Assembly: GCA_963665235.2 (NCBI GenBank) | Contig: CAXXLX010000001.1 | Span: forward strand, 288,001 to 352,000 | From: Candidatus Poribacteria bacterium | GTDB taxonomy: Bacteria > Poribacteria > WGA-4E > WGA-3G | Direction of reading: 5' to 3' | DNA: 64,000 nt | Shown: piece by piece, positions 1-64,000 of the stretch | Layout: every line of letters starts with the position of its first letter | Position numbering within the stretch: the first letter of the stretch is position 1 | Translations under genes and position numbers: made by a program | Notes under the pieces: model-generated | Database searches by the model: none | What the model was told of the DNA's origin: nothing | The model's input: the letters and a program-made list of their open reading frames with translations, nothing else

Positions 1-746
1 CGTAGCCGAAACCGAAAATCTCTATATTTTTTATGAAATTCCGAACTTCTCATCGTCTCTGTCCTATTTGTAACATTAAAGGTATAATCCTTGTAGAAAT
101 CGGCATCTATCCCCGCAAATTGACAGAGTGCAGAGAGCACTTCCGCTGGTTGTGTAGCAAGGTCTTCATAAAAGAGGATATGGAGCTGCGTTGGCGCGAA
201 TCGTTTAAAATAACGCGACAGATAACGAGCATAACATCCCTGCTCAAGGGCCCGGAAGTGCTGTTCGTTTCGGGAGTGTTCAACTTGACCTACACCATCT
301 ATCTTTTCCGGGGTTATCGCATCGAAAAGCATTTGACAGTACCCATCAAAATTAAGGTTTTGTGGCAATTTCCCTATCTGTTTTGCGAATCGGTACCACG
401 AAATTAATCGTGAAATCGGTTCGCGAAGACTAAAAACCAGTTTCGCGTGCGGTAAAAAGGTGGCGATTCTCTCAAGCGCGTGAGGACAGTAGAGATAATC
501 TGGTGTCGACTCCATACGCAGTTGGGTCTCCTCGGCGTTCGGAAATAGGACGTGATAAGTTTCCGCGTCATCTTTATACCGATATTTTGAGGGCAACGGA
601 TAATCGCTGCTGAGAAAAAAACGGGTCTCCTTGTAGGTAGCGGGACAAATCGCCGGATGGTCGGCAAGGTAAACGAAAAGTGAGGTCGTTGCCGCTTTCG
701 TAGTACCCCCTACAATGAGATAGTCATAATCCCCTATACTTTCCAT
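1..746 (-). CDS. PAPS-dependent sulfotransferase (partial, runs off the left edge; absent from the ORF track)
   Basis: Manual translation from ATG at 746: MESIGDYDYLIVGGTTKAATTSLFVYLADHP (5'-PSB loop), then KETRFF, ESTPDYL and LREPISRLISWY (3'-PB motif). Confidence 0.85.
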   Translation of the reverse strand, partial: MESIGDYDYLIVGGTTKAATTSLFVYLADHPAICPATYKETRFFLSSDYPLPSKYRYKDDAETYHVLFPNAEETQLRMESTPDYLYCPHALERIATFLPHAKLVFSLREPISRLISWYRFAKQIGKLPQNLNFDGYCQMLFDAITPEKIDGVGQVEHSRNEQHFRALEQGCYARYLSRYFKRFAPTQLHILFYEDLATQPAEVLSALCQFAGIDADFYKDYTFNVTNRTETMRSSEFHKKYRDFRFRL

Positions 747-778
747 TTGTGTTTCCTCTGACAAATAGCTTTAGCAAC

Positions 779-2122
779 CTAAATCCAAGAAACGCGCGTC
801 TTTCGGAGAAGATACGTCAGATTTCCAACAGCAAGGAGCGCAGTAACTGATGTCGCCATAGCAACCCCGAAGAGCCACAACGGACCTAGCAGTGCATAAG
901 CCACAATAACATTTAGAACAGCCATTGTCACCATATTCACGAACACGAGTCGGTACGCCTTTTGTGCATAGAGCCCCGCATTCAGCACGGGTATTAGACA
1001 CGAAAAGAGTAAACCAGTGCTAAGCCAAAAGAGGAGTTGTCCTATCACTTCAGTTGTGCCCTGTCCAAGGTGTCCGTACAGGAGCCCACAGATTTGCTTA
1101 TGAAATATTAGCAGAACAAGGGTTGTCGGAAATCCGAGGCAGATTGCGGTGCGTGCATTTCGCTTCAGTGTTTCTCCTAATTTCTGTTTATCGTTTGCAG
1201 CATCGTGCGTTGCAAGGTCTGGCAACCCTGTTGTCGCTATGCTGATACCGATGAGTGTCTGTAACGCGGAGAAGATCCGAAAGGCATAGTCATACCGTGC
1301 AATCGCACCTGTTCCGAGTTGTGCAACTATGTAGAGCTCAACCAGCAAGCGGTTCGCACCCTGCCGAATTGCGAATCCGAGGGTCGGTAACGTAACGGTA
1401 TCTTTCAAAGAACGTAGCACCTCCATAGAGATGCCTGTAAACTGATATCGGTGTCCCGTTCGATAAGTTCCGATGTACAACCAAGCAAAGTATGCAACAA
1501 AACCGCCTGTGTATGCCATGGCTATCCAATTTTGTAGGTTTTCTGTCCGCCATAGCAGCAAAAATGCTGCGGCTGCCATGCCCGCGGGGAGGGCATTGCG
1601 GAGCGCAACCGTTTTAAAATGCTGCCGACTGTTGAGGAATGCCCCAAGCACTGTACTACCACATCCGAAGATAAGCAGCGGTGCACAAAATCGCAACAGG
1701 GTCGACTCCATTTTCACGTTAAGTGTTGACTTCCCTAATAAACCTCCTGCTATCCAAGGCGCGAAAAACGTAATCAGGATAAAAACTCCAAAACCGATAG
1801 CAAGCAGAAGATTAAGGAGGCCATTGGTGAAACGCTGGTACGCTATGTCAGACATCTCCTTTTGGCGCATCACAAAGAGCGGCACAAGACTAAATTTGGC
1901 TCCTTCCCGGACAACGGTGTCAAATAGAAGGACAACTTTCAAGGCGGTCACGAGCGCATCCGCTGTCCAGCTATCCCCAAACCGCTTCGGAAGCAAGAAG
2001 GCACGGACTATAAGACTCAAAGCCATCCCTGCAAAGGTTATCACCATCACCCAAAACGTCTTGCGCTGCAAAAGTCTTTGAATCATGAGGCCTCCGCTCG
2101 CCGCTCGTAGTAGGGAAACCAT
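779..2122 (-). CDS. MurJ/MOP-family flippase-like membrane protein
   Basis: Many hydrophobic helices; 'FGDSWTADAL', 'LNSRQHF', 'GAIARYDYAFRI' resemble MurJ/MviN; lies in a glycan gene cluster. Confidence 0.75.
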   Translation of the reverse strand: MVSLLRAASGGLMIQRLLQRKTFWVMVITFAGMALSLIVRAFLLPKRFGDSWTADALVTALKVVLLFDTVVREGAKFSLVPLFVMRQKEMSDIAYQRFTNGLLNLLLAIGFGVFILITFFAPWIAGGLLGKSTLNVKMESTLLRFCAPLLIFGCGSTVLGAFLNSRQHFKTVALRNALPAGMAAAAFLLLWRTENLQNWIAMAYTGGFVAYFAWLYIGTYRTGHRYQFTGISMEVLRSLKDTVTLPTLGFAIRQGANRLLVELYIVAQLGTGAIARYDYAFRIFSALQTLIGISIATTGLPDLATHDAANDKQKLGETLKRNARTAICLGFPTTLVLLIFHKQICGLLYGHLGQGTTEVIGQLLFWLSTGLLFSCLIPVLNAGLYAQKAYRLVFVNMVTMAVLNVIVAYALLGPLWLFGVAMATSVTALLAVGNLTYLLRKTRVSWI

Positions 2123-2157
2123 TCATTGCCTGTCTATTGCGGAATGTCCCTACTATC

Positions 2158-3174
2158 TTACCAGCCTTCGGGCAGATTTTTTTCAATTTCAATCTCACTA
2201 AACACAGTTGCTGGACGCGGCCCGATAGATTTTGCCCACGCTGCCATTCTACTTAACCCTTCAGGAAGCGAAACCTGTGAGGTTGTTCCAAAAACCTTGT
2301 GGAACTTCTCATGTGTACAATAGGCATGCTTCACCTCGGCTCTCTCGCGAAGATGCTTTATGGGCACTTCCTTTCCCATCGCCTCCATGACTAAAGTTGC
2401 TAACGTTTTCACGGAGACATGTTTGTCGGAACCGAGGTTAAAAATCTCACATGCAGCTTCGGGTATATCTACGCAGCGGGCAATATGGGGCGCGACATCG
2501 GCTATATGCGTAAACGCACGGGTCTGTTCACCATCGCCGAAAATAATCAAAGGCTCATCTACCATAATTTTGTTCATGAAGATACCGATGACGTTTCGAT
2601 ATTTATCGCTAATGTTCTGCAGCTCTCCGTAGACATTATGCGGACGAAAAATGGTGTAATCCAAGTCAAATAGCCGTTTCGAAACGATAAGCTCCTGTTC
2701 AACCGCGTATTTCGCAATGCCGTACGAATCTTCAGGCATCGGCGTGAGCTCTTCATGCATCGGCAGTTGATTCTCGCCATAAACAGCAATAGAAGAGGTG
2801 AACACAAAACGCTTGACGTTGTAATTTACGGCAGCATTAATCAGATTGACACTTCCAATCAGATTATTTTGATAGTTAAATCGCTTGATAAAGTGGCTAA
2901 GTCCCTCCGCCGCATAAGCAGCGAGGTGATAGATATAATCAAATTGATATTGCTCACAGAGCTGATTTATCAACGATACATCAAGGATGCTGCCCTCAAC
3001 GAACGTTGCCGCGGGGTTGACGTTTTCTATAAACCCCCCACTTTTATCATCAAGCACAACAACTTTATGGGTGTCCTCACGAAGTAATTCGTTTACAACG
3101 TGGGCCCCCATAAAACCTGCACCCCCAGTAACCAATGAAGTTTTTAATATTTCCTTGCGGTTTGATAAGGACAT
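2158..3174 (-). CDS. NAD-dependent NDP-sugar epimerase/dehydratase (extended SDR)
   Basis: VTGGAGFMG Rossmann motif, HLAA, SSIAVYG, YGIAK (YxxxK), RPHNVYG. Confidence 0.93.
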   Translation of the reverse strand: MSLSNRKEILKTSLVTGGAGFMGAHVVNELLREDTHKVVVLDDKSGGFIENVNPAATFVEGSILDVSLINQLCEQYQFDYIYHLAAYAAEGLSHFIKRFNYQNNLIGSVNLINAAVNYNVKRFVFTSSIAVYGENQLPMHEELTPMPEDSYGIAKYAVEQELIVSKRLFDLDYTIFRPHNVYGELQNISDKYRNVIGIFMNKIMVDEPLIIFGDGEQTRAFTHIADVAPHIARCVDIPEAACEIFNLGSDKHVSVKTLATLVMEAMGKEVPIKHLRERAEVKHAYCTHEKFHKVFGTTSQVSLPEGLSRMAAWAKSIGPRPATVFSEIEIEKNLPEGW

Positions 3175-3707
3175 AAGTAAGAAAAAGGTCTCCTCCCATA
3201 TACCCAGCCCGGCACGTTGTTTGGGCTTACATATCTTTTATATTTCCTTGCGGAGATTTGATGGAAAATACACTCCCCATATATTCAACCCGGCACGGCG
3301 TTCGAGTTTCTATATTTCCTTGCGGTTTGATAAGGACATAAGTAAGAAAAAGGTCTCCTCCCATATATCCAGTCCAGCACGTTGTTTGGACTTACATATC
3401 TTTTATATTTCCTTGCGGAGATTTGATGGAAAATACACTCCCCATATATTCAACCCGGCACGGCGTTCGAGTTTCTATATTTCCTTGCGGTTTGATAAGG
3501 ACATAAGTAAGAAAAAGGTCTCCTCCCATATATCCAGTCCAGCACGTTGTTTGGACTTACATATCTTTTATATTTCCTTGCGGAGATTTGATGGAAAATA
3601 CACTCCCCATATATTCAACCCGGCACGGCGTTCGAGTTTCTATATTTCCTTGCGGTTTGATAAGGACATAAGTAAGAAAAAGGTCTCCTCCCATATATCC
3701 AGTCCAG
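3147..3707. repeat. 165-bp tandem repeat (~3.4 copies) made of two related subunits of 93 and 72 bp
   Basis: ATATTTCCTTGCGGTTTGATAAGG starts at 3147, 3312, 3477 and 3642; the related ATATTTCCTTGCGGAG lies 93 bp after each of the first three. Confidence 0.97.
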
Positions 3708-3717
3708 TTCAAATATT

Positions 3718-6441
3718 TCACTTCAGAACTACGAGACGTCTGGTTCGTTTGAAAGCTGGGGTTACCAATTCATAGATATAAACCCCACTTGCCACGGCTT
3801 CCCCAAATTCATTCCGACCATCCCAATAGGCGGCTCTGTTTCGGGTCATGTAATATCCCGCGGTCTGATGCCCAGAAAAAAGTGTTCGCACAATTTTGCC
3901 AGCTGTGTCATAGATACGGATTGTAATTTTAGCATCTACCTCGAGCTGATACGGTATCCAGGTCTCCGGATTAAATGGGTTCGGATAATTCGCATAAAGC
4001 TTCGTTTTTAGAGGCTCATTATCCAGCATCAACAGATTCCTTAAAAAATGTTTCACTAACCTTATTTGTGGCGTGTCGTCAGACAATTCTTCAATTTTTT
4101 CGTAAAAAGATTGGAGAATTGCAATATCCGCATCTGATAACGCGGAAACCTGAGCTGATAGCTGTGCCCGGGAAATCACGCCCACAGAAGACTTGGACAA
4201 GGGTGCCGCCCCCTTATTATGGTTTGTCTGAATAATATTAATAATGTAGGTAACATCATCTAAGTTTACCTGCCCATCCTTATTGGCATCGAATCTTGCT
4301 TCGGTAGGCGGCTCCTCCCCAAAGTGAGACACAACAACAAGCAAATCAAGTATATCTACCTGTCCATCTTTGTTGACATCCCCAGGAACGCGTGTTTGAA
4401 CACCAGCTTCAATGACGTGCAATACCTGGTTCACTGGCACATCTGTTAGTTTTTGAAGGATGCCGCTCGGCCAGTAGATGACCAACTCGCTGACCTTCTC
4501 ATTCTGTGCAAGCCCAAAATGGATACGTTTCTGATCTTGTTGTGCCCAATGGATACCGCCGCCGTTTTCTCGCAGTTGAGTTTTCCCATCAGGGGTTGTT
4601 GCAAAAAGCCTTGCACCGATACCGTCTCGGTTGGAGATAGTGCCCTCTAAATCAATCTGCAGCCAGTTATTCCCGCTTCCAACGTTGCGAAAAAGCTGAT
4701 CAGGGCCTTCGTTAAAGGGATACGCGCCTCTACCGTTGGTAACAAACAGATCAAGGTATCCATCCTTGTCGTAGTCAGCCATTGTGGCACTCTGTCCCTT
4801 ACCTTGTATGCTTCCCTCTGCACCACCGGCTCCCGCTAATTGGACGAAGGTGTCGTTATCCTGATTTTCATAAAGATGATTCGGAAGGTTTCCAGCACTA
4901 TTTGAACGAACGATATAGAGGTCAAGATCCATATCGTTATCAAAGTCTCCTGCAACGACAGAACGACCATCAGAAAATAGATTAGAGTCTGAATCGGATA
5001 GAGCGGAAACACTGAATCCCCGTCCAATATTCTTGACAGTATTGATTAACAGGATTGATTGTGGTCTGTAGGACAGATCGCCACTAGAAAAGTTAATAGG
5101 TGTGATATCTGTTATTGGCTCGGTAGCTTCTATAATACCCTCTAATCCGGTCCAGTTTGTCTGGATAGGTGGTCTGGTATGATATAGCACGGTCCATTTT
5201 TTCGTTTCTGTGTCGTAACCGATATACATTCCGTAGCGTTCGTTATTGGGGCGTTTCGCGAGTCCGGCAACCCTCGGATCTTCAGGGTTTAGAACAAATA
5301 TGAAAGAAGATACGTTCCGGATGGGATCCGTTTGGATAAATTCTCCACTAAACGTTGTCAAATCATGTCCTGCTTCTCCGATTTTTAGATGATAAAGGCG
5401 CGTTGCCCAAACCGAGTAAATTTCAAAATGCACCTCCCCCTCTGTCTTAAAACTGACTCCTTTTTCTCCCATATTAGTTTGTACATTGAGCGTCAGCTTG
5501 TGTGGGGTTTGTATATTAATATAGGAACGGTAGACAGCGCGCGCAAGAAAGATATCAGGATGCAGGTCCCCGTTGAAATCTGCGAAAGAAACATCTTGCA
5601 CACTGTGGCGTTTCGGAATATCTAGCAGTGCTGTTAATTCTTGAAAGGGGGTAACCGAAATATTGTATATTCTGCCCGGATAGGGACTAACATCGACAAT
5701 AAGGTCCAGGTTTCCATCTCCCGTTACATCCGAAAGCTGCGCTAATGAGGCATCCTTTTCAATTTGAAATCCAGAGCGGCTATTCGCAATTTCAAAACCG
5801 AATCCACTTTGCTCAAATAGAGAGGATGCTACCCAATTGCTGCTAGTGCCATCTACAGTAAGAGAGCTGCCTTCATCCCCGCAGCAGAGGGACGCTCCCA
5901 AATTGCCGGTTACATCTGGGCGGGCTCTGCCGGTGAGAATAAGATCAAGTTTTCCATCGCTATTCCAATCCAGCCAAAGGGGGGCTCTGCCGCGCAGAAG
6001 CGGAAAATCGATGCCTAGCTCAGCAGCGCGCTCCGTAAGAATACCGTTTTCATTTACATAGAAATGATTATTGTGTTTAGCGTTTGTCGGATTCGTACCG
6101 CCACCCCCTCCGGAGACAACAATCAAATCTTGGTCCCCATCATTATCAAAATCGGCCCACGCTACCCCATGTGTATCGGTGTCCGGATTCGCATCCCAAA
6201 CCTCGTCAATAATATCTGTAAACGTCCCATCGCGGTTGTTACGATACAAGCTAGGCTTATGCTTATGATTCGTAGCCCATAAATCGAGGTAGCCATCCCC
6301 ATCAAAATCTCCCCAAGCATTTCCCCAACTCTCACCGATACGCGTGATGCCTGCCTGCTGTGAAACTTCTTCAAATTGAATGTCACCCCACGCTATAGAT
6401 AGCAGGCAAAAAATAAACAATGACGTTATTAAAACTCGCAT
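3718..6441 (-). CDS. Secreted FG-GAP/VCBS-repeat protein with ASPIC/UnbV (CRTAC1-like), dockerin-like and C-terminal FlgD-Ig/sorting-like domains
   Basis: Signal peptide; repeated DFDGDGYLDL/DFDNDGDQDL motifs; SNRDGIGARL...RIHFGLA...IYWPSG; GDVNKDGQVDILDL; NYPNPFNPETWIPYQL. Confidence 0.88.
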   Translation of the reverse strand: MRVLITSLFIFCLLSIAWGDIQFEEVSQQAGITRIGESWGNAWGDFDGDGYLDLWATNHKHKPSLYRNNRDGTFTDIIDEVWDANPDTDTHGVAWADFDNDGDQDLIVVSGGGGGTNPTNAKHNNHFYVNENGILTERAAELGIDFPLLRGRAPLWLDWNSDGKLDLILTGRARPDVTGNLGASLCCGDEGSSLTVDGTSSNWVASSLFEQSGFGFEIANSRSGFQIEKDASLAQLSDVTGDGNLDLIVDVSPYPGRIYNISVTPFQELTALLDIPKRHSVQDVSFADFNGDLHPDIFLARAVYRSYINIQTPHKLTLNVQTNMGEKGVSFKTEGEVHFEIYSVWATRLYHLKIGEAGHDLTTFSGEFIQTDPIRNVSSFIFVLNPEDPRVAGLAKRPNNERYGMYIGYDTETKKWTVLYHTRPPIQTNWTGLEGIIEATEPITDITPINFSSGDLSYRPQSILLINTVKNIGRGFSVSALSDSDSNLFSDGRSVVAGDFDNDMDLDLYIVRSNSAGNLPNHLYENQDNDTFVQLAGAGGAEGSIQGKGQSATMADYDKDGYLDLFVTNGRGAYPFNEGPDQLFRNVGSGNNWLQIDLEGTISNRDGIGARLFATTPDGKTQLRENGGGIHWAQQDQKRIHFGLAQNEKVSELVIYWPSGILQKLTDVPVNQVLHVIEAGVQTRVPGDVNKDGQVDILDLLVVVSHFGEEPPTEARFDANKDGQVNLDDVTYIINIIQTNHNKGAAPLSKSSVGVISRAQLSAQVSALSDADIAILQSFYEKIEELSDDTPQIRLVKHFLRNLLMLDNEPLKTKLYANYPNPFNPETWIPYQLEVDAKITIRIYDTAGKIVRTLFSGHQTAGYYMTRNRAAYWDGRNEFGEAVASGVYIYELVTPAFKRTRRLVVLK

Positions 6442-6489
6442 TTTTCTCCTCGCCTAGAAAGATGTAGTACGACTTTGGCGTGATTTTCG

Positions 6490-8805
6490 TTACTTTTGAA
6501 TGAGCATTTTGCCAGTCGCCGTGAAATCCCCCGCTGTAAATGTATAGAAATAGACACCACTCGCTACAACCTCACCCAACCCATTCCGACCATCCCAATA
6601 TGCCGCACGTGACTTGCTTTGATATACACCCGCAGGCAAACGCCCCAACACCAATGTTTTTATGAGTTTTCCATCGGCAGCATGAATAGAAATGTTAACC
6701 TCTGCAGGCTCTGCTAACTGATACGGTATCCAAGTCTCAGGGTTAAAAGGATTTGGATAATTTGTTAGCAGAGCAGTTTCTTTTGGTGGCACTTCTACAT
6801 CAATCAAAACTGCTAAGAACTGCTCCAAAACAACTATTCCTCTTTGCATCTGTGGTTCTTGTCTATCAAGTTGCTTGGCAAGGCGTATCCATTGTGAGAG
6901 ATTCTCAACCGTGAGGTTAGATGTCTCAACTGAGTTTCTACTGAGTGTAGGAGCCGCTGCCGAACCTATCTCCGCAGCAATTAGAAGTAAGTCTATTATA
7001 TCCACAGTACCATCAAGGTTCACATCTGGATAGAGGTTTATCCGTGCAAGTTCCACCAAGTCAGAATCTTCCAAGTTGGATGCAGCCAAGACAAGATCTG
7101 CTATATCTACAACTCCATCACGGTTCACATCCGGAGGATTGGGAGGAGGATCTGCATAGTATTCCTCTAGATTTTCTATCAATGCTGCAATAGGAGAGTA
7201 ATCTAAAATTCTGTTGTCACGTAGGTCTAACACTTTAAGATTAACTAAACCACGGAGTGCAGATATATCTGATATATTGTTGCTACGTAGGTCTAACACT
7301 TCAAGATTAACTAAACCACGGAGTGCAGATATATCTGATATATTATTACCATCAAGGTCCAGTTCTGTCAGATTAACTAAACCACTAAGTGTAGACACAT
7401 CCGAAATCTGATTGTCGTCAAGATCCAGTTCCATCAATTTAGTTAAAGTAGTTAGAGGCGTCAAATTTGATATCTTGTTGTTGTGAAGGTCAAGTAGTTT
7501 CAAGTTTCTCAAGTTTTTGATTGGAGATATGTTTGTTATCTTGTTCCCATCAAGGTCTAGTTCTATCAGGTTTACAAGTCCGCCGATCGGTGATATATCA
7601 GAGATTTTATTACCATCAAGATCGAGTATTGTCAGTCTTTTTAAATTGCTAATTGCCGATATATCTGTTATCTGATTGTCATCAAGATCCAGTTCTGTCA
7701 GTCTTGTCAAGTTTCTAACTGGAGAAATATCTGTTATCTGATTGTCATCAAGATCTAACCAGGTTAAGTATGTCAAACCTTTAAGTGGAGACAAATCCGA
7801 TAATGGGTTGTCGTCAATATCTAAACGTCTCAGGGTTATCAAGTCTTTGAGCGGGGATACGTCTGATATCTTGTTGTCGGAAATATCCAGATATTTCATT
7901 TTTGTCAAGTTTTTGAGTGAAGATATATCCGAAACTTCGTTAGAGTCAAAGTCCAACAAAATTATTTCTGTCATAGTCTCAAGTGCGGACACTTCCTGTA
8001 TCCGATTGGATTGGAGATTTAGGTGTGTTAAGTTTATCAAACTTTTGAGCGAAGAGACATCCGATATCTGATTTAGTTTAAGATTCAGGTGGGTCAAATT
8101 TGTCAAAACTTCAAGTGGAGACACATCTACTAAATCGTTGTCGTAAAGATCCAGGTATTTTAAACTCATTAAAGGACGGAGTGAAAAGATGTCTGAAATT
8201 TTATTGCCCCGAAGATCAAGTTCAATCAATTTAGTTAAAGTCCTGAGTGGAGATACATCATATACACGGTTGCTTCTAAGATTTAGAAATGTCAAGTTTA
8301 TCAGGTTTTTGAGTGGGGAGATATCAGACAATAGAGGATTACGACCAAGATCAAGGTATGTCAAGTTTGTCAAGTTTTTGAGCGGGGAGACATTGGAAAT
8401 CTTATTACGATCAAGATATAGCACTGTTAGATTTGTAGCAAACTCAAGACCGGTTAGATCTCTAATATTTGATACAAATATATCGTTATCATCCAAACAT
8501 ATCCACCTTTCTTTCCACCAAGCTCCATTCTCAGTCCAAGGTATAAAACGGCATCTACTGGCTTGAAGTGATTGCAAACTAGCTAAATCTACCTGAGTAA
8601 TGTTTTCACTGGCCTCTTTATCTAATGCAAGTTTGAGAGCATCACGAAGATTAGGATCCGGAATGTGGACAATCTGTGCAGTTGCTATCCGGTGCGGTAT
8701 GAAAAAGAACGCGTATGTGACGAGAATTAGGATGACGACGGCAATTCCTGAGGTTTGCCTTAAGAACGGTAAGGGTGTTGATTCAGGATCTATCAAAAGT
8801 TTCAA
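6490..8805 (-). CDS. Internalin-like leucine-rich-repeat protein with dockerin-like and FlgD-Ig/sorting-like C-terminus
   Basis: About 19-20 22-aa LRRs (LxxLxLxxNxIxDxSPL); IPDPNLR cap; DVNRDGVVDIADL; NYPNPFNPETWIPYQL. Confidence 0.92.
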   Translation of the reverse strand: MKLLIDPESTPLPFLRQTSGIAVVILILVTYAFFFIPHRIATAQIVHIPDPNLRDALKLALDKEASENITQVDLASLQSLQASRCRFIPWTENGAWWKERWICLDDNDIFVSNIRDLTGLEFATNLTVLYLDRNKISNVSPLKNLTNLTYLDLGRNPLLSDISPLKNLINLTFLNLRSNRVYDVSPLRTLTKLIELDLRGNKISDIFSLRPLMSLKYLDLYDNDLVDVSPLEVLTNLTHLNLKLNQISDVSSLKSLINLTHLNLQSNRIQEVSALETMTEIILLDFDSNEVSDISSLKNLTKMKYLDISDNKISDVSPLKDLITLRRLDIDDNPLSDLSPLKGLTYLTWLDLDDNQITDISPVRNLTRLTELDLDDNQITDISAISNLKRLTILDLDGNKISDISPIGGLVNLIELDLDGNKITNISPIKNLRNLKLLDLHNNKISNLTPLTTLTKLMELDLDDNQISDVSTLSGLVNLTELDLDGNNISDISALRGLVNLEVLDLRSNNISDISALRGLVNLKVLDLRDNRILDYSPIAALIENLEEYYADPPPNPPDVNRDGVVDIADLVLAASNLEDSDLVELARINLYPDVNLDGTVDIIDLLLIAAEIGSAAAPTLSRNSVETSNLTVENLSQWIRLAKQLDRQEPQMQRGIVVLEQFLAVLIDVEVPPKETALLTNYPNPFNPETWIPYQLAEPAEVNISIHAADGKLIKTLVLGRLPAGVYQSKSRAAYWDGRNGLGEVVASGVYFYTFTAGDFTATGKMLIQK

Positions 8806-8968
8806 GAAATTTTACTCCTTAATAAGCAATAGCGGAAATTGAGAAGAAAGATAAAGCAAATGTGTCTATTTGCTACCTTTCAATCTCCAATATTCCACTT
8901 GACACATCCAATTGGTTACTTCAGAAACTTAGACTTCACTGAAGCAATTTTAGTCGGTTATTCGAGTT

Positions 8969-9631
8969 TTAATTTGTCATGTTTTGTGAGCCAGGGGTTG
9001 CTTGTACAACCTGAAAATCGCCCGTGCCATCCGGCAAGCGTCCGAAAGCAGCGTCCGTTTCTTGCTCCCCAAATGTAATGCTATCCAGCACTTGATTGCC
9101 GTTCGCATCGGTATCCACGAGTAGGACGAGTTCACCACTTCTAGACAGCTTGAAGTTGGCATGCAGCCCTTCAGTCGCATTTTCGTCATTATGATCTTCA
9201 TCCAACCACACAATTAAATATCCGTTTGCAGGAATGCTGGTATTCTCCGGAAATTCCCACTTGGTAGGATTATCTTCTTTGTCCGAAAGATACATCCCTG
9301 TAAGCGTTATCGGGCTACCAGTGCGGTTGTGCAACTCAAGCCAGTCATCATAGTCCCCCTGTGGGTCAGCAAGAATATTGTCGTTATCTGCCATCAGTTC
9401 GTTAATAACAACAGAGGGCCCTTCCATATCCGGAGGGGTCGCATCCCCACCCCCCGTATCCGGCGGCATCGCATCTCCTCCTCCCGTATCCGGCGGCATC
9501 GTATCCCCACCCCCCGTATCCGGCGGCATCATGTCTTTCGGATCTACGATTTCACGTTCGCAGGATACAAAGGTAATACACCCAATTAAAATTGAAACAA
9601 AAACTAAAAATATCTGGAATTTTGGCACCAT
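8969..9631 (-). CDS. Lipoprotein with lamin-tail domain and MPPDTGGGD linker repeats
   Basis: Lipobox-like FVSC; VVINELMADN...DWLELHN...LTGMYLSD...TPG pattern of LTD domains. Confidence 0.8.
   Translation of the reverse strand: MVPKFQIFLVFVSILIGCITFVSCEREIVDPKDMMPPDTGGGDTMPPDTGGGDAMPPDTGGGDATPPDMEGPSVVINELMADNDNILADPQGDYDDWLELHNRTGSPITLTGMYLSDKEDNPTKWEFPENTSIPANGYLIVWLDEDHNDENATEGLHANFKLSRSGELVLLVDTDANGNQVLDSITFGEQETDAAFGRLPDGTGDFQVVQATPGSQNMTN
9436..9530. repeat. 30-bp coding tandem repeat (3 copies)
   Basis: CCCGTATCCGGCGGCAT recurs every 30 bp and encodes MPPDTGGGD(T/A). Confidence 0.9.
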
Positions 9632-9832
9632 GAATGCTCCTTATTTTAAATTATTAAATTGTAAACTAAGATGTTGACGAAGAGGTCTAAATCTATCCAC
9701 CAGGCTTTAAAATAGGCGTGCTCTCCCGAGCACGATATTCACCTTAGCAGAGCCTCTCAAGTTAATGATAACACATTTAGCCTTAATTTGTCAAAAAAAT
9801 CAGCATCCAAAAACATTTTTAACGGTGTTACC

Positions 9833-11035
9833 CTACAAAAACTTTTGATAGACCCCCATAATCCTTTCATAATGAATATCCGCGTTAAACTCCGCTTCCA
9901 TTTTCTCTCGCCCAGCCTTCCCCATCGCTGCAGCCTCAGCTCTATGGTCCGACATCCACTGTAGCCGGTCCCGCAACGCTTCCTCGCCTCCCGACGGTAC
10001 AAGAAACCCATCAACCCCATCAACAACAAGTTCAGGGATACCCCCTATATCCGCTCCAATTACCGGTTTGCCGTAAGCATAAGATTCTAAAACGGACATA
10101 GGGCAATTTTCATACCACTCTGAGGGTAAAACGGTACAGATACTATTGAGAATCAGTTCTTGGAGTTCTTCGCCGCGTTTAAAACCGAGAAGATGAATAT
10201 GGTCACACCCATTTTCCTCAATAATTCGCTGAATTTCAGGCATCGCTTCACCGTCTCCCACAATATACAGCGGCACCTGTGTCAGTGGCACAGCCGCCTT
10301 TATAAGCGTCAAAATGCCTTTGCTCCGATGCACCCTCCCAAAATAGAGCACATAATCCCCCACGGAGAAATTCGGTGTAATGTCGGAAACATCAACGAAG
10401 TTATGCACCGTTGAAATCTTTTCTTCAGGAATACCGTACTGTATCATCTTTTTTCGCAGAAAATGAGAGACAGAGATAAAATGATCGAATTTATCAACCG
10501 CGCCTAAATGCCGTGAAACATAAGACTCCGTAACACTGAGGGCAGTCCGGGCAAGCGAGCCTCTATTGCACCGCTTCGGCAGCGCACGCCAAAAGTGTTT
10601 GCCTTCACAGGCCTCACAAATCTCATCGTTCGACAGATGACTATAGACAGGACACGTCAGCTTATATTCGTGTAACGTCTGAATCAACGGAACACCCGCC
10701 TTTTTGAGCACCCCTAAAATTGAGGCGGTCAACTTGCCATAGTAGATATGAAAGTGTGCTATATCAATAGGAGTATCGTTCAGTAACCGTTGAATTGACT
10801 TAACGGCATCGCGTGAATATAAGAAACGCACTAGGTCCACCGGACCCGGGTTTTCAAGATCGGCACCGCGTGGAAAATATTGCGACCATTCTGTGGGTTC
10901 ATTTTTCGGGCTAGCTGCTGTAAAAGGAATAACCTTGTGCCCGTGTTTTTGCAACAATTCCCCCATCGTAAAAAAGTACCGGTCGGAGCCGCCGCGGATA
11001 TAATGGTTTTGTGAAGTATTCAGAATCGTTAACAT
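9833..11035 (-). CDS. Glycosyltransferase family 4 (GT-B)
   Basis: GGSDRY, TLHEYKLTCP, YFGRVHRSKG, PSEWYENCPMSVLES..GKPVIG; start moved to ATG 11035 to avoid overlap with the upstream gene. Confidence 0.92.
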   Translation of the reverse strand: MLTILNTSQNHYIRGGSDRYFFTMGELLQKHGHKVIPFTAASPKNEPTEWSQYFPRGADLENPGPVDLVRFLYSRDAVKSIQRLLNDTPIDIAHFHIYYGKLTASILGVLKKAGVPLIQTLHEYKLTCPVYSHLSNDEICEACEGKHFWRALPKRCNRGSLARTALSVTESYVSRHLGAVDKFDHFISVSHFLRKKMIQYGIPEEKISTVHNFVDVSDITPNFSVGDYVLYFGRVHRSKGILTLIKAAVPLTQVPLYIVGDGEAMPEIQRIIEENGCDHIHLLGFKRGEELQELILNSICTVLPSEWYENCPMSVLESYAYGKPVIGADIGGIPELVVDGVDGFLVPSGGEEALRDRLQWMSDHRAEAAAMGKAGREKMEAEFNADIHYERIMGVYQKFL

Positions 11036-11042
11036 AGTTTCG

Positions 11043-11936
11043 TCACTCCCGGGGGCCAGCATCTGTGAAAGATGCAGCAGCAAAGGGCCGATAATAGGCC
11101 GTTCCTAACTGTTTATTGACAAATTCGGGGTCACCTGCGTCCAAAATTGCCTTATCTATCTCCTCGGCTACAGTAGTTCCCCACCAATTGTTGCTTATCG
11201 TTAAGTCAAATTTTACCTGTAACCGGAGGGCTTCGACATTGCCGTTCAGATTATTCTCTACAATAATGGATTGCACATTTTCGCAGATAATCCCCGTTCT
11301 GTTCCTTGTAATATTGTTCTTCTGAATTCGGGGACGCGTCTGACGACCGATAGTGCTAATCCCAATATCGTTGTTAAGGATATCGTTGTGTTGAATTATG
11401 GCATTACTTCCATCTAGTGCAACCGCGGTTTCATTTGAGCGAAGCGTGCAATCTACCACAGTCGGAGAACTGGTTCTGATATCAACCGCGACCGTTGCGT
11501 ATTCTATCACTGCGCCGCGCAGAAAACTCTCCGCGCCGTGTGTGTGGTCAAAGAGAATACCGACCCAATCACCGGATTGTGGCCCGATAGCGTCCGAAGT
11601 CATAAAAACTTTTTCGCCTAAATCTTCCGCCAATACCGGCGTTCCGACTTTCAGCACACCTCGTACCTTGATGAGGGCATCACGACCGAATTTAACAGTC
11701 GTCCCCGGCAAAATTTGTAACGTTATATCGGATGGAATTTCCAGCGTACCCCGCACAATATAGGTCTTCTCAGCCACCCACGTCTCATCCCCGGTGAGCT
11801 GATAATCTTCACGTACGACCTCGGTGTCCTCATCCGGATTGTCCGTAGGCGGCGCGGAATCGTTACATCCACATAAGCTTAACCCCAAAAGTAGGATTAA
11901 TAAACATAAGCTGAATTGTTTGTTTTGTGCCTTCAT
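11043..11936 (-). CDS. Lipoprotein with right-handed parallel beta-helix repeats
   Basis: Lipobox LCGC; TLQILPGTTVKF, GDWVGILF, periodic NN/GI repeats, NNWWG. Confidence 0.75.
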   Translation of the reverse strand: MKAQNKQFSLCLLILLLGLSLCGCNDSAPPTDNPDEDTEVVREDYQLTGDETWVAEKTYIVRGTLEIPSDITLQILPGTTVKFGRDALIKVRGVLKVGTPVLAEDLGEKVFMTSDAIGPQSGDWVGILFDHTHGAESFLRGAVIEYATVAVDIRTSSPTVVDCTLRSNETAVALDGSNAIIQHNDILNNDIGISTIGRQTRPRIQKNNITRNRTGIICENVQSIIVENNLNGNVEALRLQVKFDLTISNNWWGTTVAEEIDKAILDAGDPEFVNKQLGTAYYRPFAAASFTDAGPRE

Positions 11937-12011
11937 GTTATTCTTTGTTGCAAGTCACACGGTTTTTCTTCGAAAAAAATTCAAAACGCAGCGTTTTTTT
12001 CCTTATAAACG

Positions 12012-14576
12012 TCACAACCTCGGGTCAACTGTTTCACTTTCCAGAGCCAAAATACCGAAAACACATTCGTGAACGCGGGACAGCGGTTCACGACTAACAA
12101 AACGTTCAAGTGCTTCAACACCTAAGGCAAACTCCCTAAGCGCGAGGGAACGTTTGTGAGATAAACCCCGTGAACGCAGTCGTTCCAAATTTTGCGGCAA
12201 TGTATACTCAGGCCCATAGATAATCCGCAGATATTCACGGCCGCGGCATTTGACAGCAGGTTGCACCAACCCACGTTTGCCTTGAACGACAAAATTCAGC
12301 GGTTTGATAACCATACCTTCACCCCCCTTTTCCGTGAGCTCCTCCCACTGCCGAATCGCTGCCTCTCGGCTTTCATCATCAGATAGGGTTACCTGGCCAT
12401 AAGACGTTGCGAATAACACATCATCCGCAGCACTTTCACAAAGCTTCGTCAACATCTGCATGTGCCACAGATGGTCTTTATCGACATGTGTCGCACCTTC
12501 CGTTGCAAGCAGGTGGAACGGTGCCAATTTGAGCTCCGCTATAGATTGCACAGGCCAACAATATTGCTGATAAGCCGGGACATATTTCGCCACCGCCTCT
12601 GAGCGTTGCCTATACGTATCCACTAGACCGTTCACGTCAACCCCGTGTGCAGCGGCAGCTTTTAGGACAGTCAGTGCTTCCGCTAAGGCGACCCCGGCTG
12701 ACGCACCTACAGGGGCATATTGCTGCCGCAACAATTCCTGTGCCTTAACCGACCACGGCATTAGTTCACAATCGAGACAAAACCACTCCGTGCTAAAGGT
12801 TTCCCAATAACCGGCACTATCTATCGCCGCTTTTATTTGGTTCAACAGGCCCGTTTCAATCGTAGCGTCTTCAAAAAACCGTCTACCTGTCCGTGTGTAG
12901 CAGATGCCGAAGGTGTCATCCACAACACCAAATCGTCTCTTTGCAGCATCTGCGTCCCGGCAAACGACTACAATAGCACGTGACCCCATGTGTTTTTCCT
13001 GCCAGACAACCTCGGACACCCCCTGTTTGCGATAATAGTCAAACGCTTCTGCTGGATGTTCAAGCAGGTTTGGGATATTCGTAGTTTCAGTTGGCGACAT
13101 TGTCGGCGGCAGATATATCAACCATTTCGGATGGACAGCGAAACGACTCATGACCTCAAGCGCGTGGACGGTATTCTCCTCACGGATTGTCACGTTGTGA
13201 TTTAACCGTGTGCTGATAACGCGCCGCCCTAGTACATCGTTGATGTCCAGCATATCATCGTACACCTGTGTTTCGGCAGCTGACCGTTCAGCCTCATCAT
13301 CAAGGAACGGTTTCGCTGGAGCATAATAGGTACGATGTGCAGGAACAGATACGAACTCTTTTTCGGGGTATCGTAACGCTGTCAGTTTGCCGCCAAAAAC
13401 ACACCCGGTATCAATATTGACCGTGCGGTTCACCCAGCTCGGTTCACTCACCGCCGTGTGTCCATAAACAACCATCGCAGTGCCGCGATACGTCTCCGCC
13501 CAATTGAGCCGAACAGGTAAACCGAACTCATCGGTTTCACCCGTAGTTTCACCATATAGCGCAAATTGTCGAACGCGTCCGGAGGCGCGTCCCTGTAATT
13601 CCGCCTTCATCCCGGCATGCGCGACGACCAATTTTCCATCGTCTAATACATAGTGGCTCGTCAGGCCATCCAGAAATTCAGCGACTCGTTCTTTAAACGT
13701 TGGCGTTTCGTGCTCTAATTGCGCCAGCGATTCTGCCAACCCGTGTGTCGTTTGCACATTTTTGCCGCGAAGCGCGCGAACCAATTTTACGTCATGATTC
13801 CCTGGCACACAAATTGCCGTGCCAGCCGCGTGCATCGTCATCACAAGTCTAAGGACTTCAACAACCTTCGGCCCCCTATCCACAAAATCTCCTACGAAAA
13901 TCACCCTTCTACCGTGTGGCGGTTCAACATGAGGTCCACCATCTGCCTGCATTGAGATTTCATAACCGAGCTCCTCCAGCAACTCAATAAGTTCATCGAA
14001 ACATCCGTGAATATCACCGATAATATCAAATGGGCCCCGTTCGGTCGTGCGGTTCATGTAGAGCGGTTGCCTCACCAAACGGAGTGCCTCAACCTCTTCA
14101 GGCGTAGACATAACATGAACAACGTGCCGAAACCCCTCACGCTTAAGACCGCGCAGGGAACGCCGAAGTTGCTCACGTTGCCTACGCACCACATACGGTT
14201 TGAAATCTCTATCAGGCCGCGCCTCATTCCTTTCTTGACAAAGCTTTGCGGGCATGTTTAACACAAGTGCGACGGTTAAGTAATGATATTCACGCGCCAA
14301 TGATAGCAAAGGTTTTCGCGAATCAACCTGGACGTTAGTCGCATCAATAACTGTCAATTTCCCAGCGGCGAGCCGTTTCGCGGCGATGAAATGCAGTACC
14401 TCAAACGCCTCTTTCGTTGATGCCTGGTCCGTCTCATCGTCTGAAACAAGCCCCCGGCAAAAATCGGACGAAAGGATTTCGGTCGGCTTAAAATGCTTCC
14501 GCGCAAAGGTAGACTTGCCCGAACCTGAGGGCCCGATAAGAATCACAAGTGACGGTTCAGGAATCTTGAGTATCAT
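12012..14576 (-). CDS. pnkp: Bacterial polynucleotide kinase-phosphatase-ligase (Pnkp), RNA repair
   Basis: P-loop GPSGSGKST; metallophosphoesterase GDIHG/GDFVDRG/GNHD; ligase EKHMGSR, EGMVIKP, KCRGREYLRIIYG; C-terminal VDPRL. Confidence 0.95.
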   Translation of the reverse strand: MILKIPEPSLVILIGPSGSGKSTFARKHFKPTEILSSDFCRGLVSDDETDQASTKEAFEVLHFIAAKRLAAGKLTVIDATNVQVDSRKPLLSLAREYHYLTVALVLNMPAKLCQERNEARPDRDFKPYVVRRQREQLRRSLRGLKREGFRHVVHVMSTPEEVEALRLVRQPLYMNRTTERGPFDIIGDIHGCFDELIELLEELGYEISMQADGGPHVEPPHGRRVIFVGDFVDRGPKVVEVLRLVMTMHAAGTAICVPGNHDVKLVRALRGKNVQTTHGLAESLAQLEHETPTFKERVAEFLDGLTSHYVLDDGKLVVAHAGMKAELQGRASGRVRQFALYGETTGETDEFGLPVRLNWAETYRGTAMVVYGHTAVSEPSWVNRTVNIDTGCVFGGKLTALRYPEKEFVSVPAHRTYYAPAKPFLDDEAERSAAETQVYDDMLDINDVLGRRVISTRLNHNVTIREENTVHALEVMSRFAVHPKWLIYLPPTMSPTETTNIPNLLEHPAEAFDYYRKQGVSEVVWQEKHMGSRAIVVVCRDADAAKRRFGVVDDTFGICYTRTGRRFFEDATIETGLLNQIKAAIDSAGYWETFSTEWFCLDCELMPWSVKAQELLRQQYAPVGASAGVALAEALTVLKAAAAHGVDVNGLVDTYRQRSEAVAKYVPAYQQYCWPVQSIAELKLAPFHLLATEGATHVDKDHLWHMQMLTKLCESAADDVLFATSYGQVTLSDDESREAAIRQWEELTEKGGEGMVIKPLNFVVQGKRGLVQPAVKCRGREYLRIIYGPEYTLPQNLERLRSRGLSHKRSLALREFALGVEALERFVSREPLSRVHECVFGILALESETVDPRL

Positions 14577-15993
14577 CAGTGCCCTCACCTACCTTGATAT
14601 TTCTGGTAAATACCGCCATCTGCGTTGGTGCCCCTACATTTTCATCGGTTGGCCCTATCGGATGGAACGCAACGGTGTAACCGAAACGTTCAGAGAGACC
14701 TGTTGCCCAAGCGTGAAATTCGTTCCGTGTCCACTCAAAACGGTGGTCTCTATGTCGGAAGCGTCCCGCCTGTAAATTTTCAAACTTGACGTTATATTCT
14801 ATGTTCGGGGTCGTCAACACAACCGTCTGGGGACAGGCAAACTCGAAAAGTCCCCGTTCAAAAGCGGCGAGCCGTTCAGAATCCAGATGTTCAATCACCT
14901 CTACAACAGCAGCGGCATCGTATCCACTTAGACGTTCATCGCGATATCCCAATGCCCCTTGAAAAAGATGGAGACGTTCTTTCTGTTTATCCGGCAATCG
15001 GTCATAATGGAGCCGCTCCTGTGCAATCTTTAGGGCACGATGCGAAACGTCCATGCCCACAATTTGTTCAAACTGCTTCTCTGACATCAGTTTGCGCAGC
15101 AGCTTACCTTCACCGCACCCTAAATCAAGCACGCGTTTCGCACCAGCCTGTTTGAGTGCTTCAGTGACCGCCTGTAGACGAAGTTCGTTCAGCCCGATAC
15201 CTTTTTCAACCTGCTCCTCCGCTTCAGCGGCCGCTGCTTCGTCAGCCACTTGCACATCTTCGTCACGCAACTGCGAAAGGGCTTGATGCGTAAGCCGACG
15301 TTGATGTTTCAAGTAGCGGCTGACAATAGACTCCTGTTCCGGATGCGTAGAGAGCCAGTCACCTCCATGTTTTTTAAGCTTCTCAATCTCCGCCTCGTCA
15401 ACATAATAGTGTTTCTCGTCATCAAGTACAGGAATTAGCACGTAAAGGTGCGTCAGAAGTTCGCTCAAGCGGCACGTGTTCTCCAACGTGACCGTGAAAT
15501 AGCGGCTATCGCCCCATTCCGGGAAGTGTGCATCTAGTGTGTGTCGTTGGGCGTTTACAGTATACCCGAGCGGTTCAAAAAGTCGGTGCAAAAATCTCTC
15601 GCCGCCCCGACAGGGCAAAATGGCTAACTTTGCACTTAACGGGATAGCGGTCTCCGCAAGCTCCGGCCGGTCTTTACTCCTGCCCGACAATGCGGTGTTA
15701 AAAACCTTAGCGATTGCAACGCTCAAAAACGAAGAAGCCACATACGGACGGTCGCTAACGTACTCGGCTAACGCAAAATTCTCCCGAAACCGGCCCCGGC
15801 GCTGACGGACAAGCCCAACCGAATCAACATCAAGCAGTAGGGCAGCCGTGCATCTCTCCTCTCCTACCTCTGGGTAAAAGACGTGTGCCTGCCCAAACGC
15901 AAGCGTAAAAGATTGAAGACGTGCCGGGTGTTTATGTAGCAGATACCCCAAATCTGTTGCGGGAGAATATGTAGTCGTTAGTGTCAAAAGCAT
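14557..15993 (-). CDS. hen1: 3'-terminal RNA ribose 2'-O-methyltransferase Hen1
   Basis: MLLTLTTT..PATDLGYLLHKHP N-terminus; VLDLGCGEG; EVIEH; TTPN.EYN; FRHRDHRFEW; overlaps the pnkp start. Confidence 0.95.
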   Translation of the reverse strand: MLLTLTTTYSPATDLGYLLHKHPARLQSFTLAFGQAHVFYPEVGEERCTAALLLDVDSVGLVRQRRGRFRENFALAEYVSDRPYVASSFLSVAIAKVFNTALSGRSKDRPELAETAIPLSAKLAILPCRGGERFLHRLFEPLGYTVNAQRHTLDAHFPEWGDSRYFTVTLENTCRLSELLTHLYVLIPVLDDEKHYYVDEAEIEKLKKHGGDWLSTHPEQESIVSRYLKHQRRLTHQALSQLRDEDVQVADEAAAAEAEEQVEKGIGLNELRLQAVTEALKQAGAKRVLDLGCGEGKLLRKLMSEKQFEQIVGMDVSHRALKIAQERLHYDRLPDKQKERLHLFQGALGYRDERLSGYDAAAVVEVIEHLDSERLAAFERGLFEFACPQTVVLTTPNIEYNVKFENLQAGRFRHRDHRFEWTRNEFHAWATGLSERFGYTVAFHPIGPTDENVGAPTQMAVFTRNIKVGEGTDDTQDS

Positions 15994-16154
15994 AGCAATG
16001 TTTCAAGGAGTTAGATGAAATGATGACTCTACGTCTGTCCGATTTGTAGTCTCACAAAATTTCTGCCTCTATACCGAGTATTCTAAAAATTATACCATAC
16101 TCTTAGCTAAAACGCAAACACTTTTTTCTCTTCTCTGCACGTGACATTAATCGT

Positions 16155-16183
16155 TTGACGTTTTATGGCATTTGTCGTATAAT
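16155..16183 (+). promoter_or_regulatory. sigma70-type promoter
   Basis: TTGACG-17 bp-TATAAT upstream of the 16266 gene. Confidence 0.7.
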
Positions 16184-16265
16184 TATCGTTATAGTGACAC
16201 CTTTACCGATGGAATCCATCTGTGTACGCGCTTATCTACAATGTCTAGGTCAGTAAAAGGAGATT

Positions 16266-17258
16266 TTGATGAACTATAAACATTTTATTACCTGCTGCCT
16301 TCTGTTGTTGGTTCCTGCCCTTACTACTGCGGAAATCGTTTTTGAATCATGGCGCGATGGAGCTAATAATTTCTATGTGATGGACGATGATGGCAGTAAT
16401 GTCCAAAGAATAACATTCACACCATTTCGCTCCTTTGGTACGTTACCCCGCTGGTCTCCGGATGGCAAGTACATTGCGTTTGCAAGAGATCTGACTGTAG
16501 ACCCGAAGAAGGGACAGCGGTATGACCTATTCATTATCGATAGAGATGGCAGCAATGAACAGCAGCTCACCGACCATCCCGCATTAGATGTGGGGCATTC
16601 CTGGGCCCCGGATGGCCGTCGCCTTGCATTCTGTTCTAACCGGAGCGGGAACACTGAAATCCATGTAATAGATATCACAACCCGAGACATCCGACAATTG
16701 ACCCGTAATGTAGGTTTGCAGGGATGGGCTGCGGGGCCGGACTGGTCTCCCGATGGCAAATATATCGCCTACCGCCAGACACCTCCGCAGGGGGGATTAA
16801 CAACTATCTACGTGATGAGTGCGAACGGAAAAGGCGCACGACCACTCGTTCCTGCCGACAATTGGTACCGCTCTGGGCCACGTTGGTCCCCAGACAGCAA
16901 ATCTGTCATGTATGTTGAATTATTACCGCCCAACCCAGAGCAGGGATTCAACCTAGCGATAAACAACGTTGTGATTCAGAAGCATGGCAGCAAAGCGCGG
17001 CGGATTTTAGAAACCCCTAAAGACTGGTCAATAAATTCCGCTTGTTGGATGGACAACGGAAAACAGGTGCTGATTGTCGCAAATGCACTTGATAACCCAA
17101 ATTCGCACATCTACCGGTATAATCTCGCCAACGAAAATATAACCAACCTGACAAACCAGCCTAGAGACAACTATTCCCCGGATTGGATAAGCGATAAAGT
17201 CCTTTCTGTCACCCCACTAAAGAAAAAGAAGGTAAGGTGGGGAAAGCTAAAGCGGTGA
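16266..17258 (+). CDS. Secreted TolB-like PD40 beta-propeller protein
   Basis: Signal peptide; repeated P.WSPDGK..IAF; C-terminal VTPLKKKKVRWGKLK tail. Confidence 0.85.
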   Translation: MMNYKHFITCCLLLLVPALTTAEIVFESWRDGANNFYVMDDDGSNVQRITFTPFRSFGTLPRWSPDGKYIAFARDLTVDPKKGQRYDLFIIDRDGSNEQQLTDHPALDVGHSWAPDGRRLAFCSNRSGNTEIHVIDITTRDIRQLTRNVGLQGWAAGPDWSPDGKYIAYRQTPPQGGLTTIYVMSANGKGARPLVPADNWYRSGPRWSPDSKSVMYVELLPPNPEQGFNLAINNVVIQKHGSKARRILETPKDWSINSACWMDNGKQVLIVANALDNPNSHIYRYNLANENITNLTNQPRDNYSPDWISDKVLSVTPLKKKKVRWGKLKR

Positions 17259-17286
17259 AACCTTAAGGCACAACGTCTATTGAAAC

Positions 17287-17321
17287 GAAACCCGTGTTAT
17301 CCGCGTGTAGCACGGGTTTTC
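17287..17321 (+). terminator. Hairpin after the propeller gene (probable intrinsic terminator or REP-like element)
   Basis: AAACCCGTGTTA...TAGCACGGGTTTT inverted repeat about 30 bp after the stop codon. Confidence 0.55.
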
Positions 17322-17400
17322 GCATCACAGCACGAACAATAAGACGCTCCGAGGCATATACGCATAGGACACTTTATCAAACCTCTTTTCTTTAAAACTA

Positions 17401-17429
17401 TTGACATTCTTCAGCAGTTTGTGTAAAAT
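17401..17429 (+). promoter_or_regulatory. sigma70-type promoter of aroQ
   Basis: TTGACA-17 bp-TAAAAT with an extended TG. Confidence 0.7.
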
Positions 17430-17460
17430 ATTTCTGTATACAAAAAAAGGAAATCATTAA

Positions 17461-17916
17461 ATGAACATTCTTGTGCTTCACGGTCCCAATCTACATCTCT
17501 TAGGCAAACGCCAACCGGAGATTTACGGACACCAAACGTTACCTGACATCAACGCCATGCTTGACCGGCATGCAGCAGCATCACCTCACGAGGTTGTGCT
17601 CAAAATCCTTCAATCTAATCACGAAGGCGAACTTGTGACCATTATCGGTGAACACATCCACTGGGCGGATGGTATCCTGATTAATCCCGCAGCATATACA
17701 CATACGAGTGTTGCCATCCGCGATGCACTCGCTACCGTTGCCCTGCCTGTCATTGAAATTCACCTCTCCAACATCTATGCGCGCGAGGAATTTCGGCATC
17801 ATTCCTATATATCCGGCGTGGCAGTCGGCGTAATCGGCGGTTTCGGGCCGCTTAGCTACACCCTTGCCCTTGAGGCGATGATTCAAATTCTGCAAAAACA
17901 GGATGAAGCAATTTAG
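17461..17916 (+). CDS. aroQ: Type II 3-dehydroquinate dehydratase
   Basis: [52 protein letters not shown]. Confidence 0.96.
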
Positions 17917-18052
17917 CTTACATGCACACCCCTTAAGTAGAAGTATAGTCTAGCAAATTCAAATTTGCGTACGGAGCACTTAAACAGAAACATAGTTTAT
18001 GAACTTAGTCAGAAACCCGCCTGCAACAACGGCGCAGGCGAGCGGAGGCACC

Positions 18053-19198
18053 ATGATTCAAAGTCCGTTTATACCTTTTAGTCGACCGTGGATTGATGAA
18101 GCCGAAATTGAGGCAGTCAGTGAAGTACTCGCCTCAAAATGGATTAGCACAGGCGCGAGAGTCCGTGAGTTTGAACGTGCTTTTGCCGAATACCTCGGAG
18201 TCAAACATGCTATTGCCGTGAGCTCCTGCACCGCTGCCTTACATCTCAGTCTTGTGGTAACAGGCATCGGGAGTGAGGACGAGGTAATTACAACACCGTA
18301 TACCTTCACCGCCACTGCGGAAGCAATCCGATATGTCGGGGCAAAACCGGTATTCGTCGACATTGACGCGCAGACGCTGAATATTGACATCGCCAATATT
18401 GAACAAGCAATAACCCCACGCACCAAAGCGATAATGCCTGTCCACATCGCTGGACTGCCATGCGACATGGACGCGCTGCAGGACATAGCTCAAAACCACA
18501 ACCTTCTCCTTATTGATGACGCTGCACACGCTATCCCCGTCGAATATAAGACGCGATACATCGGTAACATCGGCGACCTCTCCGCATTTAGCTTCTATGC
18601 AAATAAAAATATGACCACAGGGGAAGGTGGGATGATCACGACTAACAGCGATGCCTTCGCGGAACCCCTCAGAACCATGCGCCTCCACGGAATAGACAAA
18701 GATGCCTGGACACGGCAATCTAAACGCAGCATCTGGCAATACGACATCGCTACGGAGGGGTACAAATACAACATGACAGATATTCAGGCAGCGATGGGGT
18801 TATGTCAACTGCTAAAGCTCAACAAACAGCATGAACGTCGGCAAAATTTCGCACAGATATACCAGACAGAATTGGTGAAATTTCCACAAATAACCCCCCC
18901 CTTCGCACCAGCGAATCCTCGTGAACACGCATGGCATCTCTATATTATCCAGCTCCACACCGGCAACCGAGATGAATTCGTCGAGGCTTTGCGCGACGCG
19001 AACATTGAATGCAGTGTACACTATATCCCGTTGCACCTCTTTGAGTTTTATCAGACCAAGTACGGCTATCGTGAGGGGGATTTCCCGCGTGCTGAAGAAG
19101 CTTATGAACGCGTCGTGAGTTTGCCCCTTCACCCAGGGCTAAGCGAAGAAGACGTACATATCGTGATTGATACGATAGGAAAAATTTTGGGCACTTAA
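18053..19198 (+). CDS. DegT/DnrJ/EryC1/StrS PLP-dependent sugar aminotransferase
   Basis: SSCTAALH, DAAHA, FSFYANKNMTTGEGG, GYKYNMTD, SLPLHP; GGAGG RBS before ATG 18053. Confidence 0.93.
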   Translation: MIQSPFIPFSRPWIDEAEIEAVSEVLASKWISTGARVREFERAFAEYLGVKHAIAVSSCTAALHLSLVVTGIGSEDEVITTPYTFTATAEAIRYVGAKPVFVDIDAQTLNIDIANIEQAITPRTKAIMPVHIAGLPCDMDALQDIAQNHNLLLIDDAAHAIPVEYKTRYIGNIGDLSAFSFYANKNMTTGEGGMITTNSDAFAEPLRTMRLHGIDKDAWTRQSKRSIWQYDIATEGYKYNMTDIQAAMGLCQLLKLNKQHERRQNFAQIYQTELVKFPQITPPFAPANPREHAWHLYIIQLHTGNRDEFVEALRDANIECSVHYIPLHLFEFYQTKYGYREGDFPRAEEAYERVVSLPLHPGLSEEDVHIVIDTIGKILGT

Positions 19199-19219
19199 TT
19201 GTATAATCAGCGAGGCTCG

Positions 19220-19786
19220 ATGAACGCTAAACTCCACCAAATCATCCCATCCGAGGTCTGCTTCTCGTGTGATGTCTGCTGCCGCTTTTTAGAGGTAAAC
19301 AGCCCACTCGCGCCCATCTTTACTGAAGTGGAAACAGAGAGAACGATAACACACGGTGCCGATGCAACGTTATTTCGCCCACAGGCAGATGGAAAAAGCA
19401 CACAAATTCAACTTATACCGCACGACGACTTTTACATCTGTCCCTTTTTTGACCCGGAGACGAGCCACTGTACCATCTACCCAATCCGACCGCTCGATTG
19501 TCAACTCTATCCATTCGCACTCATGTTTAGTGAGGATAGAAGCGAGGTTGTGCTGGGTGTGGATATGCTTTGCCCGTTCGGAGAAGCGTATATGGAAACG
19601 GAAGCCTTTCAAAAGTACATCCGCCACATAATTGAATACGTTGAATCCGAGGCGGTTACCGCACAAATTGCTGACAATTACAGCCTCATCGGGGACTATC
19701 AAGAGACGGTGAAAACTGTCCACATATTAGAAAAGCTCACAGATGCAACTTCAACCCCTCACACTTCAGGACAAACCGATTTTTGA
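19220..19786 (+). CDS. YkgJ-family cysteine-cluster (Fe-S/Zn) protein
   Basis: CFSCDVCC ... CPFFD....CTIYPIRPLDCQLYPF. Confidence 0.85.
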   Translation: MNAKLHQIIPSEVCFSCDVCCRFLEVNSPLAPIFTEVETERTITHGADATLFRPQADGKSTQIQLIPHDDFYICPFFDPETSHCTIYPIRPLDCQLYPFALMFSEDRSEVVLGVDMLCPFGEAYMETEAFQKYIRHIIEYVESEAVTAQIADNYSLIGDYQETVKTVHILEKLTDATSTPHTSGQTDF

Positions 19787-20684
19787 CAAATATGCGGCCC
19801 AAACATGTCCCCGTTTGTCTACCTACGCCTTTGCTCCGCTTTATATATGGCGTAACCATTTCCAGTTTTATTGGACCTTACTCTCGGACCATCTCTGTAT
19901 CTTCGCAAAGCAGGGAGATGACTATTTCATGCCAATCCTGCCGATGCCTTACGCTTGTGGAAACGAAATTTATTTAAATGTTATTCGTGAAACGTATCGG
20001 TTTATGACAGAAACCAACCGTAATCCGCACATTGCTCGATTCGAAAATGTGCCGCAAGAGATACTCCCCTTTTTTGAAAAAAACGGGTTTTGTGCTACCT
20101 TGAAGGAACGCGAATATATCTACGAGACCGAGGCACTTAGTAGGTTAAGCGGCAATCGTTACAAAAGCAAACGGAGTGCCTATAACCGCTTTGTGGCGCG
20201 GTATGCATCAGCAGCACTCAGCCCATATCGTCCTACGGATTGCAAGGCATGTTTTTCATGTTATGACACGTGGCACACTTTACGTGCAGCGCAATGTAAC
20301 GATGAGGTATATCGTGCGATGCTCGACGATTCGCGCTCAGCACATCGGATTGCTATCGCGAATGCTGAAGCACTCGGTCTCGTCGGGCGGATTGTTCGCA
20401 TCAACGGAGACATCAGCGGTTATACCTTCGGATATCCACTGACCGCGGATACGTTTTGCATCCTGCTTGAAGTGGCAGACCTTCGGATAAAGGGGTTAGC
20501 ACAGTTTATCTATCGCGAATTTTGCAAGGAGCTGATGGACAATTATAAGTGGATTAACGCTATGGACGACTCAGGGTTAGAAAATCTACGGCGTGTCAAA
20601 CAGTCCTATCGTCCAGCACAATTGATTCCATCATACAACGTTTATGAAAAAGCGGGCACTCATTTTTCTCAACGGCTACTATGA
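19743..20684 (+). CDS. DUF2156 / LPG-synthase C-terminal-like GNAT-fold protein
   Basis: EYIY....L..LSGNRYKSKR..YNRF; IKGLAQFI; INAMDDSGLENLRRVKQSYRP. Confidence 0.8.
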   Translation: MQLQPLTLQDKPIFDKYAAQTCPRLSTYAFAPLYIWRNHFQFYWTLLSDHLCIFAKQGDDYFMPILPMPYACGNEIYLNVIRETYRFMTETNRNPHIARFENVPQEILPFFEKNGFCATLKEREYIYETEALSRLSGNRYKSKRSAYNRFVARYASAALSPYRPTDCKACFSCYDTWHTLRAAQCNDEVYRAMLDDSRSAHRIAIANAEALGLVGRIVRINGDISGYTFGYPLTADTFCILLEVADLRIKGLAQFIYREFCKELMDNYKWINAMDDSGLENLRRVKQSYRPAQLIPSYNVYEKAGTHFSQRLL

Positions 20685-21369
20685 CCTATCCCAGCTCGAT
20701 TTTTACCGCCAAGAAATTCAGACCGCAATGGAAAATCGGTTTCCGCTTATCTGTGCTGATGGCGGGATACGGATATTTGATGAATTGAACCGCTCAGAAA
20801 GCGTGCCCCTCATAGTAGACGTTCTCATCGGGGATATGGATTCGGTCGAAGGCAGCACAACGCAAGTAAAACACACCGTGCAGGAATGGATAGGACAAAC
20901 CGACAAAGATTATACGGATGGACAACTCGCGGTCGACTACGCCTTGAAAACTTATGGCTGTCAACATATTACTATTTACGGCGGTTTACCGCGTCCGGGA
21001 GAATATGAAACCGATCAGTTTTTCGGAAATCTGAAACTGATGCGTTTTGGGCATTACCGGGTACGTGAGGCTGGCACCCCTTATCGCGCGGAAATGCGCG
21101 ACCCGCAACAAACTATCCATTATGTGCTAACAGAATTGCGGCTAACCCGAAAAAATAGCGGTTTGCAGCGCGTCTCACTCATCGCAGAGGAAGCCAATGC
21201 AGTTGTGCAGAAAAGTCAAAATCTACGTTGGGATTTGACAGGATTACATATCCACCCCGACCTAACGAACGCGCTCCGAAACGAATTTATAGCGGATGCC
21301 GAATGGGCAACACTTCAATTGACTAAAAACTCCACACCTATTTATGTGATTCACAATTGGTATTGCTAA
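20644..21369 (+). CDS. Thiamine pyrophosphokinase-like protein
   Basis: ICADGG, GDMDS and DKDYTDGQLA motifs of ThiN/TPK; divergent C-terminal half. Confidence 0.7.
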   Translation: MKKRALIFLNGYYDLSQLDFYRQEIQTAMENRFPLICADGGIRIFDELNRSESVPLIVDVLIGDMDSVEGSTTQVKHTVQEWIGQTDKDYTDGQLAVDYALKTYGCQHITIYGGLPRPGEYETDQFFGNLKLMRFGHYRVREAGTPYRAEMRDPQQTIHYVLTELRLTRKNSGLQRVSLIAEEANAVVQKSQNLRWDLTGLHIHPDLTNALRNEFIADAEWATLQLTKNSTPIYVIHNWYC

Positions 21370-21487
21370 TTGGCTGTTGGAAACCATTGGAAACCATTGG
21401 AAACCAGAAGGCTCTAACGCGTGTCAAAAACCTGCTTATAATCACAACATCTTGCTAATTGCCAATTGCTAATTGCCAATCGCCAAT
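21368..21487. repeat. Dispersed composite repeat, copy 1: (TTGGAAACCA)x3 + core + (GCYAATT)x5
   Basis: Aligns with 52135-52268, including CTGCTTA.AATCACAACATCTTGC. Confidence 0.85.
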
Positions 21488-22428
21488 TTCAGCGTTTCCG
21501 TATCCAGATTGGCACCGCTCATCACCATGACGACGTGTTTCCCTGCCAGTGTATCCGTGAGTTTGTGGGCAGCAGCAAGCGGTGCTGCGCCTGCCCCCTC
21601 CGCCAAGTTGTGTGTCCATCGCAACGCCCACCGGATGCCTTCCACAAGCTCCGCCTCACTGAGTAAAACAATATCGTCAATGCCGCCTTTGATGATAGAA
21701 AACGGCAATGAAAACGGCACGCGGGTCGCAAGTCCATCAGCAACCGTGTCGCAGGTATCGGTCTCTATATGCCGTCCTGCCTTCCACGACAGATAGATAG
21801 CGGGGGCATTTTCTGCTTGCACACCGATGATGCGGACGCTCGGGTTAATCGCTTGGGCCACGGTAATAGCCCCACAGACACCGCTACCTCCACCGATAGG
21901 CACGATAATGGTATCTACATGCGGGAGACTGTCAAAAATCTCAAGAGAATATGTGCCTACGCCGTGAAAAAGTGCTGGCTCCATACAGGGATGAACGTAG
22001 TAAAGCCCGCGTTCCGCTTGGAGTGTCTCACATAATTCGCGTGCCTCGTCAAAATCTTTTCCGTGTTCAATCAGTTCCGCGCCGAATGCGCGCATTGCAC
22101 TGTTTTTCTCTGGGTTGTTGCCGTGTGGTACAACGATAGTCGCTTGGACATCGAACTGTGCCGCCGCATACACAATAGACTGACCGTGATTGCCGCGTGT
22201 TGCCGTAACGACCCCCTGTTTTCTCTGTTCAGCGGGTAAATTCTGGATGAAATTAATGCCGCCACGTACCTTAAAACTGCCTGTCGGTAAGTGATTTTCA
22301 TGTTTGATATAGGCGTGAAACCCGAGTTTTTCAGATAATTCAGGATAGTAGTTTAAGGGGGTTGGTCGTAAAAACCGGTGGACGATTTGTTTTGCAGCGA
22401 TAATGCCGCGAAAGTTAACAGCTTTCAT
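21469..22428 (-). CDS. Threonine/serine dehydratase family PLP enzyme
   Basis: KHENHLPTGSFKVRG, ATRGNHG, PIGGGSG, TVADGL, EGAGA, SGAN. Confidence 0.9.
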   Translation of the reverse strand: MKAVNFRGIIAAKQIVHRFLRPTPLNYYPELSEKLGFHAYIKHENHLPTGSFKVRGGINFIQNLPAEQRKQGVVTATRGNHGQSIVYAAAQFDVQATIVVPHGNNPEKNSAMRAFGAELIEHGKDFDEARELCETLQAERGLYYVHPCMEPALFHGVGTYSLEIFDSLPHVDTIIVPIGGGSGVCGAITVAQAINPSVRIIGVQAENAPAIYLSWKAGRHIETDTCDTVADGLATRVPFSLPFSIIKGGIDDIVLLSEAELVEGIRWALRWTHNLAEGAGAAPLAAAHKLTDTLAGKHVVMVMSGANLDTETLKLAIGN

Positions 22429-22599
22429 ATTTTCTCCGTATCAAGATTTTCGAACGCATTAAACAGTCAGGGAATTTTGCAATAATTCCGTATCCTTGAA
22501 GCCCCCAAACTAAACAACAATCTCATACACGCGCTGAAGGTGGTTATACCTACGCCATCCATCGGTATACACTATCGCAGATGTTGGCAAAAACCGCTT

Positions 22600-22777
22600 C
22601 TTTCCGTGTTCTCTGTATCCTCTGCGCTAGTCCGCGATTTGCGGCGTACTCGCCCAAATGCGATGTGCATTCAGACAACACAAGCGAAATCTATCCTTCC
22701 CCTCTTCCAATCTTCCACCCTTCCACCTATCCGTTTGACAAGAACGTTACGCCCTCCTAAAATTGTCCAAACTTTAG
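22600..22777. repeat. Dispersed repeat shared with 42890-42995, followed by a solo IS701-like terminal inverted repeat
   Basis: CCGCGATTTGCGGCGTACTCGCCCAAATGCGAYGTGCATTCWGACAACACA occurs twice in the window; TAAAATTGTCCAAACTTTAG (22758-22777) equals the IS end at 54888-54907. Confidence 0.85.
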
Positions 22778-23077
22778 TAACATGGTAACATATTCCACCT
22801 GGATATATCAACCGTTTTTTACATTACTTATGCAAATTTTTACATTACTTATGTTGGAATCGTCATAACTTATGTCCGAATCTTCATTTTTTCACCCATA
22901 ATTGCCCAAATTTGCTTGGCACAAAACTTGCACACTATATGGAAAAGCATGGAAAAGCATGGAAAAGCGAAACGTTCCGTGATTTTAACGTAAAAATTGC
23001 AAAAATTAGAATTTATCCTTGAAAATTCGAAAAAAATGTGGTATACTTTAATAAGTTGAGGATTAAGAAACCGAAAT

Positions 23078-23551
23078 TTGTGTTTTGACGTTAATTTCAA
23101 GGAGCCCATCGTAATGGACGCGCGAACTTTATCTTTACCTATTAGCACATTAGAGTACAAACAACCCATCACGGTGCAAGTCGGCTCTCCGGTCTCAGCA
23201 GCGATTGACATCATGCAAGCGGAGGGGTTTGGGTGTATTCTCGTCGTTGATACAGAGCAGCGGTTAATCGGCATTCTAACCGAACGCGACCTACTTGTTC
23301 ATATAAGCGGACACCAGTTGGAACCGAGTACTGTTAACGTAGAAGAGATAATGACAACAAATCCAGAATCTTTACGCGCCAGCGACCCAATTGCGTTTGC
23401 CTTGAAACTGATGCATCTCGGGCACTTTCGGCACGTTCCGCTTTGTATCACAGATGACCAACAGCATGAATATCCTGTCGGGGTGATTTCAACACGAGAT
23501 ATCTTAGACCACGTCGCAGGATTCATCGCGGCTCAGGAAGGTGAGGGTTAA
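23078..23551 (+). CDS. CBS-domain protein
   Basis: LIGILTERDLL, VEEIMTTNP, FRHVPL, VGVISTRDI; true start may be the internal MDART. Confidence 0.88.
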   Translation: MCFDVNFKEPIVMDARTLSLPISTLEYKQPITVQVGSPVSAAIDIMQAEGFGCILVVDTEQRLIGILTERDLLVHISGHQLEPSTVNVEEIMTTNPESLRASDPIAFALKLMHLGHFRHVPLCITDDQQHEYPVGVISTRDILDHVAGFIAAQEGEG

Positions 23552-23553
23552 CT

Positions 23554-24093
23554 ATGCTTTATGAGGATTTAATTGATGAAGAATTAGCACAGATAGCGAA
23601 AGATGTGGAGACACCTCAAAGGGAACTAAAAATTAGTGAAATTCAGGTGCCGCTCCGACATTTGATGAACCTTTGTGTTATCATTGACATCGAAGCAAAC
23701 GTGCAGACCGCAATTGATACATTGATAGAACGGCAGATTGGGGCTGCACCCGTTGTGCAAGATAGAATTCTCCGAGGCATCTTTAGCGAACGGGACGTAC
23801 TGCGCAAAATTCTAAACAAACAAACCGGAGATTTGACACATCTCCCCGTCGAACAATTCATGATAGCCGACCCGCAGACAGCAACACCCGAGGATTTGTT
23901 GGATACGGCTATTTTGTATATGGCACGCGGCGGCTACCGACACCTGCCTATTGTGGATGAAAAACATCGTCCAATAGGTATGGTATCTATTCGCGACGTT
24001 ATCTCTTATCTCGTTGAACATTTTTCCCATGAGGTTTTGACATTACCTCCACAACCCATTCGAGATGCGATGAAGACGAGAGAAGGAGCATAG
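23554..24093 (+). CDS. CBS-domain protein
   Basis: GIFSERDVL, FMIADP, YRHLPIVD, IGMVSIRDVI. Confidence 0.9.
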   Translation: MLYEDLIDEELAQIAKDVETPQRELKISEIQVPLRHLMNLCVIIDIEANVQTAIDTLIERQIGAAPVVQDRILRGIFSERDVLRKILNKQTGDLTHLPVEQFMIADPQTATPEDLLDTAILYMARGGYRHLPIVDEKHRPIGMVSIRDVISYLVEHFSHEVLTLPPQPIRDAMKTREGA

Positions 24094-24172
24094 CACATGG
24101 AAAACACTCGCGTAGGGCGGTCCTATAACTACTGTCCATACAACATAATATATCTAAAAAGGCTGAATACTG

Positions 24173-26059
24173 ATGCGTAAGCAAGTAAAGCAAATTCAGG
24201 CAGCAACAGTCCTATTTGCCGGGGATTCTGGTGACGGCTCCCAAACAATCGGAACGCGAATGACAGAAACCTCTGCCATTGTCGGGAACGATGTCGCTAC
24301 GTTGCCCGATTACCCCGCCGAAATTCTCGCGCCCGCTGGCTCCATCGCCGGAGTCTCCGGATTCCAACTACACTTCTCTAGTGAAACTATCTACACCCCC
24401 GGGGATACCTGTGATGTCCTAGTCGCAATGAATCCCGCTGCGCTAAAGGTCAACATTCATAAATTAAAGGATAACGGCATACTGATTGTTAATTCCAATA
24501 ATTTTGAACGCAAAAATCTACGACTCGCCGGCTACACCGACAATCCGCTTGAAGATGGCTCGCTTGCAAAATATCAGGTCTTTCAGGTCGAATTGACACG
24601 CCTGACTCGAGAAGCACTTGAAGCACTCGAAGATGAGGATTTCGAAGACGAAGATCTAGAAGATCTCAAAGAGCTGGAAGATACTCCGCTCACTTTCAGT
24701 GAACAAGATAGATGCAAAAACTTCTTTGCACTCGGCATGATCCTCTGGTTATACGAGCGGTCCATGGATTATACAATAAAATGGATTAAGACCGAGTTAA
24801 AGGTCAAACGCCCGAAATTCGTAAAACCGGATATTTTAGCACTCAAAGCAGGTAATGCCTACTGCGATATGGCTGAGCAATTTGCCACCTCTTATGAGGT
24901 GAAACCCGCAAAATTTGCCCCCGGAAAATACCGCAATATTGAGGGCAACATGTCAACTGTTCTCGGGCTCGTCGCTGCTGCACATCAATCCGGATTACAG
25001 TTAGTTTATGGCAGCTATCCGATTACACCCGCCAGTGACATTCTCCATAGACTCGCAAATTATCGCAATTTTGGCATTGTCACAATGCAAATGGAGGATG
25101 AAATCGCCGCCGTTGGCGTGGCAATTGGGGCTGCTTATGGAGGCGCACTCGGGGTGACAGGAAGCAGCGGCCCAGGACTCGCCCTAAAAGCTGAGGCAAT
25201 CAATCTCGCTATGATTGCCGAGCTACCCCTCGTCGTTTGCAACATCCAAAGAGCCGGCCCCTCAACAGGAATGCCGACAAAAACTGAACAAGCAGACCTA
25301 TTACAGATGTTTTACGGTAGAAATGGTGAATCGCCTGTCCCTATCCTCGCAGCATGCCGTCCCAATGACTGTTTTGAGACCGTTTATGAAGCATGCCAAA
25401 TTGCAGTGAAATATCGCACACCGGTTATCTTCCTTTCTGAATTGTACATCGCGTTCGGGGCGGAACCGTGGTGCATTCCGGATGTCAAAGAGCTCCCAAA
25501 AATTGAACCCAATTTCCGCACCGACGTTGACGGTTTCGAACCTTACTTGAGAGACGCTGAAACCCTCGCAAGACCCTGGGCAAAGCCCGGCACCCCCGGA
25601 CTTGAACACCGAATTGGCGGACTAGAAAAATCAGACATAACCGGAAATGTGAGCTATGACGCAGAAAATCACGAAAGAATGGTGACTCTCAGAGCCGAAA
25701 AGGTCAAACGCATCACTAACGATATACCCCCTACAGAGGTCTTTGGTGCACAAGAGGGAGACCTGCTCGTCCTCGGCTGGGGCGGAACTTTTGGGGTTAT
25801 ACGGACAGTTGTTGAAAATAAATTTGAAGCAGGTCATAACATCGGCCACGTCCATTTACGCCACCTCAATCCGTTTCCAAACGACCTCGGCGAAATTCTC
25901 AGCCGATTCAAAACCGTTCTAATTCCTGAATTGAATAACGGTCAACTCCGCCACTTAATCCGAAGCGAATTTCTGATTGATGCCGTTGGACTCAACAAAG
26001 TCCAAGGCCAACCCCTTTATGTTTTTGAACTAGAATCTAAAATTGAAACTTACCTTTAA
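24173..26059 (+). CDS. korA: 2-oxoacid:ferredoxin oxidoreductase alpha subunit (with fused gamma domain)
   Basis: AGDSGDG, YPITPAS, EDEIAA, SGPGLALK, QRAGPSTGMPTKTEQADL, PELNNGQL. Confidence 0.92.
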   Translation: MRKQVKQIQAATVLFAGDSGDGSQTIGTRMTETSAIVGNDVATLPDYPAEILAPAGSIAGVSGFQLHFSSETIYTPGDTCDVLVAMNPAALKVNIHKLKDNGILIVNSNNFERKNLRLAGYTDNPLEDGSLAKYQVFQVELTRLTREALEALEDEDFEDEDLEDLKELEDTPLTFSEQDRCKNFFALGMILWLYERSMDYTIKWIKTELKVKRPKFVKPDILALKAGNAYCDMAEQFATSYEVKPAKFAPGKYRNIEGNMSTVLGLVAAAHQSGLQLVYGSYPITPASDILHRLANYRNFGIVTMQMEDEIAAVGVAIGAAYGGALGVTGSSGPGLALKAEAINLAMIAELPLVVCNIQRAGPSTGMPTKTEQADLLQMFYGRNGESPVPILAACRPNDCFETVYEACQIAVKYRTPVIFLSELYIAFGAEPWCIPDVKELPKIEPNFRTDVDGFEPYLRDAETLARPWAKPGTPGLEHRIGGLEKSDITGNVSYDAENHERMVTLRAEKVKRITNDIPPTEVFGAQEGDLLVLGWGGTFGVIRTVVENKFEAGHNIGHVHLRHLNPFPNDLGEILSRFKTVLIPELNNGQLRHLIRSEFLIDAVGLNKVQGQPLYVFELESKIETYL

Positions 26060-26147
26060 CATCGAAATATGCCAGAACTAGTCGAAAACAGAACGCACCG
26101 TTTCTCCAAAAAAGACTCGGCCCCTATTTTGTAAAAAGGCAAACACT

Positions 26148-27188
26148 ATGAAAAATAAAAAAACTTCAGACATTCCCGGTAGCGTGCCTACCCTCACAGC
26201 AAATGATTTAAAATCCGATCAGGATGTACGCTGGTGCCCCCGATGTGGTGATTACTCTATCCTCGCCCAAACACGACGTATCATGCCAAAATTGGGTATT
26301 CGCAAAGAGAACATCGTCTTTATCTCCGGAATCGGATGCTCCAGCAGGTTCCCTTACTATATGAATACCTACGGATTTCATACCATCCACGGGAGAGCTC
26401 CAACTATCGCATCCGGGCTGAAAATGGCAAATCCTGAACTCTCTGTCTGGGTTATCACAGGAGACGGGGACGCGCTCTCCATCGGCGGAAACCATTTCAT
26501 CCATCTTATGCGCCGGAACTTCGATATCAACGTCCTTCTCTTTAATAACCGTATTTACGGATTGACCAAAGGGCAATACTCCCCTACATCGGAGCAGGGA
26601 AAAAAGACAAAGTCAAGTCCGTTCGGTTCACTTGAATCCCCCTTTAATCCGCTTAGCCTTGCTTTAGCTGCCGGTGCTACCTTTGTAGCGCGTTCAATTG
26701 ACATTGATTCCACACATCTGCAATCCACAATTGAAGCCGCACACGCTCATAAAGGCACATCTTTCATCGAAATATACCAAGACTGTTATGTCTTTAACCC
26801 GAAAACCTTCGAGCTCTATACCAATAAGGATACGAAAACAGATAATATTGTTCGACTTGAACACGGTGAACAGCTTCGCTTCGGAAAAGAGAATCAATAT
26901 GGTATTCGGTTGAAAGACTTTCAACCTGAAGTTGTCACAGTCACAGACGATAATGAAAATGAGCTTATTCGTCACAATCAAGAGGCCCAGAATACGACAT
27001 TGGCGAACTGCCTCGCCCGCATGAGCGATATACAGGACATGCCGCACCCCATCGGTATCTTCCGTAGCGTCCAACAGCCCTGCTACGAAGATATGATGAC
27101 TGACCAGATTGATTTAGCAAAACAGCAGAGAGGCGAAGGCGACCTTGAAGCTGTTCTCAATGCCGGGGATACCTGGGTCGTAGAATAA
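26148..27188 (+). CDS. korB: 2-oxoacid:ferredoxin oxidoreductase beta subunit
   Basis: RWCP.CGDY, SGIGCSSR, TIHGRA, TPP motif GDGD...NN.IYGLTKGQYSPT. Confidence 0.92.
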   Translation: MKNKKTSDIPGSVPTLTANDLKSDQDVRWCPRCGDYSILAQTRRIMPKLGIRKENIVFISGIGCSSRFPYYMNTYGFHTIHGRAPTIASGLKMANPELSVWVITGDGDALSIGGNHFIHLMRRNFDINVLLFNNRIYGLTKGQYSPTSEQGKKTKSSPFGSLESPFNPLSLALAAGATFVARSIDIDSTHLQSTIEAAHAHKGTSFIEIYQDCYVFNPKTFELYTNKDTKTDNIVRLEHGEQLRFGKENQYGIRLKDFQPEVVTVTDDNENELIRHNQEAQNTTLANCLARMSDIQDMPHPIGIFRSVQQPCYEDMMTDQIDLAKQQRGEGDLEAVLNAGDTWVVE

Positions 27189-27209
27189 CAGACAGTAGAC
27201 AGCCCCACC

Positions 27210-27244
27210 GTTTGTATGCGCGCTTCCAAAGCGCGCATACAAAC
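27210..27244. repeat. REP-like palindrome (possible terminator); relatives at 34676-34704 and 40521-40559
   Basis: GTTTGTATGCGCGCTT-CCA-AAGCGCGCATACAAAC perfect 16-bp stem. Confidence 0.75.
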
Positions 27245-27385
27245 ACACTCCTAATCCGCGACACAGACAAAAAACCTCCCTCAAAAAACACACCCCTTTA
27301 CACCGGTTTTGTACACCCTATCAAACTAAATTCATTTGACAACACCCCTAATATTTGGTTAAAATAGTAGAGGTGATTCAAACGC

Positions 27386-29806
27386 GTGAAAACAGGGAGC
27401 CGAAGTTATCGGAGTATCATGATTTACAAAACCTTTTCGTACTGGCTGTGGTTTGCAAGCTTTGGAATATTGGCATTAGTCCTTGCCAACGTGCCGCTAT
27501 TTGATATCCTTGCCTTTGAGTTTTGCGCTGTCGTGACACTCGGCATCGCCTTCGCGGGTGCGCATGTCGCAATAACGACACTACAAGCGATGAAACGTGC
27601 CCCAGATGCCCTAGTAGGTCCCCCCGGACACATTGTGCTGCGATGTTTCTGGCGAGCCCTTGTGGCTAACATGCTCTTACTGTTAATAGCCCTCGGCATC
27701 ATCCTGCTCAATGCGTTTCGTGTCAAAAATTGCAACTTCGGCGAGGGGTTTCTGTTTTTCCTTATCTTGCCGACACTGAGTTGTGGCACAGCCACGGCAT
27801 CAGGCATCCTTTTCGGGCTGTGGATTGAAAGACGTTGGCTCACATATCTTACATATATAGGGTTTCTGCTGCTTTCATGCGTGCCTGTGCTTATCAATCT
27901 GATATTTCATCCGCCAGTGTTTGCATATCATGCAATGCTCGGATATTTTCCCGGACCGATTTACGACTTTGTCGTTTCGATAACGACACCCCTACTGCTT
28001 GCAAGGGCGGAAACAGTAATATGGACGTGCCTGCTCTTAAGTCTCGCTACCAATGTGTGTGAAATTAACCGTGAAACAGCATTGCTTCCGCGTCTCAGGT
28101 GGCGTAACCTTTTAGCACGTATACCTATAGCGGATTTCCCAAAGCGTGCAGTGCTATGTCTCTTAATTGTCGTCTTGGGAGGCTTTCAACTCTACGCTGG
28201 CAAATTAGGAACACGATTGTCACGGGGGGATATCGAACGGGAATTGGGCGGTTACCACGAAACAGCGAATTTTGAAATCTACTATGCACGCGAACTTGTG
28301 GGAGAAATTGAACGGATTGCCAACGATTGTGAATTTCAGTACAGCCAACTGGCCGCCTATTTCGGGACAGAAATTTCCCGGAAAGTCCGCGCGTATATCT
28401 ACAGGTCCCCTGAACAGAAAAAACGGTTGATTGGCGCAGGCGACACATCTGTGGAAGACCCCTTCGGGTACGGATTTCATATCCACACACAGGGGCAACG
28501 CCATCTTGCAATAACCCATCCGGTGCTCAAACATGAATTGGCACATGTGTTGACAGCGGACTGGTCCCCTTGGAAGTTCAGTTTGAGCATAGGACTTCAC
28601 GAGGGCATTGCTGTCGCTGCGGACTGGAATGAAGGCCGCCTCACCGGGCATCAATGGGCAAAAGCGATGCGTGAGTTGAAGGTCGCGCCACCGCTTTCAG
28701 GCATCATGGGTATAGGACTCGGATTTTGGGGACATTCAGGGTCGCGGAGCTATCTGCTCGCAGGGTCATTCGTGCGGTTTATCGTTGATACCTACGGCAT
28801 AGAAAAACTGATAAGCATTTTTCCGACAGGTAATTTCGCCAAGGGATACGGCAAGAGCTTGGAAACGTTAGAGACGGAGTGGCTCGAATTTTTGAAAAAC
28901 GTTCCTTTGAAAGACGAGGATTTGGGTTACGCTACCAACCGCCTAAAGCGGCGCGGCATCTTTGAACGGGTATGTGCCCATGAAATAGCAGCATTGCGAG
29001 ATAACGCCTGGCACGCGTACTCCGAACGTAATTTTGAGACTGCCGTAAAAATGTTTGAACGCATGCTATCCGCTGAACCGGAAAATTCTATACACCTACG
29101 GGGCTTAATGTTCAGCGAATATCAACGTGGGAATTATGAACGTGCTGCCGCACTTGCAAAACGTATCGGCACAGATGAAAACGCCTTCTATAGAGCCGAG
29201 GCATTCCAGCTGCTAGGAGATATCCAGTGGCTGCAAGGCACGCCTGAGGCGGCATCAGTGACCTATACCGAGGCGATGTCGCTTGCCCCTCGCGAAACGA
29301 TTGAACGGAGCATCATCAAAAGGCGGATAGTCCTTTCAAAAACGCGCCCCCCCGAATCCCGTGAAAATCTCCGGCGCGTTCTCATATCGGGGGACCACAC
29401 CACGCGTATCGGCAGTGGCGCGAAAATGGAGCTGCTACAGCGCGTCATCGAAGCGGAACCGGAGGAAGGGTTAGCCTATCTGTTAGCAGGTGAGCTGCTT
29501 CATAAAGAGGGCGCGTGGCAGCTGAGCACAGAATACCTCCGCCAAGCGGTAACAGTAGGTAAAATAGAAATGTTAAAAAGAGCAGCCCCACAACTTGCAT
29601 TAGAAGCACGAAGGTTAATCGGTATCAATTCATATCATCAGGAAGCGTACCAAATTGCCGAGGACGTGTTTTCAGCTATCGCCGCTGACACAGCATTACC
29701 TCTCGGAACCGTGCTTTCCGCACAAGAGTGGATACAAAGATGCCGATGGGCCCGAAAAATGCAGCTGGGACTCGAGAGAACAAGGCACACAAATCACACA
29801 CGGTAA
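27386..29806 (+). CDS. Membrane-anchored gluzincin (peptidase MA-like) with C-terminal TPR-like repeats
   Basis: N-terminal TM helices; HELAH...LHEGIA zinc motif; YLLAGSFVRFIVDTYG; helical TPR-like tail. Confidence 0.72.
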   Translation: MKTGSRSYRSIMIYKTFSYWLWFASFGILALVLANVPLFDILAFEFCAVVTLGIAFAGAHVAITTLQAMKRAPDALVGPPGHIVLRCFWRALVANMLLLLIALGIILLNAFRVKNCNFGEGFLFFLILPTLSCGTATASGILFGLWIERRWLTYLTYIGFLLLSCVPVLINLIFHPPVFAYHAMLGYFPGPIYDFVVSITTPLLLARAETVIWTCLLLSLATNVCEINRETALLPRLRWRNLLARIPIADFPKRAVLCLLIVVLGGFQLYAGKLGTRLSRGDIERELGGYHETANFEIYYARELVGEIERIANDCEFQYSQLAAYFGTEISRKVRAYIYRSPEQKKRLIGAGDTSVEDPFGYGFHIHTQGQRHLAITHPVLKHELAHVLTADWSPWKFSLSIGLHEGIAVAADWNEGRLTGHQWAKAMRELKVAPPLSGIMGIGLGFWGHSGSRSYLLAGSFVRFIVDTYGIEKLISIFPTGNFAKGYGKSLETLETEWLEFLKNVPLKDEDLGYATNRLKRRGIFERVCAHEIAALRDNAWHAYSERNFETAVKMFERMLSAEPENSIHLRGLMFSEYQRGNYERAAALAKRIGTDENAFYRAEAFQLLGDIQWLQGTPEAASVTYTEAMSLAPRETIERSIIKRRIVLSKTRPPESRENLRRVLISGDHTTRIGSGAKMELLQRVIEAEPEEGLAYLLAGELLHKEGAWQLSTEYLRQAVTVGKIEMLKRAAPQLALEARRLIGINSYHQEAYQIAEDVFSAIAADTALPLGTVLSAQEWIQRCRWARKMQLGLERTRHTNHTR

Positions 29807-29815
29807 GGAGAAAGT

Positions 29816-31735
29816 ATGAAACTTTTTGTTCCAGGGCGCATTTGCCTATTCGGTGAACATAGTGATTGGGCAGGCCGTTATCGGCAAGATAACGCCGATA
29901 TTGAGAAAGGCTACACCCTAATCACGAGCACGAACCAGGGGGTCTACGCGGAGGTCAAACCGCACCCGACAAATCTCATTTTAAAGACAAGCCTCAGCGA
30001 TGGAACGCGCCACGGGCCCTATACGTTACCGATGGAGCCTGCTGCGCTTCTAGCTGAAGCGGAGAAGGGCAGTTTTTTCAGTTACGCCGCAGGAGTCGCC
30101 TATCAGATTTTGACGAACTACCGCGTCCAAGGACTGGAAATTGATAACTATCTGACCGATTTACCTGTCAAAAAAGGGCTCTCCTCCAGTGCAGCGATAT
30201 GTGTTTTGGTTGCCCGCGCCTTCAACAGAATATATGACCTCAAAATGACAACACGCGGCGAAATGGAATACGCCTATCGCGGCGAAACCACCACACCCTC
30301 ACGGTGTGGCAGAATGGACCAGGGCTGCGCATACCAACATCCCATTCTCATGAGCTTCGATAGAGAACACATCGACGTTAGCGAATTCAGCGTTTCCAAC
30401 AATCTTTACCTCGTTATCGTTGACCTAGGGGCCGGTAAAGACACCCGACTCATATTGAATCAGCTCCATCACTGTTATCCGTTTGCTGAAAACGAACTAC
30501 AACGAAACGTACAGCACTATCTCGGTCCCCTAAACGCCGAAATTACGGAGGCAGCATATCAAGCATTACGTCGGGGGGATGCCGAAGCAGTTGGCAAATT
30601 GATGACACGCGCCCAACAGGAATTTGATAAACATCTAATACCTGCATGCCCATCACAATTGACAGCACCGGTACTACACAAAGTTCTGAATTATGAACCG
30701 ATTCAACCTTATATCTGGGGCGGTAAGGGAGTCGGCTCACAAGGGGACGGGTCAGCACAATTCATTGTCAAAGACGAAGAAAGCCAACGGCGGGTGATTG
30801 AAATTATCGAACGCGATTTGCAAATGTCCTGTCTGAAATTGATTATTGAGGCCGGCAGGCATGTCCGAAAAGCCATCATTCCTGCTGCTGGGTTTGGCAC
30901 CCGGTTATTTCCTGCTTCAAAAGCAATCAAGAAAGAACTTTTTCCGGTCATAGACCGGACCGGACGCGCAAAACCCGCAATCATGGCAATCGTCGAAGAA
31001 GCGGTGAATGCCGGCATCGAAGAGGTCTGCCTCATCGTACAGCGGGGGGACACCGAGCTGTTCGAATCCTTTTTCAAAAGCGCACCCCCGATTGAACACT
31101 TTAACAAACTCAGCAAGGAAAATAAGGCATACTGCGAATACCTTATAGAACTCGGAAGCCGAGTCACGTTAATTACACAAGACGTTCAGGATGGGTTCGG
31201 ACACGCAGTCTATTGTGCCCGAGAGTGGGTCGACAATGAACCGTTTCTGCTGATGCTCGGCGACCACCTCTACGGCTCTGATGAACCCAGCTCCTGCGCA
31301 AGACAGGTCCTAGACGCTTATGAACAGGTCGGGCATAGTGTCGTCGGGTTAAAAGAGACACCGATTGAAGAGCTATCCAACTTCGGATGCGTTACAGGCG
31401 TATGGACAAAAGAGCGGGAAATGCTATCCGTAACAGAGTTTTATGAAAAACCTGATGCAAAATACGCCCGGGAACATCTACACATAGATGGCATGGATGC
31501 CGACCGTTTTCTCACAGTGTTCGGCATCTATGTGATTCAACCACAGATTTTTGAATTCCTTGAACAGAATATCGCACATAACATTCGGGAACGCGGTGAA
31601 TTCCAACTCACCTCCTGTTTAGACGAGTTGCGAAAAGCGGACGGATTTTCCGGTTACGTCGTAAAGGGACGGCGATTTGACATCGGAATCCCTGAGGAGT
31701 ATAGGCAAACAGTTATCGACTTCAAGAATGCCTAG
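29816..31735 (+). CDS. Fusion of a GHMP sugar kinase and a GalU-like sugar-1-phosphate nucleotidyltransferase
   Basis: PGRICLFGEHSD and PVKKGLSSSAA (GHMP); KAIIPAAGFGTRLFPASKAIKKEL, GFGHAV, LGDH, EKP, FDIG (GalU-like). Confidence 0.88.
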   Translation: MKLFVPGRICLFGEHSDWAGRYRQDNADIEKGYTLITSTNQGVYAEVKPHPTNLILKTSLSDGTRHGPYTLPMEPAALLAEAEKGSFFSYAAGVAYQILTNYRVQGLEIDNYLTDLPVKKGLSSSAAICVLVARAFNRIYDLKMTTRGEMEYAYRGETTTPSRCGRMDQGCAYQHPILMSFDREHIDVSEFSVSNNLYLVIVDLGAGKDTRLILNQLHHCYPFAENELQRNVQHYLGPLNAEITEAAYQALRRGDAEAVGKLMTRAQQEFDKHLIPACPSQLTAPVLHKVLNYEPIQPYIWGGKGVGSQGDGSAQFIVKDEESQRRVIEIIERDLQMSCLKLIIEAGRHVRKAIIPAAGFGTRLFPASKAIKKELFPVIDRTGRAKPAIMAIVEEAVNAGIEEVCLIVQRGDTELFESFFKSAPPIEHFNKLSKENKAYCEYLIELGSRVTLITQDVQDGFGHAVYCAREWVDNEPFLLMLGDHLYGSDEPSSCARQVLDAYEQVGHSVVGLKETPIEELSNFGCVTGVWTKEREMLSVTEFYEKPDAKYAREHLHIDGMDADRFLTVFGIYVIQPQIFEFLEQNIAHNIRERGEFQLTSCLDELRKADGFSGYVVKGRRFDIGIPEEYRQTVIDFKNA

Positions 31736-31869
31736 CTACGCCCCTCCATCCGCCAAATTTAACTTGCATTTTGCCAAAAAATAGCGTATAATTAAAACGT
31801 TTTGTAAAGACAGGCACAAATTGACTACGAAAAAACGTTTAGATTAGGTGTTACCAAACGGAGGATAAA

Positions 31870-34662
31870 TTGCTATTATCAGATAAGAAATGGTATTTTT
31901 GGAGCGTTGTCACAATAATCGTGGGCATCGTCCTCTTAATACCTTTGACTACCAACGCAGCTGAACTCAAGGTAGTCGTTCAAGATGAAAACGGGAGTGC
32001 GATTCCAGCAGCCACAGTCACAATTGGCACTGAGGAACAAACAACAGATGATGACGGTGCCGCTATGTTTAGCGACGTAGCAGGAGCACAGTCAGCACAG
32101 GTCATGGCCATCGGTTTTGTTAGCAAACGGTTAAACGTCTCCGCGGGTCAGACAGAATTAACAGTGATGCTTGCCCCGCTCCAAACGATTGAATCGGTCG
32201 TTGTGGTAGGTACGCGGAGCATCGGACGACAAGCCTTGCTAGCACCGGTACCGATTGAAGTCGTTAACAGGAAACAGCTCAGCCTTACAGGTCAATCCGA
32301 AACCGGCCGCATCCTACAGATGTTAGTGCCCTCCTTTAACTTTCCAAGTTCATCCATTAGTGACGGAACAGATGCGTTACGTCCTGCAACATTACGCGGT
32401 TTGGGCCCCGATCAGACGTTAGTATTGGTCAACGGCAAACGTCGTCATAAAAGCGCGTTGCTCCACATCAATACCTCGGTAGGTCGTGGTACTGCCGGCA
32501 CAGATTTCAACGCCATTCCATCCGCCGCAATAGAGCGGATTGAAGTCCTTCGCGACGGCGCAGCTGCCCAATACGGCTCAGATGCTATCGCTGGCGTTAT
32601 TAACATTGTCCTCAAAGACGACATCGACACAGGCGACGCAAACTTTTACTGGGGACAAACCTACGAAGGCGATGGAGATACATGGATTGGAAACGCCAAT
32701 TACGGCATGAAAGCAGGTAAAGATGGATTTATCAATCTCACAGTAGAATGGCGAGACAGATACCGCACCAACCGTGCGGGTCTTACAGGTACACGCCAAT
32801 ATGACTGGATAGAAGAAGACCCAGGCAGACCAGCCGACCAAATTCTTGAAATTGAAAACGAAGACGGTACCGTGACAGAGAAACCGGTGTGGTTTGACCC
32901 GCGCGAATACACATTCGAGCGCCAGAACTTCCGAATCGGTGATTCCGACTCGTCACAAAAGGTCGGATTTTACAACTTTGGACTACCGATAGCCAACGGC
33001 TTAGACCTCTACTCATTCGGCGGGTATTCTACACGTCAAAACAATAGTGCCGGTTTCTATCGGAGAGCCAATCAAGCAGAACGAACGGTGACAGAAATTT
33101 ATCCGGACGGTTTCCTGCCCGAAATTAACACCAATATCGAAGACCTCTCCCTTGCACTGGGAATGGCATGGACACATGAAACGACCGACCTCAATGTGGA
33201 TGTCAGTGTCAATCACGGTTTGAATACATTTGACTTTTTCATCTCCAACTCGCTGAATGCGTCTTACGGCATAGCAAGTCCTACTGAAGCAGATGCGGGT
33301 GGATTTGAACTGTCCCAAACAGCATTCAATTTAGACATTACCTATCCGCTCGATTATCAATCTTCGCTCATCAATTTGGCGGGGGGTATAGAATTTAGAC
33401 GTGAAGCCTACGGTATTCATGCAGGTGAAATGGCTTCATGGAATAACGCTGGACTCGGTGCTGCGGGAGCTGCCTCCGGTATTCAGGTCTTCCCCGGTTT
33501 CCGACCTAACCAAGAAACAGACGAAAACCGAACCAACATCGCAGCGTATGCTGACTTTGAATCCTATCTCAGCGGGCAACCCGGTAGTGGGATTCTCCTC
33601 GGCGCAGCTGTACGCGGAGAGCAGTATAGCGACTTCGGTTCCACCCTCACAGGTAAAGTCACAGCACGATACGACGTTATGAAAGAGGTCGCAGTCCGTG
33701 CTGCAGGTAGCACAGGCTTCCGAGCTCCTTCACTCCAACAGCTCTATTTCAACAACATTAGCACACAATTCAACATAGATGTTGATGACATTGATGGTGA
33801 CGGCGACACGACAGAACTGGTCGCTCTTGAAGTGGGTACGTTCCGCAATGACAGCGAAGCGGCACGCGCCCTTGGTATCCCTGAATTGAAAGAGGAAACC
33901 GCTTTTAACGTCTCCGGCGGGGTCGTACTGAAACCGCTCGAGAAACTATGGGTAACCGTAGACGGTTTCCTCATTCAAATTGACGACCGTATTGTCATTA
34001 GCGGTAGATTTGGTGCAGATAAAGTACCCGGTTTAAAAGAAGCGGGTGCTAACGAAGCGCAGGTCTTCACAAACGTCGCGCAAACCCGAACGACAGGCGT
34101 TGACGTAGCCGCTGGCTATTTATACGCCTTCGACAACGAATCCCTTCTCAACCTGAAAGCCGCTTTGACCTGGGCTGATACCGAAGTTATCGGTGATGTG
34201 GAAGCCCCCGAAATTCTGGTCGGCCTTGAGGATACGTTGTTTCCCTCACAGGAACGTTCCATGATTGAAGAGTGGCAACCGAACACCCGAATAAACATTA
34301 GCGCGGATTACATCGTCGGGGGGCTCACCATCGGCGGGGCATTGCGTTACTTCGGTGAATATACCGTTCAGGAAGGAAGTGGCGACGACCCGGCACGCCA
34401 AACTTATGGCGGAAAATGGCTAACCGATATCCAGAGCAATTATCAACTCAACGAAGGACTTTCGTTGACAATCGGGGCAAACAATCTGTTTGACCAGTTG
34501 CCTGATGAAAACGAGATTGGCCAATCACGCGGGGGTACATTAGAGGATGGCAACAAGGATGTCATCGTTGACTCCCCCGGTGTCTTCACCTATTCCAGAA
34601 GGTCCGTGCCGTTCGGTTTCAACGGCGGACTTTACTACGCGAAGCTTTCATATAGCTTCTAA
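31870..34662 (+). CDS. TonB-dependent outer-membrane receptor
   Basis: VVVVGTR; plug LRGLGPDQTLVLVNGKR and IERIEVLRDGAAAQYGSDAIAGVINI; GANNLFD; terminal YSF; GGAGG RBS and upstream TTGCAT-17-TATAAT. Confidence 0.93.
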   Translation: MLLSDKKWYFWSVVTIIVGIVLLIPLTTNAAELKVVVQDENGSAIPAATVTIGTEEQTTDDDGAAMFSDVAGAQSAQVMAIGFVSKRLNVSAGQTELTVMLAPLQTIESVVVVGTRSIGRQALLAPVPIEVVNRKQLSLTGQSETGRILQMLVPSFNFPSSSISDGTDALRPATLRGLGPDQTLVLVNGKRRHKSALLHINTSVGRGTAGTDFNAIPSAAIERIEVLRDGAAAQYGSDAIAGVINIVLKDDIDTGDANFYWGQTYEGDGDTWIGNANYGMKAGKDGFINLTVEWRDRYRTNRAGLTGTRQYDWIEEDPGRPADQILEIENEDGTVTEKPVWFDPREYTFERQNFRIGDSDSSQKVGFYNFGLPIANGLDLYSFGGYSTRQNNSAGFYRRANQAERTVTEIYPDGFLPEINTNIEDLSLALGMAWTHETTDLNVDVSVNHGLNTFDFFISNSLNASYGIASPTEADAGGFELSQTAFNLDITYPLDYQSSLINLAGGIEFRREAYGIHAGEMASWNNAGLGAAGAASGIQVFPGFRPNQETDENRTNIAAYADFESYLSGQPGSGILLGAAVRGEQYSDFGSTLTGKVTARYDVMKEVAVRAAGSTGFRAPSLQQLYFNNISTQFNIDVDDIDGDGDTTELVALEVGTFRNDSEAARALGIPELKEETAFNVSGGVVLKPLEKLWVTVDGFLIQIDDRIVISGRFGADKVPGLKEAGANEAQVFTNVAQTRTTGVDVAAGYLYAFDNESLLNLKAALTWADTEVIGDVEAPEILVGLEDTLFPSQERSMIEEWQPNTRINISADYIVGGLTIGGALRYFGEYTVQEGSGDDPARQTYGGKWLTDIQSNYQLNEGLSLTIGANNLFDQLPDENEIGQSRGGTLEDGNKDVIVDSPGVFTYSRRSVPFGFNGGLYYAKLSYSF

Positions 34663-34713
34663 ACCGGTTCCGTTTTGTAGGCGTGCTTTGTAAGCGCGCC
34701 TACACCCACATCA

Positions 34714-36072
34714 TCATACGGGCCACCGCGCCTGAAATTGTGCAACCATCGCCTCCGGTCCACCGTGCTTCCCCAAAAATTCCAAAAACGCCTGATAGAG
34801 CCGCCGTGCCTCATCCGTATCCGATTCAAACCGATTCGTCAACTGCGCTGGGTCGGTCGGAAGATGGAACAGCTGTTTCGGCGCGCCCTTATTTTCTAAC
34901 AGCAGCGACCACGTACCATCCGTAATACTCCCGTGCGGGCTGCCGCCATCTGGGCTCCATCCGCCACCCCAAGCCCCGTGCGTAACAGCATAGTCACTGC
35001 CGGTGTCGGTCTCTCCGAGCACTATCGGCAGCAGACTATTGCCTTCAACCTGCCTGCCCCGCTCGGCACTGAACACATCAATCACCGTTGCTGGCATGTC
35101 AATAATACTTGCAAGTGCGTCTGTCCGGCGAGGCGTTGCCTCCGGATGATAAACAAGCAGCGGTATATGCACAATCTCCTCATACATACCGAGATTTTTG
35201 GCGATAAGCCCATGTTCACCCAATAAAAATCCGTGATCGGCCATGAAAATCACCATCGTGTTTTCCATCAACCCCATATAGTCAATCTTCTGGAGCAGCT
35301 GCCCAATATAGTTGTCCACAAGGCACGCCTCAGCACGATAGAGGGCATTGAGACGCTGCGTCGTGCGTTCGTCCATCTTATTTGGCCCGTAAGTCGGATA
35401 GATAGGTTCCGGCCCGTCGTAATCGTCCGGGTCAAACCGTCTGATATACCAATCGGGTACGTCCCACGGTTCATGCGGGTCGAACGTGTCCACCATCAGA
35501 TAAAAATTGTCGTGTTGATAGTTGCGTTCCAGCCAGTCGCACGCCGTTTGCACCGTTTGTGCGACGAACGTGTCGCCTTCGTTCCGCCGAAAGTCGCTGT
35601 TTTTGAGGTGATTGCTTAATCCTGGGGGTAACGTGTTCGGATGCGGGCGCGTGTGTTCACGATATCGCAGTGCTATTTCCGTGTCATAGTCGTACGGGTG
35701 TGTTTCCAAAGTGTCGCTCTCCTGCCCACGAATCCATTTCCATCCTGTGAATCCTCGGTTATACAAGAAACCGTTGTTGAGATGGTGCGGTGTATCCGCA
35801 ATCATCATACTGACCACCCCCGCCTTCGTTAAGGCGTTCGCAATTACCGGTACGTTGCGTTGCAGCGGTTCCCATCCTCGGCGGCATATCCCTACCTCCC
35901 CCGTCACTAAATCGCCACGGATCGGCACGGTGGGATAGCTACAGACGTAGGCTTTATCAAAAACGACACATTTTTCTGCAAAGGCGTTAAGTGCAGGACT
36001 ATATCCCCTTCCGCCATAAATTTCTAGGTTATCTCGTCTAAACGTATCTGAAATAATATGGATAATATTCAC
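34714..36072 (-). CDS. Sulfatase / alkaline-phosphatase superfamily hydrolase (Thr at the usual Cys/Ser position)
   Basis: NII.IISDTFRRD, TVPIRGDLVTG, FDPHEPW, MADHG..LGEH. Confidence 0.85.
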   Translation of the reverse strand: MNIIHIISDTFRRDNLEIYGGRGYSPALNAFAEKCVVFDKAYVCSYPTVPIRGDLVTGEVGICRRGWEPLQRNVPVIANALTKAGVVSMMIADTPHHLNNGFLYNRGFTGWKWIRGQESDTLETHPYDYDTEIALRYREHTRPHPNTLPPGLSNHLKNSDFRRNEGDTFVAQTVQTACDWLERNYQHDNFYLMVDTFDPHEPWDVPDWYIRRFDPDDYDGPEPIYPTYGPNKMDERTTQRLNALYRAEACLVDNYIGQLLQKIDYMGLMENTMVIFMADHGFLLGEHGLIAKNLGMYEEIVHIPLLVYHPEATPRRTDALASIIDMPATVIDVFSAERGRQVEGNSLLPIVLGETDTGSDYAVTHGAWGGGWSPDGGSPHGSITDGTWSLLLENKGAPKQLFHLPTDPAQLTNRFESDTDEARRLYQAFLEFLGKHGGPEAMVAQFQARWPV

Positions 36073-36315
36073 ACTGTTTCTCCAAAATTTGAGCGATTTA
36101 TTAGATTATACCGCATTTTCGTTTTCTTGGGGTATAATTTTCCAAACCGCACTAGCCACCTAAAATTGAGACAAAAACAGGCAATTTTTCACTTTTGTCA
36201 CAGATTTTTCAGAGAATTTGTAAAAAAATCTCTAATTTGCTATTAACTTTTTCTGTTTAACGTATATATAAAGAGTAGAACAGGTTAAGGGTGTCTCGAG
36301 CAAAAACATTGATAA

Positions 36316-36687
36316 AACGGTGACATCCTTTTCGCCGGTTGTTACCACTACTATGAAGACAAGACTTTCACCGTTTATTGGGCATACCGGCTTGTTGTCG
36401 ATGAGAATCCATTTAAGTATGAGGCAAATCCGAAATACAGCATTTCTCTGCCGCCATTCGATCCGAAGACTCAAGCCATGCCAGTCAGTCTCGATGACTC
36501 TGAAACGCTCTGGGTGAACGTAAACGACCTGCCTGTGATAGGAGAGGCTCAGGACTTCCACATGACCGCGTATACTCGCATTGATGCGGATTTTACGGAC
36601 GAGGGTTTGAAGAGAAGGTTTTCCTGGAAGGACTGTAAAAACAGAGTCCGTTTTTGGCACAGACCACCCCCAGGCCGCCGGTGGTAA
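36316..36687 (+). pseudogene. Possible 5'-truncated gene fragment (or a short ORF from ATG 36478)
   Basis: Frame is open for 123 codons from 36316 with protein-like composition but no ATG until 36478; no recognisable family. Confidence 0.25.
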
Positions 36688-36695
36688 AATAACGC

Positions 36696-36735
36696 AGATG
36701 TTTCCCTTCATATTCTCACATGAAGGGAAACATCT
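36696..36735 (+). promoter_or_regulatory. 16-bp perfect hairpin upstream of the RBS (copy 2 at 37863-37902)
   Basis: AGATGTTTCCCTTCAT-ATTCTCAC-ATGAAGGGAAACATCT; the closing T-A pair is C-G in copy 2. Confidence 0.75.
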
Positions 36736-36759
36736 CATTCAGCTATAGGAGAAAAAACA

Positions 36760-37734
36760 GTGCGCAACCTTTTTATTTTCAGCATACTCTTCTTATGTAT
36801 CGTGCCCTTTGCCTCCGCAAAAATCGTGTGGATGGCCGCCTGGGAAATCTGGGTCATGGACGATGATGGCAGCAACCGCCAAAGATTGACACATAATAAT
36901 ATTTATGACGAACAACCACGTTGGTCCCCCAACGGGAAGTGGATCGTTTTTGGGCGCGAACAACCTAGGGAAACCAATGAACAGAATCACGATCTGTTCC
37001 TCATGAATATAGATGGAACACAGGTCCGCAAACTTACCACCTACACAGGACTTGATGTAAATCCAAACTGGTCGCCTGATAGTCAACACATAGTCTTTTC
37101 AAGCACAAGAAGTGATGCATGGAGTGTTCATATCATGGATGTTGAGACACAAGACGTGCATGAACTCACACGCGTCATGAAAGATCAATCGGCGGGGAGT
37201 GCCACGTGGTCACCTGATGGGAAACGGATTGCCTATGTAGGCAAAAATCTAAACCCCTTCCAATCCGCTATCTACATCATCGGTGCGGATGGTAAAAACC
37301 CACGGCCTCTCTTCCCCCCTGTGAATTCCCTGCACTATTCCGTTGACTGGTCGCCGGATGGAAAGCATATTCTGTATGGCATGGCAAAAGCCGAAGGCAA
37401 CCTGCTAATTTCAAATAAAATCGTCATCCGGACCGTTAATGGACATTTGGTCCAAGAGGTGGAAATGCCATCAATCGCAAAATGGTTTATACACTCCGCT
37501 TGTTGGATGGGAACGAAACATATTCTCATTTACGCCCAAGAAGACCATAAAGCCCCGGATGGTGGGCAGAGTGATATCTATCGGTATACACTCGCCACAG
37601 ATGAAATAGTCAATCTCACAAACTCCCCAATAGATAACGATTGTTTTCCGGATTGGATAGATGATGGGGCACTAGCTGTTGCCCCGGTGAGCAAACTCGC
37701 CATCCGATGGGCACAACTCAAGAAAATCCATTAA
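36760..37734 (+). CDS. Secreted TolB-like PD40 beta-propeller protein, paralog 1
   Basis: Signal peptide; WSPNGK/WSPDSQ/WSPDGK repeats; tail VAPVSKLAIRWAQLK. Confidence 0.87.
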   Translation: MRNLFIFSILFLCIVPFASAKIVWMAAWEIWVMDDDGSNRQRLTHNNIYDEQPRWSPNGKWIVFGREQPRETNEQNHDLFLMNIDGTQVRKLTTYTGLDVNPNWSPDSQHIVFSSTRSDAWSVHIMDVETQDVHELTRVMKDQSAGSATWSPDGKRIAYVGKNLNPFQSAIYIIGADGKNPRPLFPPVNSLHYSVDWSPDGKHILYGMAKAEGNLLISNKIVIRTVNGHLVQEVEMPSIAKWFIHSACWMGTKHILIYAQEDHKAPDGGQSDIYRYTLATDEIVNLTNSPIDNDCFPDWIDDGALAVAPVSKLAIRWAQLKKIH

Positions 37735-37926
37735 GACAGAAGCACAACTAATGCGGCTAGACTGTGTTCACATTCAAAAAATAGTTGATATTTCTAAATA
37801 CTTTTGGTATATTGTCTCTATGGATATGAAAACGCACACGCTCTTGTAAGAACTCCGATCGCAGATGTTTCCCTTCACATTCTCACGTGAAGGGAAACAT
37901 CTCATTCAGCTATAGGAGAAAAAGCA

Positions 37927-38901
37927 ATGCGCAAACTTTTTATTCTCAGCGTCCTTTTCATCAGTATCGCGCCCTGTGCCCCCGCAAAAATCGTGTGGAT
38001 GGCCGCCTGGGAAATCTGGGTCATGGACGATGATGGCAGCAACCGCCAAAGATTGACATATAATGATATCTATGACACGAAACCGCGCTGGTCACCCAAT
38101 GGAAAGTGGATCGCTTTTGAACGCGCACAGGAAAGGGAAACCAATGAACAGAACCATGACCTATTCCTCATGAATATAGATGGAACACAGGTCCGCAAAC
38201 TTACCACCTACACAGGACTTGATGTAAATCCAGACTGGTCGCCTGATAGTCAACATATAGTCTTTACAAGCACACGAACGGATGCCTACAGCGTTCATAT
38301 CATGGATGTTGAGACGCAAGACGTGCATGAACTCACACGCGTCATGAAGGATGAATCGGAGGGGAGTGCCACGTGGTCACCTGATGGGAAACGGATTGCC
38401 TATGTAGGCAAAAATCTAAATCCCTTTCAATCTGCTATCTACATCATCGGCGCGGATGGTAAAAACCCACGGCCCCTCGTCCGCCATGAGGTCGCACAGC
38501 ACTATTCCCTCCGCTGGTCACCTGATGGAAAACAAATATTGTATGTCGTGGCAAAATACGAAGGCAGGCGTGTTCTCTTAAATCAAATTGTCATTCGGAC
38601 CATTGATGGGCGTTTAGTAAAAGAGGTGGAAATGCCATCAATCGCAAAATGGCATATAAACGCCGCCTGTTGGATGGGAACGAAACATGTGCTCATTTAC
38701 GCCATAGAAGACTATACCGCCCCGGATGGGGGGCAGAGTGATATCTACAAGTATACACTCGCTACCGATGAGATAGTCAATCTAACGAACTCCCCAATAG
38801 ATAACGACGGTTTTCCGGATTGGATAGATGATGGGGCACTAGCTGTTTCTCCTGTGAGCAAACTCGCCATCCGATGGGCACAACTCAAGCGAATCCATTA
38901 A
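37927..38901 (+). CDS. Secreted TolB-like PD40 beta-propeller protein, paralog 2
   Basis: Same length (324 aa) and scaffold as 36760-37734, with clustered differences. Confidence 0.87.
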   Translation: MRKLFILSVLFISIAPCAPAKIVWMAAWEIWVMDDDGSNRQRLTYNDIYDTKPRWSPNGKWIAFERAQERETNEQNHDLFLMNIDGTQVRKLTTYTGLDVNPDWSPDSQHIVFTSTRTDAYSVHIMDVETQDVHELTRVMKDESEGSATWSPDGKRIAYVGKNLNPFQSAIYIIGADGKNPRPLVRHEVAQHYSLRWSPDGKQILYVVAKYEGRRVLLNQIVIRTIDGRLVKEVEMPSIAKWHINAACWMGTKHVLIYAIEDYTAPDGGQSDIYKYTLATDEIVNLTNSPIDNDGFPDWIDDGALAVSPVSKLAIRWAQLKRIH

Positions 38902-39146
38902 GACGGAAGCACAACTAATGCGGATAGACGGTGTTCACATTCAATGTCCCTGGCGAGTAAAAAAAACGACTTGACTTTTTACCGCTCTTCCGCTAAGGTT
39001 ACCCCATGCTTCAGCTTGGGGATGTAAGCGGCATCCGGTGTGAAAGCAAGGGTGTGTAAAGTTTTTGTACAAATCCTTGTTGTCAGGAAAATAAAAAAAT
39101 GGTATCCTTTCTAAATAATAAACTTGTGAAAAAAGAGAGGATACCA

Positions 39147-40481
39147 ATGTTTAGTATATCATTAGAAAGTTGTGAAGTCAAGGAAAATGCGTCGATGTGT
39201 CAAGCGATAGTGGATGAGATAAATGCTTTTTTTGCGGGTCTGTCTTCTGAAGGGTCTGTCTCGTTAGAAGAAGCGGAGCGTCGTGTTTTAGAGGTATCTC
39301 GTTCGTTTGGTCAAAAGTGTTTGACGTTAGTAGCGTCTGAACAATCGAGTGCGGGGTCGTGCGAAGAGGTAAAGTGTCCTGTGCCTGACTGTGACAATGT
39401 GTGTCGTCGTTGGGTAGAGCGTCCGCGTTATGTGTCGACGCTTTGTGGTTTGATTTTAGTGCCGCGTTGGGTTTATCGTTGTAGTTCGGGGCATACTCAC
39501 GCCCCGTGGGATGGTGCGTCTCGGTTGCGTGGTCAATACACGCATGCTGTAGCAGAGGCGATGTGTCGTTTGTGTTCTCGTTTAGACTTTAGAGAAGCGG
39601 AGTCGGAGTTGTTGCGTCAGGGTATAGAAGTGAGCCATACGACGCTGCATCAAATGGTAGGTAAATGGTCAGAAGGGTTGTGTGTCTCGGCGGAGGTAGA
39701 GGTGCAAACCTTAGGGCTTGATGAGAGGTGGTATATTGAGTGTGATGGGTGTCATACGAACTCGCCTATAGGATATAAGGAGGTGAAGGTTGGCACCGTT
39801 TATAGAGATTATCCGCAACCGGCGGGGTCAAGGGGGATACCATCGGCACGCCCAGATAGCATTCGGTATGTTGCCTCGCGTGATAAGGCGGAGGACTTTG
39901 GTAAATCGTTGTATGCGTTAGCCACAAACAGCGGTATGTATAAAGAGGATATAGAGACGCAGGAGATTGTGTTTATCGCCGATGGTGCCGCGTGGATATG
40001 GAACTTAGCGGATGAACACTTCCTCAATGCTGTGCAGATTGTCGATTACATGCACGCCAAATCGCATCTGTATACCGCTGCCAAAGTCGCCTATGGAGAA
40101 GCAGAGACCGAGGCGATAGAACAATGGGTGCGAACCATAGAACCGCTACTCTCTGATGGCAACATCGCAGAACTTATCGCACACATTCACGCTTTAGACA
40201 CACAGACCCCCGAAGCCGCGGAGACCTTACAACGAGAAGCACGCTATTTTGAAAAACACCAAAAGCGAATGCAGTATAAGACCTTTAGGGATAAAGGAAA
40301 CCATAAGATTGGAAGTGGCGTGATTGAGAGTGCCTGTAAACATGTCGTCGCACAGAGATGTAAACAGGCAGGAATGCGATGGGAAAAAGAGGGTATCGAG
40401 GCGGTTCTCGCTTTTCGCTGTCTGGATAAAAATAACGCCTGGGACAACTATTGGTATCCAGAAACAAAGGTTTCCGCATAG
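39147..40481 (+). CDS. ISKra4/ISLre2-like (UPF0236) DDE transposase
   Basis: YIECDG, FIADGAAWIWN, IVDYMHA, IGSGVIESACK..V.QR.K..GMRW; stop codon lies 2 bp before the inner IR. Confidence 0.9.
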   Translation: MFSISLESCEVKENASMCQAIVDEINAFFAGLSSEGSVSLEEAERRVLEVSRSFGQKCLTLVASEQSSAGSCEEVKCPVPDCDNVCRRWVERPRYVSTLCGLILVPRWVYRCSSGHTHAPWDGASRLRGQYTHAVAEAMCRLCSRLDFREAESELLRQGIEVSHTTLHQMVGKWSEGLCVSAEVEVQTLGLDERWYIECDGCHTNSPIGYKEVKVGTVYRDYPQPAGSRGIPSARPDSIRYVASRDKAEDFGKSLYALATNSGMYKEDIETQEIVFIADGAAWIWNLADEHFLNAVQIVDYMHAKSHLYTAAKVAYGEAETEAIEQWVRTIEPLLSDGNIAELIAHIHALDTQTPEAAETLQREARYFEKHQKRMQYKTFRDKGNHKIGSGVIESACKHVVAQRCKQAGMRWEKEGIEAVLAFRCLDKNNAWDNYWYPETKVSA

Positions 40482-40689
40482 ACTTGTACAAAAACTTTAC
40501 ACACCCTTAGGTGACCCCTAGCGTTCGTAGATAGACTTTGTAAGCACGCCTACAAACGCCTTACTTAGGCGATGCGCTTGTAATCCGAGATTAGGCAGAT
40601 AACGGAGAGGGTTCCTTCGTACTTGTTCTTGTTATTCACAATAATAAATGTGACATAACTTGTAATCTGACGATACATTTACGGTTTAG

Positions 40690-40878
40690 CTATACTTCTA
40701 CACCGCTTACCTGCATTTACGTTGACGCAGGCACTCAATTAGCGGCTGGGACCGCTGCCGCTGCATGCATCGGCGGGGTGCTTCCGACTCCCGCGGCTAC
40801 GCAAGCACGTCTTAAGACATCTTTTTGATTCCGTTCGATGAACAAGAATCCACTGCCACTTAGGGGGCAGAGGTGCAA
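40690..40878 (+). mobile_element. Degenerate IS605-type right end / omegaRNA-like remnant
   Basis: CGATGAACAAGAATCCACTGCCACTTAGGGGGCAGAGGTGCAA resembles IS605 right ends (GAAG.AAGAATCCC...TTAG...GTCAA); no ORF. Confidence 0.4.
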
Positions 40879-40913
40879 ATAACGCTCACAGAAATCAAAA
40901 TGTGTTTACAGTT

Positions 40914-41049
40914 TATCTCATAAATCGTCTACCTGATGCCTTTTAGAAACCATATCATCATTGTAGGGGCGAGGTTGCCTCGCCTGATAAAGAAAGGGCT
41001 CTTATAGTCGGGCGGGGTGACCCCGCCCCTACAAGTCCTTTATGAGATA
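40914..41049. repeat. REPIN-like element: inverted pair of GTAG-type REPs inside an 11-bp outer inverted repeat
   Basis: TTGTAGGGGCGAGGTTGCCTCGCC ... GGCGGGGTGACCCCGCCCCTACAA, bracketed by TATCTCATAAA/TTTATGAGATA. Confidence 0.75.
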
Positions 41050-41134
41050 CGCTCTACTTACCAGGACCAGTACTCTGGTAATAGTGTTGTAGCGGTAGCA
41101 CCATCAGAAGGACTCTCTTGTCCTCCTAACATAT

Positions 41135-41602
41135 CTACGGGAGCCCCCCTATGAATGTAAAGGAATAACAATCATTAATATAATCACGGGGATTGTCTGA
41201 TGCGCCCCTGGGGAGAATCTCATTATAGCTAGATTCTCTACTATCCCAAAAAACGCCATATTTTGTATAATCGCTTGGTTTATCTCTTGGGGATAAATCT
41301 TCATCAACAATCCCCTTTCCCGAACGATATATGGAGGTATCAATCCAGTACGTTGACTTATAACTTTCATCTTTGCACTCGACATATCCGTATGCGTACC
41401 AACGCATCTTCCCTGTGTGCCATGTATAGATTGTGCCATTTGCCCGCATCGGCTTATGTGAATCATAATCACGCATATAATACATAGGGGATACACCGTC
41501 GATACGGTGTTCGTCTACAACAGGTTTTAAATTATGTGAAAAAACGATACCTATACCCGCGAAAAATAAGCTTGTAATAATTAAAAAATAAAGATTTTTC
41601 AT
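41135..41602 (-). CDS. Hypothetical exported protein (transposon cargo)
   Basis: 155 aa, N-terminal signal-like helix, GGAG RBS overlapping the upstream gene end, AT-rich, Tyr-rich. Confidence 0.7.
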   Translation of the reverse strand: MKNLYFLIITSLFFAGIGIVFSHNLKPVVDEHRIDGVSPMYYMRDYDSHKPMRANGTIYTWHTGKMRWYAYGYVECKDESYKSTYWIDTSIYRSGKGIVDEDLSPRDKPSDYTKYGVFWDSRESSYNEILPRGASDNPRDYINDCYSFTFIGGLP

Positions 41603-41608
41603 GATAAG

Positions 41609-42385
41609 TCACTCCTTATTTAAACCTAAGAATTGATACGGTTCAATTGCATTATTTGCATCAATAACTTTGATATGTCCTGGGATGTCCTCAACCTTGA
41701 TTCGCAAGGGCTCAAAGTCATCCGGCACCACGAATCCCGGCTCAAGGGCGACTTGGAATTTCTGTTGGCGTATAGCCTCTAGGGTCTGGCCATCGTCAGG
41801 ATGTCCGGATGTGAACGTTATATATCCCTCAGAATCAGTTCTAATATACATAGTGCCTTTAATAGTAGGAACGAGTAACCGATCTGGTGGAATATATCCT
41901 ATACCTTCAACGTCGTAACCTTGTTCTAATAGCTTTATCCATACGCGTATTGCTAATTCGTCTTCAGCGGTGAGAGTATGCCATGCATCCTTCCATCCGG
42001 TTGGGAGCTTTGGGTATGGTCCAAACCCATAAGGTGAAACACGGACTTCGGTTTTTTCCGTTTCCTGCGTTTGTTCCATCAGGTTTGGATGGATTTTGCT
42101 GGGTGCAGCATCTGCCTTCCCTGCTTCATCGGTTGTTTCCATCCTTCGTTTCTCTGCGGGAGGCGCTGCGCTTTCCACAAGTGCATCAGTGGTCGGTTTC
42201 GCATTGCGGCCTGCCTCTACTTTTTGGGCGGGTTCCGCTTGGTGGCGCAGTTCAGCATTGTCTGCTGCTTGTTGTTCGTAGGGTGCCAGCTCGTGTTGGT
42301 ACCAGACGTAACAAGCAATACCGAAAACAATCAGGAAACAAAACCCCCCGATGATCCATCGGTTTGTAAAATAGTCTTGTGGCAT
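41609..42385 (-). CDS. Hypothetical membrane-anchored protein (transposon cargo)
   Basis: GGAGG RBS before ATG 42385; single N-terminal TM helix, low-complexity linker, VSPYGFGPYP motif. Confidence 0.75.
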   Translation of the reverse strand: MPQDYFTNRWIIGGFCFLIVFGIACYVWYQHELAPYEQQAADNAELRHQAEPAQKVEAGRNAKPTTDALVESAAPPAEKRRMETTDEAGKADAAPSKIHPNLMEQTQETEKTEVRVSPYGFGPYPKLPTGWKDAWHTLTAEDELAIRVWIKLLEQGYDVEGIGYIPPDRLLVPTIKGTMYIRTDSEGYITFTSGHPDDGQTLEAIRQQKFQVALEPGFVVPDDFEPLRIKVEDIPGHIKVIDANNAIEPYQFLGLNKE

Positions 42386-43038
42386 TTTGATACCTCCAAA
42401 TCCGTTATGGGATGCCATTGATACGAAGCTGTAGACAATGTTTATGTCGTGAGCAATATTTTCATACATAATACATTATCCGCCTACCCTTTTTTTCAAA
42501 AGGTATTATTAATTACTAAAGTTTGGACAATTTGTCTGAGTTTGCTGAGAAGGACGGAGATTTATTCATCTATTTACCGCGTCCGGGTAGTACATCGTAC
42601 CTCTCCTGATTTAACAAGTGCCCGTGTTTGAAAGCATAGCATCAGACCGAAGTGAGCACAGCTTGCTACCTCTGATGCACCCGTGTGCTAGAGAACGAGC
42701 AGAATCTATCAGATATTTTCCAAACTTTCACTTTATTACTTTAATAATTATACACACAATTGCATCTTTTGTCAATTTTTTTACGATTTTTTCCAAAAAA
42801 TGTGTCTTTTGTGCTTTCCGTGATTCCGACAGACAATACACACATCCTTTTCACAAATGCGTAGCTGTTAGCAACAACCCTCTTTTTCAGCGTTCTCTGT
42901 GTGCTCTGTGCCTTCCGCGATTTGCGGCGTACTCGCCCAAATGCGACGTGCATTCTGACAACACACGCGAAATCCACCCTTCCACCCTTCCACTATCTTT
43001 TGTACAAAAACTTTACACACCCTGAAAGCAAAATAAAT

Positions 43039-43067
43039 TTGACATTCCGATAAAAATGTGGTATAAT
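43039..43067 (+). promoter_or_regulatory. Consensus sigma70 promoter of tnpB
   Basis: TTGACA-17 bp-TATAAT with an extended TG. Confidence 0.85.
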
Positions 43068-43167
43068 GATTGTGTCAAGTTGGTAGACATGTGAAGCATT
43101 GTTGCTAAACAATGTGTCTGCCTACCCGCTTCACATGGGTTAACGGAAACCTGATATTTGATGGACT

Positions 43168-44274
43168 ATGAAAACCTATAAATATAAAATCGGTAAACAA
43201 TCTAATTGTGTTAGGCTTGGCAACTTGCTTGACGATATGTGTCAGGTGCATGAATACTTCCATAAGTGGCAAGACCAAAGGTATAAAGCAGGGCTGCCGT
43301 ATGCCAACTTTGCTGCAATGTGTGAACACTTGACGATGTTGAAGGCAACGACGCATCCGCATTGGAAAGCGTTGCCGTCTCAAGGCATGCAAGAAGAATT
43401 GAAACGGATTGATGCTGCGTATCGCCGTTTTTTCAAGAAGTTGGGAGGCAAGCCGAAACTCAAGAAACGTCATAAGTTCAAATCTGTCACCCTCAAACAA
43501 TCGGGTTGGCAAATAACAGAAAATCGTATCATCGTCACGCTGCGAAAATGGGATGATGGCAGATGGAAGCGCGATCCTGTGCCGTATACCTTTTTTAAGC
43601 ATCGGGACTGGCACGGTAACATCAAACGTGTGCCACTCAAACGCGATGCCTGTAACAACTATTGGCTTTGTCTGACAACGGATTTCACAGATACCGACCC
43701 ACTGCACGCTACAGGTAAAAGCGTAGGTGTAGACTTCGGTATGAAAGACGCTTTTTTGATACTGAGCACTGGCGAAAAGATTCAATCACCCCAACCCTTG
43801 AAACAATCCTTGACGAAACTTCGCAAACTCCACAAGGCACTTTCGCGAAAAAAGAAAGGATCGGCACGCTGGTGGCGGTGTGTCTATCAACTTGCCCGAC
43901 TCTATCGCAAGATTTCTAACCAACGTCTTGATTTTCATTGGAAACTGGCAGACGACTTGTGCAAGCGGTTTGATACCATCGTTCTTGAAACCCTCAACCT
44001 TGATGGCATGAAACGGCTGTGGGGCCGGAAAGTATCCGACCTTGCCTTCTATCAGTTTGTTGAGATACTGAAATATAAGTGTATTAAGCATAATCGGACT
44101 TTTCATCAAATCAGTCAGTGGACAGCGACAACAAAACCGTGCAGTGATTGTGGTTTTCATAATGGCAATCTCACGCTCTCTGATAGACAGTGGACCTGCC
44201 CCGACTGTGGTTCTCATCACGATAGAGATGTCAACGCTGCGATAAACATTTTGCAGGCAGGGATAGCTGCCTGA
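43168..44274 (+). CDS. tnpB: RNA-guided endonuclease TnpB
   Basis: RuvC I VGVDFG, RuvC II IVLETLN, Zn finger CSDC/CPDC, RuvC III DRDVNAAINI; all three acidic residues present. Confidence 0.93.
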   Translation: MKTYKYKIGKQSNCVRLGNLLDDMCQVHEYFHKWQDQRYKAGLPYANFAAMCEHLTMLKATTHPHWKALPSQGMQEELKRIDAAYRRFFKKLGGKPKLKKRHKFKSVTLKQSGWQITENRIIVTLRKWDDGRWKRDPVPYTFFKHRDWHGNIKRVPLKRDACNNYWLCLTTDFTDTDPLHATGKSVGVDFGMKDAFLILSTGEKIQSPQPLKQSLTKLRKLHKALSRKKKGSARWWRCVYQLARLYRKISNQRLDFHWKLADDLCKRFDTIVLETLNLDGMKRLWGRKVSDLAFYQFVEILKYKCIKHNRTFHQISQWTATTKPCSDCGFHNGNLTLSDRQWTCPDCGSHHDRDVNAAINILQAGIAA

Positions 44275-44386
44275 AGGTGGAGTGAAAATAAGACGGTTGT
44301 CTCTATGAGAAAACCGCAGTCACTACGAAACCGAAGCCCCAACCTTTAGGTTGTGGGTGCTATCACGGCAACCGGTTATTTTGAAG
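44230..44386 (+). ncRNA. Predicted TnpB omegaRNA/reRNA scaffold plus flank-derived guide
   Basis: Overlaps the tnpB 3' end; AGTGA..TAAGAC...GCAGTCACT stem and right-end hairpin; guide predicted from 44367 (GGCAACCGGTTATTTTGAAG); 5' boundary uncertain. Confidence 0.6.
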
Positions 44387-44419
44387 CTGAAGAAAGTTTT
44401 CATTAGATGGAGGTCTCTC

Positions 44420-45097
44420 ATGAAATTGAAATGCCAAGCGGCAGGTGCAAACTGCCCGCCTTACTCACATGATGGAAAATTCCAACCGGACAACGCGACA
44501 ATTACCCGTCTTTTGCCTGATTTGAATCGGTGTGCGAAATGTATGGCATACGAGCCGCCATCGCTCCCCGACCTCAAAGACGATTTGATGCAAATCGCCT
44601 CCATAACGCTTATCGAAAAAGGGCCCGCGTTCAATCCCGACCATAAAAGCAGGGCTAGTTTCGGAACTTTCATACGCCCGCGAATTTGTACGAGTTTGAT
44701 TAATGCCAAACGCAAGGAGCTCAAACACTACGCACGGGAACACCCTGTACCCTATACGGCACCGGATGAGTACGAGTCCCTAAATGCCGAATACAGAGAG
44801 GATATCTCTCTTACGCCAATCCCCCTTGTGCTCAATAACGTTCCCGACCCTGATGCTGAACCCCTTGAGGATAGAGCTATTTGGGACCTATTCGTTTCCG
44901 ATTTTGAAAATGCTCTGCCACAACTCCTCGAAAAACTGACCGAGCGGGAACGGCAGGTTTTCGCTTGTCTTCGCAAGGATATGCCAAATCGTGCCATCGC
45001 TGACGCGTTAAAGTTGAGTTCACCGAGAATCAGCCAGTTGATTAGACAGGTAGAACAGAAACTGCGCGGGGCATGCCAAAGTTTAAAGATAATTTAA
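44420..45097 (+). CDS. sigma-70 family RNA polymerase sigma factor-like protein
   Basis: Region-2-like DDLMQIA.I.L.E...AFNP....SFGTFI..RI and region-4 HTH LTERERQVF...NRAIADALKLSSPRISQL; GGAGG RBS before ATG 44420. Confidence 0.8.
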   Translation: MKLKCQAAGANCPPYSHDGKFQPDNATITRLLPDLNRCAKCMAYEPPSLPDLKDDLMQIASITLIEKGPAFNPDHKSRASFGTFIRPRICTSLINAKRKELKHYAREHPVPYTAPDEYESLNAEYREDISLTPIPLVLNNVPDPDAEPLEDRAIWDLFVSDFENALPQLLEKLTERERQVFACLRKDMPNRAIADALKLSSPRISQLIRQVEQKLRGACQSLKII

Positions 45098-45250
45098 CGC
45101 GAGTTTGAAAAAAGTTTTGACCTAGAGCGTTCTGTGGTAGTTTTAGCAAAAAACAGCACAAACTAGGAAGTTTATGCTACAATTAGACCGCTTTTTTCGC
45201 GATGAAAAAGGTTTAGAGCAAACGGATATTTATTATCAAGCTCACGTTAA
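45094..45250. repeat. Small element with imperfect 15-bp terminal inverted repeats and an internal REP-like palindrome
   Basis: TTAACGCGAGTTTGA ... TCAAGCTCACGTTAA; internal GCACAAACTAGGAAGTTTATGCTAC; similar end TAACGTGAGTTTGG at 54913. Confidence 0.55.
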
Positions 45251-45272
45251 TTTAAGCAGATAAAAATCGGGC

Positions 45273-45713
45273 TTATAGCAACGTCTGTAGTCTTTGCGAA
45301 CGATATTCAAAAATTTTCTCTATATCCGGGCGGACAAAAAGCTTGTTGATAAGTCGCCCCCCAAGCACAGCATATTCCACCTCGTCTCTCACCAGCGTGC
45401 CAGCATCGGTCTCAACGAACGTATGTTTATGAATCCAGCAGCGATACGGTCCCCGGCGCTGCTCGTCAGAAAAGTCGTGCGGTGGATTCCATTCAGTTAT
45501 TTCGCTTTGCCATCGGACCGGAATACCCCGCAACTTCAAACGGTAGTCAATAAGCGTACCGACCTTCATTTCAATCGGCTGCGGCGTAAGCACAACGAAC
45601 CGGAGCCACGGTGGCGTAATCTCTGCGAGGTTATGTGCATCGGCAAAATACGCAAAAACCTCGTCCCGGGGTTTCTCAATCAGCTGCTCTGTCATCAGTG
45701 TAAACGTCTTCAT
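45273..45713 (-). CDS. SRPBCC family protein
   Basis: EVFAYFADAHNLAEITPP, PVRWQSEITEW, F.DEQ.RGPY..W.H.H.F, IFEYR. Confidence 0.85.
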   Translation of the reverse strand: MKTFTLMTEQLIEKPRDEVFAYFADAHNLAEITPPWLRFVVLTPQPIEMKVGTLIDYRLKLRGIPVRWQSEITEWNPPHDFSDEQRRGPYRCWIHKHTFVETDAGTLVRDEVEYAVLGGRLINKLFVRPDIEKIFEYRSQRLQTLL

Positions 45714-45762
45714 TTTCCTTCTCCCATGCATGTAGTAGCAAGACTTACACATGCGGTCGTCC

Positions 45763-46824
45763 CTACCTCTCCAGATAATTCTCGTTAACATAGTGCGTAA
45801 TCAACGCTACTTCTGGCTCTTCAAGATAGAGCCCATGTTCAATCATCCGGGTGATAATTTCCGTTGTTTCCTCTTCTGAGCGTGGTGGATAATCCTCAAC
45901 ATCCGTGAGCGGATGACACTGTGAGCATTTATCTTCAAAGAGTGCTCTCGCTTCTTCCACATTGTAATTCGGCACAGGTGCCATGAGTTGAGGTGACATA
46001 TCCACAGTAGTCGTCGCAATTTGAGCGGCCGCCTTTGATTCATCTACCCGCATCTTTTCCTGCCGCTGTTGTCTCATAGCCGTCTTGATATCCGGCGTAA
46101 TGGCGATAAGATATGCGGAAACGCTCCACTCCTCCTCCTGGGTAATCGGTTCACCGATAATAGGTTTAATCGCCATACGATTGACAAGGCGGACCCAATC
46201 TGGTGGTGTCCGTGGTTTGCTAAGCACTGTTCGCAAATCGTGACAGATAACACACTTCCGCTGTAAGACGTGCTGTCCCTCTCGCAATTTTCGTTTTGAT
46301 GCAAGCTGCTCGAGGGGTGCTTCAGGGGGCAGTCCGGCAGTTTCAATCAGCTGCCGCGTTCGTGCGATGCCCTCCTCACTAAACGCCCGCGTCTGTGTTA
46401 TCAGCAAAGTTTCGCGAAATGTGAACGGCAACGACAACCCAATCAACAGATAGGTGCAAATCAGTAAAGTCGTACCGATATACGGCATCGCCTCCTCAAA
46501 ATGCCGGAAAAACCGAAGGATGACAATCTTAAGGAGAAGCAGCACGCCGATAGTAATCCCAAGCATCAGATGTGCAACGGTGCGTGGCGGCAATTCCACC
46601 TGATAATTCCATAAACGCGGCACCATGTGCCACATCATAATCACGTAAAGCAGTAGATATGCGTAACCGATGAACCGATGGAGCAGCATCAATTTAGGCG
46701 GCGCAGCACTCGTGCGTGTTTCTTTGTCAAATGGATACCCCCACAGTTTAAACATCAAAAACACAGAGGCATTTGCTAAACCTAAAAAAATAAGTCCCAG
46801 AATTGCGCTCATCGAAGTAGACAT
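45763..46824 (-). CDS. Membrane protein with two c-type heme motifs
   Basis: Four TM helices with His (LHRFIG, AHLMLG) followed by CVICH and CSQCH with downstream Met ligand candidates. Confidence 0.8.
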   Translation of the reverse strand: MSTSMSAILGLIFLGLANASVFLMFKLWGYPFDKETRTSAAPPKLMLLHRFIGYAYLLLYVIMMWHMVPRLWNYQVELPPRTVAHLMLGITIGVLLLLKIVILRFFRHFEEAMPYIGTTLLICTYLLIGLSLPFTFRETLLITQTRAFSEEGIARTRQLIETAGLPPEAPLEQLASKRKLREGQHVLQRKCVICHDLRTVLSKPRTPPDWVRLVNRMAIKPIIGEPITQEEEWSVSAYLIAITPDIKTAMRQQRQEKMRVDESKAAAQIATTTVDMSPQLMAPVPNYNVEEARALFEDKCSQCHPLTDVEDYPPRSEEETTEIITRMIEHGLYLEEPEVALITHYVNENYLER

Positions 46825-46858
46825 TCAGACACCTCTTACCAATTGCCCAGAAAACGTA

Positions 46859-47659
46859 TTATTCCGCCGGTTTGGGAGTCGTTAAATCGCCGCTCAAAAT
46901 TGTTGGGCACCAGAATTTTTCAATATACTCAATAATTAACCGCGTCCCCTCCTCGTGACTGACATAAGGCGGTTTGAACGGATTGTACATTGCATCTGTC
47001 AAATCGCGCGCGAGGACAGCATTAAATCCCCATCGGACCATCTGCTTAATCGCAAACGAGCGGCCGAGCACACACATATTGGTATGAACCCCCATAAAGA
47101 TGAGGTTTTGAATGCCTTTATGGGCAAGCAAATTATAAACCTCCTGTCCGTTGTCGCTGATAGCATCGGTATCCGCTATATCAATCGCTGGATGCTGTCG
47201 GTGCCATGCTTTGTACATATTCGTTTCCCCTGTGTCTGAGCCGCCGTCGGAGGCATCGACCGGTTGCGGTGGATCCGGCATTTCACGTTCAGGGGGTGTG
47301 TCAGCGTGCGGGATAGCAAGCACGGCAGCACGTGCAGGATGTTGCTCATAGAAATCCATCGTATCCGAAGGTGCATGGATAATCTGGACACCCCGTTCCC
47401 GTGCGCGGTGCAGCACGACGTTCATCCTCGGTGCCATGATATTAACGCGTTCGGTCGCGCCCCATGACCAATGTTCATTCCACATGTCAACGACAATAAT
47501 AGCGGTCTCCGCTGGGTGCCAGTTGACCTCCTCCTCAAGGATACGCCATCCGTTTCTCCCGGCGGTCCGTGCTTCCTGTCGCCGAATAGCGAGGGAAAGC
47601 CTCTCTTCGGAGGGGGTAGCAGAAAAAGCGTAACGGGCTATATCAAGTTTCATTTTCAT
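46859..47659 (-). CDS. Isochorismatase-like cysteine hydrolase
   Basis: AIIVVDMW, IIHAPS, MGVHTNMCV, RDLTD. Confidence 0.82.
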   Translation of the reverse strand: MKMKLDIARYAFSATPSEERLSLAIRRQEARTAGRNGWRILEEEVNWHPAETAIIVVDMWNEHWSWGATERVNIMAPRMNVVLHRARERGVQIIHAPSDTMDFYEQHPARAAVLAIPHADTPPEREMPDPPQPVDASDGGSDTGETNMYKAWHRQHPAIDIADTDAISDNGQEVYNLLAHKGIQNLIFMGVHTNMCVLGRSFAIKQMVRWGFNAVLARDLTDAMYNPFKPPYVSHEEGTRLIIEYIEKFWCPTILSGDLTTPKPAE

Positions 47660-48132
47660 TCCTCCTGGACGATTTTTCGCAAGACATAAGCGTCTTCACC
47701 ATTGCCATAGTATTTTTTTCGGATGCCGTACGGCTGAAATCCGAAGCGGTGGTACAGCTTTCGTGCCGGAACATTGCTCATCGCAACTTCCAAAAACACC
47801 TCACATGCCGCGGCACCCCGAATGATTTCTAAGGCAGAACCGAGCAGGTAGGTGGCAACACCGCGGCGACGGTATGTATCGGTTACAGCGATGTTAAAGA
47901 TATGTGCTTCATCGTAGCACAGCCAAAACACAATATAACCGATAATCGCATCATTTAACCGAGCGGTGTAGAGATGGAAACCCTCCTTCTCATCCCGGAG
48001 ATACGATTCAAAAATTGATATGTCCCACGGCTCCGTTGGAAAGACTTCCTGTTCTATTGCCATCACCTGTTCAAGGTCACATTCTTGCATCCGTTCAAAG
48101 GTGAGTTCTGGAAAAGGTTTTTCGATATGCAT
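47656..48132 (-). CDS. rimI: Ribosomal-protein-alanine N-acetyltransferase
   Basis: EAHIFNIAV...YRRRGVA, FLEVAMSNVPARKLY..FGF...GIRKKYY..GEDA. Confidence 0.88.
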   Translation of the reverse strand: MHIEKPFPELTFERMQECDLEQVMAIEQEVFPTEPWDISIFESYLRDEKEGFHLYTARLNDAIIGYIVFWLCYDEAHIFNIAVTDTYRRRGVATYLLGSALEIIRGAAACEVFLEVAMSNVPARKLYHRFGFQPYGIRKKYYGNGEDAYVLRKIVQEE

Positions 48133-48259
48133 TTATCACAATTTTAGCACAATCGCGGGAGCATGTCAAGCATAAAGTTTTCGTTTTGCTATTGCTTTTC
48201 TATTGAATCGGTGCTATAATAGTGTCAAGATAGAATCCAATAAACATTTTTAGGAGACC

Positions 48260-49405
48260 GTGATGAAAGATTTTGCATTTACAGGCGGAAGACCTGACCC
48301 CTATACGTTTCCGACTGAGGCGTTGATTGAAGCAAGCGAGAAAGCCCTTCGGAAATTGGGCGGACAATTAGTCAATTACCCCGGTGAATCCGGCTACCGG
48401 GGGTTACGTGAACTCGCATCCATCCGTTTCGAACGCCGCGAAGGTGTCCCGCTCCCAATAGATAACACCTCTATTACCTCAGGCTCAATGCAGGCACTCG
48501 AATTGGTGTTAGGCACATTTATTAAGCCGGGGGATACAGTGCTAACGGAGGAATTTACCTATAGCGGCACACTCGGCATTATGCGCCACCTCAAGGCGAA
48601 TATCGTCGGCATCCCGATGGACTATGTAGATGGCATGAATATGGACGCGTTGGAAACAAAACTGAAGGAGCTCAAACGCCAAAATGTCACACCTTCGCTT
48701 ATCTACACAACCTCTAATCATCAAAACCCGACTAGTGCAATCCTGTCGCTTGAACGGCGACACCGCATGTTGGAACTGGCAGAAGAATACGATACCCTCA
48801 TCGTGGAAGATGATTGCTACGGGGATATAGATTTTGTACCGAACCCGACACCCGCGTCACTTTTCAAGTTAGACACCGCGAACCGGGTTATCTTCATCGC
48901 CACCTTCTCGAAGATTTTGGGAGCAGGCGTTCGCCAAGGCTACTTCGTTGCAAGACAACCGTACTACGGAATGATTCACCAAAACCGATGGGATGGCGGC
49001 ACAAGCGCGCTTGCAAGTGCTATCGTAGCTGAGTTTTTCATGGAGCATCTTGAGGCACATCTCGAAAAAACGAACGCTGCTGTCGGTGCCAAATGTCAAG
49101 CCGTCATAGATACTCTGGACGCACATGTCAGCGACCTCTGTACATGGACCAGACCGCGCGGGGGGTTGTTCTTGTGGATAGACCTGCCAGAGTCAACCGA
49201 CCTAAATAAAGTAAACGAATTGGCATCTGCGAAGGGGGTAGGGTATAGCAACGGGAGTGCATTCCACTACGCAAACGCGCCTGTCAAAGCAATCCGCCTC
49301 GCCTATGCCTACTGTCATGTGGACGATATACCTGAAGGAATTACCTACCTGTGTAACGCAATCCGCAGTGCCCAAAGCAATGCGGCGGATATCGCAGCAG
49401 GTTAG
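48260..49405 (+). CDS. PLP-dependent class I/II aminotransferase (MocR/2-aminoadipate-like)
   Basis: ITSGSMQAL, HQNPT, EDDCY, TFSKILGAGVR.G, PRGGLFLW, IRLAY. Confidence 0.88.
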   Translation: MMKDFAFTGGRPDPYTFPTEALIEASEKALRKLGGQLVNYPGESGYRGLRELASIRFERREGVPLPIDNTSITSGSMQALELVLGTFIKPGDTVLTEEFTYSGTLGIMRHLKANIVGIPMDYVDGMNMDALETKLKELKRQNVTPSLIYTTSNHQNPTSAILSLERRHRMLELAEEYDTLIVEDDCYGDIDFVPNPTPASLFKLDTANRVIFIATFSKILGAGVRQGYFVARQPYYGMIHQNRWDGGTSALASAIVAEFFMEHLEAHLEKTNAAVGAKCQAVIDTLDAHVSDLCTWTRPRGGLFLWIDLPESTDLNKVNELASAKGVGYSNGSAFHYANAPVKAIRLAYAYCHVDDIPEGITYLCNAIRSAQSNAADIAAG

Positions 49406-49432
49406 TGCTCCACCCAAAATAAGGATGTCGAA

Positions 49433-49901
49433 GTCAATAACCCCCAGCTAAAGCATGGGGGCTTGTCCCTGATGCCCGCCAAGGCTATTACAGGGACGAG
49501 GGAAACTTGTTGACTACAGTAATATATCGCAGAGGCTGGACATGGCAGTCCAAAGTATGGTTATCTAAAAAGGTGGGTCGTCTGTGGTTGGACGATTTCA
49601 CTGAAGGATGCTCCCCAAGTCTTAACCCACTACGCATCTGTGATCTGGATGGGGAAACATATACCCGCGTAAGCGGAGAACCCGAAAGGGGCCTTACCTG
49701 TTTTTTCAAAGATACCGTGTCAGGTCAAGTAAACAGAAAGTGCGAGTTCTGTTGAACGAAGCAGCACACTCGGAGAGGAACGCCTACGGGCTTGTGGCGA
49801 AAAAACAACCCGACTCCCCCTTTGGGGGGAAATATAGAACGAATGGGAGCGGTGTTTCCTCCCCCGCATAAATGCTGGGGGTCTCCACACCGAATATTTT
49901 G
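49433..49901 (+). mobile_element. Non-autonomous IscB-type IS200/IS605 element retaining omegaRNA/HEARO-like sequence but no nuclease ORF
   Basis: Left end GTCAATAACCCCCAGCTAAAGCATGGGGGCTTG pairing with GTTGAC (49509); GGATGCTCCCCAAGTC...CTACG core with downstream TGGGGA partner; right-end hairpin TTCCTCCCCCGCATAAATGCTGGGGGTCTCC. Confidence 0.72.
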
Positions 49902-50714
49902 ATGAAAAACAAAGTTTTTCTCTTGCTGACGATTGTCATAATGCTAGGCGTTGCAACAGCAGCACACAGTGAAATCATAGCCTCTTTAGTCCCCACGACT
50001 GACATTGCTGCCCCGGCTGTTGGCAAGCAGGTGAAGATTAACGTTAAAATAACGGGCACCGAAGAAACCGCAGGGTACTCGGCATTGGTCGCCTTTGATA
50101 GAACAGCCCTTAAGTACATTGGGACAACTATAGTCGACTATCTCCCACAAGGCAGCTCATGGGCAATCCCTGTGCTAAACGATGATGGGGAATACGAAGT
50201 CAGAGTCAGCCTCGATGGTAAAATTACATCCGGAAAGTCCGTGCGTTTTGGGCCGGGACCAGATGCACCATCACTCTCAGTAGAGGAGATGCTCTTCAAG
50301 GTTCCGGGACCAATACCGCCTGAATTCGCTGTGCCAGGTGCGGAGTATTGGGCGGTTGCCCTCTTTGCGTCACTGCCCCCTGATGGCGATACGAACGCGG
50401 AAGATGACACGTTCGCTAAACTCACCTTTGAGGTCACTAACGCGAAGCGAGCCCGTATCATCTTAGTGGATGCGAATCTATCCGATAATACCAGTGATGA
50501 AGGATTGGAAGCTACCCTCCAAAATCGCATGGTCATCCTTCATAACGTCGTAGATGTGAACGGCGATGGCAAGGTTAATATTTTAGACCTAGTACGCGTC
50601 GCGAACGCTTTTGGAGACACTGTTACGGATGCCAACAAGGCTGCGGATGTAAATCGAGATGGCGAAATTAACATTCTGGATTTGGTGCAGGTTGCACAAA
50701 ATTTTGGAAAGTGA
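49902..50714 (+). CDS. Secreted cohesin-like plus dockerin-like protein
   Basis: Signal peptide from MKNKVF; AGY...VAFD.TALKY...FAKLTFEV (cohesin-like); DVNGDGKVNILDL and DVNRDGEINILDL. Confidence 0.8.
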   Translation: MKNKVFLLLTIVIMLGVATAAHSEIIASLVPTTDIAAPAVGKQVKINVKITGTEETAGYSALVAFDRTALKYIGTTIVDYLPQGSSWAIPVLNDDGEYEVRVSLDGKITSGKSVRFGPGPDAPSLSVEEMLFKVPGPIPPEFAVPGAEYWAVALFASLPPDGDTNAEDDTFAKLTFEVTNAKRARIILVDANLSDNTSDEGLEATLQNRMVILHNVVDVNGDGKVNILDLVRVANAFGDTVTDANKAADVNRDGEINILDLVQVAQNFGK

Positions 50715-50760
50715 ATTAGCAGCTTTCCGATAGCCATTTAAACTAAGGAGGAGAAGACTT

Positions 50761-52131
50761 TTGCGTAATATCATCCTATTTTCACTGGATACGCTCCGTG
50801 CGTCCAGCATGAGCTGTTACGGACATACTCACTTGACAACCCCCCATCTTGATGCACTCGCCGCAAACGCCACGCTTTTTGAAAGTTGCATCAGTCCGCA
50901 CATTCCGACCCATCCAGCACATACGACGATGTTCACCGGGAAAGATGTGTTGACGCACCAAATTATAACACAAGGCGGAAGTCTAGACCTTTCAGAAAGT
51001 ATTCGCACGTTACCTGAATTGCTGAACGAGGCGGGTTATTTCACCGTCGCCGCAGACAACTTGGGACGCTGGTTCCAACGCGGCTTTTCGGAAGACCATT
51101 ACCGCGGTTATCAGTGGGAGAGTCGTTACCGCAATGCCCGCAAAGCGGAAGCTGTCAATCAAACAGCGATAGACCTTTTGGAGATTGCTCAAGCACAAGC
51201 GAAACCGTGGTTCGCATTCCTTCATTACTGGGATGCCCACACACCTTACTTGCCACCGCTGCCGTTCGAACGGATGTTTTACAGTGGCGATGAATGCGAC
51301 CCGAACAACCGGAGTATGGATGCAGTTTACGCATGTGAACCCTTCACAGACTATTTCAGGCAATGGATGTGCAAACCGGACCCAGATGACCCGGACAATA
51401 TCGCAAAAAAACGCCTCTGGACTGACCGCCGGTATGTCAACGCCCAATATGATGCCTCTATCGCTTATATGGATGCCTCGTTAGCGCAGCTCTTTCAATA
51501 TCTGAACGACTGCGGACTGATGGAAGAGACGCTCCTCGTTATAACGGCTGACCACGGCGAGGAACTTGATGAACATGAACTCTGGTACGACCACCACGGG
51601 CTTTATCAGACGAATTGCCACGTTCCGTTAATCCTTCACTGCCCCGCTGTTGTTCCGAAGGCGCAGCGACTTGAGGGGTTGGTATCGCTGAAGGATATTG
51701 CCCCCACTATTCTGGATTACGCCGGACAATCCGAGCTTGTGGAACGGGAAAAGATGGAAGGCGCAAGTCTCCGAAAACTGGTCGACACTAGCACACACGA
51801 GGGCACTGCTGAAGCTATCTATCTTACCGAATGTGGATGGATGAAAAAACGCGGCTGGCAAACGCAAAAATGGAAACTTATTGTCGAAACAGGCGATACC
51901 CCGGAGGTTTACAACACGCCGGACCTAGAACTGTACGACCTAGAGGAAGACCCGGACGAGGTTTACAACTTGGCTGAAGAGGCGGATGAGGTGGTAGCAC
52001 GTTTGCAAGGCGATATGGAGGCTTTTCTCAAACATCGACTGAACGAGACAAACCTCCCTGATCCGACGGTTGAGCAGGATATTACAATGCGGCGAATCGG
52101 AAATAAAGAAAATGCTGTCCCCCTGCCTTAG
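50761..52131 (+). CDS. Sulfatase-like hydrolase (TxPxH variant)
   Basis: NIILFSLDTLRA, PTHPAHTTMFTG, HYWDAHTPY, TADHGEE, ELYDLEEDP.E. Confidence 0.85.
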   Translation: MRNIILFSLDTLRASSMSCYGHTHLTTPHLDALAANATLFESCISPHIPTHPAHTTMFTGKDVLTHQIITQGGSLDLSESIRTLPELLNEAGYFTVAADNLGRWFQRGFSEDHYRGYQWESRYRNARKAEAVNQTAIDLLEIAQAQAKPWFAFLHYWDAHTPYLPPLPFERMFYSGDECDPNNRSMDAVYACEPFTDYFRQWMCKPDPDDPDNIAKKRLWTDRRYVNAQYDASIAYMDASLAQLFQYLNDCGLMEETLLVITADHGEELDEHELWYDHHGLYQTNCHVPLILHCPAVVPKAQRLEGLVSLKDIAPTILDYAGQSELVEREKMEGASLRKLVDTSTHEGTAEAIYLTECGWMKKRGWQTQKWKLIVETGDTPEVYNTPDLELYDLEEDPDEVYNLAEEADEVVARLQGDMEAFLKHRLNETNLPDPTVEQDITMRRIGNKENAVPLP

Positions 52132-52134
52132 CGG

Positions 52135-52268
52135 AATTGGCTATTGGAAACCGTTGGAAACCGTTGGAAACCTATGGCAAGAGGAAGAAGACTTTGAAGC
52201 GCGTCAGAAATCTGCTTAGAATCACAACATCTTGCCAATTGCTAATTGCTAATCGCCATTCGCTAATT
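52135..52268. repeat. Dispersed composite repeat, copy 2
   Basis: (TTGGAAACCG)x3, AATCACAACATCTTGC, (GCYAATY)x5; matches 21368-21487. Confidence 0.85.
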
Positions 52269-53286
52269 TACCTTGTGTTCGGTAGCGAACTGTCAGCATA
52301 GGACGTAGGTTTTCGTCCGGCACCTCTTTTGCGGCAAAAGTAAGCGAGCTTTTTCCATCGCGCAGTGCAAAAAGGTACCCGTAGTTATAATCGGGATGCT
52401 CGACCCAAAATCGGACCGCCTCCGTAATCAGCTCACCTTTCCAGACGTAACGTTTCCCTGCGTCCTGAATTTCGCACGTGCCATCGATGCGGTGTGCGAC
52501 ATCCTCAGAGCCGTTATAATCTCCTTCGATATCGCCATCTATACCTGCCAACATCGCTTGTGCGGGAGGTTTATTCCATGGAAGGTTGCGATGCAACGCG
52601 CTGTTATAGGTGAGCTCATCCTCTTCCGCCCGTTCCGATTTTCCCCTACCTTCACGCCACGGTAGGAGTACGCGCCGGAGAATAACGGTTTGCGCAGCCG
52701 CCGCATCAGATTTCTGTGCATATAGACTTATCGTAGCATCTACCACCTGCGTCGGTTCCCAGACTCCCATATTCTCAAATGCATCAAACAGGTCAAAAGC
52801 GACAAAGAAAACGCTGCCCATCGGATTACAGACGAGTGTTGGTTCCGCACCAGCGTTATTATTTCGCGTCTTCCGACTCTTTTCCACAAGCAAACTCGTA
52901 TCCTGTAACACGCCAGAGAAGGTGACACCGTTCCCAAGTCCAAAGGTTACCTCATTTACCGCTGGGAGCGTAACAACTACGCCTGTCTGAAATGCTGGCA
53001 ACGTGAGTTGGTATTCTTTTCCGACCGCCAAAGGTGTGGTAAGCAGCATCACCCGATTCAGACGTTTATCGAGGAGTGCTTCTTCCACCTGAACATCCGG
53101 TGTTATCCGATAGTTCTTCAGGTCCTCTATAGTTTCCGCCTTCAACTTTCCATCGAACTGCAACTGAATTGCCGTTTGCGAAAGCGGAATCGCCTTTAGG
53201 AGTTTGGGGGTATTTTCCGCCTGTTGGCTGCCTGTGCTTAAAAACGTAGCAAAAAGAATGCATATAACTGCAAAATAGTGTCTCAA
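52249..53286 (-). CDS. Secreted protein with Ig-like and DNRLRE-like domains
   Basis: TTG start after GGAGGATAAA (same context as 31870); VVDATISLY..., PWREG, VRFWVEHPDYNYG, RPMLTVRY. Confidence 0.65.
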   Translation of the reverse strand: MRHYFAVICILFATFLSTGSQQAENTPKLLKAIPLSQTAIQLQFDGKLKAETIEDLKNYRITPDVQVEEALLDKRLNRVMLLTTPLAVGKEYQLTLPAFQTGVVVTLPAVNEVTFGLGNGVTFSGVLQDTSLLVEKSRKTRNNNAGAEPTLVCNPMGSVFFVAFDLFDAFENMGVWEPTQVVDATISLYAQKSDAAAAQTVILRRVLLPWREGRGKSERAEEDELTYNSALHRNLPWNKPPAQAMLAGIDGDIEGDYNGSEDVAHRIDGTCEIQDAGKRYVWKGELITEAVRFWVEHPDYNYGYLFALRDGKSSLTFAAKEVPDENLRPMLTVRYRTQGKLANGD

Positions 53287-53505
53287 TTTATCCTCCAGGA
53301 TTGAAACAAATAGTCTGTCAAGTTTGCACATTATATCGTAACACCCCCGCGATGTCAAATACTTTTTATGCGGCAGCCAGGGGCATTTAGTTCTCCATAT
53401 TTTCGAGCGTTTTTTCAACACTCTGCCTAGCCCTGTAGGGGCGGTATGTTTATAGAATGTCTTGTTAAAAACATTTGCTTATTATTCTTATCCATGCTAT
53501 AATAA

Positions 53506-54907
53506 CTAAAGTTTGGACAATATTCTAGATTTCAGGCAGCCTTGTCAAAAGGCAGGGCGTTATCTTGCGTTTCCTCGGGCAGAATATTCTGCGAGTTTGT
53601 TTTATCTTCGGAACTCGCAGAAAATCGGCGGCACAAAATCTGTGCTTGAAGATAAGCGACCCGCAGTCCTTGTGTGAGTTTCTTAGGTTTATACCAATGA
53701 ATGCCTAGTTTTTCACAGACCTGCTCAACACTGATAAGTTTTTGTGTCGTTTCCGGAATAGAAAAGATTAGCTTTGTTAGAGACGCTGCAACGAAACTCA
53801 GTTGTAGGAAGCGATTGATGCTTTTTCGGGACTTGACCTGATACCCGCTGAAACCGAAGTGTTGATTTGCGTCGCGAAAGGCGGTCTCTATCTCCCATCT
53901 GCGGCGATAGTATTGAACAATCTGTGGTATGTCAAGCGTCAAATCTGTCGTCCAGACACAGAAATACCGGTAAGGTTTTGACTGTCTCGGTTTCGTTCGG
54001 ATGACAACTATCCGGACATCTACCGGACACATTTTTGTTCGCGCTATCTGTGATGCCACTTGATACTCTTTCCCCATTATGGAGACGACTTTATACCGCA
54101 AGCGGCGGATGTTTAGACGCGGACCGTATTTCTTCGGACGGCCGGGGCCTCGACGTTTCGGGACTTTAGGAACGCGGTAAAACACCGCATTTGACTTCGC
54201 CCGACACAAGATATGGTGTTTGAATGCCAAAACCGTCTCAAACACTTTTCGACGGGCGAACCCTCTATCAAAGATGATTAGCCCCGCAGGTATCTTGGAG
54301 ACGATACGCTTCAAGACCGCATCGCCTTTATCACGGACTGTCTTCGGAACAACAAGCCTGACCCACACAGGAAATAGAAGCCATTGCGTCGCAGTCTCAC
54401 ACAGTAAACCTAACGCAGCAAACTCATGACCGAAGTGAAACTTAGATTGATTCACACGACCTTTCTGATACTTGAAGTTCCGAAAAAAATGTAGACCATA
54501 TTGACCCTTGCCGGTTTTCAAAGCAGACGTGTGGTCATAAACATAAACCCAATCCGGAAATACCTGCTGTAGTATTGCAATCAATTTTGCCGCAACAGCG
54601 TCAGCATCCCATACACCCCGGGACAGAAACTTCGGCAAAGACCAATACTTCGTTCCGAAGACACTTGATTGATAAAGACCCGTCAGGGTGCCACCCTGGG
54701 TATTGGCAGCAATAAACCCAAAAATCATCGCTTGGAAAAGCGCAAAGTTTTGTTGGTTGAATAAACAACTAAAATGTGATAGAATATCTTGTAAGCAAAA
54801 AAGAAGGTTCATTTTTATTTTCCTTTAGAAAATTTAATTTATTTTAAAATGATACCTACTTTTTTGCTTTTTGTCCATCTTAATTCTTAAAATTGTCCAA
54901 ACTTTAG
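53506..54907 (-). mobile_element. IS701-like insertion sequence with 16-bp TIRs and an 8-bp target duplication
   Basis: CTAAAGTTTGGACAAT (53506) / ATTGTCCAAACTTTAG (ending 54907); TATAATAA at 53498-53505 and 54908-54915. Confidence 0.92.
53532..54812 (-). CDS. IS701/IS4-like DDE transposase
   Basis: YVYDHT...KTG, IIFDRGF, YRRRWEIETAFRD. Confidence 0.9.
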   Translation of the reverse strand: MNLLFCLQDILSHFSCLFNQQNFALFQAMIFGFIAANTQGGTLTGLYQSSVFGTKYWSLPKFLSRGVWDADAVAAKLIAILQQVFPDWVYVYDHTSALKTGKGQYGLHFFRNFKYQKGRVNQSKFHFGHEFAALGLLCETATQWLLFPVWVRLVVPKTVRDKGDAVLKRIVSKIPAGLIIFDRGFARRKVFETVLAFKHHILCRAKSNAVFYRVPKVPKRRGPGRPKKYGPRLNIRRLRYKVVSIMGKEYQVASQIARTKMCPVDVRIVVIRTKPRQSKPYRYFCVWTTDLTLDIPQIVQYYRRRWEIETAFRDANQHFGFSGYQVKSRKSINRFLQLSFVAASLTKLIFSIPETTQKLISVEQVCEKLGIHWYKPKKLTQGLRVAYLQAQILCRRFSASSEDKTNSQNILPEETQDNALPFDKAA

Positions 54908-54970
54908 TATAATAACGTGAGTTTGGAAAAAGTTTTCCCCTAGTATTCGGGCAAACGGTTTCCCGCTCTT

Positions 54971-55110
54971 TAGGGACGATATGTTCATAGAAGCAGCGAA
55001 TACCGCCCACCTCTTAGTCCCGTAGGGACGATATATTTATAGAAACAGCGAATACCGCCCACCTCTTAGTCCCGTAGGGACGATATATTTATAGAAACAG
55101 CGGATACCGC
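54971..55110. repeat. 52-bp tandem repeat (~2.7 copies) with a GTCCC-GTA-GGGAC palindrome; diverged copy at 53428-53457
   Basis: TAGGGACGATAT starts at 54971, 55023 and 55075. Confidence 0.9.
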
Positions 55111-55142
55111 ATTACCGGGCAGCAAACAATCAGGAGATACAC

Positions 55143-58100
55143 ATGTCCCAAGCAAACCAACTCGGTCTCCCCTTCGAAAACAGAAGCGGAGACACAGATA
55201 ACGGATTCCACACCGCACTTGCGTATATCCGCGAAAATGCCAATAGCAACTACAGCGTAGGCAATCTCTTTGAGAAACTCATCAAAAACTATCTCCTCGA
55301 AGATCCGTTCTACAAGCGGCGTTTTACCGAAGTTTATCTCTGGTCCGAATGGGCACAACTCCGCCCGGAGTTCGATGGCACTGATATCGGTATTGACCTC
55401 GTTGCAGAGGAACGGGAAGGGGGATATTGTGCCATCCAGTGCAAATGCTACGCAGCAGACACCCGAATTACGAAGGCTGCTCTGGATACGTTCATCGCCG
55501 CTTCCGCACGCGAACCCTTCACCTCCCGAATCTTCGTTGATACCAGCGAGACCTGGAGTGCTAACGTCCGCAGAACACTCGACGGACTGCAACCCCCCTG
55601 TCAACGTATCAGTGCAGCAGACCTTGCAAGCCGACCGGTTAGCTGGCCGGACCTAAGCCATCAGGCTCCAGAACAGCTCAACTATCAGGTCGAGACATTC
55701 AGTCTAAGGGAGCATCAACAAAAGGCGTTTGATGATGTTGTCAACGGTTTCAAAGAATCCGACCGGGGCAAACTGATCATGGCGTGCGGTACAGGTAAAA
55801 CCTTTACGGCACTCCGAATTGCTGAAGAAATCGCTGGTGTTGGCGGTAGAGTGCTATATCTTGTTCCCTCTATCGGCCTCTTTGCACAAGCAATGCGGGA
55901 ATGGGCAGAACAACAAGGCATTCCGCATCGCTACATCGGTATATGCTCCGATACAAAGGCAGGAAAAGCGAATGAAGACGCTACCCTCATGGAATTAGAA
56001 TTCCCTGTTACCACAAATGAAACCGTTATCTCCGAAGCATTGCAGAAAAACGATAAAGGCAACATGAGAGTTGTTTTCTGCACCTATCATTCACTTCCAA
56101 AAGTTGCAGAAGCGCAGGGTGCGGGAGCACCGGATTTTGATATTATCTTCTGTGATGAAGGACACAGAACAACTGGCGTTGATAGACCTAATGATAAAAC
56201 ATCGCCTTTTGTGCTTGTCCACGATGCTGACCGGATTCGCGCGAAAAAACGGCTCTATATGACCGCAACACCTCGCCTTTATACCGACAGTGCAAAAACA
56301 AAAGCTGCACAGCATAATATAGATGTGTTTTCTATGGATGATCCGAACACGTACGGGCCCGAATTTCACCGCTTACCTTTCTCTAAGGCAGTTGAGCAAG
56401 ACCTACTCTCAGATTACAAAGTGGTCATACTGGCGATGTCCGAACAGGGTGTAAATAGGACACTGCAAAGGTATCTCAGTAATGGTGGGAGTGAGCTTAA
56501 CATCAACGACGCGACAAAGATTGTCGGGTGTTGGCGCGCATTACAGAACCCCGAAAGAAAGTCTTCTGAAGATCCAGAGCTTAAACCATTAACACGCGCG
56601 ATCGCTTTCTCAAATACGATTGCTACCTCGAAAAGGATTGAAAAACATTGGGACCGCATTATAGAAACTGCGATTGAAGAACTCCCGGAAGACCAACGTC
56701 CACAAAATTTCACATGCGAAACCAAGCACGTTGATGGTAAAAATAATGCACTTGAACGGAAACAGCGAATTGAATGGCTCAAAGGAGATTCTGAAGGCGT
56801 TTGCCGTATCCTCTCTAATGCACGATGCCTCTCCGAAGGTATTGATGTACCCGCGCTTGATGCCGTGCTTTTCATGACACCTCGAAATTCACACGTTGAC
56901 ATTGTGCAGGCAGTCGGACGTGTGATGCGAAAAGCCCCCGGCAAGGAATACGGCTACATCGTCTTACCCGTCGCAATTCCGTCCGGCGCAGACCCTGTTA
57001 AAGCACTCAACGATAATAAAAGGTTCGCCGCTGTATGGGGTGTCCTCCGTGCGCTACGTTCTCACGATGACAGACTCAATGCCGAGATCAATAAAATTGA
57101 CCTTAACAACGAACCCACTGAAATTATTATCATCGATGGGGATGGAAGCGATGGTGAAAATGGCAATGGATCCCTAAACGGACAACAGCTGCTGCTACCG
57201 ATCGGTATCCCTGCTGATGCAATTTACGCTAAGATTGTGGAAAAATGCGGCGATAGAAAATATTGGGAGAGCTGGGCAAAGGATGTCGCTGATATTTTCA
57301 AAAGACTCGTTGGACGCATTGAAAATCTATTGGAGAATCCCGAAAACGAGGCACTACAGGAGTGGTTCTATGATTTTCACAAAGAGTTGACAGAAACGAT
57401 CAACGACTCAATCACACGTGAGAGTGCTATTGATATGATGGCACAACACATTATCACACGCCCTGTTTTTGAAGCACTTTTTGAGAACTACGACTTTGCT
57501 ACCGGCAACCCAGTCGCAAACGCGCTTAACAAACTCCAAAACGATTTTTCAGAATTCGGGCTTGAAAACGAAACCCGCGATCTGGAAGGGTTTTACGAAA
57601 GCGTCCAGAGGCGTGCACGCGGACTTGACAATAGCGAAGCACGTCAACGGGTACTGTTGGAACTCTACGAGAAGTTTTTTGTTACCGCCCTGAAAAAAGA
57701 GGTGGAACGGCTCGGAATTGTCTATACACCCATCGAAGTAGTGGACTTCATATTGCACAGTGCCAATGAAGTATTGCAAAATGAATTTGGGCGAAGCCTC
57801 AGCGATGAAGGTGTGCATATGCTGGATCCGTTCACTGGCACAGGCGTTTTTCTTACGCGCCTGCTGCAATCTAACATTATTCAAGATGCTGACCTTGAAC
57901 GCAAGTATCGCGAAGAACTCCATGCAAACGAAATTGTACTGCTAGCATACTACATCGCCACTGTCAACATTGAGGAGGCGTTCCGCGGGCGGCTCGGAGA
58001 AGACAGCAGTTATGAACCGTTCAATGGCATTGTCCTAACGGATACCTTCAATCTAAACAAAAAAGATAACTCTACGCTTTTCCCGAAAGAGTGGCTACAG

Positions 58101-59963
58101 GAAAATAACGAGCGTGCAGAACAGCAACAGGAGCTTCCGATTCAAGTGATCGTTGGTAATCCGCCATGGTCAGCAGGACAGAAAAGCGCAGCAGACGACA
58201 ACCCAAATGTCGACTATCCAGAACTTGAAAAACGAGTCAGAGAAACCTACGTTGAGGCCGCCACAGTAACAAATAAAAACCGTCTTTATGATACATACAA
58301 GATGGCGATTCGATGGGCTTCTGACAGGATTGATAAGCAAGGTATCATCGCCTTCGTTACCAACGGCTCATGGATTGATGGTAACGCCGAAGCAGGCATC
58401 CGGGCGTGCTTAGTGGAGGAGTTCAGTTCAATCCATGTCCTAAACCTGCGGGGAAATCAGCGAACCCAAGGGGAGGTGTCGCGTCGAGAGGGAGGTAAAG
58501 TCTTCGGTTCAGGGTCACGCGCCCCCGTTGCCATTACACTCCTCGTCAAGAATCCGAGTACTGGACACGAGGGTTGTAAAATTATCTACTGCGATATCGG
58601 AGACTACCTCACACGCGAAGAGAAATTGGCAGCACTCACTGAGGCAAAGTCTATAAAAGGATTTAGCACTTGGCAGACGATCACACCTGATGAATATCAC
58701 GATTGGATTGAACAACGAAACCGTGAATTTGTTAAGTTCTATCCGATGGGATCAAAGGACGCGAAAGCAGGTAAGACAAACGATGCAATATTTGAATTAT
58801 ATTCAAGAGGGGTAACAACCGGTAGAGACGCGTACATTTATAACCTCTCACGCGATGCCTGTGCCGCGAACGCGAACGGAATGACACAGGACTATCTCGC
58901 CGCCCTCTCAGAATTTGAGAAAAATCCAGGGTTTATAGCAGGTGAGGTCGCAAGTCAACACAAATCGAATACTAAGTGGGATAGTGCCTTGATAAATAAC
59001 CTGAGGCGAAAAGAAAAAACCGCATTTGATGAGGGTTATATTCAAAAAGTTGCTTACCGGCCATTCGTTGCGACAAATTGTTATGCTGACTACACCTTCA
59101 TACAGAGCAAGTATCAGATGGATCGCATCTTTCCAAATAGTTCCAGCGAAAACCGCGCTATTTGCGTCCCTTGTATCGGAACGAAAAAGCCATTTTCTGC
59201 CCTTGTAACTGACAGGATGTCCGATCTCAACCTGCAACAAGGTTCACAGTGTTTCCCACGGTACCGATACCCGAAGCCTACAGATACCCCGAACACGTCA
59301 GACATGTTTGAAGGTATTAACAAGCCTCCCGAGCGCATTGATAACATTTCAGACACGGCACTGCGCGCCTTCCGTAAACACTACGGTGATGACTCCATCA
59401 CAAAGGATGACATCTTTGACTATGTTTACGGTATCCTCCACGCCCCCAGTTACCGAGAGCAGTTCGCAAACGATTTGTCCAAAATGATACCGCGTATTCC
59501 GTTTGCCCCGGATTTTCACGTCTTTGCAAAGGCGGGCAAAAAATTGGCAGAACTTCATCTCAATTACGAGACGTGTGAACAATACCCACTCAGAGTCGAG
59601 TTTCCGAATATGGCTTTACCGCCAACCGACCTTGAAGATGCGGACCCGGATCTTTTTCGGTTAACTGATAAAGTGATGCGTTATGGGCCTGATGGGAAAA
59701 GATCGCTTGGCATTAATACGCATGTTCGCTTATGTGGCATTCCAGAAGACGCTTATCGCTATGTCGTTAACGGCAGGTCACCGCTGGAGTGGTTTATTGA
59801 CCGCTACTACATAAAAACGGATAAGGATAGCGGCATCGTCAACGACCCGAACGGTTGGTTTGCTGATCCGCGTGACATTGTTCCTGCAATTAAGCGGATT
59901 GTTTATGTGAGTGTGGAATCTGCCCGAATTATTGATAGGTTGCCAGATGAGATAACTGTCTGA
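55143..59963 (+). CDS. Type ISP single-polypeptide restriction-modification enzyme (LlaBIII/LlaGI-like)
   Basis: Mrr-like nuclease DIGIDLV...AIQCKCY; SF2 helicase ACGTGKT, DEGHR, MTATPR, LSEGIDVP, QAVGRVMRK; N6-MTase LDPFTGTG and GNPPW; C-terminal TRD with YRPF and VNGRSPLEW. Confidence 0.93.
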   Translation: MSQANQLGLPFENRSGDTDNGFHTALAYIRENANSNYSVGNLFEKLIKNYLLEDPFYKRRFTEVYLWSEWAQLRPEFDGTDIGIDLVAEEREGGYCAIQCKCYAADTRITKAALDTFIAASAREPFTSRIFVDTSETWSANVRRTLDGLQPPCQRISAADLASRPVSWPDLSHQAPEQLNYQVETFSLREHQQKAFDDVVNGFKESDRGKLIMACGTGKTFTALRIAEEIAGVGGRVLYLVPSIGLFAQAMREWAEQQGIPHRYIGICSDTKAGKANEDATLMELEFPVTTNETVISEALQKNDKGNMRVVFCTYHSLPKVAEAQGAGAPDFDIIFCDEGHRTTGVDRPNDKTSPFVLVHDADRIRAKKRLYMTATPRLYTDSAKTKAAQHNIDVFSMDDPNTYGPEFHRLPFSKAVEQDLLSDYKVVILAMSEQGVNRTLQRYLSNGGSELNINDATKIVGCWRALQNPERKSSEDPELKPLTRAIAFSNTIATSKRIEKHWDRIIETAIEELPEDQRPQNFTCETKHVDGKNNALERKQRIEWLKGDSEGVCRILSNARCLSEGIDVPALDAVLFMTPRNSHVDIVQAVGRVMRKAPGKEYGYIVLPVAIPSGADPVKALNDNKRFAAVWGVLRALRSHDDRLNAEINKIDLNNEPTEIIIIDGDGSDGENGNGSLNGQQLLLPIGIPADAIYAKIVEKCGDRKYWESWAKDVADIFKRLVGRIENLLENPENEALQEWFYDFHKELTETINDSITRESAIDMMAQHIITRPVFEALFENYDFATGNPVANALNKLQNDFSEFGLENETRDLEGFYESVQRRARGLDNSEARQRVLLELYEKFFVTALKKEVERLGIVYTPIEVVDFILHSANEVLQNEFGRSLSDEGVHMLDPFTGTGVFLTRLLQSNIIQDADLERKYREELHANEIVLLAYYIATVNIEEAFRGRLGEDSSYEPFNGIVLTDTFNLNKKDNSTLFPKEWLQENNERAEQQQELPIQVIVGNPPWSAGQKSAADDNPNVDYPELEKRVRETYVEAATVTNKNRLYDTYKMAIRWASDRIDKQGIIAFVTNGSWIDGNAEAGIRACLVEEFSSIHVLNLRGNQRTQGEVSRREGGKVFGSGSRAPVAITLLVKNPSTGHEGCKIIYCDIGDYLTREEKLAALTEAKSIKGFSTWQTITPDEYHDWIEQRNREFVKFYPMGSKDAKAGKTNDAIFELYSRGVTTGRDAYIYNLSRDACAANANGMTQDYLAALSEFEKNPGFIAGEVASQHKSNTKWDSALINNLRRKEKTAFDEGYIQKVAYRPFVATNCYADYTFIQSKYQMDRIFPNSSSENRAICVPCIGTKKPFSALVTDRMSDLNLQQGSQCFPRYRYPKPTDTPNTSDMFEGINKPPERIDNISDTALRAFRKHYGDDSITKDDIFDYVYGILHAPSYREQFANDLSKMIPRIPFAPDFHVFAKAGKKLAELHLNYETCEQYPLRVEFPNMALPPTDLEDADPDLFRLTDKVMRYGPDGKRSLGINTHVRLCGIPEDAYRYVVNGRSPLEWFIDRYYIKTDKDSGIVNDPNGWFADPRDIVPAIKRIVYVSVESARIIDRLPDEITV

Positions 59964-60924
59964 ATCGCGGATTACACAGAGGACGCAGAGAACGCGGAAA
60001 AAAGAGAATTCTTGCTAAAATCTACGCATTTACTGTCAGAATCGCGGATTACACAAAGGACACAGAGGACACGGAAAAAGAGGAGTGTGTTCAGGCTAAC
60101 CGGTTTACTTGTGAAAACCAATATAGATGCCACAATAACCCCTTCCGCGTTCTCCGCGTTCTCCGCGAAAATCCGCGATTCTGACAAAATACAAAGAAAG
60201 GGACAACAAAAATGAGTAATAACCTAAAATATGAAAACATCACTGGAAAAATAATTGGGGCAGCGATTGAAGTCCATAAGTTTTTGGGAAACGGATTCCA
60301 AGAGGTGATTTATCAGAGGGCGTTAGCTGTTGAAATGCGGAGGGCAGGTCTGGAATTTGCTCGGGAAGTTGAGCACGATATATATTACAAGGATTTCCCC
60401 GAACCCATTGGAACCCGACGAGCTGATTTCGTAGTGGCAAGAATTGTGTTGGTGGAATTAAAAGCTATCACGATGTTAGAACCTGTTCATGAAGCACAGA
60501 TATTAAATTATTTGAAGGCATACCGACTGGAAATAGGTTTGTTGATCAATTTCGGTGAGGAAAAGATAAACGTCAAGAGATTGATTCTTTCACAACCTAA
60601 TCTTAGGTGATGTGTTAGAATCCCGGATTATTCTGTCAGAATCGCGGATTACATAGAAGACACAGAGAACACAGAAAAATAGGGGTTTGGTGCATGCACA
60701 GCGGTTTGCTTGTGAAAACCAATACAGGAGTTCCAATAACCCTTTCCGCGTCTTCCGTGTTTTCCGCGTTCTCTGCGATTCAGACAAAATACCTGTCAGA
60801 ATCGCAGAGAACACAGAAAAATAGGTTTTTTGCTAACATGTTCGCATTTGTGAAGGGGAACTGAAATGCCCAAAAGACCCTTCCGCGTTTTCCGTGCACT
60901 CCGCGAAAATCCGCGATTCTGACA
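59957..60924. repeat. Cluster of fold-back elements TGTCAGAATCGCGGATT...AATCCGCGATTCTGACA around the GxxExxY gene
   Basis: Full units at 60034-60186 and 60634-60786 (153 bp each) and 60794-60924; half units at 59957 and 60613; relative at 63029-63163. Confidence 0.9.
60212..60610 (+). CDS. GxxExxY protein (PD-(D/E)XK nuclease-like)
   Basis: IIGAAIEVHK.LG.GFQEVIYQRAL, RADFVV, VELKA, QILNYLK....IGLLINFG. Confidence 0.92.
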   Translation: MSNNLKYENITGKIIGAAIEVHKFLGNGFQEVIYQRALAVEMRRAGLEFAREVEHDIYYKDFPEPIGTRRADFVVARIVLVELKAITMLEPVHEAQILNYLKAYRLEIGLLINFGEEKINVKRLILSQPNLR

Positions 60925-60953
60925 ATCTCTGCGACAAAAACTTTACACACGCC

Positions 60954-60982
60954 TTGACAAGTGGCAAAATATGTGTTATACT
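60954..60982 (+). promoter_or_regulatory. sigma70-type promoter
   Basis: TTGACA-17 bp-TATACT with an extended TG. Confidence 0.75.
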
Positions 60983-61128
60983 ATTAGTGTAAAATAAAGT
61001 AACGCGTTGATTAAGCGCGACTGCTGGCAACGGATGCCAGTGCTGCACGGTAAAGACTGTCTGCATAGTAGACGGGCTAGCAGCAAAAAAGCAGACAAAC
61101 AGATTCTTAAAATAGGAGGAAAAAGCAC

Positions 61129-62970
61129 ATGTTGGAATTTACGAATCTTGATTCCCTTTACGCTCATGTAGAAAACAGTCCTCTAACGGATTACAAGCGT
61201 TATGAGGTGATTGATTTTTTTCGGGAGTTTAGGGACGCGAAAAAGGAAGCAAATGATTCTGAAGCTGCTGAGAAAGCACAATGGGAGATTCACTTCCTAT
61301 GGTTCCATTTAAAAGAAGGGAACATCGGACCTGAGTGGGAACAAACCGACAATGGTCAAGTATTTGTATACCCACATTTGGATCTATTTGATGAAAAAAC
61401 ATACGAATATTTGATCTGCAGGCTGCAGACCACCAATAATCCAACACTAAAAGCTCGCTATGCTCATATCCTCTGGTGTAGTCTGAAAAAACATCATAAA
61501 TATGCCAAAACAGCCGTTGATTCATACCTTGAGTCGATTTCAATTTATGAGCGAGGATATGATAACGATGAAGATTACGCTCAGGATATTAGAAAAGTTG
61601 TCATGAACGCTCATGTTATTGCTTGTCAAAGCAATTATGAAGTAGAGAAAATCAAAATGGAGTTATTGCGACTGATTCAAAAATTCAGTTTAGGTGCTGT
61701 ATTTTCGGCGCAGACTCTTATTGATTTCATGTTAAAGTTCACAAAAAGGTTTACTAAAGAAGATTTTGAGGGTTTACAGAATATATGCTGGCAAATTGCC
61801 GAATCTTTTTCAGATGATGGAGATAGTGCAATTACCTTTCTCAAGCTTGGAAGAAAAGTTGATCAGAGACTTGAAAAGCAGTCTCATAATTGGATACTCC
61901 GGATTGCACAACATAATGAAGCTCAAATGAAGCAGCGTGAAGCGGACCCGATTGTTGCCTTGCATTTTTGCATGCAGGCGATTGAAAACTACAAAACGGC
62001 AGGCAATGAAGAAAAGGTAAAGGAATTAGAAAAAAGATACGCCGAGCTCAGAGATGCTATGGAATTTCACACGAACGGGATAGATGATGATGTAACAGAA
62101 ATTGTAACGGCAGCAAGAGACTATGCACAAGATTTTGTTAAGAATGCTACCTCTGAGGAAATTATTGGCTGCTTAATTTCAGATAAATATTTTCTGCCAA
62201 CGGTTCAAGGAACTGAAAAATCAGTGAAAGAGCAAATTAAGAGCTCTCCAATCTTTCATCTTTTTCCCAAGGTTATATTGGACCAAAGCAAAAATACGGC
62301 TCAGCATTTTGAGACCGATGATGAGAAGAAACGTCATAGTATCCTTGAGAGCTATCGATTGCAACTTGAAATAGGAAACATCTATTTAATCGATACCTTT
62401 CTCTTTGAAGCGATCTCGGAGCGAAAATTGACTATTGGTATACTATTAGATTATTTGAACAAACATTGTTGGTATGGAAAAAGTCTGAATTGGTTGAGTT
62501 TAATTGCTCCATCTCTCAATAAATATTTTCGTCAGATAGATTTTTATTTAGCCTATCCAGGGCGGAATCATCCTAACTTTGTTTTGTGTCTCGATTCCTT
62601 GACCCTAAAGATAGAAGGACTTTTTAGAAATTTATGTCGTCTGTCTGGTGTCTCAACTACCTATCACAGACAAGATCGGGCCGGCCGAAATATCGCGCAG
62701 GAAAAAGATATTGATATGTTGTTACGTGAAGAAGCGATTCAAGACCTATTTGACGAAGACGATCTACTATTTTTCAGGTTCCTCTTAGTCGAAAAAGTTG
62801 GATACAATTTAAGGCATAAAATTGCACATTCTTTACTACCTTTTCATCAATATGATGTTTCTTATATGAACCTGATGATATTAGCCTTACTCCGCTTAGG
62901 AAAGTATGATCTTGTGCAGGAAAATTCTCAGGAAGATGACGCTGAATGTGAACAAGAAAATAATCAATAG
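61129..62970 (+). CDS. DUF4209-like protein with a C-terminal HEPN-type RxxxxH motif (candidate defence RNase)
   Basis: L.LKIEGLFRNL...G ... LLFFRFLLVEKVGYNLRHKIAHS; AT-rich; AGGAGG RBS. Confidence 0.7.
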   Translation: MLEFTNLDSLYAHVENSPLTDYKRYEVIDFFREFRDAKKEANDSEAAEKAQWEIHFLWFHLKEGNIGPEWEQTDNGQVFVYPHLDLFDEKTYEYLICRLQTTNNPTLKARYAHILWCSLKKHHKYAKTAVDSYLESISIYERGYDNDEDYAQDIRKVVMNAHVIACQSNYEVEKIKMELLRLIQKFSLGAVFSAQTLIDFMLKFTKRFTKEDFEGLQNICWQIAESFSDDGDSAITFLKLGRKVDQRLEKQSHNWILRIAQHNEAQMKQREADPIVALHFCMQAIENYKTAGNEEKVKELEKRYAELRDAMEFHTNGIDDDVTEIVTAARDYAQDFVKNATSEEIIGCLISDKYFLPTVQGTEKSVKEQIKSSPIFHLFPKVILDQSKNTAQHFETDDEKKRHSILESYRLQLEIGNIYLIDTFLFEAISERKLTIGILLDYLNKHCWYGKSLNWLSLIAPSLNKYFRQIDFYLAYPGRNHPNFVLCLDSLTLKIEGLFRNLCRLSGVSTTYHRQDRAGRNIAQEKDIDMLLREEAIQDLFDEDDLLFFRFLLVEKVGYNLRHKIAHSLLPFHQYDVSYMNLMILALLRLGKYDLVQENSQEDDAECEQENNQ

Positions 62971-63185
62971 TCAAAGCAGGCAGATTCTTAACGTCTTCCT
63001 GAATTAGGCGCGTCGTTTATGTCAACGTTGAATCACGCGGATTATTGAGGGGTTACAGTTTATATTAACTGCAGCGGAATAAGGGGCAGGCACACTGCAC
63101 ATAACAAAACGTCATTACACAGAAACCAATAATCCGCGCCATCCGTGTAATCCGCGATTCAGAAATATTTTAAGGAGGAACACCC

Positions 63186-64000
63186 ATGAATACGCAAAAC
63201 GAATCCAATACACAAACCGACCTTAGCCGTGTCTTGGCAAAGATTACTGATATAGTCGAAAAATCTGCCGAAGGTGACTACATCTACCGCGGGGAGTCTA
63301 ATAAATGCCATAAAAAAGTCTCCTCGAATCTCTATCGCGAATACAAGGCTGATATTGAAGCAGAAAACTTTGATATAGCGGTTGTCCAAGAGGAAATCCT
63401 GAGGGAAGCGAGAGAATATACCACTTCCGAAATGACTGACTCTGAAATCCTCACAGAGCTCCAGCACCACGGCGGAAAGACGAATCTCATTGACTTTACG
63501 ACTGACTACCTTGTTGCCCTCTTTTTCGCCTGCGATGGCAACCGTGACAAGCCCGGGAGGGTCATATTAGTCCAAAGACAATCTGAAGCTTACGAAGTCG
63601 TAAAACCGCCTAGAACAATCGAGCGTGTTGGATTCCAGAAAAGTATCTTCGTTCGATCACCCAGTGGTGTTGTTGAACCAGACGATGTCGTGTATATCCC
63701 AGCAGACTTAAAAGGGGCCATGCTCCACTACCTCCGAAAGCACCACGACATCTCGACCAAAACCATCTATAACGACCTCCAGGGATTCATTGAAAATCAG
63801 AACAGTCATAAGAGCGCGTATGCGAATTTTTATAAGGGCCGCACCTGCCAAATTCGTGGGGATTCAACAAAGGATCCGGTGGAAAAACAGGCATCGTATG
63901 GTAAAGCGGTTGAGCATTATACCGAAGCTATTGACTTAAACCCTGAGTATACTAAGGCTTATAACAACCGCGGTGTTGCTTACAATAGCATAGGTGAGTA
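63186..64000 (+). CDS. FRG-domain protein with TPR repeats (partial, runs off the right edge; absent from the ORF track)
   Basis: Manual translation: YIYRGES, LQHHGGKTNLIDFTTDYLVALFFAC, QKSIF, then YTEAIDLNPEYTKAYNNRG; AAGGAGG RBS. Confidence 0.85.
   Translation, partial: MNTQNESNTQTDLSRVLAKITDIVEKSAEGDYIYRGESNKCHKKVSSNLYREYKADIEAENFDIAVVQEEILREAREYTTSEMTDSEILTELQHHGGKTNLIDFTTDYLVALFFACDGNRDKPGRVILVQRQSEAYEVVKPPRTIERVGFQKSIFVRSPSGVVEPDDVVYIPADLKGAMLHYLRKHHDISTKTIYNDLQGFIENQNSHKSAYANFYKGRTCQIRGDSTKDPVEKQASYGKAVEHYTEAIDLNPEYTKAYNNRGVAYNSIGE

What the first reader, a model, noticed from the sequence alone, without database searches (positions are those of the whole stretch)
39041..43067. Three-ended Mutator-type transposon captured 2.5 kb of cargo and landed 16 bp upstream of the tnpB -35 box
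Seen: IRL at 39050, an inner IRR at 40484-40506 followed by unrelated sequence (TTAGGTGAC), and a solo outer IRR at 43000-43022. The 9-bp duplication TGAAAGCAA flanks IRL and the outer IRR only. Established: ISLre2/TnGBS-type transposases make 9-bp duplications and insert about 15-17 bp upstream of sigmaA -35 boxes; here the gap to TTGACA (43039) is 16 bp. Inference: the transposase bypassed its own right end and used an orphan end, moving two exported-protein genes with a single transposase gene.
Basis: partly seen in the sequence, partly recalled or inferred. Interest (0 to 1): 0.82.

Follow-up and report, generated by a model that had tools for sequence, protein, structure and literature searches.

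The report
Three-ended promoter-targeting transposon carrying passenger genes
A jumping gene in a sponge-symbiont bacterium sits, with 2.5 kb of neighbouring DNA and a spare third end, as one insertion just upstream of another mobile gene's promoter, showing how such elements can pick up and move host genes.

Summary
Three identical 23-bp inverted repeats lie at 39050, 40484 and 43000. TGAAAGCAA flanks only the first and third. The outer end lies 16 bp from a perfect TTGACA/TATAAT promoter of tnpB. A paralogous unoccupied site shows that all 3,973 bp are inserted DNA.

The transposase belongs to the ISKra4 group (NCBIfam 217 bits, cut-off 205), not ISLre2/TnGBS (72.7, cut-off 200). Nine-bp duplications and insertion about 16 bp upstream of -35 boxes are published for this group (PMC3942029). 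This genome shows both: 19 exact duplications in 242 end pairs, and promoters at 15-17 bp for 75 of 315 ends against 6 of 315 in controls.

The "orphan" outer end is the end module of an abundant MITE family. The genome, a Candidatus Poribacteria relative, holds 315 such ends and one transposase gene. The two passenger genes form a pair that is conserved without repeats in another genus.

Movement as one unit is the simplest reading (about 0.6). Tandem insertion plus deletion, or an IS landing in an older passenger element, is not excluded. No second copy or donor site was found. It is a new variant of a known kind, of moderate interest.

The parts
38977..39040 (+). Left end of the IS200/IS605-type tnpB element that was hit (hairpin CCCCA...TGGGG at 39002-39021)
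   Evidence: It is 92% identical to the unoccupied paralog C1:2193160-2193232. The same hairpin-then-promoter layout stands upstream of other tnpB copies.
39041..39049 (.). Left copy of the 9-bp target duplication TGAAAGCAA
   Evidence: There is a single copy in the unoccupied paralog.
39050..39072 (+). IRL, 23 bp
39099..40481 (+). Transposase ORF (460 aa as listed). The likely start is the ATG at 39147, behind GAGAGG. It is the only full copy in the genome.
   Evidence: NCBIfam ISKra4 217.2 bits against a cut-off of 205. tblastn finds one full copy plus short fragments. It is 55-58% identical over residues 1-459 to transposases of other Poribacteria genomes.
40484..40506 (-). Inner IRR, the IS's own right end; the IS is 1,457 bp
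   Evidence: Homology with IS relatives stops at query position 1457-1459. A contig of run X3 covers 40316-40928 without a difference.
40507..41134 (.). Non-coding part of the passenger DNA, with a palindromic multi-copy repeat at about 40899-41056
   Evidence: No ORF of 50 aa or more. Repeat hits; inverted repeats I3 and I5. In run X1 an 873-nt contig matches only from 40507 rightwards.
41135..41602 (-). Passenger gene 1, 155 aa, with an N-terminal hydrophobic helix; function unknown
   Evidence: No Pfam or NCBIfam hit. One homolog at about 60% identity (63%, 60%), in G063 only, of 112 family genomes. The AF2 model is confident only for helix 2-24.
41609..42469 (-). Passenger gene 2, 286 aa as listed. 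The likely start is Met29 at 42385, behind GGAGG. It has an N-terminal membrane segment and belongs to a paralog family.
   Evidence: There are 16 further tblastn matches at 29-59% identity in G000. The adjacent homolog in G063 is 46% identical.
42514..42800 (-). Repeat 'A' (11 copies in G000) with a perfect promoter (-35 at 42775-42770, -10 at 42752-42747) reading towards the two passenger genes
   Evidence: No Rfam family.
42842..42999 (-). Subterminal module of an abundant MITE end family (GGAAGG repeats)
   Evidence: More than 100 BLAST hits, alignment, cluster of 34 ends.
43000..43022 (-). Outer IRR, the third end
   Evidence: Contigs of runs X3 and X6 cover 42964-43272 without a difference.
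43023..43031 (.). Right copy of the 9-bp target duplication TGAAAGCAA
43039..43067 (+). tnpB promoter: TTGACA, 17 bp, TATAAT, with TG before the -10 box. The -35 box lies 16 bp from the outer IRR.
   Evidence: 12 of 12 matches.
43168..44274 (+). tnpB (368 aa), an RNA-guided endonuclease gene of the hit element
   Evidence: Pfam OrfB_IS605 and Cas12f1-like TNB. NCBIfam guided_TnpB 232 bits.

Best explanation
Positions 39050-43022 are one 3,973-bp transposition unit of a promoter-targeting, Mutator-like (p-MULT 4, ISKra4 group) element in a Candidatus Poribacteria relative.

The unit has three parts:
- an intact 1,457-bp IS (IRL, transposase, inner IRR);
- 2.3 kb of passenger DNA, made of a conserved two-gene pair for membrane-anchored or exported proteins with its own strong promoter;
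- the end module of an abundant MITE family, which supplies a third, perfect IR in the right orientation.

The most likely history is as follows. The IS came to lie about 2.5 kb from that MITE end at some other locus. The transposase then paired IRL with the distal IR instead of its own. The whole segment was inserted with a 9-bp duplication 16 bp upstream of the -35 box of a tnpB gene, between that element's left-end hairpin and its promoter. This is the normal target choice of the family.

Shown: the structure, the single duplication, the unoccupied paralogous site, the family, and the genome-wide 9-bp and -35 rules.

Inferred: that the IS and the passenger DNA moved together in a single event, and by which chemistry (a circular intermediate is expected from the family).
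For: - Structure: three identical ends and one 9-bp duplication around the outer pair.
- Unoccupied paralog: C1:2193160-2193271 is continuous across the site with one 9-mer copy.
- Family rules in this genome: 19 of 242 end pairs have an exact 9-bp duplication, against 0.0009 expected. TGTCAA stands 15, 16 or 17 nt outside the ends 8, 19 and 8 times among 271 ends, against 37 hits over the other 37 distances. Full promoters with 3 or fewer mismatches of 12 lie at 15-17 nt at 75 of 315 ends, against 6 of 315 at each of two control distances.
- The IS proper ends at the inner IRR. IS relatives in genus g3 are 1459-1466 bp, and 5 of 12 fetched loci hold one with its own exact 9-bp duplication. 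The passenger DNA is therefore not part of the canonical element.
- The passenger gene pair stands in G063 without any IR-like site (6 or fewer mismatches) in 19 kb, so it is ordinary host DNA elsewhere.
- In run X1 a contig with passenger DNA at about 98% identity leaves the window sequence exactly at 40507. The IS-passenger junction is therefore a real, lineage-specific boundary.
- Solo or mismatched ends are plentiful: 58 of 77 adjacent end pairs have unrelated flanks. A second, 470-bp unit, C2:610388-610857, has the same layout of IRL, inner IRR and outer IRR with the duplication around the outer pair.
- Contigs of other runs reproduce the inner junction (X3) and the outer junction (X3, X6).
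Against: - The unit, the IS and the passenger genes are each single-copy in G000. No second insertion of the unit with another duplication and no donor site was found. This covers 40 relatives, 112 family genomes and the metagenome contigs.
- The family is thought to move through circular intermediates (PMC3942029 passages). If that is copy-out, a donor copy should remain, and none does. Only fragments were seen: 108 bp of a second IS copy at C1:3933420-3933527 and 102 bp of gene 1 at C1:1248022-1248123.
- No -35-like box lies 16 bp beyond the inner IRR (the hexamer there is GTTCGT), so the IS's own earlier target cannot be verified on the retained side.
- Same-site re-insertion (7 end-to-end junctions spaced 8-9 bp) and flank exchange by recombination between copies both occur in these genomes. 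This keeps multi-step histories alive.
- The laid runs are contigs and may include the sample the genome came from, so they are not fully independent.
Confidence: 0.6

Rival explanations
1. Tandem insertion followed by deletion. The IS inserted first at the tnpB promoter (X-IS-X). A second, non-autonomous element carrying the passenger DNA then hit the same promoter (X-IS-X-E2-X). A later deletion starting exactly at the IS's right end removed the middle duplication copy, E2's left end and part of E2.
For: Re-use of one target is seen. There are 7 right-end/left-end junctions spaced 8-9 bp in G000, for example C1:2653483-2654133, where E2 has CTACGAACA on both sides, followed by a -35-like box. 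An IS-8 bp-IS array stands in G023. The X1 contig that departs at 40507 fits this history as well.
Against: It needs three events. One is a deletion whose left edge coincides to the base with the IS end. Such adjacent deletions are typical of replicative elements (recalled) and are not described for this family in the passages read. It also still requires a 2.5-kb passenger-bearing element bounded by these IRs, which is the very capture it is meant to avoid. No other TSD-bounded unit with protein-coding passenger genes was seen among the 19 (looked at 10 of them).
Confidence: 0.15
2. The IS is a latecomer. A non-autonomous element (IRL2, ..., passenger DNA, outer IRR) was mobilised in trans to the tnpB promoter. 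The IS then inserted inside it just left of 40507. Recombination between the two directly repeated left IRs deleted the stretch between them, including the IS's left duplication copy.
For: Elements of this family do insert into one another. A MITE end sits 16 bp upstream of an internal TTGACA in a second IS copy, and some duplications are made of IR termini. Recombination at or between copies is evident: flank TCAGGTAGG is shared by two IS copies 76 kb apart in G023, and a mosaic junction lies at C1:3933948-3934004. The X1 contig is compatible.
Against: It needs four or more events, with a crossover in only 23 bp of identity. There is no trace of IRL2 or of a second TTAGGTGAC: no IR-like site with 8 or fewer mismatches lies inside the unit. 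No promoter-like box stands at the retained side of the IS.
Confidence: 0.15
3. The arrangement is a product of assembly or of general recombination among the hundreds of IR copies, not of transposition.
For: The genome is a metagenome-type assembly (completeness 92.6, contamination 5.65) with 315 IR copies. 58 of 77 adjacent end pairs have unrelated flanks.
Against: Short-read contigs of runs from two studies cover the outer junction without a difference, and X3 covers the inner junction. An exact 9-bp duplication plus a continuous paralogous empty site is not what random recombination gives. Single crossovers between IRs that I worked through on paper separate the two 9-mers instead of leaving them 4 kb apart in direct order (inference).
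Confidence: 0.05

Closest known systems
ISKra4 group of insertion sequences (p-MULT 4, prokaryotic Mutator-like transposases; Guerillot et al. 2014, PMC3942029, passages read)
   Same: The transposase HMM scores above its cut-off. The IRs are 23 bp, perfect, and end in C. Duplications are 9 bp. Insertion is about 16 bp upstream of sigma-A -35 boxes, with promoters on either side of the element.
   Different: The passages I read describe ISs for the ISKra4 group and simple transposons with 1-3 extra ORFs for the ISAzba1 group. I saw no three-ended unit and no MITE swarm there; the word MITE occurs 0 times in the main text. Its supplementary tables could not be read and may list more complex members.
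TnGBS / ISLre2 family (p-MULT 3)
   Same: The same target rule (15-17 bp upstream of -35) and 8-9 bp duplications, and a shared sequence signature with the ISKra4 group according to PMC3942029.
   Different: The ISLre2 HMM gives only 72.7 bits against a cut-off of 200. p-MULT 3 elements insert in one orientation, with IRR next to the promoter. Here 5 of the 11 TSD units with a -35 box carry it on the left and 6 on the right. There are no conjugation genes.
Tn1721/Tn1722 (Tn3 family), the classic three-ended transposon (recalled; only search listings seen)
   Same: Three copies of one terminal repeat. A smaller autonomous unit is nested in a larger unit that adds passenger genes.
   Different: It uses an unrelated transposase, is replicative with a resolvase, makes 5-bp duplications and does not target promoters. 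This is a resemblance in layout only.
ISEcp1-type mobilisation of adjacent genes by read-past of the right end (recalled; only search listings seen)
   Same: A single IS copy moves downstream DNA by using a distal right end instead of its own.
   Different: ISEcp1 (IS1380 family) uses weak, imperfect surrogate ends. Here the distal end is a perfect copy supplied by a MITE.
Pack-MULEs of plants (mentioned in the discussion of PMC3942029; the rest recalled)
   Same: Mutator-type terminal repeats bracket captured host DNA, with a preference for the 5' ends of genes.
   Different: Pack-MULEs are non-autonomous and carry gene fragments. This unit carries the transposase gene and two whole genes.

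Membership tests
ISKra4 group (p-MULT 4) | Transposase matches the family model above its curated cut-off | tested here: met
   NF033572 transpos_ISKra4: E 4.1e-64, 217.2 bits, cut-off 205, residues 51-448 on profile positions 16-422 of 422.
ISKra4 group (p-MULT 4) | Terminal IRs of 18-39 bp ending in C, nearly perfectly complementary (83-100%) | tested here: met
   The IR is 23 bp, 100% complementary, with terminal ...CCC. The criterion comes from PMC3942029.
ISKra4 group (p-MULT 4) | Direct repeats of 8 or 9 bp | tested here: met
   19 exact 9-bp duplications among 242 end pairs in G000. 5 of 12 loci in relatives have an intact IS with an exact 9-bp duplication.
ISKra4 group (p-MULT 4) | Insertion 13-17 bp upstream of sigma-A -35 boxes, on either side of the element | tested here: met
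   The peak lies at 16 nt. 75 of 315 ends have a promoter at 15-17 nt, against 6 of 315 in each control. 11 of 19 TSD units have a -35 box with 1 or fewer mismatches, 5 on the left and 6 on the right.
ISKra4 group (p-MULT 4) | Transposition through a circular intermediate | not testable with these tools
   IRR-8 to 11 nt-IRL joints in run X3 (table 5c) cannot be assigned to this unit, because all family members share the IR.
ISLre2 / TnGBS (p-MULT 3) | Transposase matches the family model above its cut-off | tested here: not met
   NF033529 transpos_ISLre2: 72.7 bits, cut-off 200.
ISLre2 / TnGBS (p-MULT 3) | Oriented insertion with IRR next to the promoter | tested here: not met
   Promoters lie at the left end in 5 and at the right end in 6 of the 11 TSD units that have one.
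Three-ended transposon moved as one unit | One target duplication around the outer pair of ends, with different flanks at the inner end | tested here: met
   TGAAAGCAA stands at 39041-49 and 43023-31; TTAGGTGAC follows the inner IRR.
Three-ended transposon moved as one unit | The same unit at a second site with another duplication, or a junction of the outer ends in a circle | tested here: inconclusive
   No second copy was found in G000, in 40 relatives, in 112 family genomes using gene 1 or in metagenome contigs. The contig data cannot show circles of this unit.
Three-ended transposon moved as one unit | An unoccupied target site exists | tested here: met
   Only as a paralog, not an allele: C1:2193160-2193271.

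The most novel reading that the evidence does not exclude
In this Poribacteria lineage a single promoter-seeking Mutator-like transposase routinely mobilises whatever DNA lies between any two of its about 300 scattered 23-bp ends. On this reading it behaves as a bacterial counterpart of plant Pack-MULEs.

The 3,973-bp unit would then be a caught-in-the-act intermediate in which whole host genes with their own promoter are packaged. Such an intermediate could later lose the transposase gene to become a new passenger-bearing non-autonomous element.

The 95 different subterminal sequence types behind one and the same IR (67 seen once) and the second, 470-bp three-ended unit would be products of the same process.
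Probability: 0.2. Interest if true: 0.75.

Novelty: new variant of a known kind. Interest (0 to 1): 0.5.

Why it matters
The family, its 9-bp duplications and its habit of landing about 16 bp upstream of -35 boxes are already in print, so those parts confirm known biology in a new phylum.

What is new is the layout. An autonomous ISKra4-group IS and two intact host genes lie under one duplication, closed by an end borrowed from a MITE. If the unit moved as one piece, it shows a simple route by which promoter-targeting Mutator-like elements acquire and spread genes. They would place those genes next to active promoters without destroying them.

The host genome adds a second point of interest. 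One transposase gene serves about 300 ends of very mixed content, in an uncultivated sponge symbiont. This makes it a natural system for studying how non-autonomous elements are born.

The hit also splits the left-end hairpin of a tnpB element from its promoter and gene. This is a clean case of one mobile element disabling the mobility, but probably not the expression, of another.

Tried and rejected
- Donor or second copy. BLAST of the IS and the passenger DNA against G000 gave one full copy of each and only fragments or repeats elsewhere. DNA search of 40 relatives found IS relatives at 65-72% identity but no passenger genes. Gene 1 protein was found in 2 of 112 family genomes, G000 and G063. 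The flanks of the G063 pair have no synteny with G000, so no ancestral locus could be named. The metagenome contig collection gave nothing for gene 1 or for a 21-base word at the inner junction.
- Sequencing runs. Only contigs were available. No piece spans the whole unit, and no piece shown bridges the left junction. The joints 39026 to 43030 and similar have unknown or foreign letters between the sides, so I read them as paralogous tnpB left ends, not as an empty allele. IRR-to-IRL joints cannot be assigned to this unit. I make no claim about habitat or strain.
- Function of the passenger genes. Pfam and NCBIfam gave nothing. The Atlas gave only scores of 0.82-0.83, which are leads at best; for gene 1 the lead is 'lactococcin 972 family'. 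The query began one codon before the likely start Met. The AF2 model of gene 1 with a two-row alignment had mean pLDDT 41, so no fold search was made.
- RNA genes. There is no tRNA and no Rfam family at E of 1 or below apart from a chance miRNA hit.
- The idea that the inner IRR is a later arrival in a long passenger-carrying IS. Rejected, because relatives' ISs end exactly there.
- The idea that the MITEs are deletion derivatives of this IS. Rejected, because the IS's own subterminal sequences occur only 2 and 1 times among 315 ends.
- Three-ended units around IS copies in relatives. None was found in the 12 loci fetched from G023, G013 and G017.
- Literature. Searches for ISKra4, TnGBS/ISLre2, Poribacteria with transposase/MITE, three-ended/one-ended terms and Poribacteria with IS terms listed no paper on such a unit or on these repeats in Poribacteria. 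Only listings were seen, except for PMC3942029 (passages) and PMC8953408 (two passages: a truncated ISKpn19 of the ISKra4 family next to qnrS1). Supplementary tables of PMC3942029 were not available and may bear on what complex ISKra4-group elements are already catalogued.

Full report
**1. The observation**

The sequence shows GGGTGTGTAAAGTTTTTGTACAA at 39050-39072. Its exact reverse complement stands at 40484-40506 and at 43000-43022. A script and the repeat finder (I1, I2, D1) confirm that the three copies are identical.

TGAAAGCAA precedes the first copy (39041-39049) and follows the third (43023-43031). The second copy is followed by TTAGGTGAC. No further IR-like site with up to 8 mismatches lies between 39050 and 43022.

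Sixteen bases after the third copy stands TTGACA (43039-43044). With a 17-bp spacer and TATAAT (43062-43067) it forms one of only two 12/12 promoter matches in the 38900-43300 stretch that was scanned. It precedes a 368-aa TnpB gene at 43168-44274.

**2. It is an insertion, and not by chance**

The window is G000 contig C1:288001-352000. The last 73 bases before the unit (window 38977-39049) and the first 48 after it (starting at the right-hand 9-mer) match one continuous stretch elsewhere in the genome, C1:2193160-2193271. The two matches overlap there by exactly nine bases.

That paralog carries the left-end hairpin of an IS200/IS605-type element, one copy of the 9-mer (8 of 9 identical) and AATAAATTTGAC, without interruption. 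It is a paralog, not an allele. It still shows that everything between the two 9-mers in the window is inserted DNA.

Across the genome, 242 left-end/right-end pairs lie within 40 kb of each other. Of these, 19 have identical 9-mers outside the ends, where 0.0009 are expected, and 3 more differ at one base.

**3. The family**

The 460-aa ORF at 39099-40481 has no Pfam match. It scores 217.2 bits on NCBIfam's ISKra4 transposase model (cut-off 205). On the ISLre2 model it scores only 72.7 bits (cut-off 200). Its likely start is 39147.

Guerillot et al. 2014 (PMC3942029; passages read) place the ISKra4 group in the prokaryotic Mutator-like family p-MULT 4. They report:
- IRs of 18-39 bp ending in C;
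- duplications of 8 or 9 bp;
- for the ISKra4 group specifically, insertion 13-17 bp upstream of sigma-A promoters, on either side of the element, together with nearly perfect IRs.

So 'Mutator-type' is right and 'ISLre2/TnGBS-type' is the sister family.

The closest transposases found in the species-representative genomes are in Candidatus Poribacteria assemblies (55-71% identity in the best segment, 4 loci). This places the host among the sponge-associated Poribacteria.

**4. The rules hold in this genome**

The 23-mer occurs 40 times exactly, 271 times with 4 or fewer mismatches and 315 times with 5 or fewer mismatches.

Reading outward from the 271 ends, the hexamer TGTCAA (TTGACA pointing away from the element) lies 15, 16 or 17 nt from the end 8, 19 and 8 times. 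The other 37 distances together hold 37 hits, 13 of them at 1-2 nt.

A full -35/-10 promoter with at most 3 mismatches of 12 lies at 15-17 nt for 75 of 315 ends. It does so for 6 of 315 at each of two control distances.

Of the 19 units with an exact duplication, 11 have a -35 box with at most one mismatch at that distance, 5 on the left and 6 on the right.

In relatives of genus g3 the IS is 1459-1466 bp long. In 5 of 12 fetched loci it carries its own exact 9-bp duplication (IRs and flanks also). Homology of those copies to the window stops at unit position 1457-1459. The inner IRR is therefore the IS's own right end, and the 2,493 bp beyond it are not part of the canonical element.

**5. 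What the passenger DNA is**

From left to right the passenger DNA contains:
- 628 bp without ORFs, including a palindromic multi-copy repeat at about 40899-41056;
- a 155-aa gene on the minus strand (41135-41602), with a confident N-terminal helix and nothing else recognisable;
- a 286-aa gene (41609-42469), with a likely start at Met29 behind GGAGG and an N-terminal membrane segment. It has 16 further tblastn matches of 29-59% identity in the genome;
- a 285-bp repeat 'A' with 11 copies. It ends in a perfect TTGACA-17-TATAAT promoter that reads into the two genes;
- about 160 bp that belong, together with the outer IRR, to the end module of a MITE family. The GGAAGG-repeat type accounts for 34 ends in one cluster and 32 in the next.

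The two genes are adjacent in the same order in one other genome, G063 of genus g3. There the proteins are 60% and 46% identical and the DNA is 70% identical over 1 kb. No IR-like site lies within 19 kb. They are therefore an ordinary, conserved host gene pair that here lies inside a transposon. 'Exported' is plausible from the N-terminal hydrophobic segments but was not tested further.

**6. The wider setting**

G000 has one transposase gene and 315 ends. The 40 bases behind these ends fall into 95 types, 67 of them seen once. The IS's own subterminal sequences occur 2 and 1 times. The population is therefore not a set of deletion derivatives of this IS.

Of 77 adjacent left/right end pairs within 3 kb, 17 have an exact duplication and 2 a one-mismatch duplication. 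The other 58 have unrelated flanks, with no intermediate cases. Most ends are thus solo or have swapped partners.

Three processes explain such swapping:
- Flank exchange between copies. In G023 the 9-mer TCAGGTAGG is the left flank of one IS and the right flank of another 76 kb away.
- Insertion of family members into one another. A MITE end lies 16 bp upstream of an internal TTGACA in a second, now fragmentary IS copy at C1:3933397-3933527. Some duplications consist of the first nine IR bases.
- Repeated use of the same promoter. There are seven end-to-end junctions spaced 8-9 bp.

**7. How the unit arose**

The IS lay about 2.5 kb from a MITE end in the proper orientation. The transposase used IRL and that distal IR, and the segment inserted once at the tnpB promoter.

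Points in favour:
- One event explains the single duplication and the different flank at the inner IRR.
- Suitable solo ends are abundant.
- A second unit with the same layout exists. C2:610388-610857 is 470 bp long, with GTCATCAAA around IRL and the outer IRR, and TTTCACATG after the inner IRR.
- In run X1, which holds passenger DNA at about 98% identity and IS-like sequence at about 94%, an 873-nt contig matches the window only from 40507 rightwards. It continues for 383 nt into unlike sequence. The IS-passenger junction is therefore a true, lineage-specific boundary.

Points against:
- There is no second copy and no donor, in G000 or in any collection searched.
- The family's presumed circular, possibly copy-out, mechanism would leave a donor behind.

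Two multi-step histories give the same end product, and both also fit the X1 contig:
- Tandem insertion at the same promoter, followed by a deletion that starts exactly at the IS end.
- An IS landing inside an older passenger-bearing element, followed by recombination between the two left IRs.

Both still need the passenger DNA to have been bracketed by these IRs and moved. The capture of host genes by this IR system is therefore well supported (about 0.9). Co-movement of the IS and the passenger DNA in one event is the favoured but unproven part (about 0.6).

An assembly artefact is unlikely. A contig of X3 covers 40316-40928, and contigs of X3 and X6, from different studies, cover 42964-43272 without a difference. 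No listed piece bridges the left junction, and these runs may include the source sample.

**8. Effect on the target**

The insertion lies between the left-end hairpin (39002-21) and the promoter of a tnpB element. Nineteen tnpB-like genes with an N-terminus were found in G000, and only this one has an IR end within 400 bp of its start.

The -35 and -10 boxes and the gene are intact. Expression is probably kept, while the element's left end is now 4 kb away from the rest. This last point is inference.

**9. Comparison and verdict**

As a member, the IS passes every testable criterion of the ISKra4 group and fails two of ISLre2/TnGBS (see the membership table).

As a mechanism, the unit works like Tn1721 in layout and like ISEcp1 in reading past its own right end. 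Both comparisons are recalled, not tested here. It recalls plant Pack-MULEs, which the 2014 paper itself mentions.

I found no description of a three-ended ISKra4-group unit, or of this repeat population in Poribacteria, in the searches. The supplements of the key paper were not readable.

The finding is real and well described. Its family-level claims are known biology. Its specific claim is plausible but not proven. I rate it a new variant of a known kind, with interest 0.5.

Noticed in passing
G000 whole genome (for example window 39050, 40484, 43000; C1:209561, C1:605283): One 23-bp IR occurs 315 times (5 or fewer mismatches), but only one transposase gene exists. The 40 nt behind the ends fall into 95 types, 67 of them unique, so the ends cap very heterogeneous DNA.
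   Followed up: partly
G000 C2:610388-610857: A 470-bp miniature three-ended unit. It consists of IRL, a 381-bp MITE with its own IRR, 66 bp, then a second IRR. GTCATCAAA flanks only the outer pair. A 24-bp tandem duplication containing the 9-mer plus the first 8 IR bases precedes it.
   Followed up: partly
G000 C1:1801112-1807155: A 6,044-bp stretch with four IR ends and an 8/9 duplication. Two left ends share about 25 nt of identical outside flank. Inside are IS630-like transposase ORFs, an ATPase-like ORF and others.
   Followed up: partly
window 42514-42800 and 10 other loci in G000 (for example C1:887554-887833): Repeat 'A', about 270-285 bp. It has terminal inverted segments (AAAGTTTGGACAAT / ATTTTCCAAACTTT) and a perfect sigma-70 promoter reading into it. 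It has no Rfam match. It could be a small RNA gene or another mobile element.
   Followed up: partly
G000 C1:3933397-3934004: Remains of a second IS copy (108 bp at 100%, 57 bp at 98%). It was broken by a MITE end inserted 16 bp upstream of a TTGACA inside the transposase gene. A mosaic junction within the IR lies next to it.
   Followed up: partly
G000 C1:1248022-1248305: A 102-bp fragment of passenger gene 1 at 99% identity, lacking its start codon. It lies next to an 88% copy of the palindromic repeat and behind three tandem 31-bp repeats. It is a recent fragment of a second copy or a captured piece.
   Followed up: partly
G000, 13 of 271 IR ends: There is a second, smaller peak of TGTCAA only 1-2 nt outside the IR end, in unrelated flanks. 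It is not explained by the 16-bp rule.
   Followed up: no
G000 C1:807458-809258, C1:1729981-1730506, C1:3711136-3712436: The target duplications here are made of IR bases (for example TACACACCC). The IR itself, with its TGTACA/TTGTAC stretch, seems to serve as a pseudo -35 target, giving elements that abut or split older ends.
   Followed up: partly
G000, 19 tnpB-like genes, for example C1:4053288, C1:64740, C2:217935: About a dozen share a nearly identical left end with a hairpin, TTGACT-17-TATACT and a leader. None of these has an IR end within 400 bp. One copy (C1:213535) carries a short IR-like insert in its leader.
   Followed up: no
L021 and L024 (G023 C1:2411160 and 2335850): Two IS copies 76 kb apart share the flank TCAGGTAGG on opposite sides, the signature of an IS-mediated inversion. 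IS1 and IS2 in L021 stand tail to tail, 8 bp apart.
   Followed up: partly
window 36760-37734 and 37927-38901: Two tandem paralogous 324-aa genes with PD40 beta-propeller repeats and signal-like N-termini lie directly upstream of the hit tnpB element.
   Followed up: no
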